Source: Bacteroidales bacterium
Lineage (GTDB): Bacteria > Bacteroidota > Bacteroidia > Bacteroidales > VadinHA17
NCBI GenBank assembly: GCA_049792755.1
Contig: JBARBF010000079.1
Coordinates: 5,218 to 69,217, forward strand
Length of the DNA: 64,000 bases
Reading direction: 5' to 3'
In this document: one piece after another, positions 1 through 64,000 of the stretch
Position numbering within the stretch: the stretch's first letter is position 1
How the letters are laid out: each line of letters starts with the position of its first letter
Translations under genes and position numbers: made by a program
The notes under the pieces: generated by a model
What the model was told of the DNA's origin: nothing
The model's input: the letters and a program-made list of their open reading frames with translations, nothing else
Database searches by the model: none

Positions 1-177
1 TTCCCTGACTGTATTAAAAACAGGAAGATCAAGGTGAACCTGGCCTCCTTTGCCAGGAGTTACACCCCCGACAACTTTTGTGCCATATTCTATCATATTC
101 GTAGCATGGAAAGTTCCTTCACTTCCGGTAAATCCCTGGATAATCACTTTTGAGTCTTTATTTAACAGAACACTCAT
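1..177 (-). CDS. sucD: succinate--CoA ligase subunit alpha, first 59 codons (gene runs off the left edge)
   Basis: My own minus-strand translation from the ATG at 177 gives [59 protein letters not shown]. This is the canonical SucD N-terminus (QGFTG...GGVTPGKGG...PVFNTV). It is missing from the ORF track because it is truncated. Confidence 0.85.
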
Positions 178-324
178 AAACAGTTGGTATTAAGTGATGC
201 TATAATCGCGGTTTCAAAAATACCGAATAATTCCCGGTAAATCATTAAACAAAAATAATATTTATCACAATTTATTGATGCATAGAGCCTCTTGGAAGAT
301 GGTATTAATACGCTTCTTGCCTCT

Positions 325-352
325 TACCTCATACCTCATGCCTCATGCCTCC
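325..352. repeat. 4 tandem heptamers (TACCTCA TACCTCA TGCCTCA TGCCTCC)
   Basis: Read directly from the sequence. The array overlaps the ORF-track ATG at 345. It is the reverse-orientation relative of the heptamer array at 12235-12268. Confidence 0.8.
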
Positions 353-407
353 TTTCTTACTCTTGTTTTCAAATAAGTTTCATACATTTACTGCAAATCG
401 GATTACA

Positions 408-1814
408 TTGGTGATCAGACCTGAAGATACTATATGTGCACCTGCCACAGCGGTCGGCGGAGCAATCGCTGTAATAAGAATTAGCGGTTTGCAAAGTCTT
501 AATATTTGTGAAAAGATCTTTTATCCTCTGGATAAAAAGATAAAGCTGGTTGAGTCAAAAGGATATACGGTCATACTGGGTGAAATAAAGTCAGGAGACA
601 GAGTTATAGACGAAGTACTTCTTACAGTTTTCAGAGCGCCTCACTCCTATACAGGTGAGAATTCAGTTGAAATTTCATGTCATGCCTCTGTATATATAAT
701 CAGAAAAATTATTGAGTTGTTGATCATTAATGGAGCCGTCTCAGCAAAACCCGGAGAATTCACACAGAGAGCTTTCTTTAATGGGAAGATGGATCTTTCA
801 CAGGCTGAAGCTGTTGCAGATATTGTAGCTTCAAGGACCAGTTCATCACATAAGATTGCTCTGAATCAGATGAGGGGAGGTTTTTCTGAAGAGATAAAGA
901 GACTGAGGAATGAATTACTGAATTTTGCCTCTCTGATAGAACTTGAACTGGATTTTGGGGAAGAAGATGTTGAATTTGCGGACAGGAATAAGCTGAAAGC
1001 AATAATCGTCATGGTAAAGGATCTTGCAGACAGACTGGTAAATTCTTTTAAACTTGGTAATGCTTTGAAAAACGGCATTCCGGTTGCTATCGTAGGAAAA
1101 CCAAATTCAGGTAAATCAACTTTGCTGAATGCCCTGCTGATGGAGGAAAAGGCAATAGTGTCAGAATTCCCCGGAACTACCCGTGATACAATTGAAGATA
1201 CTATCGTCATTGAAAGTATTGAGTACAGGTTTATTGACACTGCGGGACTTCGGGAAACATCTGACATAATTGAGGTGATGGGAATTAAAAAGACGCACGA
1301 GAAGATCAGCCAGGCATCTGTAATAATGTTGATAGATGAAATTTCAGACTCAGCCGAATCTATTAATAAAAGGTTAGCTTCGATCAGAGAGATGATAACG
1401 GGATCAGAAAAGCGTCTGATTCTCCTGATAAATAAAACTGATACCGTGCCAGTTAATCGTCAGGCGGAACTTAAGGGCAAAATCAGACTGGAGGATAATG
1501 ACAAGCTTCTTTTTATCTCGGCTAAAGAGAAATCAGGACTTGACGATTTAAGGTTGAAACTAGGTGAAATGGTAATGAAGGATAAGTTGAGTTCAGAAGA
1601 TGTAATAATCACAAATATAAGACATTATGAAGCACTTAACCATGTTTCTGAAAGTCTTGGAAGAGTGATTACAGGTCTTGAGGATAAAATCCCTGAAGAT
1701 CTTATTGCAATTGATATCCGCCAGGCGATTCATTATCTTGGGGAAATTACCGGAGAAATAACATCAGAGGAGATACTAGGTAATATCTTCAGGAATTTCT
1801 GTATCGGGAAATAA
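408..1814 (+). CDS. mnmE: tRNA modification GTPase MnmE/TrmE
   Basis: G1 motif GKPNSGKS, DTAG, NKTD and the diagnostic C-terminal CIGK are present. The N-terminus DTICAPATAVGGAIAVIRISG matches the family. The ORF is open from 345, but that ATG lies inside the heptamer repeat. An in-frame TTG (408) or GTG (411) gives the usual ~468 aa length, so the exact start is uncertain. Confidence 0.9.
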   Translation: MVIRPEDTICAPATAVGGAIAVIRISGLQSLNICEKIFYPLDKKIKLVESKGYTVILGEIKSGDRVIDEVLLTVFRAPHSYTGENSVEISCHASVYIIRKIIELLIINGAVSAKPGEFTQRAFFNGKMDLSQAEAVADIVASRTSSSHKIALNQMRGGFSEEIKRLRNELLNFASLIELELDFGEEDVEFADRNKLKAIIVMVKDLADRLVNSFKLGNALKNGIPVAIVGKPNSGKSTLLNALLMEEKAIVSEFPGTTRDTIEDTIVIESIEYRFIDTAGLRETSDIIEVMGIKKTHEKISQASVIMLIDEISDSAESINKRLASIREMITGSEKRLILLINKTDTVPVNRQAELKGKIRLEDNDKLLFISAKEKSGLDDLRLKLGEMVMKDKLSSEDVIITNIRHYEALNHVSESLGRVITGLEDKIPEDLIAIDIRQAIHYLGEITGEITSEEILGNIFRNFCIGK

Positions 1815-1966
1815 TCTATGTTCTATTCTATTTTTATGATTTAACGGCTTTTCTTAAAAAGTTGTTAATTAAAGGTCTTGTTTTTATAATAAGATAATAC
1901 TCAAAATTGCAGATATTTGATATTGATTAGAATTTATAATTCAAATAATGATAATACATAAGTTTT

Positions 1967-4399
1967 ATGAAAACCAGGAAAACTAATATTCGTCAACTGA
2001 AGTATCTTATTTTAGTGCTCCCAATAATCCTCTTTAAATATTCGCCCCTGGGGGCTCAGATTCCAATCTACTCTCCGGACAAAAATCAGGAGTTGTTGAA
2101 TGAGCCCTTTGATATCAGCGGTGATTTTCGAAATTTTTCAAACACATATTATTTAGCGGATAGTCTATCTTCTTTCGATCCTAAGTCAGGAAAAGGCGAG
2201 ATTACCTATCGTCGTTATGAAAACATCACACGGCAGGCATTTAATAATATGATGGGAGTTTTAAGACCTGTTGAGCCAAATGAGTTTCCGACAGGAGAAT
2301 ATGCCATTTCACCTTCACTCCCATTTGCAATTGAGTTTATCTCCCCGCGGACCATTCGCCTTCGGACAAGTTCCCGTTTCCAGGTTAAGCCCGATAAAGA
2401 ATCACTTATGCTTGTCAATGGGAAACCACCTCATGACAATAGTTCATGGCTATATAAAATGATCGATGGCGGTTACAGTTATACCGGTCCGTTCGGTTCA
2501 GTAACTATTACAAAATATCCGTGGCATGTTGTAATACGCGATGCGGCAGGAAAAGTGCTTACTCATACAATACATAATTTAGACGGTACAGAGACATTTA
2601 TTCCAATATTGCCTTTTTCATTTGTCCGCAGAGCATCGGATTATTCAACAAGTATGTCAGCGGTCTTTTCATTGTCGCCCGACGAAAAAATATTTGGCTG
2701 TGGAGAGTCCTTCACGGAATTTAATAAAAGAGGTCAGAAAGTTGTGTTGTGGGCTGACGATGCCAACGGTGCACAGAATGAGGCTATGTATAAGCCAATC
2801 CCGTTTTTTATGAGCAACCGCGGATATGGAGTCTTCATGCATACCTCATCACCCATAACATGCGATTTCGGAAAGTATTATAGTGGTAATTATTCGCTCA
2901 TGATTGGCGATGATGAAGCTGACCTGTTTATTTTTCTCGGAGAGCCTAAAGATATCCTTAATGAGTACACCAATCTGACCGGTAAAGCAGCGATGCCACC
3001 TCTATGGTCTTTTGGTTTCTGGATGAGCCGGATTAGCTATTTTTCTGAAGCTGAAGGACGTGCGGTCACAAAGAAACTCAGAGATAACCTTATCCCGAGT
3101 GATGTCCTGCATTTCGACACAGGATGGTTTGAGAAAGACTGGAGATGCGATTATCAGTTCTCGAAAACACGTTTCACCGATGCTGCCAAAATGATGGCTG
3201 ATTTTAAGAAAATCGGGTTCCAGACCAGCTTATGGCAACTTCCCTATTTCGTACCTAAGAATACGTTGTTCCCGGAAATAATAGAAAATGGTCTTTATGT
3301 GAAAGATGCTAAAGGAAATCTTCCGTTTGAAGATGCTGTTCTTGATTTTTCAAATCCCGCCACAGTTACCTGGTACCAGGATAAGATAGCTGGATTATTA
3401 AAACAGGGTGTAGGAGTTATAAAGGTGGATTTTGGGGAAGCCGCTCCGAAGAACGGATTATACTTTTCGGGACAAACCGGATTTTATGAACACAATCTTT
3501 ATCCGCTCCGGTATAATAAAGCTGTTGCTGAGATTACAAAACAAGTGACCGGGGAGACAATTATCTGGGCACGCAGTGCATGGGCCGGAAGTCAGCGTTA
3601 TCCGGTCCATTGGGGTGGTGATGCCGAAAACACTAACACGGCAATGGCAGCAACTCTGAGAGCCGGATTATCTTTTGGTCTTTCCGGATTTTCATTCTGG
3701 TCGCATGACATCGGTGGATTCGTAAATAAAAAGCCTGAAGATCTTTATCGCCGCTGGACACCATTCGGTATGCTTTCTTCCCATACCAGAAGTCATGGTT
3801 CCCCACCCACTGAACCATGGGAATACGGTCAGGATTTTATGAATTCTTTCAGGCTTGCGGATAACATGAGATACGAACTGATGCCTTATATTTATTCCCA
3901 GGCAAAAGACTGCACCGAAAGAGGTCTGCCAATGGTACGAGCACTTTTTATAGAATATCCTTCAGATCCGGGTTCATGGCTGGTTGATAATGAGTATCTG
4001 TTTGGTACAGATATGCTCGTAGCCCCACTGATGGAAAACGTTACAAAACGAGATGTCTATCTGCCGCCAGGACAATGGATCGACTACCAGACCGGGAAAA
4101 TATATTCAGCTGGCTGGCATAATATTGAGGCAGGAAAAATTCCGATTATTATTCTGGTACATAACGGTTCGGTTATTCCGCATATCGCTCTTGCTCAATC
4201 TACTTCTCAGATGGACTGGTCAAAACTCGAGCTGGTTGTTTATGCTTCAGATTCGCAAAAAGCCGATGGTATTATTTGCCTTCCGTCGGACCAGGTGCTT
4301 CATAAAATAACCCTGATTAAGAAAAATGGTAGTTTCTTACTTGAAACTGACCCGTTTGCAGGGAAAGTTGCCTGGAGAATAAGGATGTATTCTAAATGA
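1967..4399 (+). CDS. glycoside hydrolase family 31 (alpha-xylosidase/alpha-glucosidase-like), secreted
   Basis: 810 aa with an N-terminal signal-like segment. GH31 motifs are present: WADDANG, IKVDFGE (nucleophile region) and HWGGDAEN (acid/base region). Confidence 0.85.
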   Translation: MKTRKTNIRQLKYLILVLPIILFKYSPLGAQIPIYSPDKNQELLNEPFDISGDFRNFSNTYYLADSLSSFDPKSGKGEITYRRYENITRQAFNNMMGVLRPVEPNEFPTGEYAISPSLPFAIEFISPRTIRLRTSSRFQVKPDKESLMLVNGKPPHDNSSWLYKMIDGGYSYTGPFGSVTITKYPWHVVIRDAAGKVLTHTIHNLDGTETFIPILPFSFVRRASDYSTSMSAVFSLSPDEKIFGCGESFTEFNKRGQKVVLWADDANGAQNEAMYKPIPFFMSNRGYGVFMHTSSPITCDFGKYYSGNYSLMIGDDEADLFIFLGEPKDILNEYTNLTGKAAMPPLWSFGFWMSRISYFSEAEGRAVTKKLRDNLIPSDVLHFDTGWFEKDWRCDYQFSKTRFTDAAKMMADFKKIGFQTSLWQLPYFVPKNTLFPEIIENGLYVKDAKGNLPFEDAVLDFSNPATVTWYQDKIAGLLKQGVGVIKVDFGEAAPKNGLYFSGQTGFYEHNLYPLRYNKAVAEITKQVTGETIIWARSAWAGSQRYPVHWGGDAENTNTAMAATLRAGLSFGLSGFSFWSHDIGGFVNKKPEDLYRRWTPFGMLSSHTRSHGSPPTEPWEYGQDFMNSFRLADNMRYELMPYIYSQAKDCTERGLPMVRALFIEYPSDPGSWLVDNEYLFGTDMLVAPLMENVTKRDVYLPPGQWIDYQTGKIYSAGWHNIEAGKIPIIILVHNGSVIPHIALAQSTSQMDWSKLELVVYASDSQKADGIICLPSDQVLHKITLIKKNGSFLLETDPFAGKVAWRIRMYSK

Positions 4400-4446
4400 G
4401 AGTTAGTAGTGAAGTACAGTGCCTTAGTCCTTTAATAGATTCATAG

Positions 4447-4496
4447 GATTCCTCACTTCGTTACTAATGACAACATTTGTAACGAAGTGAGGAATC
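4447..4496. terminator. bidirectional hairpin between convergent genes
   Basis: Perfect 18-bp stem GATTCCTCACTTCGTTAC (4447-4464) / GTAACGAAGTGAGGAATC (4479-4496) with a 14-nt loop. It lies between the GH31 stop and the oxidoreductase stop. Confidence 0.7.
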
Positions 4497-4562
4497 TCCT
4501 GCTCACCGAAGGTAATCTCATGGAGTATTAATGATACCCTATTTCATTAATTTGCAAAGCAA

Positions 4563-5564
4563 TTATTCTACTTTAACCATCATTTTTCCCAGATTGTTGC
4601 CGCTGAAAAGCCCTAAAAATGCCTCAGGAAGTTTATCGAAGCCTTCAGTTATGGTTTCGATATATTTGAGTTTTCCCTCATTCACCCATTGAGTGAGCTG
4701 TGAAATAGCTTCACCGAAGCGATCGCTGTAGTTGCTTACAATAAATCCCTGCAACATAACACTCCTGGTCAGAAGATGCGGTAAGATTGAATACCCTATA
4801 TACGGTTTGGTGTTGTTATACTGTGAAATTTGACCGCATAATGCAATTCTGGCATGAAAATCCAGATTGGCAGCAACAGCCTCGGTGATTTCTCCTCCTA
4901 CATTATCAAAATAAACATCTACACCGTCAGGGCACAGGGTTGTTAACTCTTTTCTTATCGATTTTGAGGTTTTATAATTAATTGTTTCATTATATCCGAA
5001 CTGTTCTTTAAGTAATCTGCATTTTTCATCACTGCCGGTTATTCCGATAACCCGAGCTCCCTGTAATTTTGCAATTTGTCCTGCAACAATTCCAACAGCG
5101 CCTGCTGCACCTGACACTACAACTGTATCCCCTTTTTTTGGCTTCCCTATTTCCATCATTCCAATGAAAGCAGTAATTCCAGGCATTCCCAGGATACCCA
5201 GATAGTAGCCTGGCGGGATTGTTTGAATATTAACTTTTCTCAGATTTTCAGCTTTTTCAACTGAATAGCTAGCCCAGGGCAACGTGCCGACAACCGTATC
5301 ACCTTCAACTATCACTTTACTTTTGCTTTTGATGACTTTTGCTACAATAGCCCCTCTTATTGGCTGATCGACCTCATATGATGCGGCGTAAGACTTTGCC
5401 CTATTCATCCGGCCTCTCATGTACGGATCAACAGAAATGTACCAGGACTTTAACAAAAGTTCATTCTCCTGTAATTCTTTAAGTACTGTTTTTACCATTC
5501 TGAAGTTGTCGGATGATGGCATTCCGGTTGGTCTTGACGCTAAAACAAATTGTGAACTCTCCAT
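4563..5564 (-). CDS. NADP-dependent oxidoreductase, medium-chain dehydrogenase family (YncB/CurA/alkenal reductase-like)
   Basis: 333 aa with Rossmann motif SGAAGAVGIVAGQIAKLQGARVIGITGSDEKC. No zinc-ligand Cys pattern is present. Confidence 0.8.
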   Translation of the reverse strand: MESSQFVLASRPTGMPSSDNFRMVKTVLKELQENELLLKSWYISVDPYMRGRMNRAKSYAASYEVDQPIRGAIVAKVIKSKSKVIVEGDTVVGTLPWASYSVEKAENLRKVNIQTIPPGYYLGILGMPGITAFIGMMEIGKPKKGDTVVVSGAAGAVGIVAGQIAKLQGARVIGITGSDEKCRLLKEQFGYNETINYKTSKSIRKELTTLCPDGVDVYFDNVGGEITEAVAANLDFHARIALCGQISQYNNTKPYIGYSILPHLLTRSVMLQGFIVSNYSDRFGEAISQLTQWVNEGKLKYIETITEGFDKLPEAFLGLFSGNNLGKMMVKVE

Positions 5565-5723
5565 AATTAGCTGTATAATATATAATTATTTTAACAACAG
5601 TTTCAAAGAAAATGTTCATTGGAACAGCATTATAATGTTTTAAATGAAAAAATATTCAATAGAACTTTTTATCTAAACTGTTGTTAACCTGATCAAAGAA
5701 TTTATAAACTAAAATATCCAGAT

Positions 5724-6542
5724 ATGAAAAAGTGTCTTTTTTCAAATAGAATCTTAATCTGTTTAATCATGTTAGGTATATCTTCAATTGGGAAATCCGG
5801 GTCTTTGTCTCCAAACATAAAGGAAGTAAATGTAGCCTACATATCGGGTGGTGTTACCTATAAAGGATTTATCGCCTATGATGATAATATCAAAGGGAAA
5901 CGACCTGCTATACTGATTGTTCCTGAATGGTGGGGGCTGAACGACTATCCGAGAATGAGGGCGCGGAAATTAGCAGAGCTTGGTTATGTGGCAATGGCAG
6001 CAGATGTATTCGGTAATGGGAAAATTGCCGTAAATCCTACTGAAGCCCAGGAATTTACGACTCCTTTCTATAAGGATCCCACTCTTTCAAAAAAGCTTTT
6101 GGATGCTGCTCTCCGGAAATTGAAAGAATTACCCCAGACTGATGTCAATAATGTTGCGGCAATTGGTTATTGTTTTGGCGGATATATGGTCCTGAACTAT
6201 GCCAAACTTGGTGCTGATGTCAAAGGAGTAGTAAGTTTTCATGGCGGAATGGGCGGAGTCCCGGTAGACAAGAAATTGTTAAAAGCCAAAATACTTGTTT
6301 GTCAGGGAGGAAGCGATAAATTTGTCTCTCAGAAAGATGTGGACAAGTTTAAAAATCAGCTGGATTCCATTGGAGCCATAAACAGCGTAAAAGTCTATGC
6401 CAATGCTACCCATGCCTTCACTAATCCGGATGCGACAGCGACGGGTATAAAATTTAGTCTTCCGATTGGGTATAATGCCGAAGCCGATAAAGCATCCTGG
6501 GATGATATGAAAATGTTCTTCGGAAAAATCTTCAATAAATAG
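5724..6542 (+). CDS. dienelactone hydrolase family protein, secreted
   Basis: 272 aa with a signal peptide. Contains PAILIVPEWWGLNDY and the nucleophile motif GYCFGG. Confidence 0.8.
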   Translation: MKKCLFSNRILICLIMLGISSIGKSGSLSPNIKEVNVAYISGGVTYKGFIAYDDNIKGKRPAILIVPEWWGLNDYPRMRARKLAELGYVAMAADVFGNGKIAVNPTEAQEFTTPFYKDPTLSKKLLDAALRKLKELPQTDVNNVAAIGYCFGGYMVLNYAKLGADVKGVVSFHGGMGGVPVDKKLLKAKILVCQGGSDKFVSQKDVDKFKNQLDSIGAINSVKVYANATHAFTNPDATATGIKFSLPIGYNAEADKASWDDMKMFFGKIFNK

Positions 6543-6550
6543 TGATCCCT

Positions 6551-6658
6551 TAACCACAAAGATCACAATACCGAGTACTCGGGATACGCAAAGTTCACAA
6601 AGGATAAGCAATTCTTTTATTTGTGTACTTTGTGTCTTCTTTGAGAGCTTTGTGGTTA
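6551..6658. repeat. 108-bp palindromic intergenic element with 11-bp terminal inverted repeats (CACAAAG family)
   Basis: TAACCACAAAG at 6551-6561 and CTTTGTGGTTA at 6648-6658. Internal copies of CACAAAG/CTTTGTG are present. The architecture matches 62591-62692. Confidence 0.8.
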
Positions 6659-6823
6659 CTAAAGAATCTTGACCAGCAGTAATTGTAATGTATTCAACTG
6701 TCCATACAAATCTGTGCGGACTTTTTTTATGCACAAAATCGGACATTTCAATAATATTTCGGTTTTGGATGTAACCATTTGTACCTTTACGAGTAATCAA
6801 TACAGAAGACCAAAAAAATAAAA

Positions 6824-7363
6824 GTGGCTGAGATAACAGATGAAATATTAATGCAGAATGTAAAGGAAGGCAATCTCTCCGGGATGTCTGTTCTTTTTGA
6901 AAGGTATCATCTCAGAATATATAATTTTTTCTTCAGACTTACTTTTAACATGGATGTAAGCCAGGACCTTACGCAGAATTTATTTTACAGAATGATCAAA
7001 TATAAAAACAGTTTTAACAGTGATTACTCTGTGAAATCCTGGATATTTCAGATCGCCAGGAATCTTCACTTAGATTATTGCAATGAAGAGAAGCGTTCCG
7101 GGGAACTGTTCCTGAAAACCAGCAGGTATGAGGTTGAGCCGGCTGACGAGCAGGATGGCTATCACGAAGATGATTATAACCGGCTTGAAAAGGCTATGTC
7201 AGATCTTAGTGCCGATCAGAAAGAACTGATTGTCCTCAACAGGTATCAGGGATTAAAATATGAAGAGATCTCTGTAATAACTAATCAGTCTGTCGCTGCC
7301 ATTAAAGTTGCCATGTACAGGGCAATTAAACAACTCAGGGGTATCTATTTTAAACAGATTTAA
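6824..7363 (+). CDS. RNA polymerase ECF-type sigma-70 factor
   Basis: 179 aa with a GTG start. Region 2 (RYHLRIYNFFFRLT...) and region 4 (LSADQKELIVLNRYQGLKYEEISVITNQSVAAIKVAMYRAIKQLR) are recognisable. Confidence 0.85.
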   Translation: MAEITDEILMQNVKEGNLSGMSVLFERYHLRIYNFFFRLTFNMDVSQDLTQNLFYRMIKYKNSFNSDYSVKSWIFQIARNLHLDYCNEEKRSGELFLKTSRYEVEPADEQDGYHEDDYNRLEKAMSDLSADQKELIVLNRYQGLKYEEISVITNQSVAAIKVAMYRAIKQLRGIYFKQI

Positions 7364-7373
7364 GCGAAAAATT

Positions 7374-8180
7374 ATGAAATGTGAGGATGTTGAATTAAAA
7401 ATGATCGATTATCTCGACAGGAATCTTGAAGAAAGCGTTCGCCAGGAGATTGAAAAGCATCTTGAAACCTGTGAAAAATGCATTGACGAATTAAAGGATA
7501 TTCAGCAGGTACTTAATCTTATTTCAAAGGACGAGATGACAAAACCGGATGATTCACTGAGGATTAATTTTTACCATATGCTCCACAGCGAGATTAAAAA
7601 AAGTGAAGAAAGAAAAGGTGTATCAGATAGTAAACCAATTACTCCATGGTATTTTGTAAGCGGGTATCGTATTGCAGCGGCAGTTGCTCTTCTTATATGC
7701 GGAACATTCATAGGGATGTCAGTGCGCAGCGGACTTAATAATAAATATGCTTCAAGTGAGTTGAAACAGCTTCATTCAGAAGTTACGGAATTGAAAAAGA
7801 CCGCCATGTTCACAATGCTTAAAGGTGAATCCTCGAGTGACAGGATCCAGGCAGTGAATTATGCCGGAGAACTTGATAAGACGGACCAAAATGTGATAGA
7901 AGTCCTGATTAATACTCTGAATACCGACAAAAATGTTAACGTACGTATGGCAGCAGCCTATGCTCTTACCAAGTTCACGGATCAACATGCTGTAAGTGAT
8001 TCGCTTGTCAAATCACTGGCTCTTCAGACAGATCCGATCCTGCAGGTTACGCTTATTAACATACTTGCTGAAAGAAAAGAAAAAAGCGCCTTAAGAACGA
8101 TACAGGAGATTATATCAAACAGGAGTACATTAAAGGAGGTAAGAGCTGTAGCAGAAAACAGTTTGAGAGTTCTTATTTAA
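7374..8180 (+). CDS. anti-sigma factor: zf-HC2 N-terminus, one TM helix, C-terminal HEAT repeats
   Basis: The ATG at 7374 gives MKCEDVELKMIDYLD...HLETCEKC (H-x3-C-x2-C). A TM segment YRIAAAVALLICGTFIGM follows. HEAT-like repeats (DRIQAVNYAG, NVNVRMAAAYALTKF) are present. The track start at 7308 would overlap the sigma gene. Confidence 0.75.
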   Translation: MKCEDVELKMIDYLDRNLEESVRQEIEKHLETCEKCIDELKDIQQVLNLISKDEMTKPDDSLRINFYHMLHSEIKKSEERKGVSDSKPITPWYFVSGYRIAAAVALLICGTFIGMSVRSGLNNKYASSELKQLHSEVTELKKTAMFTMLKGESSSDRIQAVNYAGELDKTDQNVIEVLINTLNTDKNVNVRMAAAYALTKFTDQHAVSDSLVKSLALQTDPILQVTLINILAERKEKSALRTIQEIISNRSTLKEVRAVAENSLRVLI

Positions 8181-8273
8181 AATTAATTAGAAGAAATTGA
8201 ATTCAATCTAAGATAAATCGTGACAGATTCCGGGTCTGTCTGATCGAAGTACTAATTTTTTAATAATAATATC

Positions 8274-9053
8274 ATGAAAAAAATAAAAATCAGCTTAATT
8301 GCACTGTTATTATTCTTTACTGCAGGAATTTTATCTGCACAGGAATATAAAATCACAACCCAGAATAACAAAGAAGGAAGACTTATCCTTAAAGACTTCA
8401 GTGATGAATTACCCATCGAAGGTTATAACGGAAATGATATAATAATTACTTCAACCTCCGGAGAACTTACTCCTCCTGAGAAAGCCAAAGGTTTAAAGCC
8501 GGTATTTCCTGCCGGCACAGATAATACAGGATTAGGCCTCGACGTTGAGAAATCAGACAACCTGATTACCATTACTTGTCTTTTGCCGTTCACAAGAGGC
8601 GGTGAATATAAAATCAAAGTTCCCGAAAACCTGTCAATTGAGCTTTCAAGCGGATGTGAAAGAAATAATGATATCTCCATTTCAAACATGAAAAACGAGA
8701 TTGATATTAAGAGCTGCCACAATATTGATCTTAAGAATGTAACTGGGCCACTCGTACTTTCAACTATAAGCGGTGATATAAATATAACTTATAGCAGCAT
8801 TAATTCATCCAAATCATCTTCTATTAATTCGATAAGCGGTGAAATTGACATTACATTACCTGTAAAAACACCCACAGATCTTGAATTAAGAACGGTTTCC
8901 GGTGCGATATATTCTGATTTTGATTTTTCAGAATCTCAAAAGAATCTGAAAAAAATCGGAGGCAACGAAATGAATTATTCTCTTAATGGAGGTGGTTTCA
9001 AACTAGCCATCGGTAGCGTAAGCGGAAATATTTATCTGAGAAAGGGAAATTAG
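8274..9053 (+). CDS. DUF4097-like beta-strand repeat protein (putative adhesin fold), secreted
   Basis: 259 aa with a signal peptide. Contains repeated ISG(D/E/A/N)I motifs (SGDINITY, SGEIDITLP, VSGAIYSDF, VSGNIYLRK). Confidence 0.65.
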   Translation: MKKIKISLIALLLFFTAGILSAQEYKITTQNNKEGRLILKDFSDELPIEGYNGNDIIITSTSGELTPPEKAKGLKPVFPAGTDNTGLGLDVEKSDNLITITCLLPFTRGGEYKIKVPENLSIELSSGCERNNDISISNMKNEIDIKSCHNIDLKNVTGPLVLSTISGDINITYSSINSSKSSSINSISGEIDITLPVKTPTDLELRTVSGAIYSDFDFSESQKNLKKIGGNEMNYSLNGGGFKLAIGSVSGNIYLRKGN

Positions 9054-9063
9054 AAGAATAAAG

Positions 9064-9159
9064 ATATTTCGGATTGCGGATTTTTAATTACGGGTTTAAG
9101 AATGAATTAAATGTCAAACAATCCGAAGTACAAAATCCGAAATCCAAAATCCGAAATAT
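9064..9159. repeat. simple-repeat hairpin (AATCCGA-type arms)
   Basis: Left arm ATATTTCGGATTGCGGATTTTT (9064-9085). Right arm AAAATCCGAAATCCAAAATCCGAAATAT (9132-9159). The arms are largely complementary. Confidence 0.65.
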
Positions 9160-9196
9160 TGATTCTGAAAGTATAAATCTTTAAACATTTATTTCA

Positions 9197-9826
9197 ATGA
9201 AAACAATTACAATGTTATTTGTAATCTGGCTATGCTATATCCCGATCCAGGCGCAGCAGATAATTGAAAAACACATGGATTTTGCAGGCAAAGAATCACT
9301 TTCCATGAAAATTCAGATTGCTGATTCTATAAATGTCCAGACCTGGAATAAAAATGAAGTTTATATAAAAGCTTCAGTTAATGTAAATGAAAATAAAGAT
9401 AATGAAGCTTATATAACTTCATTTGATGATTCAGGCAAGACGATTTTTGTCAAAGCAAATTTTAAGGATAACTATTTCAAAGGAAAAAAGAATTGCTGTA
9501 ACCAGACTGATATTTACTGGCAAATATATGTACCTGAAAAAACGAAGTTTTCAGTTGAGACCATCAATGCTAATGTCACTATTACAGGTCAGACCACTGA
9601 GATGAATATAAAATCCATCAGCGGCTATATCGACCTTACGGAACCGGCAGGCAAACATGCTGACATAGATTTTTCAACGATATCAGGAAGAATGTATTCG
9701 AATCATGAACTCGCTCTTAATAAAGCTCGTACCGGAATCCCTTTAAAAATAAATGAAAAACTAAACAATGGCGGAGATCCGATAAAGCTCGAAACAATAA
9801 GCGGTGATATCTATTTCAGAAAGTAA
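9197..9826 (+). CDS. DUF4097-like beta-strand repeat protein, secreted (paralogue of 8274-9053)
   Basis: 209 aa with a signal peptide. Contains ISGYIDLTEP, ISGRMYSN and ISGDIYFRK. Confidence 0.6.
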   Translation: MKTITMLFVIWLCYIPIQAQQIIEKHMDFAGKESLSMKIQIADSINVQTWNKNEVYIKASVNVNENKDNEAYITSFDDSGKTIFVKANFKDNYFKGKKNCCNQTDIYWQIYVPEKTKFSVETINANVTITGQTTEMNIKSISGYIDLTEPAGKHADIDFSTISGRMYSNHELALNKARTGIPLKINEKLNNGGDPIKLETISGDIYFRK

Positions 9827-9861
9827 CGTTTTTATAAAGATTACTTTATAAACTGACAGGC

Positions 9862-12234
9862 ATGAAGAAACGCATTATCCAAATAGCGTTACGCAATATC
9901 CAGCGCCACAGGCTGATCTCTTCTATCACAATATTCGGACTGGCTATCGGACTGGCCGGAAGTATGTTCATCTTTTTGTGGGTATCCGATGAACTTAACT
10001 ACGATCATTTCAATAAGCTTGGAGATCGTTTATTCAGGGTTGAAGAGGATCAGCCATACTCAAAAGGAGTTTATCATGTTAATGTGACGCCATGGCCATC
10101 GGGACCAGTGTGGAAAGAGAGCATTCCGGAAATTGAGAACAGCTGCAGAATGACCAGCACCGGAAGTCTTCTTTTCCGAAGAAATGATAAGATTTTTTAT
10201 GAAGATAAAGTTGTTGCAGCTGATTCATCTTTCTTCAGAATGTTCACCTTCCCCCTTCTGGAAGGAGATGTCCGATCTGTTCTCAGAGATCCGCAGTCGA
10301 TTGTGATTAGCGATGAAATGGCCAGAAAGTATTTTGGAAATGAAGACGCCCTGGGGAAGAGTATCGAAATTAATAATTCTGAAGTATTTCAGGTATCAGG
10401 AATTATGAAGAAAATCCCAACCAATAGTTCAATAGATGCTGACTTCCTCATTCCTTTCAGTTATATGAAGAAATCAAGCTGGTATTCCGATAACTGGTCG
10501 AATAACTCGATAGCCACGTATATTTTGAGTGGTAAAGGAACTGATCCGGAAGTGATAAGGACTAAGATTAACAAGGTGGTTAAAGATCATGTTACTCAAG
10601 GAAACACAAAGTTTTTGCTCTTTCCTTTCCTTAAGATCCATCTTCATGAATACTGGGGTTTCGGACATCCTCCCGGGGCTATTGTTAATATATGGATCTT
10701 TTCATCGATAGCAATTCTTGTGCTGATCATTGCCTGTATTAATTTCATGAATCTCAGCACGGCACGATCTGCTTCAAGGGCAAAGGAGACAGGTTTGCGG
10801 AAACTAAACGGTGCCTTCAGGAGAGATCTGGTTTTTCAGTTTCTGGGTGAAAGTTCGCTTCATGCTTTTACCGGGATGATACTGGCAATTGCGCTTGTCG
10901 CTGCACTTCTGGGACCTTTCGATATTCTTACAGGGAAAACATTCAGGGTAAATGACCTGATCGCACCTGTATTCATTATGAGTGCTATGATTATAACAAT
11001 TATTACTTCTCTGATTGCAGGCAGCTATCCTGCATTCATCCTCTCTTCCTTTATGCCGATAAATGTTCTGAAATCGGGCATGACAGGTGGAACAGCCAGA
11101 GTCTACTTCCGGAAGATAACAGTGGTTGTACAGTTCATTATCAGTATTGTTCTTATTCTTTTTACTCTGGTTACATATAGCCAGCTGAAATATATGCAGG
11201 GCAAATCATTGGGGTATGAAAAAGAGAACCTAATATACCTGCAGATGAAAGGAAATATGATAGATAATTATTCTGTCATTAAGCAGGAGTTCTTAAAAAA
11301 TCCCTCTGTTATAACACTTTCAGCGTGTACAAATCCCCCGCAAAATATCGGCAGCAATGCTGATAACATATCATGGGAAGGAAAATCGCCTGATGAGCAT
11401 TCTTTGGTAAGTATGGCCGGGGTGGATTTTGATTATTCTGAGACCATGGGTTTAAAGCTCAAGGTGGGCAGAACTTTTTCAAAGGCTTATTCAATAGATA
11501 TTCCGCACGATTCGTCGGGTACATTCATGATAAATGAGCAACTTGAAAAATTAATGGGAACTGATAACGCAGTGGGAAAACAACTTAAATTCGGAACTAC
11601 CCGGGGTCAGATTGTAGGAGTAATGAAGGATTTCAGTTATCAGTCTCTGCGATCTAAAATAGACCCGCTTGCAGTGTGGATATGGCCTTCCAAATACCTT
11701 AATTTCATCTATTTCAGGGTTAAGCCGGGTAATATGCACGAAACAATAGCCAGTCTTGAGAAAACATGGCAAAAGGTTATGCCTCTTTACCCCTTCGATT
11801 ACAAGTTCCTCGATCAGGAAATTGATAAAATGTACAGGGTTGAAGAACGTACAGGCACTCTTCTGAAGTACTTTTCAGTCCTTGCTATTTTGATTGCATG
11901 CATAGGGCTTTTTGGGCTGGCTACCTTTACTGTTGAGCAGCGAAAACGGGAATTAGGCTTGAGAAAGGTTCTTGGTGCATCAGATAGATCAATATTCAGA
12001 CTTATTTCGAGTGAGTTTGTTCAACTTTTGCTTATTGCCTCTTTCATTTCGGTTCCCGTATCAACATTCCTGCTGCAAAAATACCTGTCTGATTTTGCGT
12101 TCCATATTCAGCTCTCAGCAGGAATATTTGTTCTGGCGCTTTTTCTGACAATAATTGTGACGGGAATTGCAATCAGCTCTCAACTTGTTACTGCAATAAG
12201 GACAAACCCTGCTAAAAGTCTTAAATACGAATAA
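9862..12234 (+). CDS. ABC transporter permease, FtsX/MacB family with two FtsX domains
   Basis: 790 aa with the typical N-terminus IALRNIQRHRLISSITIFGLAIGLA. Two 4-TM blocks are separated by large periplasmic domains. No adjacent ATPase gene. Confidence 0.8.
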   Translation: MKKRIIQIALRNIQRHRLISSITIFGLAIGLAGSMFIFLWVSDELNYDHFNKLGDRLFRVEEDQPYSKGVYHVNVTPWPSGPVWKESIPEIENSCRMTSTGSLLFRRNDKIFYEDKVVAADSSFFRMFTFPLLEGDVRSVLRDPQSIVISDEMARKYFGNEDALGKSIEINNSEVFQVSGIMKKIPTNSSIDADFLIPFSYMKKSSWYSDNWSNNSIATYILSGKGTDPEVIRTKINKVVKDHVTQGNTKFLLFPFLKIHLHEYWGFGHPPGAIVNIWIFSSIAILVLIIACINFMNLSTARSASRAKETGLRKLNGAFRRDLVFQFLGESSLHAFTGMILAIALVAALLGPFDILTGKTFRVNDLIAPVFIMSAMIITIITSLIAGSYPAFILSSFMPINVLKSGMTGGTARVYFRKITVVVQFIISIVLILFTLVTYSQLKYMQGKSLGYEKENLIYLQMKGNMIDNYSVIKQEFLKNPSVITLSACTNPPQNIGSNADNISWEGKSPDEHSLVSMAGVDFDYSETMGLKLKVGRTFSKAYSIDIPHDSSGTFMINEQLEKLMGTDNAVGKQLKFGTTRGQIVGVMKDFSYQSLRSKIDPLAVWIWPSKYLNFIYFRVKPGNMHETIASLEKTWQKVMPLYPFDYKFLDQEIDKMYRVEERTGTLLKYFSVLAILIACIGLFGLATFTVEQRKRELGLRKVLGASDRSIFRLISSEFVQLLLIASFISVPVSTFLLQKYLSDFAFHIQLSAGIFVLALFLTIIVTGIAISSQLVTAIRTNPAKSLKYE

Positions 12235-12268
12235 GGTATGAGGCATCAGGTATCAGGTATCAGGTACA
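12235..12268. repeat. tandem heptamers (GGTATGA GGCATCA GGTATCA GGTATCA GGTACA)
   Basis: Read directly from the sequence. The array starts immediately after the stop codon at 12232-12234. Confidence 0.8.
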
Positions 12269-12431
12269 CATATACTATATATTTCTAACCATCAAATTGT
12301 CTCCAGGTAAAGCATCAGTTCATATTTTTTGAAGTCTTTATAAAGTATTTTGTAACTCCTCCATTAGTTTAGCGTTATCAGACTTGTGACTAGTTAACCC
12401 ATTTGAATTACTCTCTGACATATTTAACCTT

Positions 12432-15080
12432 ATGAATTACAACTTTTTTAAAAAAATAGCTCTCAGCCAGATATTTCTTCTGCAGTTTGTTTGTAGTTAC
12501 GCACATTCAACTGATTCCACAATCGTCAGGAGGACATATCAAACAGCATTTACGAAAACCGTCCCTGTAATTGATGGTATTATGAATGACGATTGCTGGA
12601 ACCTTGTTGAATGGACCTCAGATTTTATTCAGTCTCAACCTGTGGAAAACAAACCTCCGACGCAACAGACGGCCTTTAAAATACTCTACGATAATGATAA
12701 CCTGTATATGCTTGTTCGCTGTTATGATACTGAGCCTGATAAGATTAGCAAGATTATGTCAAGGAGGGATAATTTCAGCGGTGATATGATATTTGTGGAA
12801 TTTGACAGCCACTTAGATAAACAGACAGATTATCTGTTCTCTGCATCAGCATCAGGTGCAAAGAGTGATGCTGCTATATCAGATGACGGCAATAACGAGG
12901 ATGACAACTGGAACCCTATCTGGTATATGAAAACATCTGTTGACGATAAAGGTTGGTGTGCCGAAATGAAAATTCCTTTAAGTCAGCTTCGTTTTGATAA
13001 AAACAGTGAACAGATCTGGGGGCTGCAGGTTACACGTGTCATTTACCGTTTGCAGGAACGTTCTCAATGGCAATATATTCCAAAGGGATCCCCTGGTGTA
13101 ATTCATTTATTTGGTGAACTTCACGGAATAAATAACGTAAGTACAAAACACCAGATCGAATTAATGCCTTACACTGTCGCACGTACCGAAAGATTTCAAA
13201 AAGTCAATGGAGATCCTTTTAATACAGGAAAATTATCAAAAATTTCAGCCGGGCTGGACGGAAAGATTGGCCTCTCTAATAATTTTACACTTGATTTCAC
13301 AATAAATCCCGATTTTGGACAGGTTGAAGCTGACCCGTCCGAGGTAAACCTTACGGCTTTTGAATCATACTTTTCTGAAAAACGTCCTTTTTTTATTGAA
13401 GGTCAGAACATTTACCAGTTTATGCCCGATCAGACAATAGTAATTCATAATATGTATTCCGATAATCTGTTTTACTCCAGGAGAATAGGAAGATATCCTC
13501 AGTATTATCCTTCAGTCGGAGACAGCGTACATGTCAGAATGCCTGAATCAACTACAATTCTTGGTGCTATGAAATTATCAGGAAAAACAAAGAAAGGTCT
13601 TTCTGTAGGTATTCTCGAGAGTCTGACATCGAGGGAAGATGCATTAATAGACAGTGTTGGGACCAGACGAAAGGAGACTGTGGAACCTCTTACGAATTAT
13701 TTTGTTGCAAGAATTCAGCAGGATTTTAATAAAGGGCAAACCATTCTTGGTGCAATGTTTACATCGGTGAACAGAGACATAAAATCGACCAACCTTAATT
13801 TCCTTCATTCGGCAGCCTATACGACCGGATTAGACTTCCAGCATAACTGGAAAGACAGAACCTGGTATATAGCAGGAAATGCCGAATTCAGTAATGTCAG
13901 AGGCTCCACAACATCAATAACTCAAACACAAACATCATCTGCACGCTATTTTCAGAGACCAGATGCTAAATATCTTTCCGTTGATTCATCCCTCACTTCA
14001 CTCTCAGGCTACGGAGGGACAGTTAAATTCGGAAAAACCAGTAAAAAAAGATTGCAGTTCGAGACATGTGTAATTGTGCGGTCTCCAGGACTTGAATTCA
14101 ACGATATTGGCTATATGAGATATTCAGATGTCATTTATCAGGGCAACTGGATGGGTTATTATTTGAGAAATCCATTCTGGATATTTAACAACTTATATCT
14201 TAATACAAATTACTGGATGTACTTTGACTTTGGTGGTCAGCTTTTGTCAAGAAACTATAATACAAATTTTAATTCCCAGTTTAAAAATAAATGGAGGCTC
14301 AACGGGCAATTTAACAGAGAAAGTCAGAATATTTCCACAACTTTGTTACGTGGTGGTCCGTCATTTATTGTTCCCGGGAATCAGAGTTTTAATCTGAACC
14401 TTAGTACAGATCAATCTAAAAAACTCTCATTTTTCATTGGAAATTATCACGGATCAGGTGATGTCAAAAGCATGAGAGGTCATGAATATTATGGCGAAAT
14501 AAATTACAGACCATCAAATTCTATATCTATTTCGGTTGATCCGGATTGGGGTATCCAGAGCTCTGAACTTCAATATGTCAGCACTGCAACAAGTAATGGA
14601 AATCCTCAATATATTTTTGGCAAATTAAATCAAACGACTTTAAGTTTTACATTCCGAGTTAATTATACTATTAATCCTGAATTAAGTATAGAATACTACG
14701 GTCAACCTTTCGTTTCAGCAGGAAAATACTCTGCGTTCAAAAGAATCACCCAGCCGGATGCAGGTACTTTCAAACAAAGATTTTATGAATATTCTCCTGC
14801 GGAATTAACCTTCGATCCTTCAATCAATACCTACAATGTAAATGACGGGGGAACTTATTCCTTTGGAAATCCTGATTTCAATTTCAGACAGTTCCGTTCA
14901 AATCTTGTAGTGCGATGGGAATATTTGCCAGGGTCGACTTTATACCTTGTCTGGTCACAAGGGATAACCAGTACCGATACGAATGGTTTGTTTTCATATG
15001 GGAATGACATCAAGAATCTGTTCAATATGACACCTCATAATATTTTTCTGGTGAAGTTCTCATATTGGTTTGCTCTATAA
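12432..15080 (+). CDS. large secreted/outer-membrane protein, CBM9-like N-terminus plus DUF5916-like beta-rich body
   Basis: 882 aa with a signal peptide. The IDGIMNDDCWNLVEW motif is typical of CBM9-like domains. The remainder is aromatic-rich and beta-strand-rich and ends in ...FSYWFAL. The family assignment is from memory only. Confidence 0.6.
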   Translation: MNYNFFKKIALSQIFLLQFVCSYAHSTDSTIVRRTYQTAFTKTVPVIDGIMNDDCWNLVEWTSDFIQSQPVENKPPTQQTAFKILYDNDNLYMLVRCYDTEPDKISKIMSRRDNFSGDMIFVEFDSHLDKQTDYLFSASASGAKSDAAISDDGNNEDDNWNPIWYMKTSVDDKGWCAEMKIPLSQLRFDKNSEQIWGLQVTRVIYRLQERSQWQYIPKGSPGVIHLFGELHGINNVSTKHQIELMPYTVARTERFQKVNGDPFNTGKLSKISAGLDGKIGLSNNFTLDFTINPDFGQVEADPSEVNLTAFESYFSEKRPFFIEGQNIYQFMPDQTIVIHNMYSDNLFYSRRIGRYPQYYPSVGDSVHVRMPESTTILGAMKLSGKTKKGLSVGILESLTSREDALIDSVGTRRKETVEPLTNYFVARIQQDFNKGQTILGAMFTSVNRDIKSTNLNFLHSAAYTTGLDFQHNWKDRTWYIAGNAEFSNVRGSTTSITQTQTSSARYFQRPDAKYLSVDSSLTSLSGYGGTVKFGKTSKKRLQFETCVIVRSPGLEFNDIGYMRYSDVIYQGNWMGYYLRNPFWIFNNLYLNTNYWMYFDFGGQLLSRNYNTNFNSQFKNKWRLNGQFNRESQNISTTLLRGGPSFIVPGNQSFNLNLSTDQSKKLSFFIGNYHGSGDVKSMRGHEYYGEINYRPSNSISISVDPDWGIQSSELQYVSTATSNGNPQYIFGKLNQTTLSFTFRVNYTINPELSIEYYGQPFVSAGKYSAFKRITQPDAGTFKQRFYEYSPAELTFDPSINTYNVNDGGTYSFGNPDFNFRQFRSNLVVRWEYLPGSTLYLVWSQGITSTDTNGLFSYGNDIKNLFNMTPHNIFLVKFSYWFAL

Positions 15081-15090
15081 TAATCCATGT

Positions 15091-15129
15091 ATGCCTTTGT
15101 TTTACCCAACCAACAAAGGCATAATTTTG
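15091..15129 (+). terminator. rho-independent terminator
   Basis: 11-bp stem ATGCCTTTGTT / AACAAAGGCAT with a 10-nt loop, followed by AATTTTGG. Confidence 0.7.
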
Positions 15130-15143
15130 GATATTGATGAAAG

Positions 15144-15395
15144 CTAAAAGTCCCCCTTGGGGGATTTAGGAGTGAAACGCCGGGTCGTCAGAAAAGCAAT
15201 CAGAGAATAGACCGCTCCGATGATCAGAAGCATGAAAACAAAATTTATCATTGTGTCGCTTACTGAATGTGATCTGCCGTCAATATCCATAAAACTGATA
15301 ACAGCAAACACAACTCCAGCCAAAAATATTATCCAGCCGGCTATGGTGGCCGGTACAAAGAATATTCCAACTCTTTTAAACCAGGGAAACTTCAT
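15144..15395 (-). CDS. small 2-TM membrane protein
   Basis: 83 aa with two hydrophobic helices. The last 8 codons (PKSPKGDF*) are supplied by a copy of the GC-rich repeat at 15147-15172. Confidence 0.5.
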   Translation of the reverse strand: MKFPWFKRVGIFFVPATIAGWIIFLAGVVFAVISFMDIDGRSHSVSDTMINFVFMLLIIGAVYSLIAFLTTRRFTPKSPKGDF

Positions 15396-15406
15396 ATTGA
15401 TGAGTT

Positions 15407-15832
15407 TTAAAGTAGATAGATTAATAATATAAGAGCAGATAAAGCGATTATTGCGACGTTGAACCAGACTATTTCGAGGAAGTTAAATGATTTTGGGCTG
15501 CCGGAAAGAAAATAAATTTTCCTGATGCTGAGCAAATTTACGATTATCAATATGACCGGCGATACAAGAAAAAATATCAGAGATATATATTTTTCACGGC
15601 CTGCCAGCTCATGAATACCGGTCACAAGCGATGTGCCGGGCATATAAACACTCTTCATCAACAGCATCAAAATAATAAATACAGGGACACTTAACCACCA
15701 CCAGCTGACGACAGACTGGTCTTTTGCATTGATGATGGCATCGGCCAGCATTGCTTCGTGTTTTAAATGCGTCAATTCAGGTTTTGTCATTTTTTCAAGT
15801 TTCTTTTCAAAATTTTCCTTTTCCATGACCAA
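15407..15832 (-). CDS. multi-TM membrane protein downstream of an ECF sigma (possible anti-sigma)
   Basis: 141 aa. It starts 12 nt after the sigma gene stop and has 3-4 hydrophobic helices. No recognisable motif. Confidence 0.55.
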   Translation of the reverse strand: MVMEKENFEKKLEKMTKPELTHLKHEAMLADAIINAKDQSVVSWWWLSVPVFIILMLLMKSVYMPGTSLVTGIHELAGREKYISLIFFLVSPVILIIVNLLSIRKIYFLSGSPKSFNFLEIVWFNVAIIALSALILLIYLL

Positions 15833-15844
15833 TAATGTTAAATG

Positions 15845-16405
15845 TTAAATTTGGTTGCACTTTTTCCGCAGTTTTTCAAGTCCTCTTGAGAGTAGAGATT
15901 TTAATGTTCCTTCATTTATATTCAGAATTTTGGTAATTTCTTTGTTAGTTTTTCCTTCGAAATATCTTAAAGCTATTACACCCTGATATTTGACCGGCAT
16001 TGTCTTTAATTCCTTAAGTACAGCAACAAACTGATTATGTTTTTGCAGCTCCGTTTCTATATCATTCCTATCCTCCTCAATGTAATTATTAAAGACATTC
16101 CTGTCTTCAATATTTAATGTATCAAATATTGAGTTATGCTTTTGTTTGTGTCTGAAATAGAGATTTACCTCATTTGTGGCAATGCGATACAACCATACTT
16201 TTACAGAAATACCTGTATATTTAAAGTTGTGAATATGCTGAAAAGCTTTAAGAAAAGTTTCAGCTGCAATATCGGCTGTATTGTCAAAATTGCCGGTCCT
16301 GCGAAGTATGTATCCAAAAATGGGCCGGTAATACAATTTGAAAAGTTCCGAAAATCTTTCAGGCTTGTTTCTAATACTTCTTAAAAGTTCAGCTTCGTTC
16401 AACAT
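15845..16405 (-). CDS. RNA polymerase ECF-type sigma-70 factor
   Basis: 186 aa. Region 2 (YYRPIFGYILRRTGNFDNTADIAAETFLKAF) and region 4 (ALRYFEGKTNKEITKILNINEGTLKSLLSRGLEKLRK) are recognisable. Confidence 0.85.
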   Translation of the reverse strand: MLNEAELLRSIRNKPERFSELFKLYYRPIFGYILRRTGNFDNTADIAAETFLKAFQHIHNFKYTGISVKVWLYRIATNEVNLYFRHKQKHNSIFDTLNIEDRNVFNNYIEEDRNDIETELQKHNQFVAVLKELKTMPVKYQGVIALRYFEGKTNKEITKILNINEGTLKSLLSRGLEKLRKKCNQI

Positions 16406-16505
16406 GAATAAAAATTTGCTAACATCAGGAATTCAAAAAGGTCAGATTGGTTGCATTATCTGAAGAAGTTCAGAAACACCTTAAGGAAAAAACGTATTAT
16501 CTCTT

Positions 16506-17372
16506 TCATTTAACCCTGTTTAGCAGAAAAGGTACATTTAATCTTTTATAATTATTCTCAGCCAGTGTATTATATGGAATATATTCTATAGGAATTCGTG
16601 AATCTGTTTTTTTTACAAATTCCTGAATTGCATTTTTATTTTCTTCACTGTCTGTAATTCCTTCTATCATTGGAATCCGCACTATAACCAGTTTCCCGGA
16701 TTTTGCGATATATCTGAAATTCTCCTTGATACTTTCGTTCGATTTTCCGGTGTACTGTATATGTTGTATCGGGTCTGAAATCTTCAAATCGATTATAAAC
16801 ATATCCACAAAGTCGGAAATACTTGAAAGTGTTTCCCTCTCGCAAAAGAGGGATGTTTCAATTGCCGTATGAATTTTTCTTTTCCTGCAGGCTCCCAGTA
16901 TCTCTGCGGAAAAATCCGGCTGGAAGAGTGGCTCTCCTCCGGTAAGTGTAACTCCGCCACCTGACATCCTGTAATACAAAAGGTCTTTAATTATTTCATC
17001 GATAACTGAAGAAACACTGGTTTTTGTTCCTGTAAATTGAATTGCCCCAGTAGGACAAACATTTACACAATCACCTGATAATGTGCATAATTTTCGGTTT
17101 ATATTTATAAGTGGTTGAGATTGAGATTCAGGTTCAGTAACAAAATTAAGAGCTTTTTCAGGACAGCTTTTAATACATTCACTACATGCTATGCACAGAC
17201 TCTGATCATGACATATTGTAATTTCAGGACTTATCCCTTCGGGACTATGACACCAGATGCAGTTTAGCGGACAGCCTTTAAGAAATACTGTGGTACGAAT
17301 CCCCGGACCATCATGGACCGAAAACCGTTTTATCTTGAAAATAGTTCCATTGGTTTCAGTCAGATTGTCCAT
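16506..17372 (-). CDS. glycyl-radical enzyme activating protein (radical SAM)
   Basis: 288 aa with the CPLNCIWCHSPE radical-SAM cluster motif. Two ferredoxin-like inserts are present (CIACSECIKSCP, CTLSGDCVNVCPTGA). It overlaps the upstream glycyl-radical enzyme (GRE) gene by 17 nt. Confidence 0.9.
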   Translation of the reverse strand: MDNLTETNGTIFKIKRFSVHDGPGIRTTVFLKGCPLNCIWCHSPEGISPEITICHDQSLCIACSECIKSCPEKALNFVTEPESQSQPLININRKLCTLSGDCVNVCPTGAIQFTGTKTSVSSVIDEIIKDLLYYRMSGGGVTLTGGEPLFQPDFSAEILGACRKRKIHTAIETSLFCERETLSSISDFVDMFIIDLKISDPIQHIQYTGKSNESIKENFRYIAKSGKLVIVRIPMIEGITDSEENKNAIQEFVKKTDSRIPIEYIPYNTLAENNYKRLNVPFLLNRVK

Positions 17373-19725
17373 GAGTCGTCCTTTTAATTATCTCATCCTG
17401 CAAATCTTCAGCAAGTTCTGTGAAATAAGCTGTATAACCAGCAACCCTGATTGTAAGACCCCTGTAAGATTCAGGGTCAGCTTTAGCATTGATTAATTCC
17501 TGCGCAGTCACTACATTGAACTGTACATGATGAATCGGAAGACATACAAAACTTTTAAGCAGTAAGCCAAATTTTTCTCTGTCAGAATCATTATTAAAAA
17601 ATGACGGTAGGAATTTCATATTCAGGAGTGTTCCATTAGATGCAAGATTTGACGGTATCCGACTGACAGAATTCAATACTGCAGTCGGACCCAGTTTATC
17701 GCGCCCGTACATAGGAGACATTCCCCCATCGGCCAGGGGCGTCTGTGCAAATCTGCCGTCGGGAGTAGCTGCAACATTTTGTCCCATTGGTACATGCGCC
17801 GAAACCGTATATAAACCCATATGATACCGACCACCTCTGAAATTTTTATACTGTCTGATATTATCTGCAAAATATGTCACCCATTTAGCCCCCAGATTAT
17901 CCACCCAGGCTACATCGTTACCGAATTTAGGAACATGATTTAGGCAAAGCTGTCTTAAAGATTCATCACCATCAAAGTTGTTTCTCAATGCTTTCAGCAT
18001 AGTTTCCTTTGAAACACTTTTATCCTCGAAAACCAGTTTTTTAAGCACTGCTAGACTATCGGCTATATTTGCTACCTGGATTGCCTGAATACCCGAAAAA
18101 TTATATTTTGATCCTCCTGCAGTTACGTCCGTGCCGTTGAAGATGCAGTCATCAACCACACTTGATAAAAAAGGAGATGGAAGATGCGACTGATGACATC
18201 TTTCGACCTGTTCACATGCAATCATCATCTTGTCAATAAAGAAATTGATTTGAGTCCTGAATGCGTTTTCCAAAGAATTATAATCGGGATAATTCTCAAG
18301 ATTTCCAGTGTCTGGTCCGATCTGTTTTCCAGAAATCATACACTTTCCGTTATTCAGTGTTAACTCCAGAACTTTCACAAGGTTGAACATTGCAGCGTCG
18401 CTCCAGCCCAGATAATTTCCCTGGGTGCTTAACTCAACACAGCCAACAAGTGAATAATCAACACAATCTTCAGGAGCAATTCCGATATTCTCCAGAGCCG
18501 GGATTATACTCTCGTCATTGACTATCTGGGGCATCCCGTTGCCCAGACCGATCACCCTGCTGCATTCGGCTATAAACTCATAAGGAGAACCTTTATGAAG
18601 CCGTGCTGTAAGATTAGGCTGGGGCAACCTGTTATGATCCTGAGCTTTAAGTATCAGATATGAAAGTTCATTTGTTGCATCCTGACCGTTTTTTGTTTGT
18701 CCTCCTATAGTTACGTTGAATCCGATAGGAAAACCCGCAAAATACTTTGCGCTGTTCGCATTGCGCATGTATATTATTTGGTTGAACTTAATAAACAGAG
18801 CATCGAGAAGCTCAATAGCAGTCTCTGGTTTGATTCTGCCAGATTCAATATCTCTTTTGAAAAATGGGTATAAATATTGATCCATCCGTCCCGGTGAGAA
18901 GGAAGAGGCATTCGATTCCATTTGAAGAATGACGAACAGAAACCACACTGATTGCAGAGTTTCCCGGAATGTTTCGGGAGGATTTCCTGAAAGCTTTTTA
19001 CAAACAGCTGCAATTTCATTAAGATTTATTTTCAGTAATTGCTGAGGTTGATTTTCAGCCATTCTGGAAGCCAGTTGCCCATATCGGGCGATAAATTTAC
19101 ATGCTGCATCGAGAACTATGCTTAAGCTCCTGTAAAAAACTTTACGATCATCTCCTGCTGTTTCAAGTTTTTCCTTTGCAGTTCTCAGAAGACCGGTCGG
19201 ACCTAGTTTAAGCCAGTCTTCGACCTTAGGACATATATGGCCCTGTGCATGATCTTTCTGATTAATTTTTACCACTTTTTCAATTGCCGAAATCTCATTT
19301 CCATAAGAACTGCGGATCTCGTCTTCAAGTGTTTTTCCAAACCAGTAAGGTTCAATCTTTGTTTTAAAATAGAAGGCGTCTTCTTTTCTTACAAGAAATG
19401 GATCCTGAGGTCTTTCAGGCAGAATATCAATTTCCTTTATCAGCCATTTAATTCCTGCTTCAGGGAACACCACTCCTGCCCTGCTGTCAGAAGTCCGGTT
19501 ACCAACAATAAGCTCTTCAGAATCAATTGCTATTGGCATTTCTGATAATGATGCCGCTAATGCTTTTGCTCTTTTTATGTTTACAGGAAGATTCTCATTC
19601 TCCTGGTATATACGGGTGATTATTTTTGCCTGATCAATTGAGAGATACCTGTCCGCGGTCAGAGTTTTATTCTTTAAAGAAAGAATTCTGGATGTGGGTT
19701 TTAGATATTGGATATTTGAAATCAT
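17356..19725 (-). CDS. glycyl radical enzyme (GRE), PFL2/glycerol-dehydratase-type (eliminase class), substrate unknown
   Basis: 789 aa. The glycyl-radical motif TIRVAGYTAYF lies near the C-terminus. The Cys loop is LVGCVELS (single Cys with Glu at +2, not the CC of pyruvate formate-lyase). Confidence 0.9.
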   Translation of the reverse strand: MISNIQYLKPTSRILSLKNKTLTADRYLSIDQAKIITRIYQENENLPVNIKRAKALAASLSEMPIAIDSEELIVGNRTSDSRAGVVFPEAGIKWLIKEIDILPERPQDPFLVRKEDAFYFKTKIEPYWFGKTLEDEIRSSYGNEISAIEKVVKINQKDHAQGHICPKVEDWLKLGPTGLLRTAKEKLETAGDDRKVFYRSLSIVLDAACKFIARYGQLASRMAENQPQQLLKINLNEIAAVCKKLSGNPPETFRETLQSVWFLFVILQMESNASSFSPGRMDQYLYPFFKRDIESGRIKPETAIELLDALFIKFNQIIYMRNANSAKYFAGFPIGFNVTIGGQTKNGQDATNELSYLILKAQDHNRLPQPNLTARLHKGSPYEFIAECSRVIGLGNGMPQIVNDESIIPALENIGIAPEDCVDYSLVGCVELSTQGNYLGWSDAAMFNLVKVLELTLNNGKCMISGKQIGPDTGNLENYPDYNSLENAFRTQINFFIDKMMIACEQVERCHQSHLPSPFLSSVVDDCIFNGTDVTAGGSKYNFSGIQAIQVANIADSLAVLKKLVFEDKSVSKETMLKALRNNFDGDESLRQLCLNHVPKFGNDVAWVDNLGAKWVTYFADNIRQYKNFRGGRYHMGLYTVSAHVPMGQNVAATPDGRFAQTPLADGGMSPMYGRDKLGPTAVLNSVSRIPSNLASNGTLLNMKFLPSFFNNDSDREKFGLLLKSFVCLPIHHVQFNVVTAQELINAKADPESYRGLTIRVAGYTAYFTELAEDLQDEIIKRTTHGQSD

Positions 19726-19778
19726 TAAGTTTCAATTCTTGCCCAAATTAAGAAAGAAATCCCTTAACCACAATAATC

Positions 19779-19938
19779 CACCCCCTAAATCCCCCCAAGG
19801 GGGGACTTTAAGAACCATCTTCAGCTAGCGCGGTTTTGCAATCGGTCCTAAGTTAGGTGTGAGAGCAAAGCTGGTCAGATATGAAACAGTAACTTATCAA
19901 TTACACAGTATTAAGCCCCCTTGGGGGGTTTGGGGGGT
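19779..19938. repeat. inverted pair of GC-rich repeats flanking ~100 bp (MITE-like unit)
   Basis: CCACCCCCTAAATCCCCCCAAGGGGGGACTTTA at 19779-19810 and AAGCCCCCTTGGGGGGTTTGGGGGGT at 19913-19938, in opposite orientations. Confidence 0.75.
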
Positions 19939-20022
19939 AAAAACAACAATTAAATTGGTTACGCTATGGCGTGACCCTACAGGCTGCCATGTTAGACGGT
20001 AGGGCCATGCCATGGCAAAGCC

Positions 20023-21690
20023 TTATTTATACGAATCGTTATGCACGCTTTTTACTGCTCTTCCTGAAGGATCAATCATATTTTTAAATGAAGCATCCCA
20101 GGCAATTGCTTCAGGAGTACTGCATGCAACTGAAGGTACTGACGGCACACAGGATGCTGCTGAGTCGGAAGGGAAATGCTCTGTAAAGATGCATCTGTAG
20201 AAATATTCTTCCTTCGACATCGGTGGATTGATCGGAAAGCGATATTTGGCGTTGACAAGCTGTTCATCAGTAACTTCTTTTGAAGAAAGGGCTCTTAATG
20301 TATCAATCCAGTTGTATCCAACTCCATCTGAAAACTGTTCTTTTTGTCTCCACGCTACACTTGCAGGCAGGTAGTCTTCAAAAGCTTTTCTAAGCACCCA
20401 TTTTTCCATTCGATCCTTTCTGATCATTTTATCTTTTGGATTCAGACGCATAGCTATATCCATAAATTCTTTATCAAGAAATGGGACACGGCCTTCTACA
20501 CCCCATGCTGCCAGTGATTTATTTGCACGCAGACAATCATATAAATGTAATTTACCTATTTTTCTGATGGTTTCTTCATGAAACGCTTTTGCATCAGGTG
20601 CTTTGTGAAAATAGAGATAACCGCCAAAAATTTCATCAGCACCTTCGCCAGAGAGAACCATCTTTACTCCCATCGATTTGATCACTCTTGCAAGCAGGTA
20701 CATTGGAGTGGACGCCCTGATAGTTGTAACATCGTATGTTTCAATGTGATATATGACATCCCGAATAGAATCCAATCCTTCCTGAACTGTAAAATTAATT
20801 TCGTGATGTATTGTTCCAATATGATCTGCCACCTTCCGGGCAGCAGCAAGATCGGGAGACCCTTCAAGTCCTACAGCGAATGAGTGCAACTGAGGCCACC
20901 ATGCCTCACTCATATCATACGATTCAATTCTTTTTGGAGCAAATTTCTTGGCAATTGCAGACACAACAGATGAATCGAGACCTCCTGAAAGGAGAACACC
21001 ATATGGAACGTCTGACATAAGCTGACGGTGAACTGATGCTTCCAGAGCTTCTTTTAATTCCTCAATGCTTGTTCCATTGTTTTCAACTGCAGAATAATTC
21101 TCCCAGTCCCTTTTGTACCATTTAGTCATTACGCCATCTTTGCTGTAAAGATAATGTCCTGGCAAAAACTCCTGAATCTTATTGCATACACCTTCCAGGG
21201 CCTTAAGCTCCGAGGCTACATAGAAATTTCCAAAGGGATCCCAGCCAATGTAGAGCGGCACAATTCCGATATGATCACGGGCAATCAGATAGCAATCCTT
21301 CAGCCTGTCATATAAAGCGAACGCAAATATTCCGTTTAATTCTTCTATAAAAGCCGGCCCTTTGTCGCGATAGAGTGGCAGTATAACCTCACAATCGGAA
21401 TGAGTCTGAAAATCATAAGAGCTTTCGTACCGTTTTCTTATCTCCTGATGATTGTATATTTCACCGTTTACCGCAAGAATAAGATTGCAATCCTTGCTGT
21501 ATAATGGTTGTTTGCCCGACTGAGGATCGACAATCGATAACCTCTCATGTGCAAGTATCGCCTTTTCACAATAGAATATTCCTGACCAGTCCGGTCCACG
21601 GTGCCTTACTTTTTTGGACATTTTAAGGACTGTCGACCTCAACTCCATATGATTGACTTTCAAATCAAATACGCCTACAATTCCACACAT
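20023..21690 (-). CDS. asnB: asparagine synthase (glutamine-hydrolysing)
   Basis: 555 aa. The N-terminal nucleophile MCGI is present, as is the PP-loop LLSGGLDSSVVSAIA. Confidence 0.92.
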   Translation of the reverse strand: MCGIVGVFDLKVNHMELRSTVLKMSKKVRHRGPDWSGIFYCEKAILAHERLSIVDPQSGKQPLYSKDCNLILAVNGEIYNHQEIRKRYESSYDFQTHSDCEVILPLYRDKGPAFIEELNGIFAFALYDRLKDCYLIARDHIGIVPLYIGWDPFGNFYVASELKALEGVCNKIQEFLPGHYLYSKDGVMTKWYKRDWENYSAVENNGTSIEELKEALEASVHRQLMSDVPYGVLLSGGLDSSVVSAIAKKFAPKRIESYDMSEAWWPQLHSFAVGLEGSPDLAAARKVADHIGTIHHEINFTVQEGLDSIRDVIYHIETYDVTTIRASTPMYLLARVIKSMGVKMVLSGEGADEIFGGYLYFHKAPDAKAFHEETIRKIGKLHLYDCLRANKSLAAWGVEGRVPFLDKEFMDIAMRLNPKDKMIRKDRMEKWVLRKAFEDYLPASVAWRQKEQFSDGVGYNWIDTLRALSSKEVTDEQLVNAKYRFPINPPMSKEEYFYRCIFTEHFPSDSAASCVPSVPSVACSTPEAIAWDASFKNMIDPSGRAVKSVHNDSYK

Positions 21691-21982
21691 ATTTCTTCTT
21701 TTTAATGATTTATTAAAGGTTGAAAAATTTCAAAAGCTCCGGATGCAAAGCTAATAATATTTTACTGACTGTTATTCAAATTGATATATTTTATGATATA
21801 AAATGCATTTTAATTAAGTAAATGATTATAATGTCTAAATAAATGATATTTAATGTCTGTATTTATTGAATATTATTAAAATAATACAATTATGTGCTAA
21901 ATATTTAGATTCATTTAACATTTGAAGAAAATTTTCTACTGAATAAAATAATAAATTTGCCGGTCAACAAATCTTCTTAAAA

Positions 21983-22405
21983 ATGAAAAACTGTCTCTTG
22001 ACAATTTTATCTGTTTTTTTTTCAGTACAAACAATTGAATGTCAGCAAATCAGCGAATGGAGACTTGAAAACAGAACAGGTGTATCTGCCGAAATTGGCT
22101 TATTGAAGTCCTGGACTGAAACTGGTCCTGAAATGTTATGGTTTAATCAGGAATTGCCTACCGGATTTTCTTCTGTTACTTTTGGCAATAGTTCAATCTA
22201 CATTACGGGTAATCGGGATAAAAATGACGTTCTGGTTGCGATGGATACACTGGGCAAGATAAAATGGCAAACTCCATATGGCCGTTCATGGGAACAATCA
22301 TATCCCGACAGCAGGTGTGCTCATACTGTGGAGGTAATTCATAATAAGAAGCTCTATATCCGTCACGGCAAAGTGCTCATGGCATATGATATTAAAGACA
22401 AGTAG
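21983..22405 (+). pseudogene. truncated PQQ-like beta-propeller paralogue (N-terminal ~140 aa only)
   Basis: Signal peptide followed by EWRLENRTGVSAEIG...LWFNQELPTGFSSVTFGNSSIYITG. This is collinear with the first blades of the 452-aa paralogues but stops after 140 codons. It could instead be a genuine short protein. Confidence 0.4.
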
Positions 22406-22471
22406 TTAAAATCTTTATTACCTTTGGTGGCTAATGATTAAAATGAGATTAGCAAGTATTTGAAAGATAGG

Positions 22472-23923
22472 ATGTTGCAAGTCAGATATAGGAATATTCT
22501 TGTAGTGGCAGCAGTTGTAGTTTTCGTATCTGTGCTTCTGTGGTGGTTGCTCGTTAGCCAACCTCTTCCTGTAACAGAAAGGATACCAGGTATGGATGAC
22601 CGTCCCAAACAAGAAGCACGGTCTGACTCAGTTATTATAGGTCAGTTCTTTGACACGCTTGGGACTATGGATGCAGCAATTCCCGGAGACTGGCCCAGAT
22701 TCAGAGGGAAAGATCTTGATAATATCAGCAAGGATACTACACCACTCTCAGAATCATGGGATACCTCAGGACCTGCAATAATCTGGAGAACAACGCTTGG
22801 AGAAGGATATGCCGGCCCTTCAGTTCATAACGGCAGAGTTTATCTTCTTGACTATAATGAAAGAAAGAAAGCTGACGCACTCAGATGTTTTTCTCTTTCT
22901 TCAGGAAAGGAACTATGGCGAAGATGGTATTATGTTGATTTGAAAAGAAATCATGGTTACTCCAGAACTATACCTGCTGTAACAGACAAATATGTCGTCA
23001 CAATTGGTCCACGATCGCATGTTATGTGTGTTGATCCTGTCAATGGAAACATGTTATGGTCACATGATCTTGAAAAAGAGTTTGGTATCAGTGGAACAGA
23101 GAAGGGAAGGATCACACCTGATTTCTACACAGGTCAATGTCCCCTGATTGATAACGATGTAACTGTTCTGGCCCCCGGGGGGAAAGCATTGATGATAGGT
23201 GTGGATTGTGCCTCAGGCAAAATAGTATGGCAGACCCCTAACCCCGACTCCCTCAGGATGTCCCATGGTTCTATCATGCCAATGGTGATTCATGATAAAC
23301 GAATGTATGTATATAATGCGGTTGGAGGTGTCTGCGGTGTTTCTGCCGAAAAGCCAGATCTGGGCAAGTTATTGTGGATTACCACTGAATGGAGCCCTGC
23401 AACAACTGCAGCCTCTCCCCTTTTTCTTGGAAATAATGAAATAGCTGTCTTTGGGAGTTATGGAGCCGGTGGAGCAAGAATATCAATAAATTATGACGGA
23501 TCAAAATATTCAGCAACTGTCAGGGAACAGCATAAGGCAACCAATGGCCTTGCCAGCGATCAGCAGACACCTGTAATTATAGGTAATTACATATGGAGTG
23601 TTCTGCCTGAGAATGCAGGTGCATTGAAAAAGCAGCTGGTTTGTTATAAGAAATCTGATCTTTTGACAGCTGTCTGGTCTAGCGGAAAAGAAAACAGATT
23701 TGGACGGGGACTGGGTCCATACATTGTAAGCGGAGATAAACTATATCTTCTTGATGATGACGGAAACCTTTACTTTTATAAGATGGATGAGAATAAGGTC
23801 ATGTTAATTGCCAGCCATAAGGTAATAAAAGGCATAGAAGCTTGGGGTCCGATGGCGATCGCAGGTAAATACCTCATTCTGAGGGATGCAAGGAATTTAC
23901 TCTGTCTTAATATTGGTAAATGA
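22472..23923 (+). CDS. membrane-anchored PQQ-like beta-propeller repeat protein
   Basis: One N-terminal TM (ILVVAAVVVFVSVLLWWLLV). The family entry motif DWPRFRGKDLDN and repeated blade motifs (GRVYLLDY, GKELWR, GNMLWSH, GKIVWQT) follow. An ATG at 22472 is preferred to the TTG at 22460. Confidence 0.75.
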   Translation: MLQVRYRNILVVAAVVVFVSVLLWWLLVSQPLPVTERIPGMDDRPKQEARSDSVIIGQFFDTLGTMDAAIPGDWPRFRGKDLDNISKDTTPLSESWDTSGPAIIWRTTLGEGYAGPSVHNGRVYLLDYNERKKADALRCFSLSSGKELWRRWYYVDLKRNHGYSRTIPAVTDKYVVTIGPRSHVMCVDPVNGNMLWSHDLEKEFGISGTEKGRITPDFYTGQCPLIDNDVTVLAPGGKALMIGVDCASGKIVWQTPNPDSLRMSHGSIMPMVIHDKRMYVYNAVGGVCGVSAEKPDLGKLLWITTEWSPATTAASPLFLGNNEIAVFGSYGAGGARISINYDGSKYSATVREQHKATNGLASDQQTPVIIGNYIWSVLPENAGALKKQLVCYKKSDLLTAVWSSGKENRFGRGLGPYIVSGDKLYLLDDDGNLYFYKMDENKVMLIASHKVIKGIEAWGPMAIAGKYLILRDARNLLCLNIGK

Positions 23924-23929
23924 ACTAAA

Positions 23930-24856
23930 ATGAATAAAAAAACTATTACATTCATGTCTGTAGTGATCATTCTCGCTTTTATAGTGTATATGATCATTGA
24001 TATTGTTAAACCTGCAGGATCAGTTAATGCTGATCCGATAATTCCGCAAGGTCAGGATATAGCCGATGCATGGAAGATCTCCGGTGAATTTAAGGTGAAT
24101 GAAGGCTCCCTCAAAGCAGTTTCTGTAGCTCCATCAGGAAAAATTTATCTCGGTGGTGATTCATTTGTATCCTGCTATGACATTTCCATGAAGCTTATCT
24201 GGAATGTGAAAGCTCCCTATCCTGTTACCTCGCTTACGAACTGGGGCGACTCAATTTTTGCATCAACTTCTGAACAGATTCTGGTAATGAGTACTGACGG
24301 CAGAATCTTGAATGAATGGGGACCATTTGAGGATAGCTGTTTGATCACTTCTGTAGCCGCGAACGCAAAATATTTTGCTTTTGCAGATGCAGGAAATAAA
24401 ATAGTTTACGTTCTTGACAAAGGTGGTGAGGTTAAAACGATGATTGGTCAGAATGATAAACACTTTGTTATTCCAAGTCCTTATTTTGAAGTTGCTCTGG
24501 ATAAAAGCAATAATCTTTATGCGGCAAATACAGGCTTGCATCGCATCGAAACTTATACAATTGACGGGGTCTTAAAAAGTCAGTTTGGTGAAGCAGGTAT
24601 CGGCCCCGGAGCTTTTTGTGGCTGTTGTGCCCCACCTCATTTCGCGCTTATTCCTCAAGGCTTCGTGACATCAGAAAAAGGAATTAACAGGATTAAAATT
24701 CTAAATAAAAGTGGTGAATTTGTTGAGTATGTCAATTCAAAGAATAACTTTATTAAATCTGTGCCTCTCGCTCTTGCTTCTGCCGATGGAGTTACTATTT
24801 ATGCAGCCAATCCCGGTGATTCTAAACTTTATGTTTTTAACCGAAAAACCCCCTAA
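23930..24856 (+). CDS. membrane-anchored NHL/six-bladed-propeller-like protein
   Basis: 308 aa with one TM (FMSVVIILAFIVYMIIDIV). Repeated short beta-blade motifs are present (KIYLGGD, NKIVYVLD, NNLYAANTG, VTIYAANPG). It also has an unusual GPGAFCGCCAPPHF segment. It starts 6 nt after the upstream stop. Confidence 0.6.
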   Translation: MNKKTITFMSVVIILAFIVYMIIDIVKPAGSVNADPIIPQGQDIADAWKISGEFKVNEGSLKAVSVAPSGKIYLGGDSFVSCYDISMKLIWNVKAPYPVTSLTNWGDSIFASTSEQILVMSTDGRILNEWGPFEDSCLITSVAANAKYFAFADAGNKIVYVLDKGGEVKTMIGQNDKHFVIPSPYFEVALDKSNNLYAANTGLHRIETYTIDGVLKSQFGEAGIGPGAFCGCCAPPHFALIPQGFVTSEKGINRIKILNKSGEFVEYVNSKNNFIKSVPLALASADGVTIYAANPGDSKLYVFNRKTP

Positions 24857-25044
24857 ATTCCACCAAGGGGGGACTTACTCTCGATCATATTTTCAGCCTC
24901 CATATTGGAGGATAGGTGATCGGAAAAAAGAAAAAATGAAGAACTTACACAACTTGTCCCGCTTAGGCGGGAGAGGTACACAGTGAAGCACAGAGAGCCA
25001 CAGAAGGTAAAAACAAGTTAAGCCCCTCATGGAGGGTTTGGGGT
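24848..25044. repeat. inverted pair of GC-rich repeats flanking ~140 bp with internal hairpins
   Basis: ACCCCCTAAATTCCACCAAGGGGGGACTTA (24848-24877) and AAGCCCCTCATGGAGGGTTTGGGGTG (25019-25044). Internal hairpins are CCTCCATATTGGAGG and CCCGCTTAGGCGGG. Confidence 0.75.
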
Positions 25045-25097
25045 GAAAACAAGGGAGTCTGATGGAATTGAATCTTAAATTTTGAATTTTGAATGTG

Positions 25098-25271
25098 ATG
25101 ACCAGAAACGAACTGCTTAAGAAACTTGGGAGATATATTCTCCTGATACTGATCGCCATAATTGCTATATCACTCGGGAAAAAGGTATCCGGCGCAAATG
25201 AATGCTCAATCTGTCCTGGTAAAGGGATTTGCAATGGAAATGCAGATTGTAATAAGTATAAGGTTCGGTAA
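25098..25271 (+). CDS. small membrane protein with Cys-rich tail
   Basis: 57 aa from the ATG at 25098. One TM (YILLILIAIIAISL) is followed by CSICPGKGICNGNADC (4 Cys). Its stop is 2 nt before the next start. Confidence 0.5.
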   Translation: MTRNELLKKLGRYILLILIAIIAISLGKKVSGANECSICPGKGICNGNADCNKYKVR

Positions 25272-25273
25272 TT

Positions 25274-25843
25274 ATGAGTGAAAGTAAAAATAAATATCAG
25301 TCAAGGCGCGACTTCGTTAAATCTGCAGGAAAGTTGATTGTGGTTTTGCCATTGGTTGTTGTGCCTGTAATACTTATAAAGAAGACCTCGGTGAAAGGCT
25401 ATGTCTGGCAGATAGATCCTTTCAAATGCACTCAATGCGGACAGTGCAAGACTAATTGTGTGCTTACTCCCTCTGCCTCCAAATGTGTCCATGCGTTTCG
25501 TATGTGCGGCTATTGCGATCTTTGCGGAGGTTATCTCAGGCAGGGTGTAAAAAGAATCAGCACCGGTGCAGAGAATCAGTTATGTCCTACGGGGGCAATA
25601 ACTAGAAAATTTGTTGAAGAACCATATTTTGAGTATACCATTAATGAAAAACTATGCGATGGCTGTGCCAAGTGTGTGAAGGGATGCGGGGATTTCGGGA
25701 ACGGATCGCTTTATATGCAGATCAGACATGACAGATGCGTCAATTGCAACGAATGTTCAATTGCCCGTACCTGCCCGTCAAATGCAATATCCAGGATACC
25801 GGCTAGAGTTGCATATTTGCCAAAAGATGCAGTTAAAAAGTAA
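25274..25843 (+). CDS. Tat-signal polyferredoxin, NapG/MauM-like
   Basis: 189 aa. Has a twin-arginine motif SRRDFVKSAG plus a hydrophobic h-region. Four Cys clusters are present: CTQCGQCKTNC, CGYCDLCGG...CPTGAI, CDGCAKCVKGC and CVNCNECSIARTCP. Confidence 0.75.
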   Translation: MSESKNKYQSRRDFVKSAGKLIVVLPLVVVPVILIKKTSVKGYVWQIDPFKCTQCGQCKTNCVLTPSASKCVHAFRMCGYCDLCGGYLRQGVKRISTGAENQLCPTGAITRKFVEEPYFEYTINEKLCDGCAKCVKGCGDFGNGSLYMQIRHDRCVNCNECSIARTCPSNAISRIPARVAYLPKDAVKK

Positions 25844-25860
25844 GTTTTTAGAATTTAAAT

Positions 25861-25960
25861 CCATTAAACACAAAGATCGCAAAGGTTGAAGAACTAAAGT
25901 CACTAAGAAGCACAAATAATATGCCCGAATTACTCCACTTTAGGGGGGAAGGGGAGCAAA
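25861..25960. repeat. degenerate CACAAAG-family copy plus partial GC-rich repeat
   Basis: AACACAAAGATCGCAAAGG...AAGCACAAA, followed by CCACTTTAGGGGGGAAGGGGAGC. Confidence 0.45.
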
Positions 25961-25995
25961 CGTTAAAAGATAAACAAAAAACGAAAACCGATTAA

Positions 25996-27261
25996 ATGAA
26001 GAAAGCCCTTCCATATATAATATTCATTTTGCTTTTATTCTGGCACGTGGCTATTATGGCCCAGGACCGGTTTCCACGTCCTGAATTTGAATCAGGTCAT
26101 GTTTATCCGACCAATCAGATGCCTGTTCCAAGAGCTCAGGTATGGGAATATTTTGACGTGGTCGTCCTAATAGCTGCACTGGCAGTAACAACCTGGCTGG
26201 CATTGAAAAAACGTTCACGACAGGGTTTGGTATGGATGTCACTCTTTTCCCTTGCATATTTTGGCTTCTACAGGGAGGGCTGCATTTGTGCCGTTGGCTC
26301 AGTTCAAAATGTATCCCTCGCATTATTTAATACAGGATATTCTATACCACTTACAGCACTTTTGTTCTTTATAATTCCTTTGTTATTTGCTCTTGCCTAC
26401 GGACGAGTTTTCTGTGCAGGAGTTTGCCCTCTCGGAGCTATCCAGGAACTAACGGGTATTAGGCCGGTCAAGCTTCCAAAATTTATTGAAATATTACTGG
26501 CAGCTGTGCCTTTCATTTATCTTGCGGTTGCAATTCTGTTCTCTTCAACTAACAGTCAATTCATTATATGCAGGTATGATCCTTTCGTTGGGATATTCAG
26601 GCTCGATGCCCCGTATACAATGATAATTTTCGGAGCTCTGTTACTTTTAGCCGGGGTATTTGTAAACAGACCATACTGCAGATTCCTTTGTCCGTATGGC
26701 GTTCTTTTAAATATTTTTTCAAGATTTGCAGGTAAGCATCTGACAATAACCCCTGCAGAATGCACAAATTGCAGGCTTTGTGAGGAGGTTTGCCCTTATA
26801 ATGCTATAATCCCTTCAAATCTGGAAGAAAGATTGGAAGAGCCGGAGAAGTCAAGAAAACATTTCATTCAGTATTTTGTTCTTGTTCCGGTATTTGCAGT
26901 CGCCGGAGCTTTATTACTCTACAACATGGCTCCTGTTTTGTCAGGAGCAAACAGTACTGTAAGACTGGCCAGAGAAATCCGGACAGAAAAGAAAAGCGGT
27001 ATTGAATCACCATTGAAAGATGTAATTGCTTATAAAGAATCGGGGAAAACTGAAACGAAACTATATAATGAAGAAGAATTAATCATCGGACGTTTCAGGA
27101 ATTATTCACCCTGGGCCGGGGCATTCCTTGGAATATCATTCGGAATAGGTATGATATCTCTGACAATAAAGAGCAGACGAACCGAATATAAGCCCAACCA
27201 GGGTAAGTGTTACAGCTGTGGCAGATGTTTTAAATATTGTCCGATTAAAGTAAAGAGCTGA
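25996..27261 (+). CDS. membrane polyferredoxin of the NapH/MauN/NosR/CcoG (CX3CP) superfamily
   Basis: 421 aa with multiple TMs. Two CX3CP motifs are present (RVFCAGVCPLGAIQE, RPYCRFLCPYGVL). Two 4Fe-4S motifs follow (CTNCRLCEEVCP, CYSCGRCFKYCP). Confidence 0.8.
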   Translation: MKKALPYIIFILLLFWHVAIMAQDRFPRPEFESGHVYPTNQMPVPRAQVWEYFDVVVLIAALAVTTWLALKKRSRQGLVWMSLFSLAYFGFYREGCICAVGSVQNVSLALFNTGYSIPLTALLFFIIPLLFALAYGRVFCAGVCPLGAIQELTGIRPVKLPKFIEILLAAVPFIYLAVAILFSSTNSQFIICRYDPFVGIFRLDAPYTMIIFGALLLLAGVFVNRPYCRFLCPYGVLLNIFSRFAGKHLTITPAECTNCRLCEEVCPYNAIIPSNLEERLEEPEKSRKHFIQYFVLVPVFAVAGALLLYNMAPVLSGANSTVRLAREIRTEKKSGIESPLKDVIAYKESGKTETKLYNEEELIIGRFRNYSPWAGAFLGISFGIGMISLTIKSRRTEYKPNQGKCYSCGRCFKYCPIKVKS

Positions 27262-27262
27262 G

Positions 27263-28957
27263 ATGAAGTTTAATTTTAATGAAAAGGATATAAGTATTCT
27301 CAAAGTTGTGAGTCATGTCTCGGGAGGGTTTGCTCTTATTGTAGCATTGACTATGATCTTCAGTCTAGTACAGCTTAAAACAATAAATCCCCTCGATAAT
27401 CCGGTATTGCTATCGGCTAAGGAACAATATGATAAGGATCCTTCGAATGCAGCCAGGGCAGAGCAGGTAAGGGCAATGGATCTGATGGCAAGGAAAGCTT
27501 ACTTCAGTTCAAGATGGCAGGTAGAGACAGGTTCCTACCTGCTTATTGCGGGAGTCGTCATCTTTATTATTTGTCAGAGAATGATCGCAGGGAGCGAAAA
27601 GCTCAAACCTGTTGTTGCTGGTACAAAACCCGACTCAGTACTGAACCGGGAAAAAAACAGAAAATACCTTATTTCAGCAGCTGCTTTTATTCTGACAGCA
27701 GCTATTGTTTCATCGTTTTTCCTGCGCGCCGATTTACCAGATATCTCAGGAAAAGCTCCTGCATCATCGAAGAAACATGAAAGTAGCAATGAAAAAGCCT
27801 CTGCACCGGATAAAACAAACTGGCCTTCTTTTCGCGGACAGGATAGTCGTGGATCAGCTGGAGGAAAAGGATACCCTACTGAATGGGATGCCGCCACAGG
27901 AAGTAATATCGCATGGAAGCTTGAGATACCTAAAAAAGGAAAGAGCTCCCCAGTCATATGGGGAGATAAGCTTTTCTTAACCGGCGCTCAGGATAAGATA
28001 TGTGAAGTCTATTGCATTGATAAAAAATCGGGAAAAATATTATGGACAGGATCTGCCTCTGATATCCCCGGCGAACCTGCTGTTTTGCCTAAAACTGATC
28101 CAGACGCCGGACTTGCTGTTTCAACAACTGCTACTAATGGGAAAGTGGTTTGTGCAGTCTTTTCAAATGGGAACCTGGTATGTTTCGATATGGATGGGAA
28201 AAAGAAATGGATGAAAAATATAGGTGTTCCCGAAAACAGCTATGGCTATGCTTCCTCACTCATGATTTATAAAGATCTTCTGCTTGTACAGTTCGACAGC
28301 AATACAAAAATTTCGCTAAAAGGAATTGATCTGGAGTCGGGTGATCAGAAGTGGGAAACTATCCGACATGGACACGCCGTTTGGTCTTCTCCTGTTCTTG
28401 CTCATTTCAGGGGAAACCCCGAACTGGTTATAAACGGAAATCCTTATGTGAGCGGATATGATCCATTAACTGGCAATTTGCTCTGGGAAGTTGAATGCAT
28501 GAGCGGAGATGTCGCACCTTCAGTAGCTGTAAACAGTACAATGGCGTACGCCGTAACTGACTATGCGAAACTGGTGGCAATTAAACCCGACAATGGCGTA
28601 TCAATTGTATGGGAAGATAATACATATACCCCCGATGTTTCAAGTCCTGTTGCTACCGATCAGTACCTGTTTGTATCAACTGGAAATGGTGATGTTGCAT
28701 GTTATAATGCGATGAAAGGAGATACTTTGTGGACACACTATTTCCAGGATCCTTTCTATGCCTCTCCTTTAATAGCGGACGACATGGTTTATCTTCTTGA
28801 CAGAAGTGGTAAGACGCATATTGTTAAAATTGGACCCACCTTCAAACTTATTGCTGAATCGGCTTTGGGTGAAGCAGCAGACTGTTCACCGGCATTTTCA
28901 GACGGTAAGATATATATCCGGGGCCGGAAGAATCTTTATTGCATTTCTAAAAATTGA
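27263..28957 (+). CDS. 3-TM-anchored PQQ-like beta-propeller repeat protein
   Basis: 564 aa. Three N-terminal hydrophobic helices and a Ser/Lys-rich linker precede NWPSFRGQDSRGSAGG and the blade motifs (GDKLFLTG, GKILWTG, GDQKWET, GNLLWEV, GDTLWTH). The ATG lies 1 nt after the upstream stop. Confidence 0.8.
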   Translation: MKFNFNEKDISILKVVSHVSGGFALIVALTMIFSLVQLKTINPLDNPVLLSAKEQYDKDPSNAARAEQVRAMDLMARKAYFSSRWQVETGSYLLIAGVVIFIICQRMIAGSEKLKPVVAGTKPDSVLNREKNRKYLISAAAFILTAAIVSSFFLRADLPDISGKAPASSKKHESSNEKASAPDKTNWPSFRGQDSRGSAGGKGYPTEWDAATGSNIAWKLEIPKKGKSSPVIWGDKLFLTGAQDKICEVYCIDKKSGKILWTGSASDIPGEPAVLPKTDPDAGLAVSTTATNGKVVCAVFSNGNLVCFDMDGKKKWMKNIGVPENSYGYASSLMIYKDLLLVQFDSNTKISLKGIDLESGDQKWETIRHGHAVWSSPVLAHFRGNPELVINGNPYVSGYDPLTGNLLWEVECMSGDVAPSVAVNSTMAYAVTDYAKLVAIKPDNGVSIVWEDNTYTPDVSSPVATDQYLFVSTGNGDVACYNAMKGDTLWTHYFQDPFYASPLIADDMVYLLDRSGKTHIVKIGPTFKLIAESALGEAADCSPAFSDGKIYIRGRKNLYCISKN

Positions 28958-31362
28958 AAACTGAAAAGACTTCTATATTGAACAATAACTGCAACTGTGA
29001 TGAGACATCAAAGGTAAATATTCCTTCGGTGGTCGAGGAGGTTGTGAACTATACCGGACGTGAATCGGATAAAGTTATTCTTATACTTCAGGAAGTACAG
29101 AAAAAGCTTAACTGGCTTCCTTCTGAAGCACTTAAACATATTTGCGAGATAACCGATATAACAGCAGGTCAGATTTCGGGTGTTTCGACATTTTATACAC
29201 AGTTCAGACATCTTCCGGTTGGAAAACATACCATAAAAATTTGTGCCGGAACTGCATGTCATGTGAAAGGCAGTCCGCTAATATCCGATGCATTTAAAAG
29301 AGTTCTTAAAATTGATGATGCCAGGAATGCTTCACCCGATAATCTTTTTTCAATTGAAGAGGTTGCATGTCTGGGCTGTTGCACACTCGCACCCGTTGTA
29401 CAGATTGATGGCAAAACATACGGGCATGTAAAACCAACCCAGGTGGATGAGATAATTAGTAACTTTCTCAATTCTGCCAGGGTAAGCGATAAAACATCCC
29501 TATCAGAACTAAATGAGGATATTGATGCTGAAATCAGGGTCGGTATAGGATCATGTTGTGTCGCCGGAGGAAGCAGGGAAATTCTCTCCGAGATAATTGA
29601 GATCAGGGAAAAGTATAATCTTAACATCAGACTTAAGCCTGTCGGTTGTGTCGGCGTTTGTAACCAGACACCCCTGATGGAAATAGTTACAGATGATAAT
29701 ATTCATTCGAGATATACAAAAGTCAGTAAACCTCAGGTTGAAGAGATCCTTCTTAAACACGTCAAACCAAGAACATTAAGAAATAAAATCAAGTACAATA
29801 TAAACGATCTGGTTGATTCCTTCCTTTCAGATGATAAAATTACGGGTCAGATCAATGTTTCTGATGGTGTAAGAGAAAAATATCTTAATAATTTTCTTAA
29901 TCACCAGGTTCATATAGCCACCCTGAACAGTGGTAATCTTTCTCCGGAATCATTTGAAGAACATGTTCTGTCGGGCGGATTTGAAGCACTTCGTAAGTGT
30001 TTTTTAGAATCAGACCAGGAATCTATTATCCATACAATCACCTCGAGTGGTTTAAGGGGAAGAGGCGGAGCAGGATTTCCGACAGGGAAAAAGTGGCAAA
30101 TCTCTATGCAATCGTCAGGCTCTACAAAGTACGTTGTATGCAATGGAGATGAAGGCGACCCGGGTGCCTTCATGGACAGGATGCTTCTTGAGTCTTTTCC
30201 TTTCAGAGTCATTGAAGGAATGATAATTGCCGGATATGCTACGGGTTCTTCTGAAGGGATTTTCTATATACGCGCGGAATACCCTTTGGCAGTTGCAAGA
30301 ATAAGACTGGCTATAAGGTTGTGCTATGAAAATAAAACTCTTGGTAACAATATTTTTGGAAGTGCTTTTTCTTTTAATATTTCAGTCTTTGAAGGCGCAG
30401 GTGCTTTTGTATGCGGTGAGGAAACAGCATTGATTGCCTCACTCGAAGGTAAACGCGGAATGCCTCATCTGAGGCCTCCCTACCCTGCTGTTAAAGGATT
30501 CAGACAGAAACCTACTCTCGTAAACAATGTTGAAACTCTTTCATTGGTTCCATGGATAATTACAAACGGAGCTGAGAAATTCGGATCTGTCGGAACAGAA
30601 AAAAGCAAGGGAACAAAAGTATTTGCGCTGGCAGGGAAGATTTCCAAAGGAGGCCTCATTGAGGTTCCGATGGGTCTGACGATACGCAAAATAGTTGAAG
30701 AGATTGGTGACGGTGTAGGAGATAACCAAATTTTTAAGGCAGTTCAGATAGGAGGTCCGTCTGGTGGCTGTATTCCTGCAGATAAAGCTGATACAGCTAT
30801 TGATTACGAAGAACTTACACGATTGGGAGCCATGATGGGTTCCGGAGGCATGGTAGTCCTCGACGACTCTGACTGCATGGTAGATATGGCAAAATATTTT
30901 CTGACGTTCACTCACAAACAATCGTGTGGAAAATGCACATTCTGCAGAGTTGGCACCAAGCACATGCTCAACATTATAACCAGATTAACTGAAGGGAAAG
31001 CAAATAATGAAGATATCAATGAACTGGAAAACCTATCAAGGCTTGTAAAAGCTGGCAGTTTATGCGGACTCGGAAAGACTGCTCCTAATCCTGTACTTAC
31101 AGGTCTTGAATATTTCAGGGAAGAATATGAGGAACATACAAAAGGAATATGCCGGGCTAAGAAATGCAGGGATCTGATTAAGTATACTGTAACTGACAGA
31201 TGTACGGGATGCACTATCTGTTCACAGGAGTGTCCTGTTAAGGCGATTCCTTTTACACCTTATGAAAGACATGAGATAAACCAGTTAATATGCACTAAAT
31301 GTGATAATTGCAGAATTGTTTGTCCTGAAAAAGCTATTGAAATAATAAATATAAATGGTTAA
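28954..31362 (+). CDS. NuoE-NuoF fusion: NADH-binding FMN/Fe-S flavoprotein (HydB/HndC-like)
   Basis: 802 aa with these domains in order: (1) NuoE-type 2Fe-2S (CAGTACHVKG...CLGCCTLAP); (2) a second thioredoxin-like 2Fe-2S (GSCCVAGGS...GCVGVCNQTP); (3) FMN/NADH motifs GLRGRGGAGFPTGKKW and VCNGDEGDPGAFMDR; (4) N3 cluster SCGKCTFCRVG...CGLG; (5) C-terminal 2x4Fe-4S (CTGCTICSQECP, CTKCDNCRIVCP). The TTG start overlaps the upstream TGA, so the start is uncertain. Confidence 0.85.
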   Translation: MKTEKTSILNNNCNCDETSKVNIPSVVEEVVNYTGRESDKVILILQEVQKKLNWLPSEALKHICEITDITAGQISGVSTFYTQFRHLPVGKHTIKICAGTACHVKGSPLISDAFKRVLKIDDARNASPDNLFSIEEVACLGCCTLAPVVQIDGKTYGHVKPTQVDEIISNFLNSARVSDKTSLSELNEDIDAEIRVGIGSCCVAGGSREILSEIIEIREKYNLNIRLKPVGCVGVCNQTPLMEIVTDDNIHSRYTKVSKPQVEEILLKHVKPRTLRNKIKYNINDLVDSFLSDDKITGQINVSDGVREKYLNNFLNHQVHIATLNSGNLSPESFEEHVLSGGFEALRKCFLESDQESIIHTITSSGLRGRGGAGFPTGKKWQISMQSSGSTKYVVCNGDEGDPGAFMDRMLLESFPFRVIEGMIIAGYATGSSEGIFYIRAEYPLAVARIRLAIRLCYENKTLGNNIFGSAFSFNISVFEGAGAFVCGEETALIASLEGKRGMPHLRPPYPAVKGFRQKPTLVNNVETLSLVPWIITNGAEKFGSVGTEKSKGTKVFALAGKISKGGLIEVPMGLTIRKIVEEIGDGVGDNQIFKAVQIGGPSGGCIPADKADTAIDYEELTRLGAMMGSGGMVVLDDSDCMVDMAKYFLTFTHKQSCGKCTFCRVGTKHMLNIITRLTEGKANNEDINELENLSRLVKAGSLCGLGKTAPNPVLTGLEYFREEYEEHTKGICRAKKCRDLIKYTVTDRCTGCTICSQECPVKAIPFTPYERHEINQLICTKCDNCRIVCPEKAIEIINING

Positions 31363-32473
31363 GCTTAAAATAGATAATACCGATTTTGAAGTCAGGGATG
31401 GAATGACTATTTTCGATATTGCGACAGAGGCAGGAATTAAAATCCCTTCCTTATGTCATAATAAGAATCTTCCTCATTACTCCTCATGTATGGTATGTAT
31501 GGTCAGGGATAACACGACCGGGAATTTTTTACCATCATGCTCAGCTCTGGCACAGAATGGAATGGACATTAATTGTACATCTGAGGAGGTTATCTTACTG
31601 AGGCGGAAATCAATTGAACTCCTGTTGTCAGAACACCGTGCTGAATGCGAAGCTCCCTGCCGGGTTGTTTGTCCTGCAGAATATAATATTCCTCTCATGA
31701 ACAGGCTGCTTCATGCCAGGGACTTTGAAGGGGCAATCAGACTTTCAATCACTCAGATTACAGATTCAGAACTGATTTGCACAGATTGCAAGGGATATTG
31801 CGAGAATGCCTGCCGGCGTAAAAAAGTTGATGTTCCGGTCTCAATAAGAAATCTGCAAATATATATTTCACAACGGAGTAAACAGGAAAACTCTGGCTTA
31901 GTTCCTGATAATTTACTTTCTTCATTTAAGAAAAGGAAATCGGAGAAACAGATTAAACGGTTTAAATCCCTCATCGGGAAACTTGAAGAAAATGAACTGC
32001 AGGAATGGTTGAAAGAATGTTCAGGTGAACTTGGACGAGCAAGGGAAATACCCGATTCTGAGGAAGCTGCCATAGAGTCGGGAAGCTGTATGCACTGTGA
32101 TTGCCGTGCTTCAGACAACTGCAATCTTCGTGATATAGCTGATGAATATTCTGTAAAAGATCCCAGGGGCAAGCTGGTAAATTCGCCCATTCAAAAGAAA
32201 ATAAATATAAATACGGGACTTATTTTTGAGAATGCGAAATGTATTAAATGCGGTCTATGCGTCAGGCTGTGTGAAGATTTGCACGAAGAACCCGGCCTTT
32301 GTTTTATAAACAGGGGATTTGTCAGCATTGTCTCGGAACCGCTTACTGAAGATTTTAACAATATTCTTAAAACCAGGAGCCAGGAGGTTATTGATATTTG
32401 CCCGACAGGGGCATTAAGTATGAAGACCCCCCAACCCACCATATGGGGAACCAAAAACCACACGGAGAATTGA
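31355..32473 (+). CDS. NuoG-N-terminal-like 2Fe-2S/4Fe-4S protein without a catalytic domain
   Basis: 372 aa. KLKIDNTDFEVRDGMTIFDIATEAGIKIPSLCH...SSCMVC is a fer2_4-type start. It continues with CEAPCRVVCPAEYNIP (GltD-N-like), CMHCDCRASDNC and CIKCGLCVRLCE...CPTGAL. It overlaps the upstream gene by 8 nt (ATGGTTAA). Confidence 0.75.
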   Translation: MVKLKIDNTDFEVRDGMTIFDIATEAGIKIPSLCHNKNLPHYSSCMVCMVRDNTTGNFLPSCSALAQNGMDINCTSEEVILLRRKSIELLLSEHRAECEAPCRVVCPAEYNIPLMNRLLHARDFEGAIRLSITQITDSELICTDCKGYCENACRRKKVDVPVSIRNLQIYISQRSKQENSGLVPDNLLSSFKKRKSEKQIKRFKSLIGKLEENELQEWLKECSGELGRAREIPDSEEAAIESGSCMHCDCRASDNCNLRDIADEYSVKDPRGKLVNSPIQKKININTGLIFENAKCIKCGLCVRLCEDLHEEPGLCFINRGFVSIVSEPLTEDFNNILKTRSQEVIDICPTGALSMKTPQPTIWGTKNHTEN

Positions 32474-32487
32474 TTAAGAGAAAGCCA

Positions 32488-32518
32488 AAGTCCTCCATTT
32501 GGTGGATTTAGGGGGTGG
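32488..32518. repeat. GC-rich repeat copy
   Basis: AAGTCCTCCATTTGGTGGATTTAGGGGGTGG. Confidence 0.7.
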
Positions 32519-32571
32519 ATGAACAGGGGAAGGGTTGATGATTAAATTGTCAAGGATTAATTTTTTAATAA

Positions 32572-33687
32572 ATGCGATATTATTTTACAATTATCCTGTT
32601 GTTTCTTCTTAATCCTGCTTCTCAGACTCAAAACGGTCAAAACGAATGGCTGCTATTCAGAGGCAAAGCTGACCTTGCTGGTAGAATTGAATCTGAACTG
32701 ACATCCTCACCCAAACTTTTATGGAGCATAAAAACCGGAGCAGCGACAAAATCATCTCCTGTTATAAGTGATGGAACTGTTTATTTTGGAAATGATAAAG
32801 GTTCACTTATTGCAGTGAGTACAGAAGGTAATGTCAGGTGGAAATATGAGGCAGGTTCGTCGATTGATGCTGCCCCGGCAATATTTGGCAATAAGATCAT
32901 ATTTGGTACAAGTGAGGGCATTCTGAAAGCTGTCGACAGGATTTCAGGTAAATTAATATGGTCGTATACCACAGATAATCAAATTGCAGGATCAGCAAAT
33001 GTGTGGATTATCGGAAACAGATCCGGAATTGTTATCGGAAGTTATGATTACTTCCTGCATTGTGTAGATCCTGAAACCGGGAAATCTCTCTGGAAAGTCG
33101 AAACGGAGAATTACATAAACGGGACTCCTTCAATATCTGGCGGTAAAATTGTATTTGGCGGATGCGATGGTATATTGCGGGTTGTGGATCCGATGACAGG
33201 TAAACAGATTGATACGATAAACATAGGGGTTTATATTGCCTCCTCTCCTGCCCTTAAGAATAATATGGCATATTTCGGAGATTATGACGGTACAAAATAC
33301 TGTGTAAACATTAAAACAAAAACAATCGTCTGGAAGATACCGGGAAGCGATGAATCAGGTTCAATAATGGCCATTCCCGCGATAGGAAATAATTCAGTTG
33401 TCATTGGTAGCGAAGATAAATATCTTTATTGCTACAACTCTTCCGATGGAAAACTGTTATGGAAATATCGTACAAACGGAAGGATTGACGGTTCAGCGGT
33501 TTTGAATTCTACAAAAATTCTTTTTACGGGTATGGATGGATATGTTTATATTCTGGGGTTAAACGATGGTAAGAAGATATGGAGCTTTAATGCAGGAACT
33601 CCGATAAGTAGTTCTCCTGCAGTTGTTAATGGCAGGTTTTACATTCTTACAGAAGATGGAAGGTTGCTTGCATTTGGTATTAAGTAG
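32572..33687 (+). CDS. secreted PQQ-like beta-propeller repeat protein (BamB-like fold)
   Basis: 371 aa with a signal peptide. EWLLFRGKADLAGR is followed by regular blades (GTVYFGND, GNVRWKY, GKLIWSY, GKSLWKV, GKLLWKY, GKKIWSF, GRFYILTEDGRLLAF). Confidence 0.8.
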   Translation: MRYYFTIILLFLLNPASQTQNGQNEWLLFRGKADLAGRIESELTSSPKLLWSIKTGAATKSSPVISDGTVYFGNDKGSLIAVSTEGNVRWKYEAGSSIDAAPAIFGNKIIFGTSEGILKAVDRISGKLIWSYTTDNQIAGSANVWIIGNRSGIVIGSYDYFLHCVDPETGKSLWKVETENYINGTPSISGGKIVFGGCDGILRVVDPMTGKQIDTINIGVYIASSPALKNNMAYFGDYDGTKYCVNIKTKTIVWKIPGSDESGSIMAIPAIGNNSVVIGSEDKYLYCYNSSDGKLLWKYRTNGRIDGSAVLNSTKILFTGMDGYVYILGLNDGKKIWSFNAGTPISSSPAVVNGRFYILTEDGRLLAFGIK

Positions 33688-33693
33688 TCGCTC

Positions 33694-33781
33694 GAAAATC
33701 AATTTAATTACCCCAGCCCCAAGGGGAGTAAATTGATTTTCTTCGCTCCCCTTGGGGTCGGGGTAAACGAAGAAAATCAAT
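33694..33781. repeat. interleaved palindromes A-B-A'-B'-A'' built around a GC-rich repeat pair
   Basis: A is GAAAATCAATTT (33694-33705). B is TTACCCCAGCCCCAAGGGGAG (33708-33728). A' is AAATTGATTTTCTTCG (33730-33745). B' is CTCCCCTTGGGGTCGGGGTAA (33746-33766). A'' is CGAAGAAAATCAAT (33768-33781). Confidence 0.75.
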
Positions 33782-33821
33782 GGGGTTCGTTACGAGAGGT
33801 TCATAGAGAATATCACATATT

Positions 33822-35111
33822 ATGAAAATTGTTTATCTTATAACAGGGTCGGGAGGTTCGTTTTATTGCGGTAATTGTTACCGTGATATGATATATCTGA
33901 GGGCGATCCGTAAAGTCCCCGGAACAAAAGCTACCGCTATTCCATTATACCTCCCACCTGATGGGCCGGATATTGAAACCGGCCTTGATAAAAATGTATT
34001 TTTCGGTGCCATTTCCATGTATCTCAGGGAAAAGGTGCCATTTCTAAGGAACATGCCGGTTTTTATCGACAAGCTTGTCGATTCTGCCCCTATGCTAAGG
34101 ATGGCAGCTCGCAGGGCCGGCACAACCCGTACCGAGGGACTTGAAGAGATGACACTAAATATGATCAGGGGCGAAAAGGCCTTTCCCGAAAAGGAGCTTC
34201 AGCGTCTTGTAGATTATCTCTCAAGAGACGGTATACCTGATGTTATCCACCTGTCAAATGCCCTGATAATAGGATTGGCAAGGCAGATCAAGAACAAAAT
34301 GAATGCCAAAATTGTATGCTCTCTCTTAAATGAAGATGACTGGATCAATGAAATGGCAGAACCGTTTCAGTCGCGGGCATGGCGATTAATTTCAAAAGAA
34401 GCGCCCAATGTTGATGCATTCTTAACTCCAAGTAAATATTATAAAGAGCTGTTCATTGGCAAAACCGGTATAAAGGGAGACAATTTTCATGTCGTCCCGC
34501 TTGGGTTTGATCCGGGCGATCTTTCAAAGATTGAAAACGCGGCCAAATGTCCTTCCATCGGTTATTTTTGCAGGATCAATGCTCAGAATGGCTTTGATAA
34601 GCTGGTTGATGCTTTCATTGAACTTAAAAGTAACAATGAGTTGCCCGGGTTGACTCTGCATGTTTCGGGCGGTTACACAAGTGATGACAAGCCGTTTATT
34701 AAGAAGCAGATGAGGAAAATTAAAGCTAAGGGTTATAATAATTTTATCAGAATATATCCTGAATTCCATGGCGACAGCAAGCAGGAGTTTTTCAGCAATA
34801 TAGATGTTATGAGTGTTCCTGTCAGAAAGCATGATGGATACGGACTTTATATTCTCGAAGCAAATTCAGCCGGTATTCCTGTGGTGCAGCCTGCGACCGG
34901 CGCATTCCCTGAAATTATTGAAAGAACTTCAGGCGGAATTACTTATTCCCACGACAATGTTTCCGACCTGGCAAAGAATCTTTTGATTTTGTTAAAGGAT
35001 AATGACTTACGTTTTAAGCTGGGAAAACAGGGAAAAGAAAAGGTACTGACAGAACTCTCTCTTGAAAAAATGTCCGAAGGCCTATCGAAAGTTTATAATT
35101 CTTTAACTTAA
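33822..35111 (+). CDS. glycosyltransferase, GT-B fold (GT4-like)
   Basis: 429 aa. The C-terminal EX7E-type region YGLYILEANSAGIPVVQPATGAFPEII is present. The N-terminus has an unusual GSFYCGNCYRD segment. Confidence 0.75.
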   Translation: MKIVYLITGSGGSFYCGNCYRDMIYLRAIRKVPGTKATAIPLYLPPDGPDIETGLDKNVFFGAISMYLREKVPFLRNMPVFIDKLVDSAPMLRMAARRAGTTRTEGLEEMTLNMIRGEKAFPEKELQRLVDYLSRDGIPDVIHLSNALIIGLARQIKNKMNAKIVCSLLNEDDWINEMAEPFQSRAWRLISKEAPNVDAFLTPSKYYKELFIGKTGIKGDNFHVVPLGFDPGDLSKIENAAKCPSIGYFCRINAQNGFDKLVDAFIELKSNNELPGLTLHVSGGYTSDDKPFIKKQMRKIKAKGYNNFIRIYPEFHGDSKQEFFSNIDVMSVPVRKHDGYGLYILEANSAGIPVVQPATGAFPEIIERTSGGITYSHDNVSDLAKNLLILLKDNDLRFKLGKQGKEKVLTELSLEKMSEGLSKVYNSLT

Positions 35112-35126
35112 TCTATAATATTAATA

Positions 35127-35198
35127 CCTTCGTGTTACTTAGTGCAACCCTTTGAGCGCCTTTGGGATTAATTTTTTTACCACGAAGTAACACAAAGG
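35127..35198. repeat. CACAAAG-family palindromic element
   Basis: CCTTCGTGTTACTTAGTG ... CCACGAAGTAACACAAAGG, forming imperfect inverted arms. Confidence 0.55.
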
Positions 35199-35227
35199 AA
35201 AAACTGTCAACTACTCAGATTAAAAAA

Positions 35228-35893
35228 ATGCTTTTTGTAAAAGAAATATCAAAGTCTTTCGCCCAGAGAGGTCTGGTATTGGACAATCTCTGTCTTGAAG
35301 TGGAAGAAGGTGAAACTGTTGCTATTATGGGTCCTTCAGGATCCGGGAAAACAACACTCATTAACATTATCGGATTACTTGATAAACCGGACACAGGAGA
35401 TATAAGCTTCCGGGGAGTTTCCGTTTTAAGTTTCACAGAAGATGAGGCAGCAGATTACAGGAACTTAAATATAGGTTTTGTATTCCAGGAACATTTGCTC
35501 CTGCCCTATCTTACTGTATCTGAAAATATAGCACTGCCTTTAATGGCATCAAAAAATTCATTGAAAGATATTAAAGCAAAAGAACAGAAATTAAAGGTAT
35601 TAATGGAAAGGACCGGCATTTACAGTCTCAGGGATAGTTATCCTTTCAGAATATCAGGCGGAGAGGCTCAACGGGTTGCTCTTGTCAGAGCACTGTCAAA
35701 TAATCCTTCCATTCTTCTTGCAGATGAACCGACAGGGTCGCTCGACGCAAAAAATGCTGAAAAAATGGGTGAACTTCTTGTTGAGATAAACAGAACATCC
35801 GGAATAGCAATCATTATGGCCACACACTCTGTCAACCTTGCAAACAAAATGTCAAAAACATGGCATCTTGAGGAAGGTAAATTAGTAATCTGA
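35228..35893 (+). CDS. ABC transporter ATP-binding protein (MacB/LolD-type)
   Basis: Walker A GPSGSGKTT, signature ISGGEAQRV and Walker B ILLADEPTGSLD are present. The ATG at 35228 is preferred, because the track extension from 35162 reads through the repeat. Confidence 0.88.
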   Translation: MLFVKEISKSFAQRGLVLDNLCLEVEEGETVAIMGPSGSGKTTLINIIGLLDKPDTGDISFRGVSVLSFTEDEAADYRNLNIGFVFQEHLLLPYLTVSENIALPLMASKNSLKDIKAKEQKLKVLMERTGIYSLRDSYPFRISGGEAQRVALVRALSNNPSILLADEPTGSLDAKNAEKMGELLVEINRTSGIAIIMATHSVNLANKMSKTWHLEEGKLVI

Positions 35894-35917
35894 ATTGAAT
35901 AGAATCACAGAATTACC

Positions 35918-38900
35918 ATGCCACGGGAGCTCGGAATAATTATACAATCAATTAAATTCTATAAAAAGCCTGTTTTATACCAGGTTTTAATAATTGTTTT
36001 GCTTTGTGCTGTTATAACCGGATCACTTCTTACCGGTAACTCTCTCAGACAAAGTCTGAAAAAATCTGCCTCGGAGCGCCTGGGTAATGCTGATATTCTA
36101 ATAAGCTCCGGAATAAGGTATTTTGATGATGGACTTGTTCAGAGAATGAAAAACTTCTCTGACATATTATGCACAGGGGTACTTGAAGCTACAGGTTATT
36201 GCCAAAACCTGAATTCACAAAAAGGAGCTTTCAATACGCATATTTATGGTATAGGAAAAGATTTTTTTATATTTCAGGGACATGATTCATTAACTATCAA
36301 ACCAGGAGAAATTGCTGTTAATAAACAGCTTGCTGATTATCTCAGACTTAAACCGGGCGACGACCTTATAATAAGATTTAAAGCTGTAAGTGATATACCT
36401 GCCGATGCGCCATTTGCGCCGGGAGGAGATGCCGGGATGTCAGTCGTGATGAGGGTCGGATCCATTCTTGGACCTGCTCACACGGGAGATTTTTCCCTGT
36501 CTATTAGTCAGATAACACCCATGAATATCTTTATGAATCTGTCGGATATTGATTCTGACCGGGGAAGCAATCTTAGAATAAACAGATTAATTATAAAAAG
36601 GAAAAACAACAATTCGTTTAAACTGGCAGCTGATGTTTTAAAACATTTTCTGAGACTAAATGATATTGGCTTAAGGCTAAGGTCGATAGAAAAGACCGGA
36701 GAAAATGAAATTATTTCTGACAGGATTTTTATTGATAAATCAGTTTTAAAAGAGATAACTGATCTTTTACCAATGTCCGCTCCAGTTATTACTTACCTGG
36801 GAAACAGGTTTGATGACCGAAACAGATCAACTCCCTATTCATTTATTTCTGCATTGCCTTCTTCTCTGTATTCCGGTATAGCTGAAGGCAATGAGATGAT
36901 AATAAACCGGTGGATGGCAAATGATCTTTCTGCAAAAGAGGGAGATACTATCAAATTGTACTGGTATTCACCTGATTCATTAAATAAGTTAATCGAAAAA
37001 AGCAGTGACTTTATAGTAAAACGGATTGTTGATATGAAGGGGATCTGGTCAGATTCTCTCCTGATGCCTGATTTTCCGGGAATTGCCGGAAAAGAATCAT
37101 GTTCTGACTGGGATGCCGGTGTGCCGATAAAAATGCATCAGATCCGTACGAAAGATGAGGATTACTGGAACAAATACAGGGGCACACCAAAAGCCTTCAT
37201 CAGCTATACCACAGGAAGGAAGATATGGGGAAATAATTTTGGTCCTGCAACATCTATTCGCTATCCTGCAGGCATGACCAAAAAGGCTATTGAAAACAAG
37301 CTTAACGGGTCACTTGATCCTTTGAAGATGGGTTTCATGATGACAGATTTGTCAGGTGAATCTGTAAAAGCGGCAAATGAGAGTGTTGATTTCAGCACCT
37401 TGTTCCTGAGTCTTGGTTTTTTTCTGATTCTTTCTTCATTGGTCTTATTGTCATTTGCAGTCTCCTTGTATTTTGATTCTAAAAGAATACATATCAGCGT
37501 TTTACATGCACTTGGTTTTAAGAGCAGCAGGATTTCCCGATTATTATTTATTGAGGCCGCCTTCATCGGAATGGCAGGATGTTCAATTGGAACATTATCA
37601 GGTTACCTGGTAAATATTTTTATTACAAGGGCTCTGAATACCGTTTGGAATGGGGCTGTTCAGACCGACACTCTGAAAGCATACTTTAATCTCTCGCCTC
37701 TTCTTTCAGGTTTTTTTCTGACACTTATTACAATTCTGGTGCTAATGTTTGTGAAGGTTAAGCGATTTCTTAAAATTTTGAATAAAAGCGGAAAAGAGAT
37801 ATACTCTATTCCTTCAGGCAGGAAAAACAGATTTTTTTTGATTATCTCATCAGTTGTTACAGTTTCATTATTTCTGTTCTCACTATTATCCGGTTCCCGG
37901 CAAATCTCTTTCTCATTTGCTTCAGGAACAGCTCTGTTATTGACTTTGGTTTTATTATGGAGGCAGTATTATATAGGGAGTCCAGATACAAACTCAGGCA
38001 GAATTATGAACAGGAAACGGTTGTTGCATCGATATTATTCGCTTAATCCGTCAGGTGCAGTAACTCCAATCCTGTTCATAGCTGCAGGAATTTTTACTCT
38101 TTTCATCACAGGAGTAAACAAGATGAATTCTGATGAAAAAATGATTAAACGGGCAGGCGGTACGGGAGGATATTTACTGTGGTGTGAAAATACAATACCG
38201 GTGAAAGAAGATATGAATTCAGAATCAGGAAAAAAATCATTTGGACTGGACAATGATCAACTTTCGGATTTGAGTTTTGTGCAGATGAAGAAGTATTCGG
38301 GAAATGACGCAAGTTGTCTGAATCTTAACCATATTACCACTCCTCCTCTGATTGGAATTGATCCGGATGATTTCATAGCAAAAAAATCATTCTCATTTTC
38401 AAAAGTACTTGATATTAAAACTTTTAAAAACCCATGGCAATATTTAAATATTCCTCCTGAAAACAATACACTGTATGGCATAGCTGATCAGACTGTCCTT
38501 GACTGGGGGTTGAAACTGAAGCCCGGAGATACTTTGATTTTAAGGGCTGAAAATGGTCAGCCTGTGAGAGTTATTATTGCTGCCGGATTACAATCATCTG
38601 TTTTTCAGGGTAATTTACTCATTGGAAAAGAAAACTTTAGCAGGTATTTTCCTTCTGTTTCAGGTAGTCAGATATTTCTTGCTGATGGCAATAATGCATT
38701 GACTGAACAATATAAGAGCACCTTAGAAGATAGGCTCGAAAGATATGGTACTTACATTGAAAAAACATCTTCTCGTCTGGCATCATTTTACAAAGTCACC
38801 AACACTTACCTCTCTGTCTTTAGTGTCTTCGGAGCTTTCGGAATGATAATCGGCGTTGCAGGACTTGGATTTGTGCTTCTGAGGAACTATAATCAGCGGA

Positions 38901-39181
38901 AAAAAGAATTTGCTGTCATGCTGGCTGCGGGCTTTCGTACAAAAAAAATCCGGAGAATGATTTTGTCTGAACAATTGAAAATTTTGATTGCCGGGGTACT
39001 GGCAGGAGTTATTTCAGCTCTTCTTGCTACTTCATCCTCAATAAAAAATTATCAGGATATTCCCTGGTTGTATTTGTCCCTGATGATTCTTGCAATAATT
39101 TTCACAGGTTTAATTACAATGTTTCTTTCAGTGCGATCAGTTACAAAAGGTACGCTGATCGCCAGCCTGAAAAAAGAATAG
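35918..39181 (+). CDS. very large FtsX-family ABC permease (two FtsX modules, large extracytoplasmic domains)
   Basis: 1087 aa. Ten or more hydrophobic helices fall in two clusters (~480-650 and ~960-1080). It lies immediately downstream of the ATPase gene. Confidence 0.8.
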   Translation: MPRELGIIIQSIKFYKKPVLYQVLIIVLLCAVITGSLLTGNSLRQSLKKSASERLGNADILISSGIRYFDDGLVQRMKNFSDILCTGVLEATGYCQNLNSQKGAFNTHIYGIGKDFFIFQGHDSLTIKPGEIAVNKQLADYLRLKPGDDLIIRFKAVSDIPADAPFAPGGDAGMSVVMRVGSILGPAHTGDFSLSISQITPMNIFMNLSDIDSDRGSNLRINRLIIKRKNNNSFKLAADVLKHFLRLNDIGLRLRSIEKTGENEIISDRIFIDKSVLKEITDLLPMSAPVITYLGNRFDDRNRSTPYSFISALPSSLYSGIAEGNEMIINRWMANDLSAKEGDTIKLYWYSPDSLNKLIEKSSDFIVKRIVDMKGIWSDSLLMPDFPGIAGKESCSDWDAGVPIKMHQIRTKDEDYWNKYRGTPKAFISYTTGRKIWGNNFGPATSIRYPAGMTKKAIENKLNGSLDPLKMGFMMTDLSGESVKAANESVDFSTLFLSLGFFLILSSLVLLSFAVSLYFDSKRIHISVLHALGFKSSRISRLLFIEAAFIGMAGCSIGTLSGYLVNIFITRALNTVWNGAVQTDTLKAYFNLSPLLSGFFLTLITILVLMFVKVKRFLKILNKSGKEIYSIPSGRKNRFFLIISSVVTVSLFLFSLLSGSRQISFSFASGTALLLTLVLLWRQYYIGSPDTNSGRIMNRKRLLHRYYSLNPSGAVTPILFIAAGIFTLFITGVNKMNSDEKMIKRAGGTGGYLLWCENTIPVKEDMNSESGKKSFGLDNDQLSDLSFVQMKKYSGNDASCLNLNHITTPPLIGIDPDDFIAKKSFSFSKVLDIKTFKNPWQYLNIPPENNTLYGIADQTVLDWGLKLKPGDTLILRAENGQPVRVIIAAGLQSSVFQGNLLIGKENFSRYFPSVSGSQIFLADGNNALTEQYKSTLEDRLERYGTYIEKTSSRLASFYKVTNTYLSVFSVFGAFGMIIGVAGLGFVLLRNYNQRKKEFAVMLAAGFRTKKIRRMILSEQLKILIAGVLAGVISALLATSSSIKNYQDIPWLYLSLMILAIIFTGLITMFLSVRSVTKGTLIASLKKE

Positions 39182-39188
39182 CAGAGGA

Positions 39189-40547
39189 TTATTTTTTCCC
39201 TACTGCGACCAGCCATTTCTGAGTTCTGAATATAATCATACCGTCTGTGATAGCAGGAGCTGTCATACAAATATCATTCAAAGGTATCTCAGCCAGAAGT
39301 TTAAAATCATCACCGTCTTTAACGATATAAACCGTTCCCACCTCATCTACAATAAATATCTTTCCATCTGAAGCAACAGGAGAAGCTATAAAGCTTTTTG
39401 TCTGGCCAAGTTTAGCATTATAAATTTCCTTGCCTGTAAGAGGATCGAGACAGATTAAGACTCCATTCCAGTTAACGTTGTAAAGATGATTTTTATAAAG
39501 CAGAAGGGTATGCATATATGAACCCCCTCTTGGCAAACTCCATTTCACGAATTCATTGGATGTTTCAGATTCCTTCAGTGTAATATCTCCAACAGCATTA
39601 GTCTTGACAGCAATTATTGGCGAACTTCTTCCGTGGGCACTGTTGAAATAGATCATATCATTTCCTATTATCGGAGTAGGTATCTGAATATCTCCTCCAC
39701 CTGACATTTTCCAGATCTCCTTTCCTGTCTGGAGATCATATCCGCCACGGTTCTTATAACCGTTTAGTACAACGTATGTTTTACCGGCATTTGTATATAT
39801 GTTTGGAGTGCACCACCCCGGATATTCGTCACGTTGAGTTTTCCAGAGTTCTTTTCCGGTTTTAACATCATATGCCGCAACAAAAGAGTTCTCAAGTACA
39901 TCACACTGGATTATCAAAATACCTTTATAAATTACAGGAGAACTGGCAAATTCCCATTCGGCGGACTTTACCATGAAAAACACTGATTTAAGCAACCCGA
40001 AGTTTTTCTGCCACAGAAGATTCCCTTTCATATTATAACAAAACAGACCTTCCGATCCGAAAAAGGCAACAACATATTTGCCATCGGTAGCAACTGATGA
40101 ATTAGCATGAGTGGATTTCGGATGACGTTTCATCCTGGGGATTCCTTTACAGGCTGTCTTCTCCCAAATTATTTTACCACTTTTCTTATCAATGCAGAAT
40201 ACTTTCCATTCATGAACCGATGAGTCCTGAACCGGTGATATATCTCCATATATCCCGGGTTTAAATCCTTCTTTGTCGGCCTGACTTATAGCACTGGTTA
40301 TGAATATTTTATTATCCCAGATCACCGGACTTGAAATTCCCATACCAGGGATCTCTTTCTTCCATTTTACATTTAGCATTTTAGAAAAATCAAATGAATC
40401 AGGAAGATTGGCGTTATCCAAAACCCCGGATGACATTTTTCCACGATATGAAGTCCATTGCCTGTCAGGATTAACCTGACATGAAACCTCATTTATTATT
40501 AAGATCAAAAAAAATACTATTAATAAGATTTCAAGAAATTTTTTCAT
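39189..40547 (-). CDS. secreted PQQ-like beta-propeller repeat protein (tandem paralogue 1)
   Basis: 452 aa with a signal peptide. Contains QWTSYRGKMSSGVLDN and RHPKSTHANSS, and ends ...TDGMIIFRTQKWLVAVGKK. Confidence 0.8.
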   Translation of the reverse strand: MKKFLEILLIVFFLILIINEVSCQVNPDRQWTSYRGKMSSGVLDNANLPDSFDFSKMLNVKWKKEIPGMGISSPVIWDNKIFITSAISQADKEGFKPGIYGDISPVQDSSVHEWKVFCIDKKSGKIIWEKTACKGIPRMKRHPKSTHANSSVATDGKYVVAFFGSEGLFCYNMKGNLLWQKNFGLLKSVFFMVKSAEWEFASSPVIYKGILIIQCDVLENSFVAAYDVKTGKELWKTQRDEYPGWCTPNIYTNAGKTYVVLNGYKNRGGYDLQTGKEIWKMSGGGDIQIPTPIIGNDMIYFNSAHGRSSPIIAVKTNAVGDITLKESETSNEFVKWSLPRGGSYMHTLLLYKNHLYNVNWNGVLICLDPLTGKEIYNAKLGQTKSFIASPVASDGKIFIVDEVGTVYIVKDGDDFKLLAEIPLNDICMTAPAITDGMIIFRTQKWLVAVGKK

Positions 40548-40571
40548 AGGTTAAATTATAAAGAAAATATG

Positions 40572-41930
40572 CTACTTTTTTCCCACGGCTATAAGGTAAT
40601 TCTGAGTTCTGAAGAAGATCATTCCATCAGTGATGGCAGGAGCTGTTAAACATACATCATTCATAGGTATTTCGGCAAGTTGTTTAAAAGAAACACCATC
40701 TTCGATAATGAAGACAGTTCCCTGTTCGTTGACAATGTATATTTTCCCGTCTGAAGCGACAGGAGAAGCAATAAAGCTTTGAGTATTTCCGAGTTTAGCA
40801 TTGTAAAGAATTTTTCCCGAGAGAGCTTCATAGCATACTATTGTACCGTTCCAGTTAACATTATAAAGATGATCTTTATAAAAAAGCAAAGTATGTATAT
40901 ATGAGCCTCCGTGAGGAATGCTCCATACAACATATTCGTTAAGAATACCTGTTGGTTTAGTCGTAATATCACCTGACGCATTTGTTTTAATTGCGTATAT
41001 AGGTGATGAAGGACCGTGGGCACTGTTGAAAAATATCAGATTGTCACCGGTAACCGGAGTCGGTATTGGAACATCTCCCCCGCCTGACATTCTCCATATT
41101 TCATTCCCTGTTTCAAAATCATATCCTCCACGATGTTTGTATCCATTTACTGCGATTCGTATTTTATCGCCGTCTTTATAAATATTTGGTGTACACCAGC
41201 AGGGATATTCATCTCTTTTGATTTTCCATTTTTCCTTTCCTGTTTTCAAATCGTAGGCAGCCAGAAATGAATTTTCCAGAACATCACATTGAATGATAAC
41301 AATACCATTATATATAATAGGTGAACTGGCAAACTCCCATTCGGCTGCGGGATAATCGTATGCAACAGATTTCAGCACTCCAAAATTCTTCTTCCAGATA
41401 AGATTTCCCTCATAATCATAACAATACAATCCTTCGGATCCGAAAAAGGCTACTGCAAATCTGCCATCGGTAGCCATTGAAGCATTTGCATGTGTCGATT
41501 TAGGATGACGTCTGATTTTAGGAATACCAGTGTATGCTGTTCTTTTCCATATTGTTTTACCTGAGTATTTATCAATACAGATAACTTTCCATTCATGAAC
41601 TGAGCTGTCAGCTACCGGCATACCTTCTCCGTAAATACCTGTCTTTATTCCCTGATTATCTGATTTACTTACTGAAGTTGTAATAAATAGTTTATCGCCC
41701 CAAATTACAGGGCTCGACAAACCAAGACCCGGTATCCTGGTTTTCCACCTGACATTTATCATTTTCCGGAAGTCAAATGATTCAGGGAGGTTAGCATTAT
41801 CGAGCACACCTGAAGCCAAATATCCCCTGAATCCTGTCCATTGACGTTCAGGCTTTATTTGTCCGTCAATGCATATTGTCAGAGTTAACAATGCAATAAT
41901 TGATCCTGCCGACAGTATATTGATTTTCAT
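40572..41930 (-). CDS. secreted PQQ-like beta-propeller repeat protein (tandem paralogue 2)
   Basis: 452 aa. By eye it is collinear with 39189-40547 without indels and roughly two-thirds identical. Contains QWTGFRGYLASGVLDN and RHPKSTHANAS. Confidence 0.8.
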   Translation of the reverse strand: MKINILSAGSIIALLTLTICIDGQIKPERQWTGFRGYLASGVLDNANLPESFDFRKMINVRWKTRIPGLGLSSPVIWGDKLFITTSVSKSDNQGIKTGIYGEGMPVADSSVHEWKVICIDKYSGKTIWKRTAYTGIPKIRRHPKSTHANASMATDGRFAVAFFGSEGLYCYDYEGNLIWKKNFGVLKSVAYDYPAAEWEFASSPIIYNGIVIIQCDVLENSFLAAYDLKTGKEKWKIKRDEYPCWCTPNIYKDGDKIRIAVNGYKHRGGYDFETGNEIWRMSGGGDVPIPTPVTGDNLIFFNSAHGPSSPIYAIKTNASGDITTKPTGILNEYVVWSIPHGGSYIHTLLFYKDHLYNVNWNGTIVCYEALSGKILYNAKLGNTQSFIASPVASDGKIYIVNEQGTVFIIEDGVSFKQLAEIPMNDVCLTAPAITDGMIFFRTQNYLIAVGKK

Positions 41931-42220
41931 ATTTTTACAGGGATTATTGCCCGGACATAACTGACACTTTAATTCTATTCAATATCCAGTTGATATATGA
42001 AATAAGTCTTATAAGCATTTCTAATTATGATAGCTGAGCTGATTTTTTTCTGTTAAAAGGCGTCAATTAATATGGATAGTTAAAAAACATCAGGTGTAAA
42101 AATAATCTAAATGTGCATTATGTCAGCAAAGCATTAAAATAAATTAATTATCATTGAAGATTATTGAATCCTATATTTAGGAGTTGTGAAAATCAAAACA
42201 TTTAATGATATATGCCTTAA

Positions 42221-44167
42221 ATGAACGTTAAAATTAATCATTTTATTAATCTGTTAATAATCTTTGGTTTTGGATTGATTCCAGCTATTATTTGCCAGTT
42301 TTTTACCGAAAAACCTGTCAGCAGGCATATTCATATAAGGAGTTTCAGGTATGGGAAGGATCCTTATGTTATAAGATGCAACAGGGGAGACACTCTTCTT
42401 TTGACTTTTTCAACAGACGATACCGGACATTCCTTTTTTCTGCAGGAGTTTGACATTGATGTCAAAATCAGCCCTTCCAGCGATGAGGTTACAGTTTTTA
42501 AAACAAGTGATCCGTCCAGTAGACCGGTTATTATGAAAGAAGTAACACTTGTAGCCAGGCATAACGGGATATATAATTACATAGTATCAAAAAGCAACTA
42601 CCGCTGCCATGTCTGGTGCGGGCCAATGCATGCATTTGAACAAGGCAAGCTTATCCTGTTGCCTAATACACTGCTGATATTCAGTCTTGGAAGCCTTATC
42701 GGGATATTTTTTATCTGGCTTGTAGCAATTTTCAGAAATGTCAAAAAGGAAAATATTACAGACAACGGGAAAGAAGGGTACAAAGATATATTATCGGGTC
42801 ACTCTTTCCTGAGGAAAATAGTTATATCGAGGTACACACAGGCGACTCTGACAATTATTACGATGGTAATGATTTACATTGTGATCCTGACTTCTGTTTT
42901 TGGCACCAAAGTTTCAGGGAGGAACATAGGAGTACTTCTGATGTGGGCCGTATGGTTATTTGCACTTGTAGCGGTTATTACCCCGTTTTTTGGAAGATTC
43001 TGGTGCACTATCTGTCCATTACCGTTTTTCGGTGATCTTATTCAGAGAAAATCATTCTTTAATCCGATTAAAGGCAAAACAAAAAAATATAACAATAAAT
43101 TTTCAGGGCTGTTCCTGAAGTGGCCAGAGTGGCTAAAAAATGACTGGTTAAGATTGCTGGTCTTTTTGATTCTTGCAACTTTTTCAACAACCCTGGTTGC
43201 AACTCCTTTTATTTCAGGTGTGACAGTAATTATGCTTATGGTTGTTCCAACGATTATGTCTGGAATATGGGAACTGAGAGCATTTTGTCGTTATGTGTGC
43301 CCGGTAAGTGTCTTTGTCGGACCTTTTTCGAGGATGAGTACATTATCGCTCAGAAATAAGTCGCAGGATGTCTGCGACCAGTGCAAGCCGCACTATTGTG
43401 AGAAAGGAAATACAGCAGGATGGGCTTGTCCATATGGCCTCAATGTCGGGAAAATGAGGGAGAACTCTGATTGCGGACTTTGCCTGGAATGTCTGAGAAG
43501 CTGCTCTTATAATAATGTATCTCTGTATGCCCGGCCTTTTGCGACAGAAAAAGGGTCACGGAATTTAAGTGAAGGATGGATGACGATGGCAAGTTTTACA
43601 ATTTCTATAATATATAGTATTCTGTACCTGGGACCGTGGCCTGTAGTTCGCGACTATGTAAACATTATGGATAAACATAACTGGGGTTTATTCGGGATAT
43701 ATACTCTTGTTATGTGGGCATTTGTTCTGATAATTGTTCCGGGGATTATATATCTCCTTTCATATGCCGGTTTGCGACTTTCAAAATATAAAAGATCCGT
43801 GAAACAGGTATTTCTTGAGAATGCGGGCTCCCTCCTTCCTTTCGCACTCATGAACTGGATAGCATTTGTAATTCCAATGCTATTCGTGAATGTTACTTTT
43901 ATAAAACAATCATTATCCGATCCGTTCGGATGGGGATGGGATTTTTTCGGAACAGCTAATACACCTTGGCATCAATTTATACCTCAATATATTCCCTGGC
44001 TTCAGGCAATAGCTGTACTGGCCGGGTTATACCTTAGTTTAAGAAACATCAGAAGGTCGGCCATAGTCCTTGAATTGAATCCAAAGAAGACTTTAATGCT
44101 TAGTTTACCGATAAGTTTTTTTCTGGCAGGTGTGACTACACTAATGTTGTTCTTCTTCACAAACTGA
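42221..44167 (+). CDS. membrane polyferredoxin (CX3CP family) with an N-terminal periplasmic CuA/COX2-like cupredoxin domain
   Basis: 648 aa. After the N-terminal TM come DDTGHSFFLQEFDIDVK and YRCHVWCGPMHAFEQGKLIL (C-x3-C-x3-H-x2-E). CX3CP motifs RFWCTICPLPFFGD and RAFCRYVCPVSVF follow. Fe-S motifs CDQCKPHYCEKG...CPYG and CGLCLECLRSC are present, with about 5 further TMs after them. Confidence 0.7.
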   Translation: MNVKINHFINLLIIFGFGLIPAIICQFFTEKPVSRHIHIRSFRYGKDPYVIRCNRGDTLLLTFSTDDTGHSFFLQEFDIDVKISPSSDEVTVFKTSDPSSRPVIMKEVTLVARHNGIYNYIVSKSNYRCHVWCGPMHAFEQGKLILLPNTLLIFSLGSLIGIFFIWLVAIFRNVKKENITDNGKEGYKDILSGHSFLRKIVISRYTQATLTIITMVMIYIVILTSVFGTKVSGRNIGVLLMWAVWLFALVAVITPFFGRFWCTICPLPFFGDLIQRKSFFNPIKGKTKKYNNKFSGLFLKWPEWLKNDWLRLLVFLILATFSTTLVATPFISGVTVIMLMVVPTIMSGIWELRAFCRYVCPVSVFVGPFSRMSTLSLRNKSQDVCDQCKPHYCEKGNTAGWACPYGLNVGKMRENSDCGLCLECLRSCSYNNVSLYARPFATEKGSRNLSEGWMTMASFTISIIYSILYLGPWPVVRDYVNIMDKHNWGLFGIYTLVMWAFVLIIVPGIIYLLSYAGLRLSKYKRSVKQVFLENAGSLLPFALMNWIAFVIPMLFVNVTFIKQSLSDPFGWGWDFFGTANTPWHQFIPQYIPWLQAIAVLAGLYLSLRNIRRSAIVLELNPKKTLMLSLPISFFLAGVTTLMLFFFTN

Positions 44168-44226
44168 TGATTGTCTATAGTATACGTTCATCAGGCAATT
44201 CTGTTGAAAAATAATTTGATCATAAA

Positions 44227-44268
44227 CTGACCATTTGAACAAATTAGTCAGAGAGATTGTTATATTTG
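44227..44268 (+). promoter_or_regulatory. candidate TetR operator overlapping a Bacteroidetes-type promoter
   Basis: Imperfect palindrome CTGACCATTTG-AA-CAAATTAGTCAG (44227-44251). It contains TTTG (44234-44237). A TAnnTTTG-type -7 box TATATTTG (44261-44268) lies 17 nt before the ATG at 44286. Confidence 0.35.
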
Positions 44269-44285
44269 CAACTTTTAAATTTAAA

Positions 44286-44912
44286 ATGAGCAGTATAAAA
44301 TCCGGTTCTGATAAAAGTGACAGAGTCAGGCTGATAATCGAAGCATCGCAGAGACGCTTCGGATTATACGGGATTGAGAAAACTTCGATGCGTGAAATTG
44401 CCGATGATCTTAAATTATCAAAGGCATCACTCTATTACTATTTTCCCGATAAAGAGAGCCTTTATTCTGCTGTAGTTAAGAAAGAACAAGCCGAATTTCT
44501 CGATAAGATTTCAGAGAGGATTTTAAGTTTCCATAAACCTGAACAATTGCTGCTGGAGTATGCTAACGGGCGCCTGTCATACTTCAGGACATTGCTGAAC
44601 CTTAGCAGATTAAGATTCGAAGACTATTCTGACCTCAAACCTGCATTCAGGGATACAATTCTGCTTTTTAAAGAAAAGGAAAAGGAGATTATTATAAAAA
44701 TATTTGAGAAAGGCATAAACAAAGGAATATTCTTTATTAAAGATACTGATTCAACTGCATCGCTTTTTCTCGACTTATTAAAGGGGCTCAGGATTTCTGT
44801 TGTTAATAATAAAAAAACCTTATTCATTGAACAGGAAGAGTTTGCAAAGCTGCTTGAAAACACAAACGCATTTACCAGAATATTCATTAACGGCTTAAAA
44901 TTCAAACATTAA
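44286..44912 (+). CDS. TetR/AcrR family transcriptional regulator
   Basis: The helix-turn-helix region is RFGLYGIEKTSMREIADDLKLSKASLYYYFPDKESLY. The ATG at 44286 is preferred to the track start at 44235. Confidence 0.88.
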   Translation: MSSIKSGSDKSDRVRLIIEASQRRFGLYGIEKTSMREIADDLKLSKASLYYYFPDKESLYSAVVKKEQAEFLDKISERILSFHKPEQLLLEYANGRLSYFRTLLNLSRLRFEDYSDLKPAFRDTILLFKEKEKEIIIKIFEKGINKGIFFIKDTDSTASLFLDLLKGLRISVVNNKKTLFIEQEEFAKLLENTNAFTRIFINGLKFKH

Positions 44913-44949
44913 GAAACAATTGACATTTAAATAAATTCAGAACAATCTT

Positions 44950-45954
44950 ATGAAAGAAGAAACAAAAAACAACAGGCTCAAAGTCTACATTCCGCTGGCA
45001 ATAGTTTTTATTATCGTGATAGCCGGTGCATGGTACTGGTACAGGGATTATTCGATGTACATAACTACGGATGATGCCCATGTGGATGCTGACAACGTCA
45101 GTGTAGCGTCAAAGATAATGGGCAGAATATCATCTGTTTATGCTGATGAAGGCTCTATTGTTAAAAATGGCGCGCTACTGGCTGACATCGACAGTACCGA
45201 TCTGGTTGCCCAGAGAAACCAAACACTTGCTGTCAGGGCCCAGTCTCAAGCCAATCTGGCCCAGGCTGAAGTCAAGTATAGTTCTGATCAGATGGGTATT
45301 AAAGTTCTGGAAATAAATCTTGACAGGGCAAGTGAAGATTTGACAAGAGCTAAAAAACAATCAGAAGGAGGCGTTATAACAACTGAACAGTTCGATCATA
45401 TTAAGAAATCATATGAATCTGCATCAGCGCAGATGGAGGCTGCAAAGGCTCAGCTACTGGTTTCAAAATCGATGATTTCAAGTGCCTCTGCTTCTGTTGA
45501 AACAGCCGGTGCACAGATTAAAGTGCTGGATGCACAGCTAAGGAATACAAGACTTTATGCTCCGGCAGATGGGATTGTTGCAAGGCGATGGTTACTGCCA
45601 GGCGATGTGGTTCAGCCCAGTCAGGCTGTGTTTACTCTTACAATCAGCAAAAACCTTTGGATCGTTGCCTTCCTTGAAGAAACAAAAATTTCGGATATTC
45701 ATATCGGACAAAATGTAAGGTATACTATTGATGCATTTCCTGATCTGAAATTTACAGGTAAAGTTTTTTTGGTCGGATCAAGTACTGCATCTGTTTTTTC
45801 CCTTATACCGGCCAATAATGCTTCCGGAAACTTTACAAAAGTCACCCAGAGAATTCCGGTCCGTATTTCGATAGATGGAACGCTGAATAATAAGAAAATT
45901 TCAACGCTGAACATTTTGTCCGGCATGTCAGCTGTGGTTAAGATTATAAAATGA
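44950..45954 (+). CDS. HlyD/EmrA-family membrane fusion protein
   Basis: 334 aa. It has an N-terminal TM, a coiled-coil region (QAEVKY...AKAQLL), then RLYAPADGIVARRWLLPGDVV. Confidence 0.85.
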   Translation: MKEETKNNRLKVYIPLAIVFIIVIAGAWYWYRDYSMYITTDDAHVDADNVSVASKIMGRISSVYADEGSIVKNGALLADIDSTDLVAQRNQTLAVRAQSQANLAQAEVKYSSDQMGIKVLEINLDRASEDLTRAKKQSEGGVITTEQFDHIKKSYESASAQMEAAKAQLLVSKSMISSASASVETAGAQIKVLDAQLRNTRLYAPADGIVARRWLLPGDVVQPSQAVFTLTISKNLWIVAFLEETKISDIHIGQNVRYTIDAFPDLKFTGKVFLVGSSTASVFSLIPANNASGNFTKVTQRIPVRISIDGTLNNKKISTLNILSGMSAVVKIIK

Positions 45955-45958
45955 CAAG

Positions 45959-47581
45959 ATGGAAAAACGAAGAACACCATCTCACCGTGTCAGATATTTT
46001 ATAAGGAACAGTAATTCTGCCTTTCATCCTAAACATTTGTCATACAAATGGTTCCTGCTGGCTAATATTATGCTTGGAACCTTCATGGCAGTGCTTGATG
46101 CTACTATTGTAAATGTAGGTTTACCAAAAATCATGGCATCATTCGGAGTCGGGCTTGATAAAATTGAATGGGTTGTGACAGCATATATGCTCGCTATGGC
46201 TGTTGCGCTTCCTACATCGGGGTGGCTTGCGGATAAATTCGGTTATAAACGATTGTATTTCATTGGTTTATTTTTGTTTACTCTGGGATCAATGCTGTGC
46301 GGAAGGTCTTCAGATGAGAACATGCTGATCTTCTCCAGGGTAATCCAGGGTTTTGGAGCCGGTACTATCCAGCCTTTGGGTATGGCAATTATTACTCGTG
46401 AATTTCCTCCTCACCAGCGGGGTATTGCACTTGGATTCTGGGGCATTTCTGCAGCAGCTTCTGTTTCATTCGGACCATTGATTGGCGGTTTTCTGATCGA
46501 CAAGTTCAGCTGGCCCCTGATATTTGATGTGAATATACCCGTTGGAATCTTGGCAATGATATTCACAATAATTATTCAAAGCGAATACATAAACAGAAAA
46601 ACACGTAAATTCGATATTGTCGGCTTCATTTCCGTGACGATTTTTCTTCCTCTGACTCTTTACATCCTTTCACAGGGAAATGCGGCTACCAACTCAGCCG
46701 GCTGGCATGCTCCTTTTATACTTGCATACGGTGCGATAGCTTTAATTGCCCTTGCGGTTTTTATAACCGCCGAGCTGACAGTCAAAGAGCCTCTGCTGGA
46801 TTTAAGGCTGCTAAAAAATCACAATTTTGGTATAGCTAATATCATCCTGGTCATATTTAGTCTTGGAATGTTCGGGAGTACTTTTTTATTGCCTATCTAT
46901 CTTCAGAATTCACTGGGTTATACTGCTCTTCAGGCTGGTTCAGTTTTTCTTCCCGTAGGTATTATTCAGGGAACAATTGCTCCTATTTCTGGTAGAATTT
47001 CTGATAAATTCAATCCAAAGCTGCCACTTTTTATCGGGGTTGTGCTGTTTGCTTTCAGTTTCTACCTTAACTCCAATCTTTCATGGCTGACTGAACTGCA
47101 TTTCATTATGTTGTCATTGTATCTCAGGGGTGTTGCTATGGGACTGATGTTTACTGCTCTGACAACTGTCTCCCTCTCGGAGATACCGCGTGAAAAAATG
47201 GCCCAGGCCTCAGCAATTACAAATTCAATCAGACAATTGGGAGGAAGTCTGGGTGTTGCTTTGCTTGCGACATTACTGACCACAAGAGTCAACTATCATG
47301 CGCAGGTATTTGGAAATGCCGTAAAACCCGGTTCAGAGATTTACCAGCAGACTTCGACTAAAATAAAATATTATCTGCAGAATGATGCCGGAAGTTCTCC
47401 GGCCAATGCAGCAAGGCAAAGCCAGGCAATGCTTCTTTCAAATCTTAGTAAACAGGCTTACATACAAGGCATTGATGACGATTTTCTACTGGCAGGCATT
47501 ATAACTCTTATGGGAGGAATACCGATAATATTTCTGCATACAAAAAAATTAAAAATTAAAAATCTTCCGGCAAATGAATAA
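45959..47581 (+). CDS. MFS transporter, DHA2 (EmrB/QacA, 14-TMS) family
   Basis: 540 aa. Contains FMAVLDATIVNVGLPKI and WLADKFGYKRLY, and has about 14 hydrophobic helices. Confidence 0.88.
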   Translation: MEKRRTPSHRVRYFIRNSNSAFHPKHLSYKWFLLANIMLGTFMAVLDATIVNVGLPKIMASFGVGLDKIEWVVTAYMLAMAVALPTSGWLADKFGYKRLYFIGLFLFTLGSMLCGRSSDENMLIFSRVIQGFGAGTIQPLGMAIITREFPPHQRGIALGFWGISAAASVSFGPLIGGFLIDKFSWPLIFDVNIPVGILAMIFTIIIQSEYINRKTRKFDIVGFISVTIFLPLTLYILSQGNAATNSAGWHAPFILAYGAIALIALAVFITAELTVKEPLLDLRLLKNHNFGIANIILVIFSLGMFGSTFLLPIYLQNSLGYTALQAGSVFLPVGIIQGTIAPISGRISDKFNPKLPLFIGVVLFAFSFYLNSNLSWLTELHFIMLSLYLRGVAMGLMFTALTTVSLSEIPREKMAQASAITNSIRQLGGSLGVALLATLLTTRVNYHAQVFGNAVKPGSEIYQQTSTKIKYYLQNDAGSSPANAARQSQAMLLSNLSKQAYIQGIDDDFLLAGIITLMGGIPIIFLHTKKLKIKNLPANE

Positions 47582-48917
47582 TAAAATAATCATGAGATCA
47601 ATTCTTTCTGGCTTAATACTCTTTATCTTTTTCAGTGATATTATCATTGGCCAGGTCAATTCAGAAACTCAGGTGAAAACTTCCACTGATTCACTTTCAT
47701 TAAAAAATGTAATTAAAAATGTAGTTTCCTCATACCCTACAGTCAAGGTTGCAGAAGAAGCTATCAATAATGCAGATGCAAAAATTGGTCTGGCAAAAAC
47801 CGGGTATAACCCTGTAGTAGATATAAGTGCAAGTTTTGCCAACATGGCGCCTGTCATTAAATTTACTTTCCCGGGCTTGGGAACATTTCAGCTTAATCCA
47901 AATAACAATTATTCCGCGGCTGTTAATTACCAGCAACTTATCTATGACTTCGGGCGGACGCGGCAGTACATAAAACTAGAAAATGAGAACAAGGCTCTGG
48001 GTGAACAGACACTGGAACAGGTAAAACAAAAACTATCGCTCTATGCAATCAATAACTTCTATACTCTGGATTTCCTTCAGAGTGCAATTAAGATAAAAGA
48101 TGAGGAATTAGATGCATTAAATGAGCATCTAAGTTATATTGAAAAAATGATGGCTACCGGTTCTGCTACGGAATACCAGGTTCTATCGACTAAAGTCAAA
48201 ATATCGACAGTTGAAAGTCAGAAAGTAGACCTTGAGGCTTCTTTGATTGCTCAACAGGCATCGCTGAACTCGCTGCTAGGTAATAATCAATCTTCCGTCC
48301 CTGTTGTGAAAAACGAATTATCAGCGGAGCTTCCTGTTGTCCCTTCCGATTCATTATTGTCATTTGCTTTTCGTAACAGGGATGAAGTGCTTATAGTACA
48401 AAGGAGAAAGTCGCTTGCCGAGTTAAGCTATGGAATGACAAAATTGCAGAATAAACCTGTAATAGGTCTTCAGGCATCAGCCGGAGCAAAAAACGGATAT
48501 ATACCCGATCTTAACAAGTTCACGCCAAATTATGTCATCGGCCTTGGATTGAGTGTTCCTATATTTGATGGAATGAAGAACAGGTACAATCTTTTACAGG
48601 CTAAATCTGCAGTTACGTCTTTGTCGTATGAATCTGAAACTATCAAAAGAAATATATCGAATGAAGTTTACGAAGCTGAAGCATATCTGTCGGCAGCAGT
48701 GAAAAAAGTAACCCAGTTCGAGCTCCAGCTGAAACAGGCCCTGAAGGCTTATTCTCTGGCTGAGACAAGCTTTAGATCGGGAGTAATAACAAACCTCGAT
48801 CTTCTTGATGCAAATACATCAGTTTCCGAAAGCAGGCTGATGCTTCTAAAATCGAAAATTGATTATGCTGCAAGCATCTATAAACTTAAGGCTGCAATGG
48901 GTGAAAGAGTTTATTGA
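47574..48917 (+). CDS. TolC-family outer membrane efflux protein
   Basis: 447 aa with a signal peptide and the two-repeat OEP pattern. It overlaps the MFS gene stop by 8 nt. Confidence 0.85.
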   Translation: MNNKIIMRSILSGLILFIFFSDIIIGQVNSETQVKTSTDSLSLKNVIKNVVSSYPTVKVAEEAINNADAKIGLAKTGYNPVVDISASFANMAPVIKFTFPGLGTFQLNPNNNYSAAVNYQQLIYDFGRTRQYIKLENENKALGEQTLEQVKQKLSLYAINNFYTLDFLQSAIKIKDEELDALNEHLSYIEKMMATGSATEYQVLSTKVKISTVESQKVDLEASLIAQQASLNSLLGNNQSSVPVVKNELSAELPVVPSDSLLSFAFRNRDEVLIVQRRKSLAELSYGMTKLQNKPVIGLQASAGAKNGYIPDLNKFTPNYVIGLGLSVPIFDGMKNRYNLLQAKSAVTSLSYESETIKRNISNEVYEAEAYLSAAVKKVTQFELQLKQALKAYSLAETSFRSGVITNLDLLDANTSVSESRLMLLKSKIDYAASIYKLKAAMGERVY

Positions 48918-48936
48918 TAAGAGCCAGAGTACTTAA

Positions 48937-50289
48937 TTAATTTCTGCATCTGGTAATACCAAGGTTCAGTGAGGAATTAGAACCCGAAACAACAAGGGCC
49001 GCTCCCAACGCTGATGCGTTAGCTATTTCTGAAGTATAAACAAATTTTGAAGGATATGCTTTTGATATTTGATTCTGGAAAAGTTTATTTTTTGAAAAAC
49101 CTCCTGTTATATAGATGTTTTCAGTCTCGTCATATTCGGATAGAACAAGATTGACGGCCTCTATGGTAAGATCACCTAATTCATTCATTAGTTGATAATA
49201 TGCCTCTTCAAAATTATTGAATTCATACATGTCAATAAAATCTTTCAATTCCCTTGAATATGCACCAGCTTGAAAGAATGCCTTTTTACCATTGAATTTT
49301 GACTTTAAAAGAGTTGAAAACTGACTATCGGCTTTGATTTTTTTATAATAATCTTCAGGTTTTCTGAAATGATCACAAATTTTTTTTAATGCCGTTTCGT
49401 GCAGATGTCCGAGGAATAATCTTGAAGATTTTACCGGTTGTCTGGTTATACTCATATAACAAAGGCAATCTTTATCGAGCTGATCAGCTGTTAATTTCTC
49501 GGAATTGAATGGATTCATGTTTATGCACCAGGTGCCTGTTGAAATCAAAATAAACTTTCCTTTACTGCTTGAGAAATATGGCGCCAGCGAAGATGAACTG
49601 TCGTGAATACCAATTCCGATACTGACTTTTTTCCCATCAACCTCTGTTTCATTTAATGTTTCAACAGGTACAGGTTCAGGGAAGTTCAGACCGTGAGTGT
49701 TAATCCAAGGATGATAATTCATATTATCAAAATCCCATAGAGAGGTATGACAACCGATAGAAGTATGTTCGGAATAGATTTTTCCGGTCATTATGTATGA
49801 TAGGTACTGAGGAAAATGAAGTATATGTTTTATTTTGGCAAATACTTCGGGTTTAGCTGCCTTAAGCCAAAGTGGCTGCAATCCGGAATTTAACATTCCC
49901 AGTGCGGGAGAAGCCGTTCTTCTGCAAAATTCATCTCTTCCTCCATGTCTCTTGTACAGGCTCTCAGGGATCTTTTCATCCATTGGTTTCAGATAATTAT
50001 AAACAGGAGTCAGTCTTTTTCCATTTTCATCAAGATAGACAAGAGTTGCCCCATAGGTGGTAAAATTTACAGCTTTAAGTTCATATTTATCTGAATGTAC
50101 CAGTTTTATCAGAGATTCTTTTATCCATTTTTCAATATGCTCAATATCATCACATTCAAAGCCATCATCGTCCTGAATTTCATCAAATTTCTCCTCAATT
50201 TCTGATACTATTTTAAAATCTTCATTAAAGAGAATTATCTTCTTGTTTGTTTTTCCGATGTCATAAATAGCTGTAACAGTCTCTTTCAT
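48937..50289 (-). CDS. FGGY-family sugar kinase, probable rhamnulokinase by context
   Basis: 450 aa. N-terminal IYDIGKTNKK matches the actin-ATPase phosphate-1 region, and C-terminal ITGGFSKN is present. It is the last gene of the rha operon. Confidence 0.7.
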   Translation of the reverse strand: MKETVTAIYDIGKTNKKIILFNEDFKIVSEIEEKFDEIQDDDGFECDDIEHIEKWIKESLIKLVHSDKYELKAVNFTTYGATLVYLDENGKRLTPVYNYLKPMDEKIPESLYKRHGGRDEFCRRTASPALGMLNSGLQPLWLKAAKPEVFAKIKHILHFPQYLSYIMTGKIYSEHTSIGCHTSLWDFDNMNYHPWINTHGLNFPEPVPVETLNETEVDGKKVSIGIGIHDSSSSLAPYFSSSKGKFILISTGTWCINMNPFNSEKLTADQLDKDCLCYMSITRQPVKSSRLFLGHLHETALKKICDHFRKPEDYYKKIKADSQFSTLLKSKFNGKKAFFQAGAYSRELKDFIDMYEFNNFEEAYYQLMNELGDLTIEAVNLVLSEYDETENIYITGGFSKNKLFQNQISKAYPSKFVYTSEIANASALGAALVVSGSNSSLNLGITRCRN

Positions 50290-50296
50290 AGAATTT

Positions 50297-51562
50297 CTAC
50301 CTCTTTATAAGCACCTCTTTTTCGTACTTTACAATCTCATTAATGTAATCCTGTCCTACCGGAACTTTGTTCTTCTGACAATAGTAATCATAAACAGCAC
50401 CGAAAGGCTTTGTTTTAAGGAGCTCAAGCAATGCCAGTCTTTCGAAGTTTTTTCCTTTTTCTTCATTTTTAACAAGAATATTGAAAGGCTCAAGCAAAGC
50501 ATACAAAAAAGCCAGTTGAGCAGAACGTATTCCAATAACATAGGCCCCTATCCGGTTTAAACTTGCGTCAAAGAAATCCAGACCCACATTAACACGGTTC
50601 AGAGCTTTTGTTCTGACTATTTCCTGAGTAATCAGCAACAGTTCTTCGTTAAGCGTAAGAACATGATCGCTGTCCCAGCGAACGCCCCGAGTTAAATGCA
50701 ACAGTATCTCATCAACAAAATGCAAAATAGAGGAAATCTTATCTCCTACCGATTCAGTCGGATGAAAATGGCCATTATCAAGTGTAATTAAAATATTGTT
50801 TTTTATTGCATAACCCAGATAGAAATCGTGCGATCCTACTACCATTGACTCAGAACCAATTCCAAACAACTTGCTTTCCACCGAATCTTTAAGATGTTTT
50901 TTCGGATATTTAACCGCGAAAATCTCATCTAATGATTTTTTCAGTTGTTTTCGCAATGTATTCCTGTCAACAGGAGTATCTTTCATTCCATCAGGTATCC
51001 AGATATTATGTACAGCCGGAGTCCCGAGTTGTTTCCCCATTTCTGCCCCAATAGCACGACATCTCTTGGTATGCTCAACCCAGAATTTTCTGATCTTTTC
51101 ATCCTTACTTGAAAGTGTAAAGCCATCATCGGCCAGGGGATGAGAAAAACAGGTACAGTTGAAATCAAGACCAATACCCTTTTTTTTAGCCCAGTCTATC
51201 CATCCCTGGAAATGTTTTGGCTCGATCTGATCACGATCAATAATCTTGCCCTCGAATTCACCATAAATTGCGTGGAGATTTAGTCTTTGTTTTCCGGGAA
51301 CAAGTGACATCACCTTATCGAGATCAGATCTCATCTGTTCTATAGTTTTTGCTTTCCCGGGAAAGTTTCCGGTAGCCTGTATACCACCTCCACCCAGGAC
51401 AGATCCGGGTTTCTCAAAACCACCAACATCATCCGTTTGCCAGCAATGCAAACTTATAACTATCTTGTCCATTTCAGAGATTACCTTGTCGGTGTCAACT
51501 CCCAGTTCAGCATATTGTCCTTTAGCAAGCTGATAAGATTCTTCAATTAATTCCTTGTTCAT
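50297..51562 (-). CDS. rhaA: L-rhamnose isomerase
   Basis: From the ATG at 51562: MNKELIEESYQLAKGQYAELGVDTDKVISEMDKIVISLHCWQTDDVGGFE. This parallels E. coli RhaA (...SMHCWQGDDVSGFE). Confidence 0.9.
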   Translation of the reverse strand: MNKELIEESYQLAKGQYAELGVDTDKVISEMDKIVISLHCWQTDDVGGFEKPGSVLGGGGIQATGNFPGKAKTIEQMRSDLDKVMSLVPGKQRLNLHAIYGEFEGKIIDRDQIEPKHFQGWIDWAKKKGIGLDFNCTCFSHPLADDGFTLSSKDEKIRKFWVEHTKRCRAIGAEMGKQLGTPAVHNIWIPDGMKDTPVDRNTLRKQLKKSLDEIFAVKYPKKHLKDSVESKLFGIGSESMVVGSHDFYLGYAIKNNILITLDNGHFHPTESVGDKISSILHFVDEILLHLTRGVRWDSDHVLTLNEELLLITQEIVRTKALNRVNVGLDFFDASLNRIGAYVIGIRSAQLAFLYALLEPFNILVKNEEKGKNFERLALLELLKTKPFGAVYDYYCQKNKVPVGQDYINEIVKYEKEVLIKR

Positions 51563-51617
51563 AATTATTGTATTTATAATATTCCTTTCTTTGATTTTGG
51601 GCTCGCCCAAATCCTCG

Positions 51618-51665
51618 CTTCGGTTCTTTGTTTACCCCGGCCCCAGGTGGAGCTAAGAACCGAAG
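51618..51665. repeat. intra-operon hairpin carrying a GC-rich repeat in its loop
   Basis: Perfect 11-bp stem CTTCGGTTCTT / AAGAACCGAAG. The loop TGTTTACCCCGGCCCCAGGTGGAGCT resembles repeat arm B at 33708-33728. Confidence 0.7.
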
Positions 51666-51695
51666 ACTCGAATTGCAGATTTTAAGTTGCTCGTT

Positions 51696-52016
51696 TTATT
51701 CCATATAAAACACCTGTTCCAATGGAATTGATACCGGAGAACTATCAGAGTTTGTCTCCATAATATCGGCCATAAATTTCCACCATTTTTTTACTATTTC
51801 AGTATTTCCCAGATCCTGTGAAGAGCTCTCTCCTGATTGCTCCTGATATGCAAATAGAGTGTTTGTATCTTCATCGAGGAAAATAGAATAATTTCCAATA
51901 CCTTCGTTTTTCAATAGTTGTACAAGTTCAGGCCATATTTCACTATGGCGTTTTTTATATTCCTCCTTGAAACCCGGAAGCATTTTCATTTTAAAACCAA
52001 ATCTTTTTGTCTCCAT
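51696..52016 (-). CDS. rhaM: L-rhamnose mutarotase
   Basis: From the ATG at 52016: METKRFGFKMKMLPGFKEEYKKRHSEIWPELVQLLKNEGIGNYSIF..., the RhaM/YiiL family pattern. About 106 aa. Confidence 0.88.
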   Translation of the reverse strand: METKRFGFKMKMLPGFKEEYKKRHSEIWPELVQLLKNEGIGNYSIFLDEDTNTLFAYQEQSGESSSQDLGNTEIVKKWWKFMADIMETNSDSSPVSIPLEQVFYME

Positions 52017-52020
52017 TTTT

Positions 52021-53049
52021 CTAACCCAATTTAACGACAAACGTTGAAAGAATAAGAATAATTATTCCGATTGAAAGTACAATTATAGTTTTTCTTTTGG
52101 CTCCCTTCCATTCATTCAGGAAGATACCCCAGATATTGCTTATTGCAATATTCAAAGCCATTAATATACTCCAGCCAAAAACAGCCATACCCTGCGGAAG
52201 TCTGCTGGAGCCCATACCAAAGAAATGAAATTGCAGGAACCATAGGATACCAGCCAGAAATGTAAAAAACAAATTATTCAGAAGAACACTGCCAGAAACA
52301 GAAAAATAGTCCCTGTAGGTTTTGTTTTTAATATTCAGATAACCGCAATAAATTAGATTTGTGATGAAACCCCCGAACAGGATAAAAATAAGGGATGGAT
52401 TTTTTTGAAAAAGAGGATTTGTTCCGTGTGCAAGAGCTACATTTTCTATTGGTTTGGCATATTCGAATCCGAAATTAAAACAGGCACTCATCACGCCTGC
52501 GAAGATAGCAATAAGTATTCCCTTTTTCAGAGCGAATTCTTTAACTGCAGCTTTTTTTTCCTCCTCCGTCATCTCCTTGCTCTTTAGTGAACCTGCATAA
52601 CCGATAACTGCAATACCGACCACAGTAATTGATACACCAACTATCGTAAGAATTCCGGCAGGCGATGAAAAAAGGTTGCCACCAGAGATTATAGGAGGTA
52701 TTAAAGTTCCGAATGCAGCACAAAGGCCTAAAGCAATACTCTGTCCGAGAGCTACACCCAGATATCTGATGCTCAAGCCAAATGTCAGTCCGCCAAAGCC
52801 CCATAAAGCTCCAAAAAACATTGCCATAAGTTTAGCAGAAGAGGGAGCTTCATGAATAATCGGCAAAAGCTCACCCTTGGGCACAAAAATCAACGCGAAC
52901 AACACGGGTGCAATAAGCCAGGCAGCAACCCCCTGACTTATCCAATATGATTCCCATGCCCATAATCTGACTTTTTTAAATGGTACATAAAAGCTTGCAG
53001 CGCCTATGCTTCCCAATGCAATAAGTAGTATACCTGCTATCGGATTCAT
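52021..53049 (-). CDS. rhaT: L-rhamnose/proton symporter
   Basis: From the ATG at 53049: MNPIAGILLIALGSIGAASFYVPFKKV...WESYW. About 10 TMs, matching the RhaT family pattern. Confidence 0.85.
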   Translation of the reverse strand: MNPIAGILLIALGSIGAASFYVPFKKVRLWAWESYWISQGVAAWLIAPVLFALIFVPKGELLPIIHEAPSSAKLMAMFFGALWGFGGLTFGLSIRYLGVALGQSIALGLCAAFGTLIPPIISGGNLFSSPAGILTIVGVSITVVGIAVIGYAGSLKSKEMTEEEKKAAVKEFALKKGILIAIFAGVMSACFNFGFEYAKPIENVALAHGTNPLFQKNPSLIFILFGGFITNLIYCGYLNIKNKTYRDYFSVSGSVLLNNLFFTFLAGILWFLQFHFFGMGSSRLPQGMAVFGWSILMALNIAISNIWGIFLNEWKGAKRKTIIVLSIGIIILILSTFVVKLG

Positions 53050-53176
53050 GCAAAATTCTTTAATGAAAGTGATTTGCAATTTATAAACTTTCAGGCATGA
53101 AAAAGACTTTTGAGATGTTTTTTTATTCAGACAATTTTTTATAATCTTGATAGTAATTATAAAACATTCCTAAACT

Positions 53177-55909
53177 ATGAAATCACTTAAACTTATACTC
53201 GCTTTTCTTTCGCTTTTCGGAGTAACTTTTGCCCAGGATCCATCTTTAAAGGATTTGACTGTGGATCATAAGATAAATCCTATAGGAACAGAAAATAAAC
53301 ATCCAAGATTTTCGTGGAAAATAATCGAGGCCGGATATAATATCATGCAATCTGCTTATTCAGTAAGGGTTGCTACAGATGTGAAATTTTCATCTTCAAA
53401 AATTATCTGGCAATCAGGCAAAGTTGTATCTGATGAATCTATCCTTCAACCATATAATGGCCCTGAGCTTAAGTCAGGGCAGCGGTATTACTGGCAGGTT
53501 AAAATATGGGACAACAAAGGTAAAGAATCAAAATGGAGTTCCACTGCATACTTTGAAATGGGATTGCTTTCACTATCTGATTGGAAAGCAAAATGGATTG
53601 AAATGGAGGGCGACACAATAAGATATTCTCCTTCACCGCATTTCAGAAAGGAATTCCTGTCAAATAAAACAGTTGCCAGTGCCAGAGTCTATGTTACATC
53701 CCATGGCTTTTATGAGTTATGGCTGAATGGGAAAAAAGTTGGTGACCAGGTACTTACTCCAGGTTGGACTTCTTATGGTAAAAGACTTCAATATCAAGTA
53801 TATGATGTCACCAATATGATCTTAAAAGGCACCAATGCTGTTGGAGCCGTTCTTGGTGATGGTTGGTACAGAGGTACTCTCGCCTGGGGAGATAATTGGG
53901 CAATTTATGGAAAACGGCTTGGAATTCTTTTCCAGTTAGCAATTACATATACGGATGGTTCCGAAGCTGTGATGATAAGCGATGAGACATGGAAGGCTTC
54001 AAACGACGGACCAGTCAGAATGAATGATATTTACAACGGCGAGATATACGATGCAACTAAAAAACTTACAGGTTGGACCATAGCAGGTTATGATGACAAA
54101 AACTGGCAAAATGTTAAAATCGGAAATTATAATTACAATAACATTATTGCTTCTGAAGGATCCCCAATCAGGAAGATTCAGGAAATTAAGCCGGTTAAAA
54201 TATTCAGAACACCAAAAGGCAATCTGATAGTGGATATGGGTCAAAACATGGTCGGGTGGTTAAAATTAAAAGTTTCAGGCAATAAAGGAACCGTTATCAC
54301 ATTACGGCATGCCGAAGTTCTGGATAAATTCGGTGAATTTTATACAACAAATCTCCGGGCAGCAAAATGTCAGTTGACATATACTTTGGACGGAAGCGGT
54401 GAAGAGATTTATGAACCAAGGTTTACTTTCATGGGCTTCAGATTTGTTGAAGTCACAGGATTTCCCGGGGAACTTACCGCAGATAATCTTACAGGAGTGG
54501 TTGTACATTCAGACATGGCAGTTACAGGAAGTTATGAATGTTCCAATCCACTTATTAATCAGTTACAACATAACATTCAATGGGGTCAGAAGGGCAATTT
54601 TGTAGATGTTCCGACTGACTGCCCCCAGAGAGACGAACGGCTTGGCTGGACCGGAGATGCTCAGGCATTCTGCAGGACAGCTGCTTTTAATATGGATGTA
54701 TCATCCTTTTTTACGAAGTGGTTAAAAGACATAGCTGCTGATCAGAAACCGGGAGGTGAAGTACCGGATGTAATCCCTGATATTCTGAACAAACAGGGTT
54801 CTGCAATTGCTCAACCTTCAGCCGGCTGGGGAGACGTTTCAGTTATTGCACCCTGGACCATGTACATGATATATGGCGACAAGAATTTCCTGGAAAACCA
54901 GTATCAGAGTATGAAAGCATGGGTCGAATATATAAGAAAGAAAGCAGGAAATACATTTATATGGAAGGGAGGAAGCAAATATGGCGACTGGTTATTTTAT
55001 CATCCTCCGGTTAACAATCACACAGAACCGGATGGCTATACTGATCATGATTTTATTGCTACTGCATTTTACGCATATTCCACAAGAATTGTAGCAGAAG
55101 CTGCGAAGATGCTTGGCAAAACAGATGATGCAAAAATGTACTCAGATCTTTTTAATAAAATTAAGGAAGTGTTTATTAATGAATATGTTACTAAAGCTGG
55201 CCGGGTGGGAACAAATTCACAGACATCTTATGTTCTCGCCTTAAAATTTAATCTTTTACCTGAAAACCTCAGGTCCAAAGCTGCGGAGTTTTTGGCCAAT
55301 GATATAAAAAGCAGGAATAATCATCTTTCAACCGGTTTCCTGGGGACACCTTATCTGTGTCATGTTTTATCCGATAATGGATATACGGATACTGCGTACG
55401 ATTTGTTACTTCAGGAAACCTATCCCTCATGGTTGTACCCTGTTAAAATGGGTGCAACAACAATCTGGGAACGCTGGGATGGAGAGAAAACCGACAGCAC
55501 TTTTCAGGATCCTGGGATGAATTCATTTAACCATTACGCATACGGTGCCATCGGCGATTGGATGTACAGGGTTTCAGCAGGAATTGAAATAATGGGGCCC
55601 GGATATAAACACATGATTATTCAACCGCACCCTTCAGGGAAGTTGACTTATTCTAAAGCTTCTTTTGAAAGCTCCTATGGTACAATTGCTTCAGGATGGG
55701 AAAAGAAGGATGGAAAAGTTGTGGTAAAGGTCAGAATACCTGCAAATACCACAGCTACAATTATTTTGCCGGCCAAAGATGAGAATAAAGTTACTGAGGA
55801 AGGGAAAGTATTATCGCAGAATGTTTATTTAAGAGATATAAAGGCTTCTGATAATAAGATTATTATGCTAGCAGGTTCAGGAGAATATACTTTTGAGATT
55901 GCGGAATGA
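53177..55909 (+). CDS. alpha-L-rhamnosidase, GH78, secreted
   Basis: 910 aa with a signal peptide. Contains NPIGTENKHPRFSWK and the catalytic-domain motif DCPQRDERLGWTGDAQ. Confidence 0.9.
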   Translation: MKSLKLILAFLSLFGVTFAQDPSLKDLTVDHKINPIGTENKHPRFSWKIIEAGYNIMQSAYSVRVATDVKFSSSKIIWQSGKVVSDESILQPYNGPELKSGQRYYWQVKIWDNKGKESKWSSTAYFEMGLLSLSDWKAKWIEMEGDTIRYSPSPHFRKEFLSNKTVASARVYVTSHGFYELWLNGKKVGDQVLTPGWTSYGKRLQYQVYDVTNMILKGTNAVGAVLGDGWYRGTLAWGDNWAIYGKRLGILFQLAITYTDGSEAVMISDETWKASNDGPVRMNDIYNGEIYDATKKLTGWTIAGYDDKNWQNVKIGNYNYNNIIASEGSPIRKIQEIKPVKIFRTPKGNLIVDMGQNMVGWLKLKVSGNKGTVITLRHAEVLDKFGEFYTTNLRAAKCQLTYTLDGSGEEIYEPRFTFMGFRFVEVTGFPGELTADNLTGVVVHSDMAVTGSYECSNPLINQLQHNIQWGQKGNFVDVPTDCPQRDERLGWTGDAQAFCRTAAFNMDVSSFFTKWLKDIAADQKPGGEVPDVIPDILNKQGSAIAQPSAGWGDVSVIAPWTMYMIYGDKNFLENQYQSMKAWVEYIRKKAGNTFIWKGGSKYGDWLFYHPPVNNHTEPDGYTDHDFIATAFYAYSTRIVAEAAKMLGKTDDAKMYSDLFNKIKEVFINEYVTKAGRVGTNSQTSYVLALKFNLLPENLRSKAAEFLANDIKSRNNHLSTGFLGTPYLCHVLSDNGYTDTAYDLLLQETYPSWLYPVKMGATTIWERWDGEKTDSTFQDPGMNSFNHYAYGAIGDWMYRVSAGIEIMGPGYKHMIIQPHPSGKLTYSKASFESSYGTIASGWEKKDGKVVVKVRIPANTTATIILPAKDENKVTEEGKVLSQNVYLRDIKASDNKIIMLAGSGEYTFEIAE

Positions 55910-55926
55910 ATCCTTGGCAGGATAAC

Positions 55927-56673
55927 TTATTTGATTCTTTTCTGGACTTTCTTCCAGGAATCAGTAATAAGGAAACTCTGATCCATATAGCTTATCATTT
56001 TGCTGAACTTGACCATTGGAACAGAAAAAGTAAGAATCCCATCAGGGACACATGGCCTGGCAGAAACGTCAAACATTCCGATTACAGCCTTTGGTTGCAT
56101 TGATTCTTTTTCAAGGTATGGGAAATAGACCATCGATCCGCATCCTGCAGCAAATGGGGTTATAGTACCGTTTGGCTCAGACTGGTCATAGTTTGCGAGG
56201 GTAAAAAGTCCGGAAAGAATATCTGGTGCAGAGAAGAATATTGCAACCTCAGGATTATCATTTTCATTCAGCTTGTCCCATCTTTTAAAGACAATATATT
56301 TCCCTGGAATTTCTAACTTTTCCTGCTTTTTCATCAGTTCCACAACTAATTCAGGAGTTTGTTTATATCTCTCTCCTTCCATTTTATTTTCAATTCCGCA
56401 TGAAAGGAAATATTCAAAATTCGGACGCATTTTATCTGTAAATCCCATATAACGTTTTGCTCCACCACATTTCACTGATTCGGAGCTAAAGGCTAATGAT
56501 TCCCCCGACCTTACCTTTTGAAGCTGGCAAATTATGCAGTTCCACTTCCCTGATGATGGAACAATGTCAGCATAAGACGGAGAGTCAGTATAATAAAAAG
56601 TAACAGGAAGATCTGCATTATTAAAATACTTCTTCCATTGAGTGATAAAATGATCTCTGATTTCAGTATTCAT
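55927..56673 (-). CDS. DUF169-like protein
   Basis: 248 aa, soluble. The pattern ...CGGAKRYMGF... and ...AAGCGS... recalls DUF169. The assignment is from memory only. Confidence 0.55.
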   Translation of the reverse strand: MNTEIRDHFITQWKKYFNNADLPVTFYYTDSPSYADIVPSSGKWNCIICQLQKVRSGESLAFSSESVKCGGAKRYMGFTDKMRPNFEYFLSCGIENKMEGERYKQTPELVVELMKKQEKLEIPGKYIVFKRWDKLNENDNPEVAIFFSAPDILSGLFTLANYDQSEPNGTITPFAAGCGSMVYFPYLEKESMQPKAVIGMFDVSARPCVPDGILTFSVPMVKFSKMISYMDQSFLITDSWKKVQKRIK

Positions 56674-56728
56674 GATTACTTTCTTTTAATTCCATATACA
56701 TATATTTCTGCATAATTCGTACTTTCTA

Positions 56729-56830
56729 TCTTTGTGTCACTTTGTGTTTTACTTATTGTTCCTTTGTGATCAAATTGTTTTTCTTTTGACCCGAAGGTAC
56801 ACAAAGGTTATCACTGAGGCTCACAAAGAT
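56729..56830. repeat. CACAAAG-family element
   Basis: CTTTGTGTCACTTTGTG...CCTTTGTGATC...GTACACAAAGG...CTCACAAAG, with the motif clustered in both orientations. Confidence 0.65.
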
Positions 56831-56927
56831 GTTTTAAACAACCGTAGTCGGAAATTCCTGATAATTTACCATAAAAAATTTTAATTTTACCGGCCATTAA
56901 AGATAATTACTACTCTCTTAAATTAAA

Positions 56928-57830
56928 ATGAATTTCTTTAATCATCATCTGGGTGAATTTGCCGCTCTGCTGACGGCGATATTCTGGACAATTACCTCAC
57001 TTTCATTTGAGTTTGCCAGTCACAAAATCGGTTCTGTTGCCGTGAATATTATAAGACTTATAATCGGATTTGCCTTCCTGAGCGTATTCAATCTTATAAG
57101 GAGAGGTTTGGTTTTACCGGTTGATGCCGGTATTGAGAACTGGATATGGTTATCGTTGTCGGGACTGGTTGGTTTTGTGTTCGGAGATTTATTCCTCTTT
57201 AAATCGTATACAATGATTGGCTCAAGATTTTCAATGCTGATCATGACTCTGGTCCCTCCTATTACTGCCTTTTTCAGCTTTGTTATTCTCGATGAACGGC
57301 TTACGTTGTTTCATTATCTTGGCATGACCCTGACATTTTCGGGAATTGCAATGGCAATTTTCAGCCGGCAGGCCAAAGGTGACAAATTATCTTTAAAACT
57401 AGCTCCAAGAGGAATATTGTATGCTTTCGGCGGCGCTATCGGACAGGCTCTTGGTCTTGTCCTGAGTAAATTTGGAATGAAAAACTACGACCCCTTTGCC
57501 GCGACGGAAATCAGGATTATTGCCGGGATATTTGGATATATAATCCTGGTAACTTTTCTTGCACGGTGGAAAACTATTGGAAAGGCTACTCACAATAAGT
57601 CGGGCATGATGTTAACCAGCCTTGGCGCATTTTTCGGACCTTTTCTGGGCGTATCATTCTCACTTATTGCTATTAAATATACCGAAGCTGGTATTGCATC
57701 AACAATTATGGCTCTTGTTCCGGTATTCATAATCCTTCCGGCAGTTATAATATATAAACAAAAAGTTACACTTCCCGAAATACTTGGCGCCCTGGTAAGT
57801 GTGGGAGGTGTTGCTCTGTTTTTTCTATAG
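56928..57830 (+). CDS. DMT-superfamily (EamA-like) transporter
   Basis: 300 aa with 10 hydrophobic helices arranged as two 5-TM halves. Confidence 0.8.
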   Translation: MNFFNHHLGEFAALLTAIFWTITSLSFEFASHKIGSVAVNIIRLIIGFAFLSVFNLIRRGLVLPVDAGIENWIWLSLSGLVGFVFGDLFLFKSYTMIGSRFSMLIMTLVPPITAFFSFVILDERLTLFHYLGMTLTFSGIAMAIFSRQAKGDKLSLKLAPRGILYAFGGAIGQALGLVLSKFGMKNYDPFAATEIRIIAGIFGYIILVTFLARWKTIGKATHNKSGMMLTSLGAFFGPFLGVSFSLIAIKYTEAGIASTIMALVPVFIILPAVIIYKQKVTLPEILGALVSVGGVALFFL

Positions 57831-57845
57831 CTAATATATAAAGTT

Positions 57846-58271
57846 ATGATTCAGGAAGAACTGAAATGCCGGAACCTTGATAAAGAATTTATCTTCTCAA
57901 GTTCAAGAAGCAGCGGACCCGGAGGTCAGAATGTAAACAAAGTAAGTACTAAAGTTGAGTTAAGGTTTAACCTGCTTCTGACAACCTCCTTCTCTGATAA
58001 TGAAAAAGAGCTTATTTTTAACAAGTTAAAGAATAAAATAAATTCAGATGGTGAAATAATACTTGTGTCGCAATCAGAAAGGAGCCAGTTAATGAATAAG
58101 TTGGCAGTAACCGAAAAGTTCTACGATCTTGTTTCAAAAGCTCTGACAATTCAAAAAAGACGCAGGCCTACAAGACCGACATTGTCATCAAAAATCAAGA
58201 GACTCGAAGGAAAGCGCATCAGAGGAATAATTAAAAAGACGCGAAAAGATTATGGGGAGTCACTTGAATAG
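57846..58271 (+). CDS. arfB: alternative ribosome-rescue factor / peptidyl-tRNA hydrolase ArfB
   Basis: 141 aa. The GGQ motif region SSGPGGQNVNKVSTKVELRF is present, with a basic C-terminal tail. Confidence 0.9.
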   Translation: MIQEELKCRNLDKEFIFSSSRSSGPGGQNVNKVSTKVELRFNLLLTTSFSDNEKELIFNKLKNKINSDGEIILVSQSERSQLMNKLAVTEKFYDLVSKALTIQKRRRPTRPTLSSKIKRLEGKRIRGIIKKTRKDYGESLE

Positions 58272-58861
58272 TATTCAGTAATGCCTTTTAATCTTGCCTC
58301 TAAACGAATTCACCGGCACCATTCCAAGGCCATAAGCAACAAAACCAATGGTTATAATCCTAAGTCCCTGTATTCCGGACTTAATAATGATATAATTATA
58401 AGTTTGGTTCAGGGTCAGAAGATAACGAACAAAACCATCTGGTTAATGTTTAAGTTTTTTAATTGCAGTAACGAGAATTAATTAAAAAAAAATTGTGGCA
58501 CGATTATTGAAAATCTCTGTATCAAAAATTTCAATGTTAAACAAAGAGGATTCAGAATGAATTAATTTTAAGATTTAAGTATGATTCGAAATTTTAATAT
58601 CAAAAAACTACCAAATTTATTTATATTCTGCTTTTATTGAGTAATCAACGTAATATGTTATTAATCAATATTATAAGATAGATAAAAACCTTACGGAAAA
58701 AATCGATTGTTAATAAAATGCCAATAGTGTTAATATTTCTGGTGGTCAAATGACACATTGTATTTATAGATTATATATTTTCGTGGCTAATTATTTTGAA
58801 TAAACAGTATTAATTTAAAACAATTAAACTAAAAAGAAAAGGTGAAAATTTTCATCATCTG

Positions 58862-59013
58862 CTATGAACGCTAACAATAATGAGGCTACGACGCTCCACG
58901 GAGAGAGTCGCCTCGTGGGTTGCTCTTCTGATGAAGAGCCTGGCGCGAAAACCACGATTTTTTCGCAAAACGAAATCCCAATTCCGTTAGTTAGCAACCG
59001 AAGTTCGGAGTTC
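58862..59013 (+). promoter_or_regulatory. candidate structured 5' leader of the KamA-like gene (alternatively a 50-codon N-terminal extension)
   Basis: A locally GC-richer block sits in a 740-bp AT-rich gap. Hairpins include GAGGC-TA-CGAC...GTCGCCTC. GCTCTTC-TGAT-GAAGAGC is nested in CGTGG...CCACG. CCGA-AGTT-TCGG lies just before the ATG at 59014. Confidence 0.3.
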
Positions 59014-60105
59014 ATGCACCGCTACTTCCCCCTAACGACTATCGATTCCTGGAATGATTGGAAATGGCAACTTCGGAATGCTTTCACCAGCATCGAAGAT
59101 CTAAAGAAAATCATGAAATTGTCCGAGAAGGAGATTATGGCTATTAACAATCTAAAAGGCCGTCTGCCGATAAGGATTACACCCTATTTTGCTTCATTGA
59201 TTTACGACAGCAAACCATCGCATCCTTTGCGCCGCAATGTTATACCTGTTGTAGAAGAACTGCTGGAAACAAGTAGTGAACAGTCTGATCCTCTGCATGA
59301 AAAATCATTTTCACCTGTTAAAGGAATCGTTCATAGGTACCCCGACAGGGTGTTATTTACAGTAACCCAGGTTTGTTCAAATTATTGCAGATATTGTACG
59401 CGATCACATTCGGTAGGGAGACTGGATAAACTTGGTAGACAGGATTTCGAAAAGGCATTTAATTATATTGCCGCTCATAAGGAGGTACGTGATGTGCTTA
59501 TAAGTGGTGGTGATCCGCTGACATTAAATGACGAGACACTCGATTACATCCTTTCCAATATCAGAAGTATTGAGCATGTTGAAATAATAAGAATAGGAAC
59601 CAGGATTCCTGTTGTACTGCCACAGCGAATTACCGATAATCTGATAACTATTCTTAGAAAATATCACCCGCTTTTCATCAGTCTGCATTTCTCGCACCCT
59701 GATGAGATAACGGATGAATGTGCAAAAGCCTGTATCAAACTGGCCGATGGGGGATTTCCTCTTGGAAGCCAGACAGTTCTTTTAAAAGGTATAAATGATA
59801 ATGTTCCTGTTATGAAGGAACTTATGCATAGATTACTAAAGATAAGGGTAAGGCCTTATTATCTTTATCAATGTGATTTAATACCAGGATCAGGGCATTT
59901 CAGAACTACTGTTAAAAAAGGTCTTGAAATAATAAAAGGACTCAGAGGCTTCACAAGTGGTTATGCCGTACCTACGTTTGTTGTTGATGCTCCCGGTGGC
60001 GGAGGAAAAATTCCATTGCTCCCAAACTATGTTGTTGAACACAATGATGAACGGATAGTATTGCGTAACTACAAAGGTGTGTTATGCGAATATCCTGAAA
60101 AATAG
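59014..60105 (+). CDS. KamA-family radical SAM/PLP aminomutase (lysine 2,3-aminomutase-like, short form)
   Basis: From the ATG at 59014 it aligns from residue 1 with the clostridial lysine 2,3-aminomutase (KamA), as I recall that sequence: WNDWKWQLRN, CSNYCRYCTRS, PYYLYQCDL..GHFRT and FVVDAPGGGGK. It ends about 50 aa earlier, so the C-terminal Cys-rich segment is missing. Confidence 0.85.
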   Translation: MHRYFPLTTIDSWNDWKWQLRNAFTSIEDLKKIMKLSEKEIMAINNLKGRLPIRITPYFASLIYDSKPSHPLRRNVIPVVEELLETSSEQSDPLHEKSFSPVKGIVHRYPDRVLFTVTQVCSNYCRYCTRSHSVGRLDKLGRQDFEKAFNYIAAHKEVRDVLISGGDPLTLNDETLDYILSNIRSIEHVEIIRIGTRIPVVLPQRITDNLITILRKYHPLFISLHFSHPDEITDECAKACIKLADGGFPLGSQTVLLKGINDNVPVMKELMHRLLKIRVRPYYLYQCDLIPGSGHFRTTVKKGLEIIKGLRGFTSGYAVPTFVVDAPGGGGKIPLLPNYVVEHNDERIVLRNYKGVLCEYPEK

Positions 60106-60114
60106 GGCTTTTAA

Positions 60115-61083
60115 ATGAAAGTTGGTTTAACGTTTGATCTGCGGTCATGGTATACTGATCGTGGATATTCCATGGATGAAACTGCCGAATTCGACAAGCA
60201 GGAAACTGTCGACGCACTTGAAAATTCATTGAAACAGATGGGATACGAAACAGAACCCATCGGAAATGCTTTTCAATTGATAGATGCTCTTGCTGCAGGA
60301 AAGAGATGGGATATTGTTTTTAACATTGCAGAAGGATTGTACGGCGACGGAAGAGAATCTGTGGTTCCTGCTATTCTTGATCAATACAAAGTCCCCTATG
60401 TATTCAGTGGACCAGTAATAATGGGATTATCACTTAACAAGCATCTGGCAAAACTCGTGGTTGCTTCTGCAGGAGTGCCGGTTAGTCCCGGTTACCTGAT
60501 AACTGAGTTCAAAGATCTCAGCAAATGCAATCTCAAATATCCTCTCTTTGTTAAACCGGTGTCTGAAGGTACGGGCAAGGGAATTACCGAGAAAAGTCAT
60601 GTTCACACCCTTATTGAACTTGAGAAAATGGTCGAATGGATTCTTAAGGAATTCCATCAACCTGCACTCGTTGAAGAATATCTGCCCGGAAGGGAATTTA
60701 CTGTCGGTGTTGTAGGATATGGTGAGGATGCAATTGCAATTGGAGGCATGGAAGTAATGACTAAAAACAACCTGCCGTATTCGGTCGAAGTAAAAGAGAA
60801 TTATCAGAATTATTGTAGTTACAAACCTCTTGACGCTGATATTATTGACGAATGCAAATCCGTTGCACTAGGCGCCTGGAAAGCATTGAATGCAGTCGAT
60901 GCCGGAAGAGTCGATCTGAAAGCCGACCGTAACGGTAAGATATGTTTTATAGAAGCGAATCCACTTGCCGGATTAAACCCCATTCATTCAGACCTGCCCA
61001 TTTTATCAAGAATGTATGGTATTGATTACCAGTCATTAATGGAGATGATAATGAAGGCTGCTCTTAAGAGGATCGAGGGGTAA
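60115..61083 (+). CDS. ATP-grasp ligase, D-Ala-D-Ala-ligase-like (1)
   Basis: 322 aa. Contains LNKHLAKLVVASAGVPVSPG, EEYLPGREFTVGVVG and GRVDLKADRNGKICFIEANPLAGL. Confidence 0.8.
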   Translation: MKVGLTFDLRSWYTDRGYSMDETAEFDKQETVDALENSLKQMGYETEPIGNAFQLIDALAAGKRWDIVFNIAEGLYGDGRESVVPAILDQYKVPYVFSGPVIMGLSLNKHLAKLVVASAGVPVSPGYLITEFKDLSKCNLKYPLFVKPVSEGTGKGITEKSHVHTLIELEKMVEWILKEFHQPALVEEYLPGREFTVGVVGYGEDAIAIGGMEVMTKNNLPYSVEVKENYQNYCSYKPLDADIIDECKSVALGAWKALNAVDAGRVDLKADRNGKICFIEANPLAGLNPIHSDLPILSRMYGIDYQSLMEMIMKAALKRIEG

Positions 61084-61122
61084 CAATCTTAAAGTTTATA
61101 TTAATGCAGAGTGTGGAAAAGT

Positions 61123-62088
61123 ATGAGGAGATGTTGTATTATCTATAACGAACCAGGTGAAGGCGCTTTAGCTGATGAACTTGATGTACTTGATCAGGTG
61201 GCTCATATTGAAAAACACCTGGCAGATCTTGGAATATCTGTATATAGAAAAGGCATCACGGAACAATTCATGTTTGAGATTGCAGAAATGGTTAAAGAGA
61301 AACCCGATTTTGTTTTTAACCTGGTTGAATCGATCAACAATAAAGGTGAACTGATTTATTTTGTTCCGGCTCTTCTGAATTTATATTCTATTCAATATTC
61401 TGGTAATTCACTTGAATCAATATTTCTTACAACAAATAAGACTATCTGCAGTAATATGATGAAAAAGGCAGGAATCAAAAACCCCGGGGCCTACCTGCCT
61501 TCAAAACCAAAACTTCTTAAACCTGGTAGAAAATATATCATTAAACCAATCTGGGAGGATGGTTCTCTGGGAATAACTTCTGAATCAGTATTTGAATGCA
61601 AACCAGGCTTTGAAACCAGATTAAAAGGACTCGATGATTCTCACTGGTTCATTGAAGATTATATCGATGGAAGGGAATTCAATATAAGTGTATTGGCTGG
61701 TAAAGACGGTCCTGAAGTGCTGCCTCCTGCCGAGATAATTTTTGTGGACTATGATGCAGGCAGACCAAGAATCATCGATTTTAAAGCTAAATGGGAGATG
61801 GATAGTTTTGAATATATAAATACGGTAAGGGAGTTTCCGGGAAGCAAAATCAGCAATCAACTGGCATCAAATCTAAAAGAAGCAGCTCTTTCATGCTGGC
61901 ATTTATTTGGATTAAAAGGTTATGCAAGAGTGGATGTCAGAACAGATAGTGATGATAATGTTTATGTGATTGAAATAAACGGGAATCCATGCATTTCACC
62001 TGATGGTGGTTTTGTTGCTGCTACAAGGGAAGCGGGATATCCTTTCACAGAAGTTTTGCAGAGAATAATTGATGATTTGAACTGGTAG
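61123..62088 (+). CDS. ATP-grasp ligase, D-Ala-D-Ala-ligase-like (2)
   Basis: About 321 aa from the ATG at 61123 (the track start is a GTG at 61111). Contains EDYIDGREFNISVLAG and ARVDVRTDSDDNVYVIEINGNPCISPD. Confidence 0.8.
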   Translation: MRRCCIIYNEPGEGALADELDVLDQVAHIEKHLADLGISVYRKGITEQFMFEIAEMVKEKPDFVFNLVESINNKGELIYFVPALLNLYSIQYSGNSLESIFLTTNKTICSNMMKKAGIKNPGAYLPSKPKLLKPGRKYIIKPIWEDGSLGITSESVFECKPGFETRLKGLDDSHWFIEDYIDGREFNISVLAGKDGPEVLPPAEIIFVDYDAGRPRIIDFKAKWEMDSFEYINTVREFPGSKISNQLASNLKEAALSCWHLFGLKGYARVDVRTDSDDNVYVIEINGNPCISPDGGFVAATREAGYPFTEVLQRIIDDLNW

Positions 62089-62112
62089 AGACGCCCAATT
62101 TGGGCGTCTCTA
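62086..62112. terminator. shared bidirectional terminator hairpin containing both stop codons
   Basis: Perfect 12-bp stem TAGAGACGCCCA / TGGGCGTCTCTA with loop ATT. TAG (62086-62088) ends the plus-strand gene, and CTA (62110-62112) is the minus-strand stop. Confidence 0.7.
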
Positions 62113-62559
62113 CTTAATAAGATTTGCATTATAATATTGAGGAATGCCGGTAACTTCCTCTCCCAGCCATGACGGTTTGTCGAAAAGCTCATCATCAGAA
62201 CCAAGCTCAATTTCCGCAATAATCAGGCCTTCATTCTTTTCATGAAAGACATCGACCTCGAATATGTGTTTTCCAGACTGTATAAGATATCGTGTTTTGA
62301 CAATTCTTCCAGGTATACATATACCCATCATTCCTTCGGCATCTGTCACAGGTATCTGAACTTCCCATTCGTTTCTGGTTATTGAGTTCTTATGAGGTCT
62401 CGATTTAACTGTAAGAAAAGCTTTATCATCAGCAATCCTTAGTCTGATGGTTTTTTCGGCATCTATCGTCAGGTATGATTGAAATATTTTTATCTCTTTG
62501 AATGCCAGGTGTCTGAATTCGCTTTTGACCAGAAATTTACGTTCTGTTTCCGTTGCCAT
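62110..62559 (-). CDS. CYTH domain protein (CyaB/thiamine-triphosphatase fold)
   Basis: From the ATG at 62559: MATETERKFLV (the ExExK signature), followed by ...IAEIEL... Confidence 0.8.
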   Translation of the reverse strand: MATETERKFLVKSEFRHLAFKEIKIFQSYLTIDAEKTIRLRIADDKAFLTVKSRPHKNSITRNEWEVQIPVTDAEGMMGICIPGRIVKTRYLIQSGKHIFEVDVFHEKNEGLIIAEIELGSDDELFDKPSWLGEEVTGIPQYYNANLIK

Positions 62560-62590
62560 TTTTATTGTAAAGCTAAAAAACAAAATCCAA

Positions 62591-62692
62591 TAACCACAAA
62601 GGTCACCAAGGCTTTCTCAAAAACGGCAAAGCATAGATTTTTAATGCTTTGTCTTTGTGTACTTTGTGCCTCCTTCGCGTCCTTTGTGGTTA
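62591..62692. repeat. 102-bp palindromic element with 12-bp terminal inverted repeats (CACAAAG family)
   Basis: TAACCACAAAGG at 62591-62602 and CCTTTGTGGTTA at 62681-62692. An internal 8-bp hairpin CAAAGCAT...ATGCTTTG is present. Confidence 0.8.
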
Positions 62693-62726
62693 GATGATCT
62701 TATATTTTTTTAACTTAGCAAAAAAA

Positions 62727-63392
62727 ATGGAAGTGAGAATCGAACCGACCTGGAAGTCAAGACTTCATGCAGAATTTGAAAAGGAATACTTTATCAGACT
62801 TACTGAATTTGTTAAAGAAGAATACAGGCTAAAAACCATCTATCCTCCCGGAAGTCTGATTTTTAATGCATTCAACCTTTGTCCTTTTCAGAATGTCAAA
62901 GCCGTGATAATAGGCCAGGATCCTTACCATGGTCCGGGACAAGCGCATGGGTTATGCTTTTCCGTAAGAGAAGGTGTCGAATTTCCTCCTAGTTTGGTGA
63001 ATATATTCAAAGAAATAGAATCGGATCTGGGCATTCAAAAACCTATAAATGGAAACCTTGACAGGTGGGCTGCCCAGGGTGTTCTACTTCTAAACGCTAC
63101 ACTGACCGTAAGAGCTCATCAGGCCGGATCACATCAGAAAAAAGGCTGGGAACAATTTACTGATAGTGTCATTAATACACTTAATAATGAAAAGCAGCAT
63201 ATTGTTTTTTTTCTGTGGGGGGCATATGCTCAGAAAAAGGGTGAAGCAATTGACAGATCAAAACAACTGGTGTTAGAATCTGTTCACCCCTCTCCTCTCT
63301 CCGCCACAAGAGGTTTCTTTGGAAACAAACATTTCAGCAGATGCAATGAATACCTTGAAGCACACGGCGTTGAACCCATAAACTGGCAATAA
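62727..63392 (+). CDS. ung: uracil-DNA glycosylase (family 1)
   Basis: From the ATG at 62727. GQDPYHGPGQAHGLCFSV and HPSPLSA motifs are present. Confidence 0.92.
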   Translation: MEVRIEPTWKSRLHAEFEKEYFIRLTEFVKEEYRLKTIYPPGSLIFNAFNLCPFQNVKAVIIGQDPYHGPGQAHGLCFSVREGVEFPPSLVNIFKEIESDLGIQKPINGNLDRWAAQGVLLLNATLTVRAHQAGSHQKKGWEQFTDSVINTLNNEKQHIVFFLWGAYAQKKGEAIDRSKQLVLESVHPSPLSATRGFFGNKHFSRCNEYLEAHGVEPINWQ

Positions 63393-63394
63393 AT

Positions 63395-63555
63395 AAGGTT
63401 AAGGCTGAGGCTGAAGCTGAGGCTGAGGTTGAGGTTGAGGTTGAGGTTAAGAATACCAATACCAATACCAATACCAATACCTAAGACTCAACCTTAACCT
63501 TAACCTTAACCTTAACCTTAACCTTAACCTTAACCTTAACCTTAACCTTAACCTT
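63395..63555. repeat. three abutting hexamer microsatellites forming a long hairpin
   Basis: About 9 x (A/G)AGG(C/T)T at 63395-63450, 5 x AATACC at 63451-63480, and 11 x AACCTT at 63490-63555. The array fills the entire gap between two convergent genes. Confidence 0.9.
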
Positions 63556-64000
63556 ATATCTTATTTAGAGCCTTTGAGATTGTATCTTCAAGTTCGGAGT
63601 AAGTCTCAAACCCTACAGATAGCCTTATCATTCCAGGTTCGGGATATTTAGTGCCCCAGATAGCTTCAACCGGCATAAGTATAGTATGTGAGTCTCCAAG
63701 TGTTGGTATAAGTTTAATTTTCCCCGATACCAGTTCAATAAATTTGTCCCGCCTGCTTCTTTTTTCATTTTTATCCTTCCCGTCAAAATCAAAAGTAATC
63801 ATGGCACCAAATCCTTTGCTTCCGAATAATTTTTCAGCTATCGTATGTGTCGGATGATTTTTCAATCCTGGAAACCAGACATTTTTAATAATTTGTTGTC
63901 CATTAAGATATCCTGCAAGTTTAGATGCATTGCTGCATTGCCGCTGGAACCTCAACTCAAATGATTGTAACTGAGTCTGCAATCTGTAGGCGTCATCAGG
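63554..64000 (-). CDS. Cys/Met-metabolism PLP-dependent enzyme (trans-sulfuration family), C-terminal part; runs off the right edge
   Basis: C-terminus ...LIPTLGDSHTILMPVEAIWG...IRLSVGFETYSELEDTISKAL. The frame stays open to 64000 (upstream residues PDDAYR...), so the track start at 63982 is not the real start. Confidence 0.8.
   Translation of the reverse strand, partial: PDDAYRLQTQLQSFELRFQRQCSNASKLAGYLNGQQIIKNVWFPGLKNHPTHTIAEKLFGSKGFGAMITFDFDGKDKNEKRSRRDKFIELVSGKIKLIPTLGDSHTILMPVEAIWGTKYPEPGMIRLSVGFETYSELEDTISKALNKI

Follow-up and report, generated by a model that had tools for sequence, protein, structure and literature searches.

Why does a gene for a KamA-like aminomutase lie directly upstream of two genes for relatives of D-alanine–D-alanine ligase (Ddl)? 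The question is raised by three co-directional open reading frames in a 64,000-nucleotide stretch of a Bacteroidales genome of the VadinHA17 lineage (contig JBARBF010000079.1; the whole stretch is called the window below). An earlier note, made from the letters alone, proposed that the two ATP-grasp ligases, here AG1 and AG2, attach beta-lysine to itself or to another acceptor. Our computational analysis points to the trio being a shortened version of a self-contained cassette that is widespread in bacteria, KamA-AG1-AG2-GNAT, to which GNAT-deacetylase and DMT_6 genes are optionally added. In routine annotation the ligases are called 'D-alanine--D-alanine ligase' and the aminomutase is named only generically.

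Layout of the locus

All three genes, a KamA-like aminomutase, AG1 and AG2, are on the plus strand (Table 1). The aminomutase ends in TAG (60103-60105), 9 nt before AG1, and the gap between AG1 and AG2 is either 27 nt, if AG2 starts at GTG 61111, or 39 nt, if it starts at ATG 61123; homologue alignments favour the ATG. These spacings agree with the earlier note, which, however, began the aminomutase at 59014. We replaced this start by ATG 58864, based on coding-type variation in 14 close relatives. In these relatives the stretch of 150 nt that precedes 59014 is free of indels and stops, and the variable columns fall on the codon phases as 15/22/31 of 50, a third-position bias. A motif in this region, S-S-D-E-E-P-G-A (58924-58947), changes only synonymously, and upstream of 58864 about 85% of the sequence is variable, with many indels. 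The 'hairpin-dense' block that had been taken for a non-coding RNA leader is, thus, coding sequence, and no RNA family was found when 58200-59200 was compared with Rfam to look for riboswitches or leaders. RNAalifold on the 14 relatives did detect a small conserved hairpin of five pairs just 5′ of the new start codon, two of them compensatory (GC/AU, columns 22-38 and 25-35), which is possibly a translational or 5′-UTR element. A scan for promoters and terminators gave sites no more numerous than in shuffled sequence.

Table 1. Features of the aminomutase-ligase locus (positions in the window).
Feature	Position	Strand	Basis
Small conserved hairpin GGTG...CATC, 8 nt 5′ of the start codon	58841..58856	+	RNAalifold
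KamA-family radical-SAM/PLP lysine 2,3-aminomutase (predicted), 413 aa	58864..60105	+	Family scores, 2A5H alignment
N-terminal extension of the aminomutase, 50 aa	58864..59013	+	Coding-type variation, without indels
AG1, putative Ddl-derived ATP-grasp amide ligase, 322 aa	60115..61083	+	PF07478, Ddl models
AG2, second, more divergent putative Ddl-derived ATP-grasp amide ligase, 321 aa	61123..62088	+	PF07478, Ddl models
Perfect palindrome of 29 nt, 14-bp arms, without T-run	62085..62113	.	Sequence, genome repeat count

The 'strong terminator' reported after AG2 turned out to be a perfect palindrome without a T-run. It holds the stop codons of both AG2 and the convergent CYTH gene and belongs to a dispersed repeat, GAGACGCCCAA-N-TTGGGCGTCTC, with 20 near-identical copies in the genome; it is possible that it acts as a bidirectional terminator. 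In relatives, the same site carries a DMT_6 gene or its remnants and no palindrome. The DMT_6 gene, which is decaying in close relatives, has been lost here, with the dispersed palindromic repeat in its place.

A lysine-type aminomutase

The aminomutase matches the Pfam families LAM_C and Radical_SAM and exceeds the cut-off of the NCBIfam KamA subfamily (TIGR00238; 370.8 bits, cut-off 199.2). When set against the more specific models, it scored highest on AblA, the lysine enzyme (TIGR03820; 498.6 bits, cut-off 525.4), then on Eam (TIGR04368; 446.2 bits, cut-off 650) and lowest on EpmB (TIGR03821; 255.8 bits, cut-off 369.3), each score being below its cut-off. The motifs singled out in the earlier note were borne out by alignment to the Clostridium subterminale lysine 2,3-aminomutase (PDB 2A5H; 453.6 bits, residues 14-367). 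CSNYCRYC, the radical-SAM CxxxCxxC motif, corresponds to Cys125/129/132 and the overlapping CTRS carries the equivalent of the carboxylate-binding Arg134; QCDL holds Asp293, and VVDAPGGGGK holds Asp330 and the PLP-binding Lys337. All the residues of lysine 2,3-aminomutase that we compared are kept, namely the Cys triad, Arg134, Asp293, Asp330 and Lys337. Across 29 cassette aminomutases of several phyla, the Cys triad, R180, D338, D375 and K382 (413-aa numbering) do not vary. Asp293 and Asp330 of the clostridial enzyme bind the epsilon-ammonium group of lysine, and both are replaced in glutamate 2,3-aminomutase. Since both are retained and the Eam score lies under its cut-off, we rejected glutamate 2,3-aminomutase as the identity of this protein. 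The preference for lysine already voiced in the note, thus, stands, and residue conservation predicts a lysine-type enzyme converting L-lysine to beta-lysine. No second KamA-family gene was found in the genome.

The protein ends at about the equivalent of residue 368 of the 416 in 2A5H and has Asn at the position of Cys268, indicating that the zinc site and the C-terminal module are absent. Indeed, none of the zinc/oligomerisation residues of the clostridial enzyme (Cys268, Cys375/377/380) is present in the alignment, as expected from the missing Cys-rich segment noticed before. The AlphaFold model (mean pLDDT 78.4) has an ordered core, and residues 1-39 are predicted to be disordered (pLDDT about 30). 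In distant cassette aminomutases the same region contains [DE]-P-P-[SG] in 30 of 62 proteins; shuffling the tails gives 0.7 such proteins on average and at most 5. The tail is wholly missing, however, from aminomutases of cassettes ordered AG1-AG2-GNAT-KamA, and the acidic motif is lacking in half of the cassette types.

Two divergent relatives of Ddl

Both ligases match PF07478 (AG1 84.3 bits, AG2 67.2 bits), but their best scores on Ddl models, 132.3 and 97.1 bits, respectively, fall far short of the cut-off of 243. AG1 keeps the equivalents of DdlB Lys144, Lys215, Arg255, Asp257, Glu270 and Asn272. In AG2, Lys141, Lys223, Arg269, Asp271 and Asn286 do not vary among 33 homologues, and Glu284 hardly varies. 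The substrate pockets differ from that of Ddl: Glu replaces both His63 and Tyr216 in AG1, AG2 has Glu69 in place of His63 and Trp224 in place of Tyr216, and the GGxSxE (Glu15) loop of Ddl was not recognisable in either protein by sequence comparison. The AlphaFold model of AG2 (pLDDT 94) finds only Ddl proteins as its best PDB fold matches, with TM about 0.77 and about 20% identity.

In the tree, AG2 forms its own clade (support 100/99), and AG1 and AG2 split alike into two cassette types, which indicates that the duplication is old and that both copies were retained. The true Ddl of the genome is encoded elsewhere (contig C110; 177 bits on PF07478). The question whether the ATP-grasp proteins are bona fide Ddl or cyanophycin-type enzymes was, thus, answered in the negative on both counts, with scores far under every cut-off: on the cyanophycin synthetase model NF010623 they reach 38.1 bits against 877, and they are single 322-aa ATP-grasp units, not multi-domain proteins. 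Taken together, the comparisons argue that AG1 and AG2 are two ancient, non-redundant paralogues with intact catalytic residues and altered substrate pockets, and not the Ddl of the cell. The loss of D-Ala pocket residues and the gain of acidic residues in both would fit cationic diamino substrates.

The cassette across bacteria

Of 301 Bacteroidota species genomes, 64 contain homologues of AG2, arranged as tandem pairs that adjoin KamA and a 157-aa GNAT, and AG2 matches 906 clusters (50% identity) at E ≤ 1e-30. In a genome collection, 594 of 600 pattern hits encode relatives. Among the best 80 loci, which come from at least six phyla and include that of the cultured Prolixibacter denitrificans DSM 27267, KamA is present in 65 and GNAT in 49, in the order KamA-AG1-AG2-GNAT. 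This canonical arrangement was seen in Bacteroidota, Desulfobacterota, Spirochaetota, Planctomycetota, Lentisphaerota, Fusobacteriota and others. The carriers are mostly anaerobic bacteria, from non-saline habitats (fens, lakes, groundwater and digesters). The triad of KamA and two ATP-grasp genes, whose conservation the earlier note had proposed to survey, is therefore strongly conserved across phyla. Loci without KamA in their flanks have unrelated housekeeping or respiratory genes as neighbours, and no alternative precursor enzyme was found among these.

Gene fusions tie the members further together: about 12 of the top 150 hits are AG1-AG2 fusions and about 14 are AG2-GNAT fusions. The cassette GNAT (157-160 aa) reaches only 15.9 bits on the AblB model (cut-off 205.1), and one such protein weakly matches the streptothricin acetyltransferase model (E 0.00088). 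A GNAT-deacetylase (GNAT-HDAC) gene lies inside 13 of the 80 loci, and one HDAC-GNAT fusion was seen. The membrane gene DMT_6 directly follows the cassette in nine Bacteroidales loci and, in one locus (L057), a double-ATP-grasp fusion; in other Bacteroidota classes the cassette lies between recG and dnaG, without a transporter. No description of the cassette was found in the searchable literature, a scope that does not include the amidoligase survey of Iyer et al. 2009 (PMC3268129).

The copy in the source genome

The window contains the trio, with orthologues of both the AG1 and AG2 types adjacent to the aminomutase, and has no cassette-type GNAT adjoining the ligases. An orthologue of that GNAT, 36-53% identical to the cassette GNATs, is encoded on another contig (C9:31886-32368(-)) behind an M28-peptidase gene, and the M28-GNAT pair recurs in two close relatives. 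We rejected the 969-aa M28 protein as a general partner of the cassette: of 14 cassette genomes just two encode it, and these are from close relatives. The M28 protein has no sequence relative in the PDB. No HDAC-type deacetylase was found in the genome, the sole tblastn match being the GNAT part of a fusion. The earlier statement that the known contexts of KamA are absent from the window can be extended to the whole genome (estimated 100% complete): there was no genX match over the cut-off for EpmA, and no match to the AblB model TIGR03827 or, for lysine fermentation, to PF05853, the model of the 3-keto-5-aminohexanoate cleavage enzyme (Kce/BKACE). The EF-P of the genome is of the PGKGP type (KPGKGPA).

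Proposed pathway and alternatives

The best explanation, to which we assign a probability of roughly 0.55, is that the cassette encodes a pathway to a small, cytoplasmic, N-acetylatable beta-lysine peptide or amide. The aminomutase would turn L-lysine into beta-lysine by radical-SAM/PLP chemistry, as its conserved residues suggest. AG1 and then AG2 would each make one amide bond via an acyl-phosphate, joining beta-lysine to further units, which may be beta-lysine, a common amino acid or a polyamine. This step is suggested by the intact ATP-grasp catalytic residues, the ancient non-redundant paralogy and the gene fusions, and the order of ligation by gene order and fusions only. Finally, as the AG2-GNAT fusions and GNAT-deacetylase partners suggest, the small GNAT, encoded here on the other contig behind the M28 peptidase, would acetylate a free amine of the product, and a hydrolase could deacetylate the product or break it down. 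The final compound would most likely serve as a stress solute or a polyamine-like compound with its charge set by acetylation; a classic osmolyte role is not obvious, given the non-saline habitats of the carriers. The proposal of a beta-lysine conjugate in the earlier note is partly supported, in that the aminomutase scores higher as a lysine enzyme than as EpmB or a glutamate enzyme, the triad is conserved and the ligases are not true Ddl, but the note had missed the fourth member, GNAT, and the facultative GNAT-deacetylase and DMT_6. Because GNAT is unlinked and DMT_6 lost, it is possible that the copy in the source genome functions in another way or has decayed in part.

The conserved acidic tail of the aminomutase is not accounted for by a simple soluble pathway and counts against this explanation. 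We consider it improbable that the E-E-P-(P)-G/S motif is a working part of the pathway, either as a docking handle for a channelling complex of the aminomutase and both ligases, or as a LysW-like covalent anchor, where beta-lysine may be joined to the side chain of a tail glutamate, elongated there and then released. The covalent version, if true, would make the tail a novel type of carrier, borne by an enzyme, on which small molecules are synthesised. Equally doubtful is that the cassette modifies proteins, with beta-lysine placed on a glutamate of this tail or on another protein such as EF-P. ATP-grasp enzymes such as LysX and RimK do modify protein glutamates or C-termini, beta-lysine does modify E. 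coli EF-P, and the tail is disordered with a recurrent acidic-proline motif that changes only synonymously in the source lineage. Yet the tail cannot be an obligatory carrier, since aminomutases of the AG1-AG2-GNAT-KamA cassettes lack it, and the ligases belong to the Ddl branch, for which we know of small-molecule substrates only. A role in EF-P modification in particular was rejected: EpmA is absent from the genome, none of 100 cassette loci has an efp gene, and the PGKGP loop marks an EF-P subfamily reported or hypothesised to function unmodified (bioRxiv 10.1101/2023.09.18.558224).

Somewhat less improbable, though still unlikely, is an exported bioactive or cell-surface compound, for instance an oligo-beta-lysine polycation like the streptothricin side chain, with DMT_6 as the exporter and the GNAT and deacetylase providing self-protection or a pro-drug switch. 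Streptothricin resistance consists of N-acetylation of the beta-amino group of beta-lysine; the weak match of one cassette GNAT to the resistance enzyme model, the pairing of acetylation with deacetylation and the position of DMT_6 would all suit such a role. However, DMT_6 is facultative, lost here and decaying nearby, the recG-dnaG cassettes do without a transporter, and the mirrored ligase trees are easier to reconcile with a physiological function retained vertically for a long time than with a mobile antibiotic cluster. A last alternative is mere adjacency without a dedicated pathway, in which beta-lysine would feed N-epsilon-acetyl-beta-lysine synthesis or catabolism and the ligases would be spare D-Ala-D-Ala or D-Ala-D-X ligases. 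Both do match Ddl models first, and the fold matches of AG2 are all Ddl; but with scores of 97-132 bits where the cut-offs are at least 243, no conservation of the Glu15 loop, His63 or Tyr216, a separate true Ddl, synteny and fusions with KamA and GNAT that span phyla, and neither AblB nor Kce in the genome, we regard this as highly improbable.

Hundreds of species from many phyla, mostly uncultured anaerobes, keep this small group of genes for what is probably a compound derived from beta-lysine. If the product were identified, the physiology of anaerobes would gain a new beta-amino-acid metabolite, such as a solute, a polycation or a secreted compound, two new substrate specificities would be defined for Ddl-branch ATP-grasp enzymes, and a systematic annotation error would be corrected. 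The source lineage offers a natural experiment, with the core trio together, the acetyltransferase moved beside a peptidase and the membrane protein lost.

Comparison with known systems

The closest parallel on the aminomutase side is AblA/AblB, the N-epsilon-acetyl-beta-lysine pathway of methanogens, green sulfur bacteria and Bacillus (kamA-yodP) (PMC11201294). There too, lysine 2,3-aminomutase gives beta-lysine and a GNAT acetylates an amine, and AblA is the model on which the cassette aminomutase scores best. In contrast to AblA/AblB, the cassette adds two ATP-grasp ligases, its short GNAT is far from AblB (15.9 bits against 205.1), which the genome lacks, and its aminomutase has an acidic N-terminal tail and no C-terminal module.

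With DdlB (PDB 2DLN/1IOW) and the Van ligases, AG1 and AG2 share the three-domain ATP-grasp fold (TM about 0.77) and the equivalents of Lys144, Lys215, Arg255, Asp257, Glu270 and Asn272. They differ in being about 20% identical, under all curated cut-offs, without the Glu15 loop and with His63 changed to Glu and Tyr216 to Trp or Glu; the cassette has no cell-wall gene context, the housekeeping Ddl lying elsewhere.

EpmB/EpmA resembles the cassette in pairing a KamA-family enzyme that lacks the zinc module at its C-terminus with ligation of the beta-lysine to an amine, but the cassette ligases are ATP-grasp and not LysRS-like, the EpmB score is 255.8 against 369.3, and the source genome combines a lack of EpmA with an EF-P of PGKGP type. 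In the LysW/LysX amino-group carrier system, LysX belongs to the RimK branch, and LysW, a zinc-ribbon protein in its own right, carries EDWGE at its C-terminus. By analogy, an ATP-grasp ligase alongside an acidic peptide motif makes the tail a candidate holder of the amine substrate, although in the cassette the motif lies within the disordered N-terminal tail, and half of the cassette types lack it.

In NAGGN synthesis, Ngg is a bifunctional GNAT and ATP-grasp enzyme of Sinorhizobium and Pseudomonas. It is of another ATP-grasp lineage and works with an amidotransferase partner, with no aminomutase and no beta-amino acid. The principle of coupling is nevertheless alike: in NAGGN synthesis a GNAT joined to an ATP-grasp ligase gives an N-acetylated dipeptide solute, and the AG2-GNAT fusions described here join the same two kinds of enzyme.

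Results

The aminomutase that opens the KamA-AG1-AG2-GNAT cassette scored 498.6 bits against the AblA-type lysine 2,3-aminomutase model (cut-off 525.4), compared with 446.2 bits for glutamate aminomutase (cut-off 650), 400.6 bits for arginine aminomutase and 255.8 bits for EpmB (cut-off 369.3). Aligned to the Clostridium subterminale lysine 2,3-aminomutase structure 2A5H (453.6 bits, residues 14-367), it keeps Cys125, Cys129, Cys132, Arg134, Asp293, Asp330 and Lys337, confirming the Cys triad, the two Asp residues and the PLP lysine claimed in the earlier note; the same seven residues are invariant among 29 cassette aminomutases from several phyla. Asp293 and Asp330 are the residues we take to bind the epsilon-ammonium of lysine and to be replaced in glutamate 2,3-aminomutase. 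The protein ends at a position matching residue ~368, and Asn replaces Cys268; the zinc and C-terminal module is thus missing, as had been noted. By sequence, we assign the enzyme, encoded by the genome's single KamA-family gene, to the lysine type.

The start of this gene had been placed at 59014, and its database homologues are mostly called at 413 aa. When we compared the 150 nt upstream of 59014 between the window and 14 close relatives, we found zero indels and zero stops, and the variable columns (15, 22 and 31 of 50 per phase) showed third-codon-position bias. Within this block the peptide S-S-D-E-E-P-G-A underwent synonymous changes only, and the DNA upstream of ATG 58864 was ~85% variable, with many indels. 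Among distant cassette aminomutases, 30 of 62 N-terminal tails have [DE]-P-P-[SG] in the corresponding region, usually after further acidic residues (mean 0.7, maximum 5 in 1000 shuffles). Residues 1-39 of the window's protein are disordered in the AlphaFold model (pLDDT ~30). The gene thus starts at 58864, with a short linear motif in its tail. The coding-type variation rules out the block as a non-coding hairpin-rich leader; an Rfam scan of the tail region found no RNA family.

Immediately upstream, a short hairpin lies 8 nt 5' of the ATG after an A-rich run, with two covarying/compensatory base pairs among the 14 relatives. The AT-rich DNA that contains it is poorly conserved and indel-rich among close relatives, and has neither a convincing ORF nor a match in Rfam. 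Further upstream, the position of an EamA-family gene is kept in seven related loci and that of arfB in six.

The three co-directional genes lie as described earlier, with spacings of 9 and 27/39 nt. The possibility that the ligases are bona fide Ddl did not hold: the best Ddl model gave 132.3 bits for AG1 and 97.1 bits for AG2, far under every Ddl cut-off (243 for this model), and a true Ddl is encoded on contig C110 (PF07478, 177 bits). Both ligases fall in the D-Ala-D-Ala-ligase branch of the ATP-grasp family and keep the equivalents of DdlB Lys144, Lys215, Arg255, Asp257, Glu270 and Asn272. The substrate pocket is changed: the GGxSxE loop bearing Glu15 is unrecognisable in both, the His63 position is an invariant Glu in both, and Tyr216 is lost (Glu in the window's AG1, Trp in AG2). 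Acidic N-terminal motifs are conserved, A-E-F-D in AG1 and D-E-x-D in AG2. The AG2 model (pLDDT 94) matched Ddl structures only, at TM ~0.77 and ~20% identity. In a maximum-likelihood tree the AG2 clade had support of 100/99, and AG1 and AG2 each divided identically into two cassette types, which shows an old duplication with retention of both copies. Judged from these alignments and the tree, AG1 and AG2 are two non-redundant ATP-grasp ligases with intact catalytic residues.

AG2 homologues occur in 64 of 301 Bacteroidota species genomes; the 20 Bacteroidota regions fetched usually have tandem AG1-AG2, then a 157-aa GNAT (a small acetyltransferase) and the aminomutase, often flanked by recG and dnaG. 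Among 185,579 species genomes scanned, at least 594 cases were confirmed out of the 600 candidates listed. The best 80 loci have the order KamA-AG1-AG2-GNAT, with KamA seen in 65 and GNAT in 49, several being cut by contig ends. Their record titles name Bacteroidales, Cytophagales, Prolixibacter denitrificans DSM 27267, Draconibacterium, Lentimicrobium and Ignavibacteriales, as well as Desulfobacterales, Desulfovibrionaceae, Syntrophales, Spirochaetota, Pirellulales, Lentisphaeria, Ilyobacter and Riflemargulisbacteria; across phyla, the trio is strongly conserved. The cultured P. denitrificans DSM 27267 (L096) has all four genes in the order KamA-AG1-AG2-GNAT. Among 50%-identity cluster representatives we found 906 AG2 relatives (E <= 1e-30), including AG1-AG2 fusions (~640-730 aa) and AG2-GNAT fusions (~490-540 aa). 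The aminomutase and ligase genes are tightly coupled with the small GNAT by genome position and fusions. In 13 of the best 80 loci the cassette also contains a GNAT-histone-deacetylase-family gene (~580 aa), between KamA and AG1 or between AG2 and GNAT; in L116, one of these loci, the deacetylase and the cassette GNAT form a single fused protein. Locus L057 encodes a double ATP-grasp fusion, directly followed by a gene for the membrane protein DMT_6, with no KamA within the 15-kb stretch around it.

In the genome studied here, the GNAT orthologue lies outside the window and not beside the ligases. It is 36-53% identical to cassette GNATs and lies 37 nt downstream of a gene for a 969-aa protein whose only recognisable part is an M28 peptidase domain at the C-terminus; this protein has no sequence relative in the PDB. 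The pair is shared with two close relatives and missing from 12 other cassette genomes, and may, as a hydrolase-acetyltransferase module, be the analogue of the GNAT-deacetylase genes in other cassettes. A 122-aa DMT_6 (DUF486) gene directly follows the cassette in nine related Bacteroidales loci. Two close relatives retain only fragments of it, and the genome of the window lacks it altogether, which looks as if an accessory transporter had decayed step by step. In its place stands the palindrome at the AG2 end, which, because it sits exactly where relatives carry DMT_6, marks a gene-loss junction. The earlier note called it a strong terminator. The palindrome is perfect and may still end transcription, but it lacks a T-run; it is a copy of a REP-like dispersed repeat with 20 near-identical copies in the genome, sometimes clustered (C163, C54, C15).

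Features of the cassette region and related loci (plain coordinates, window; C, contigs of the same genome; L, cassette loci of other genomes)
Feature	Position	Strand	Description
EamA-family (DMT) transporter gene and arfB	56928-58271	+	Upstream of cassette
AT-rich DNA	58272-58863		~590 nt, arfB to aminomutase start
Hairpin	58841-58856		
Aminomutase gene	58864-60105	+	KamA-family radical-SAM protein (Pfam, NCBIfam)
AG1	60115-61083	+	ATP-grasp, D-Ala-D-Ala-ligase branch
AG2	GTG 61111 or ATG 61123 to 62088	+	ATP-grasp
Palindrome GTAGAGACGCCCAA-T-TTGGGCGTCTCTAC	62085-62113		29 nt; contains both convergent stop codons
GNAT orthologue	C9:31886-32368	-	160 aa
M28-GNAT pair	C9:31886-35314		
EF-P gene	C34:83924-84475		
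GNAT-histone-deacetylase-family gene	L075:4256-6001		
GNAT-histone-deacetylase-family gene	L116:8556-10298		
Double ATP-grasp fusion	L057:5815-7785		656 aa, matches AG1 and AG2; Bacteroidota genome G016
DMT_6 gene	L057:8052-8378		
DMT_6 gene and fragments	L058:3162-3530; L061:8001-8201; L059:8056-8127		

Discussion

The known KamA contexts, reported missing from the window, are missing genome-wide as well: EpmA gave no match above cut-off, the matches being aminoacyl-tRNA synthetase-sized proteins, and neither AblB nor BKACE/Kce was found in the genome (estimated 100% complete). Not one of 100 cassette loci includes an efp gene. The genome's one EF-P belongs, by its palindromic K-P-G-K-G-P-A loop, to the PGKGP subfamily, which includes Bacteroidetes and is reported or hypothesised to function unmodified (bioRxiv 10.1101/2023.09.18.558224).

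The proposal of a beta-lysine peptide or conjugate pathway was borne out as to the lysine-type aminomutase, the conserved trio and the non-Ddl ligases, while its beta-lysine product is still something we infer. Beta-lysine would be the dedicated building block, and AG1 and then AG2 would add one amide bond each, an order suggested by gene order and by the fusions of AG1 with AG2 and of AG2 with GNAT. The ligase pockets, being acidic, would suit diamino substrates; GNAT would cap a free amine, and the deacetylase or peptidase partners would undo or recycle this. Because many genomes have the cassette as a self-contained set, any further units are probably beta-lysine again or common metabolites. 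We favour, at a probability of about 0.55, a free small molecule, which could be an N-acetylated solute resembling a di- or tripeptide, or else a short polycation of oligo-beta-lysine.

An exported or bioactive beta-lysine compound, to which DMT_6 and an acetyl switch would point, seems unlikely, given that the transporter is facultative and decaying and that the context in other classes is housekeeping-like. We consider it somewhat less probable still that the ligases modify a protein, with the aminomutase tail as a candidate carrier: the tail motif is real, but cassettes of the order AG1-AG2-GNAT-KamA have tail-less aminomutases, so that the tail is not an obligatory carrier. That AG1 and AG2 are spare cell-wall ligases, as their Ddl ancestry might suggest, is very improbable: the scores, pocket residues and synteny contradict it, as does the presence of a separate Ddl.

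Full-text literature searches found no description of the cassette, although an earlier one, for example in a 2009 amidoligase survey, is still possible. The cassette occurs widely, and at least one cultured species that carries it makes it accessible to experiment. It is a variant, so far undescribed, assembled from enzymes of known kinds; its ligases share the ATP-grasp residues of Ddl but differ from it in the substrate pocket.
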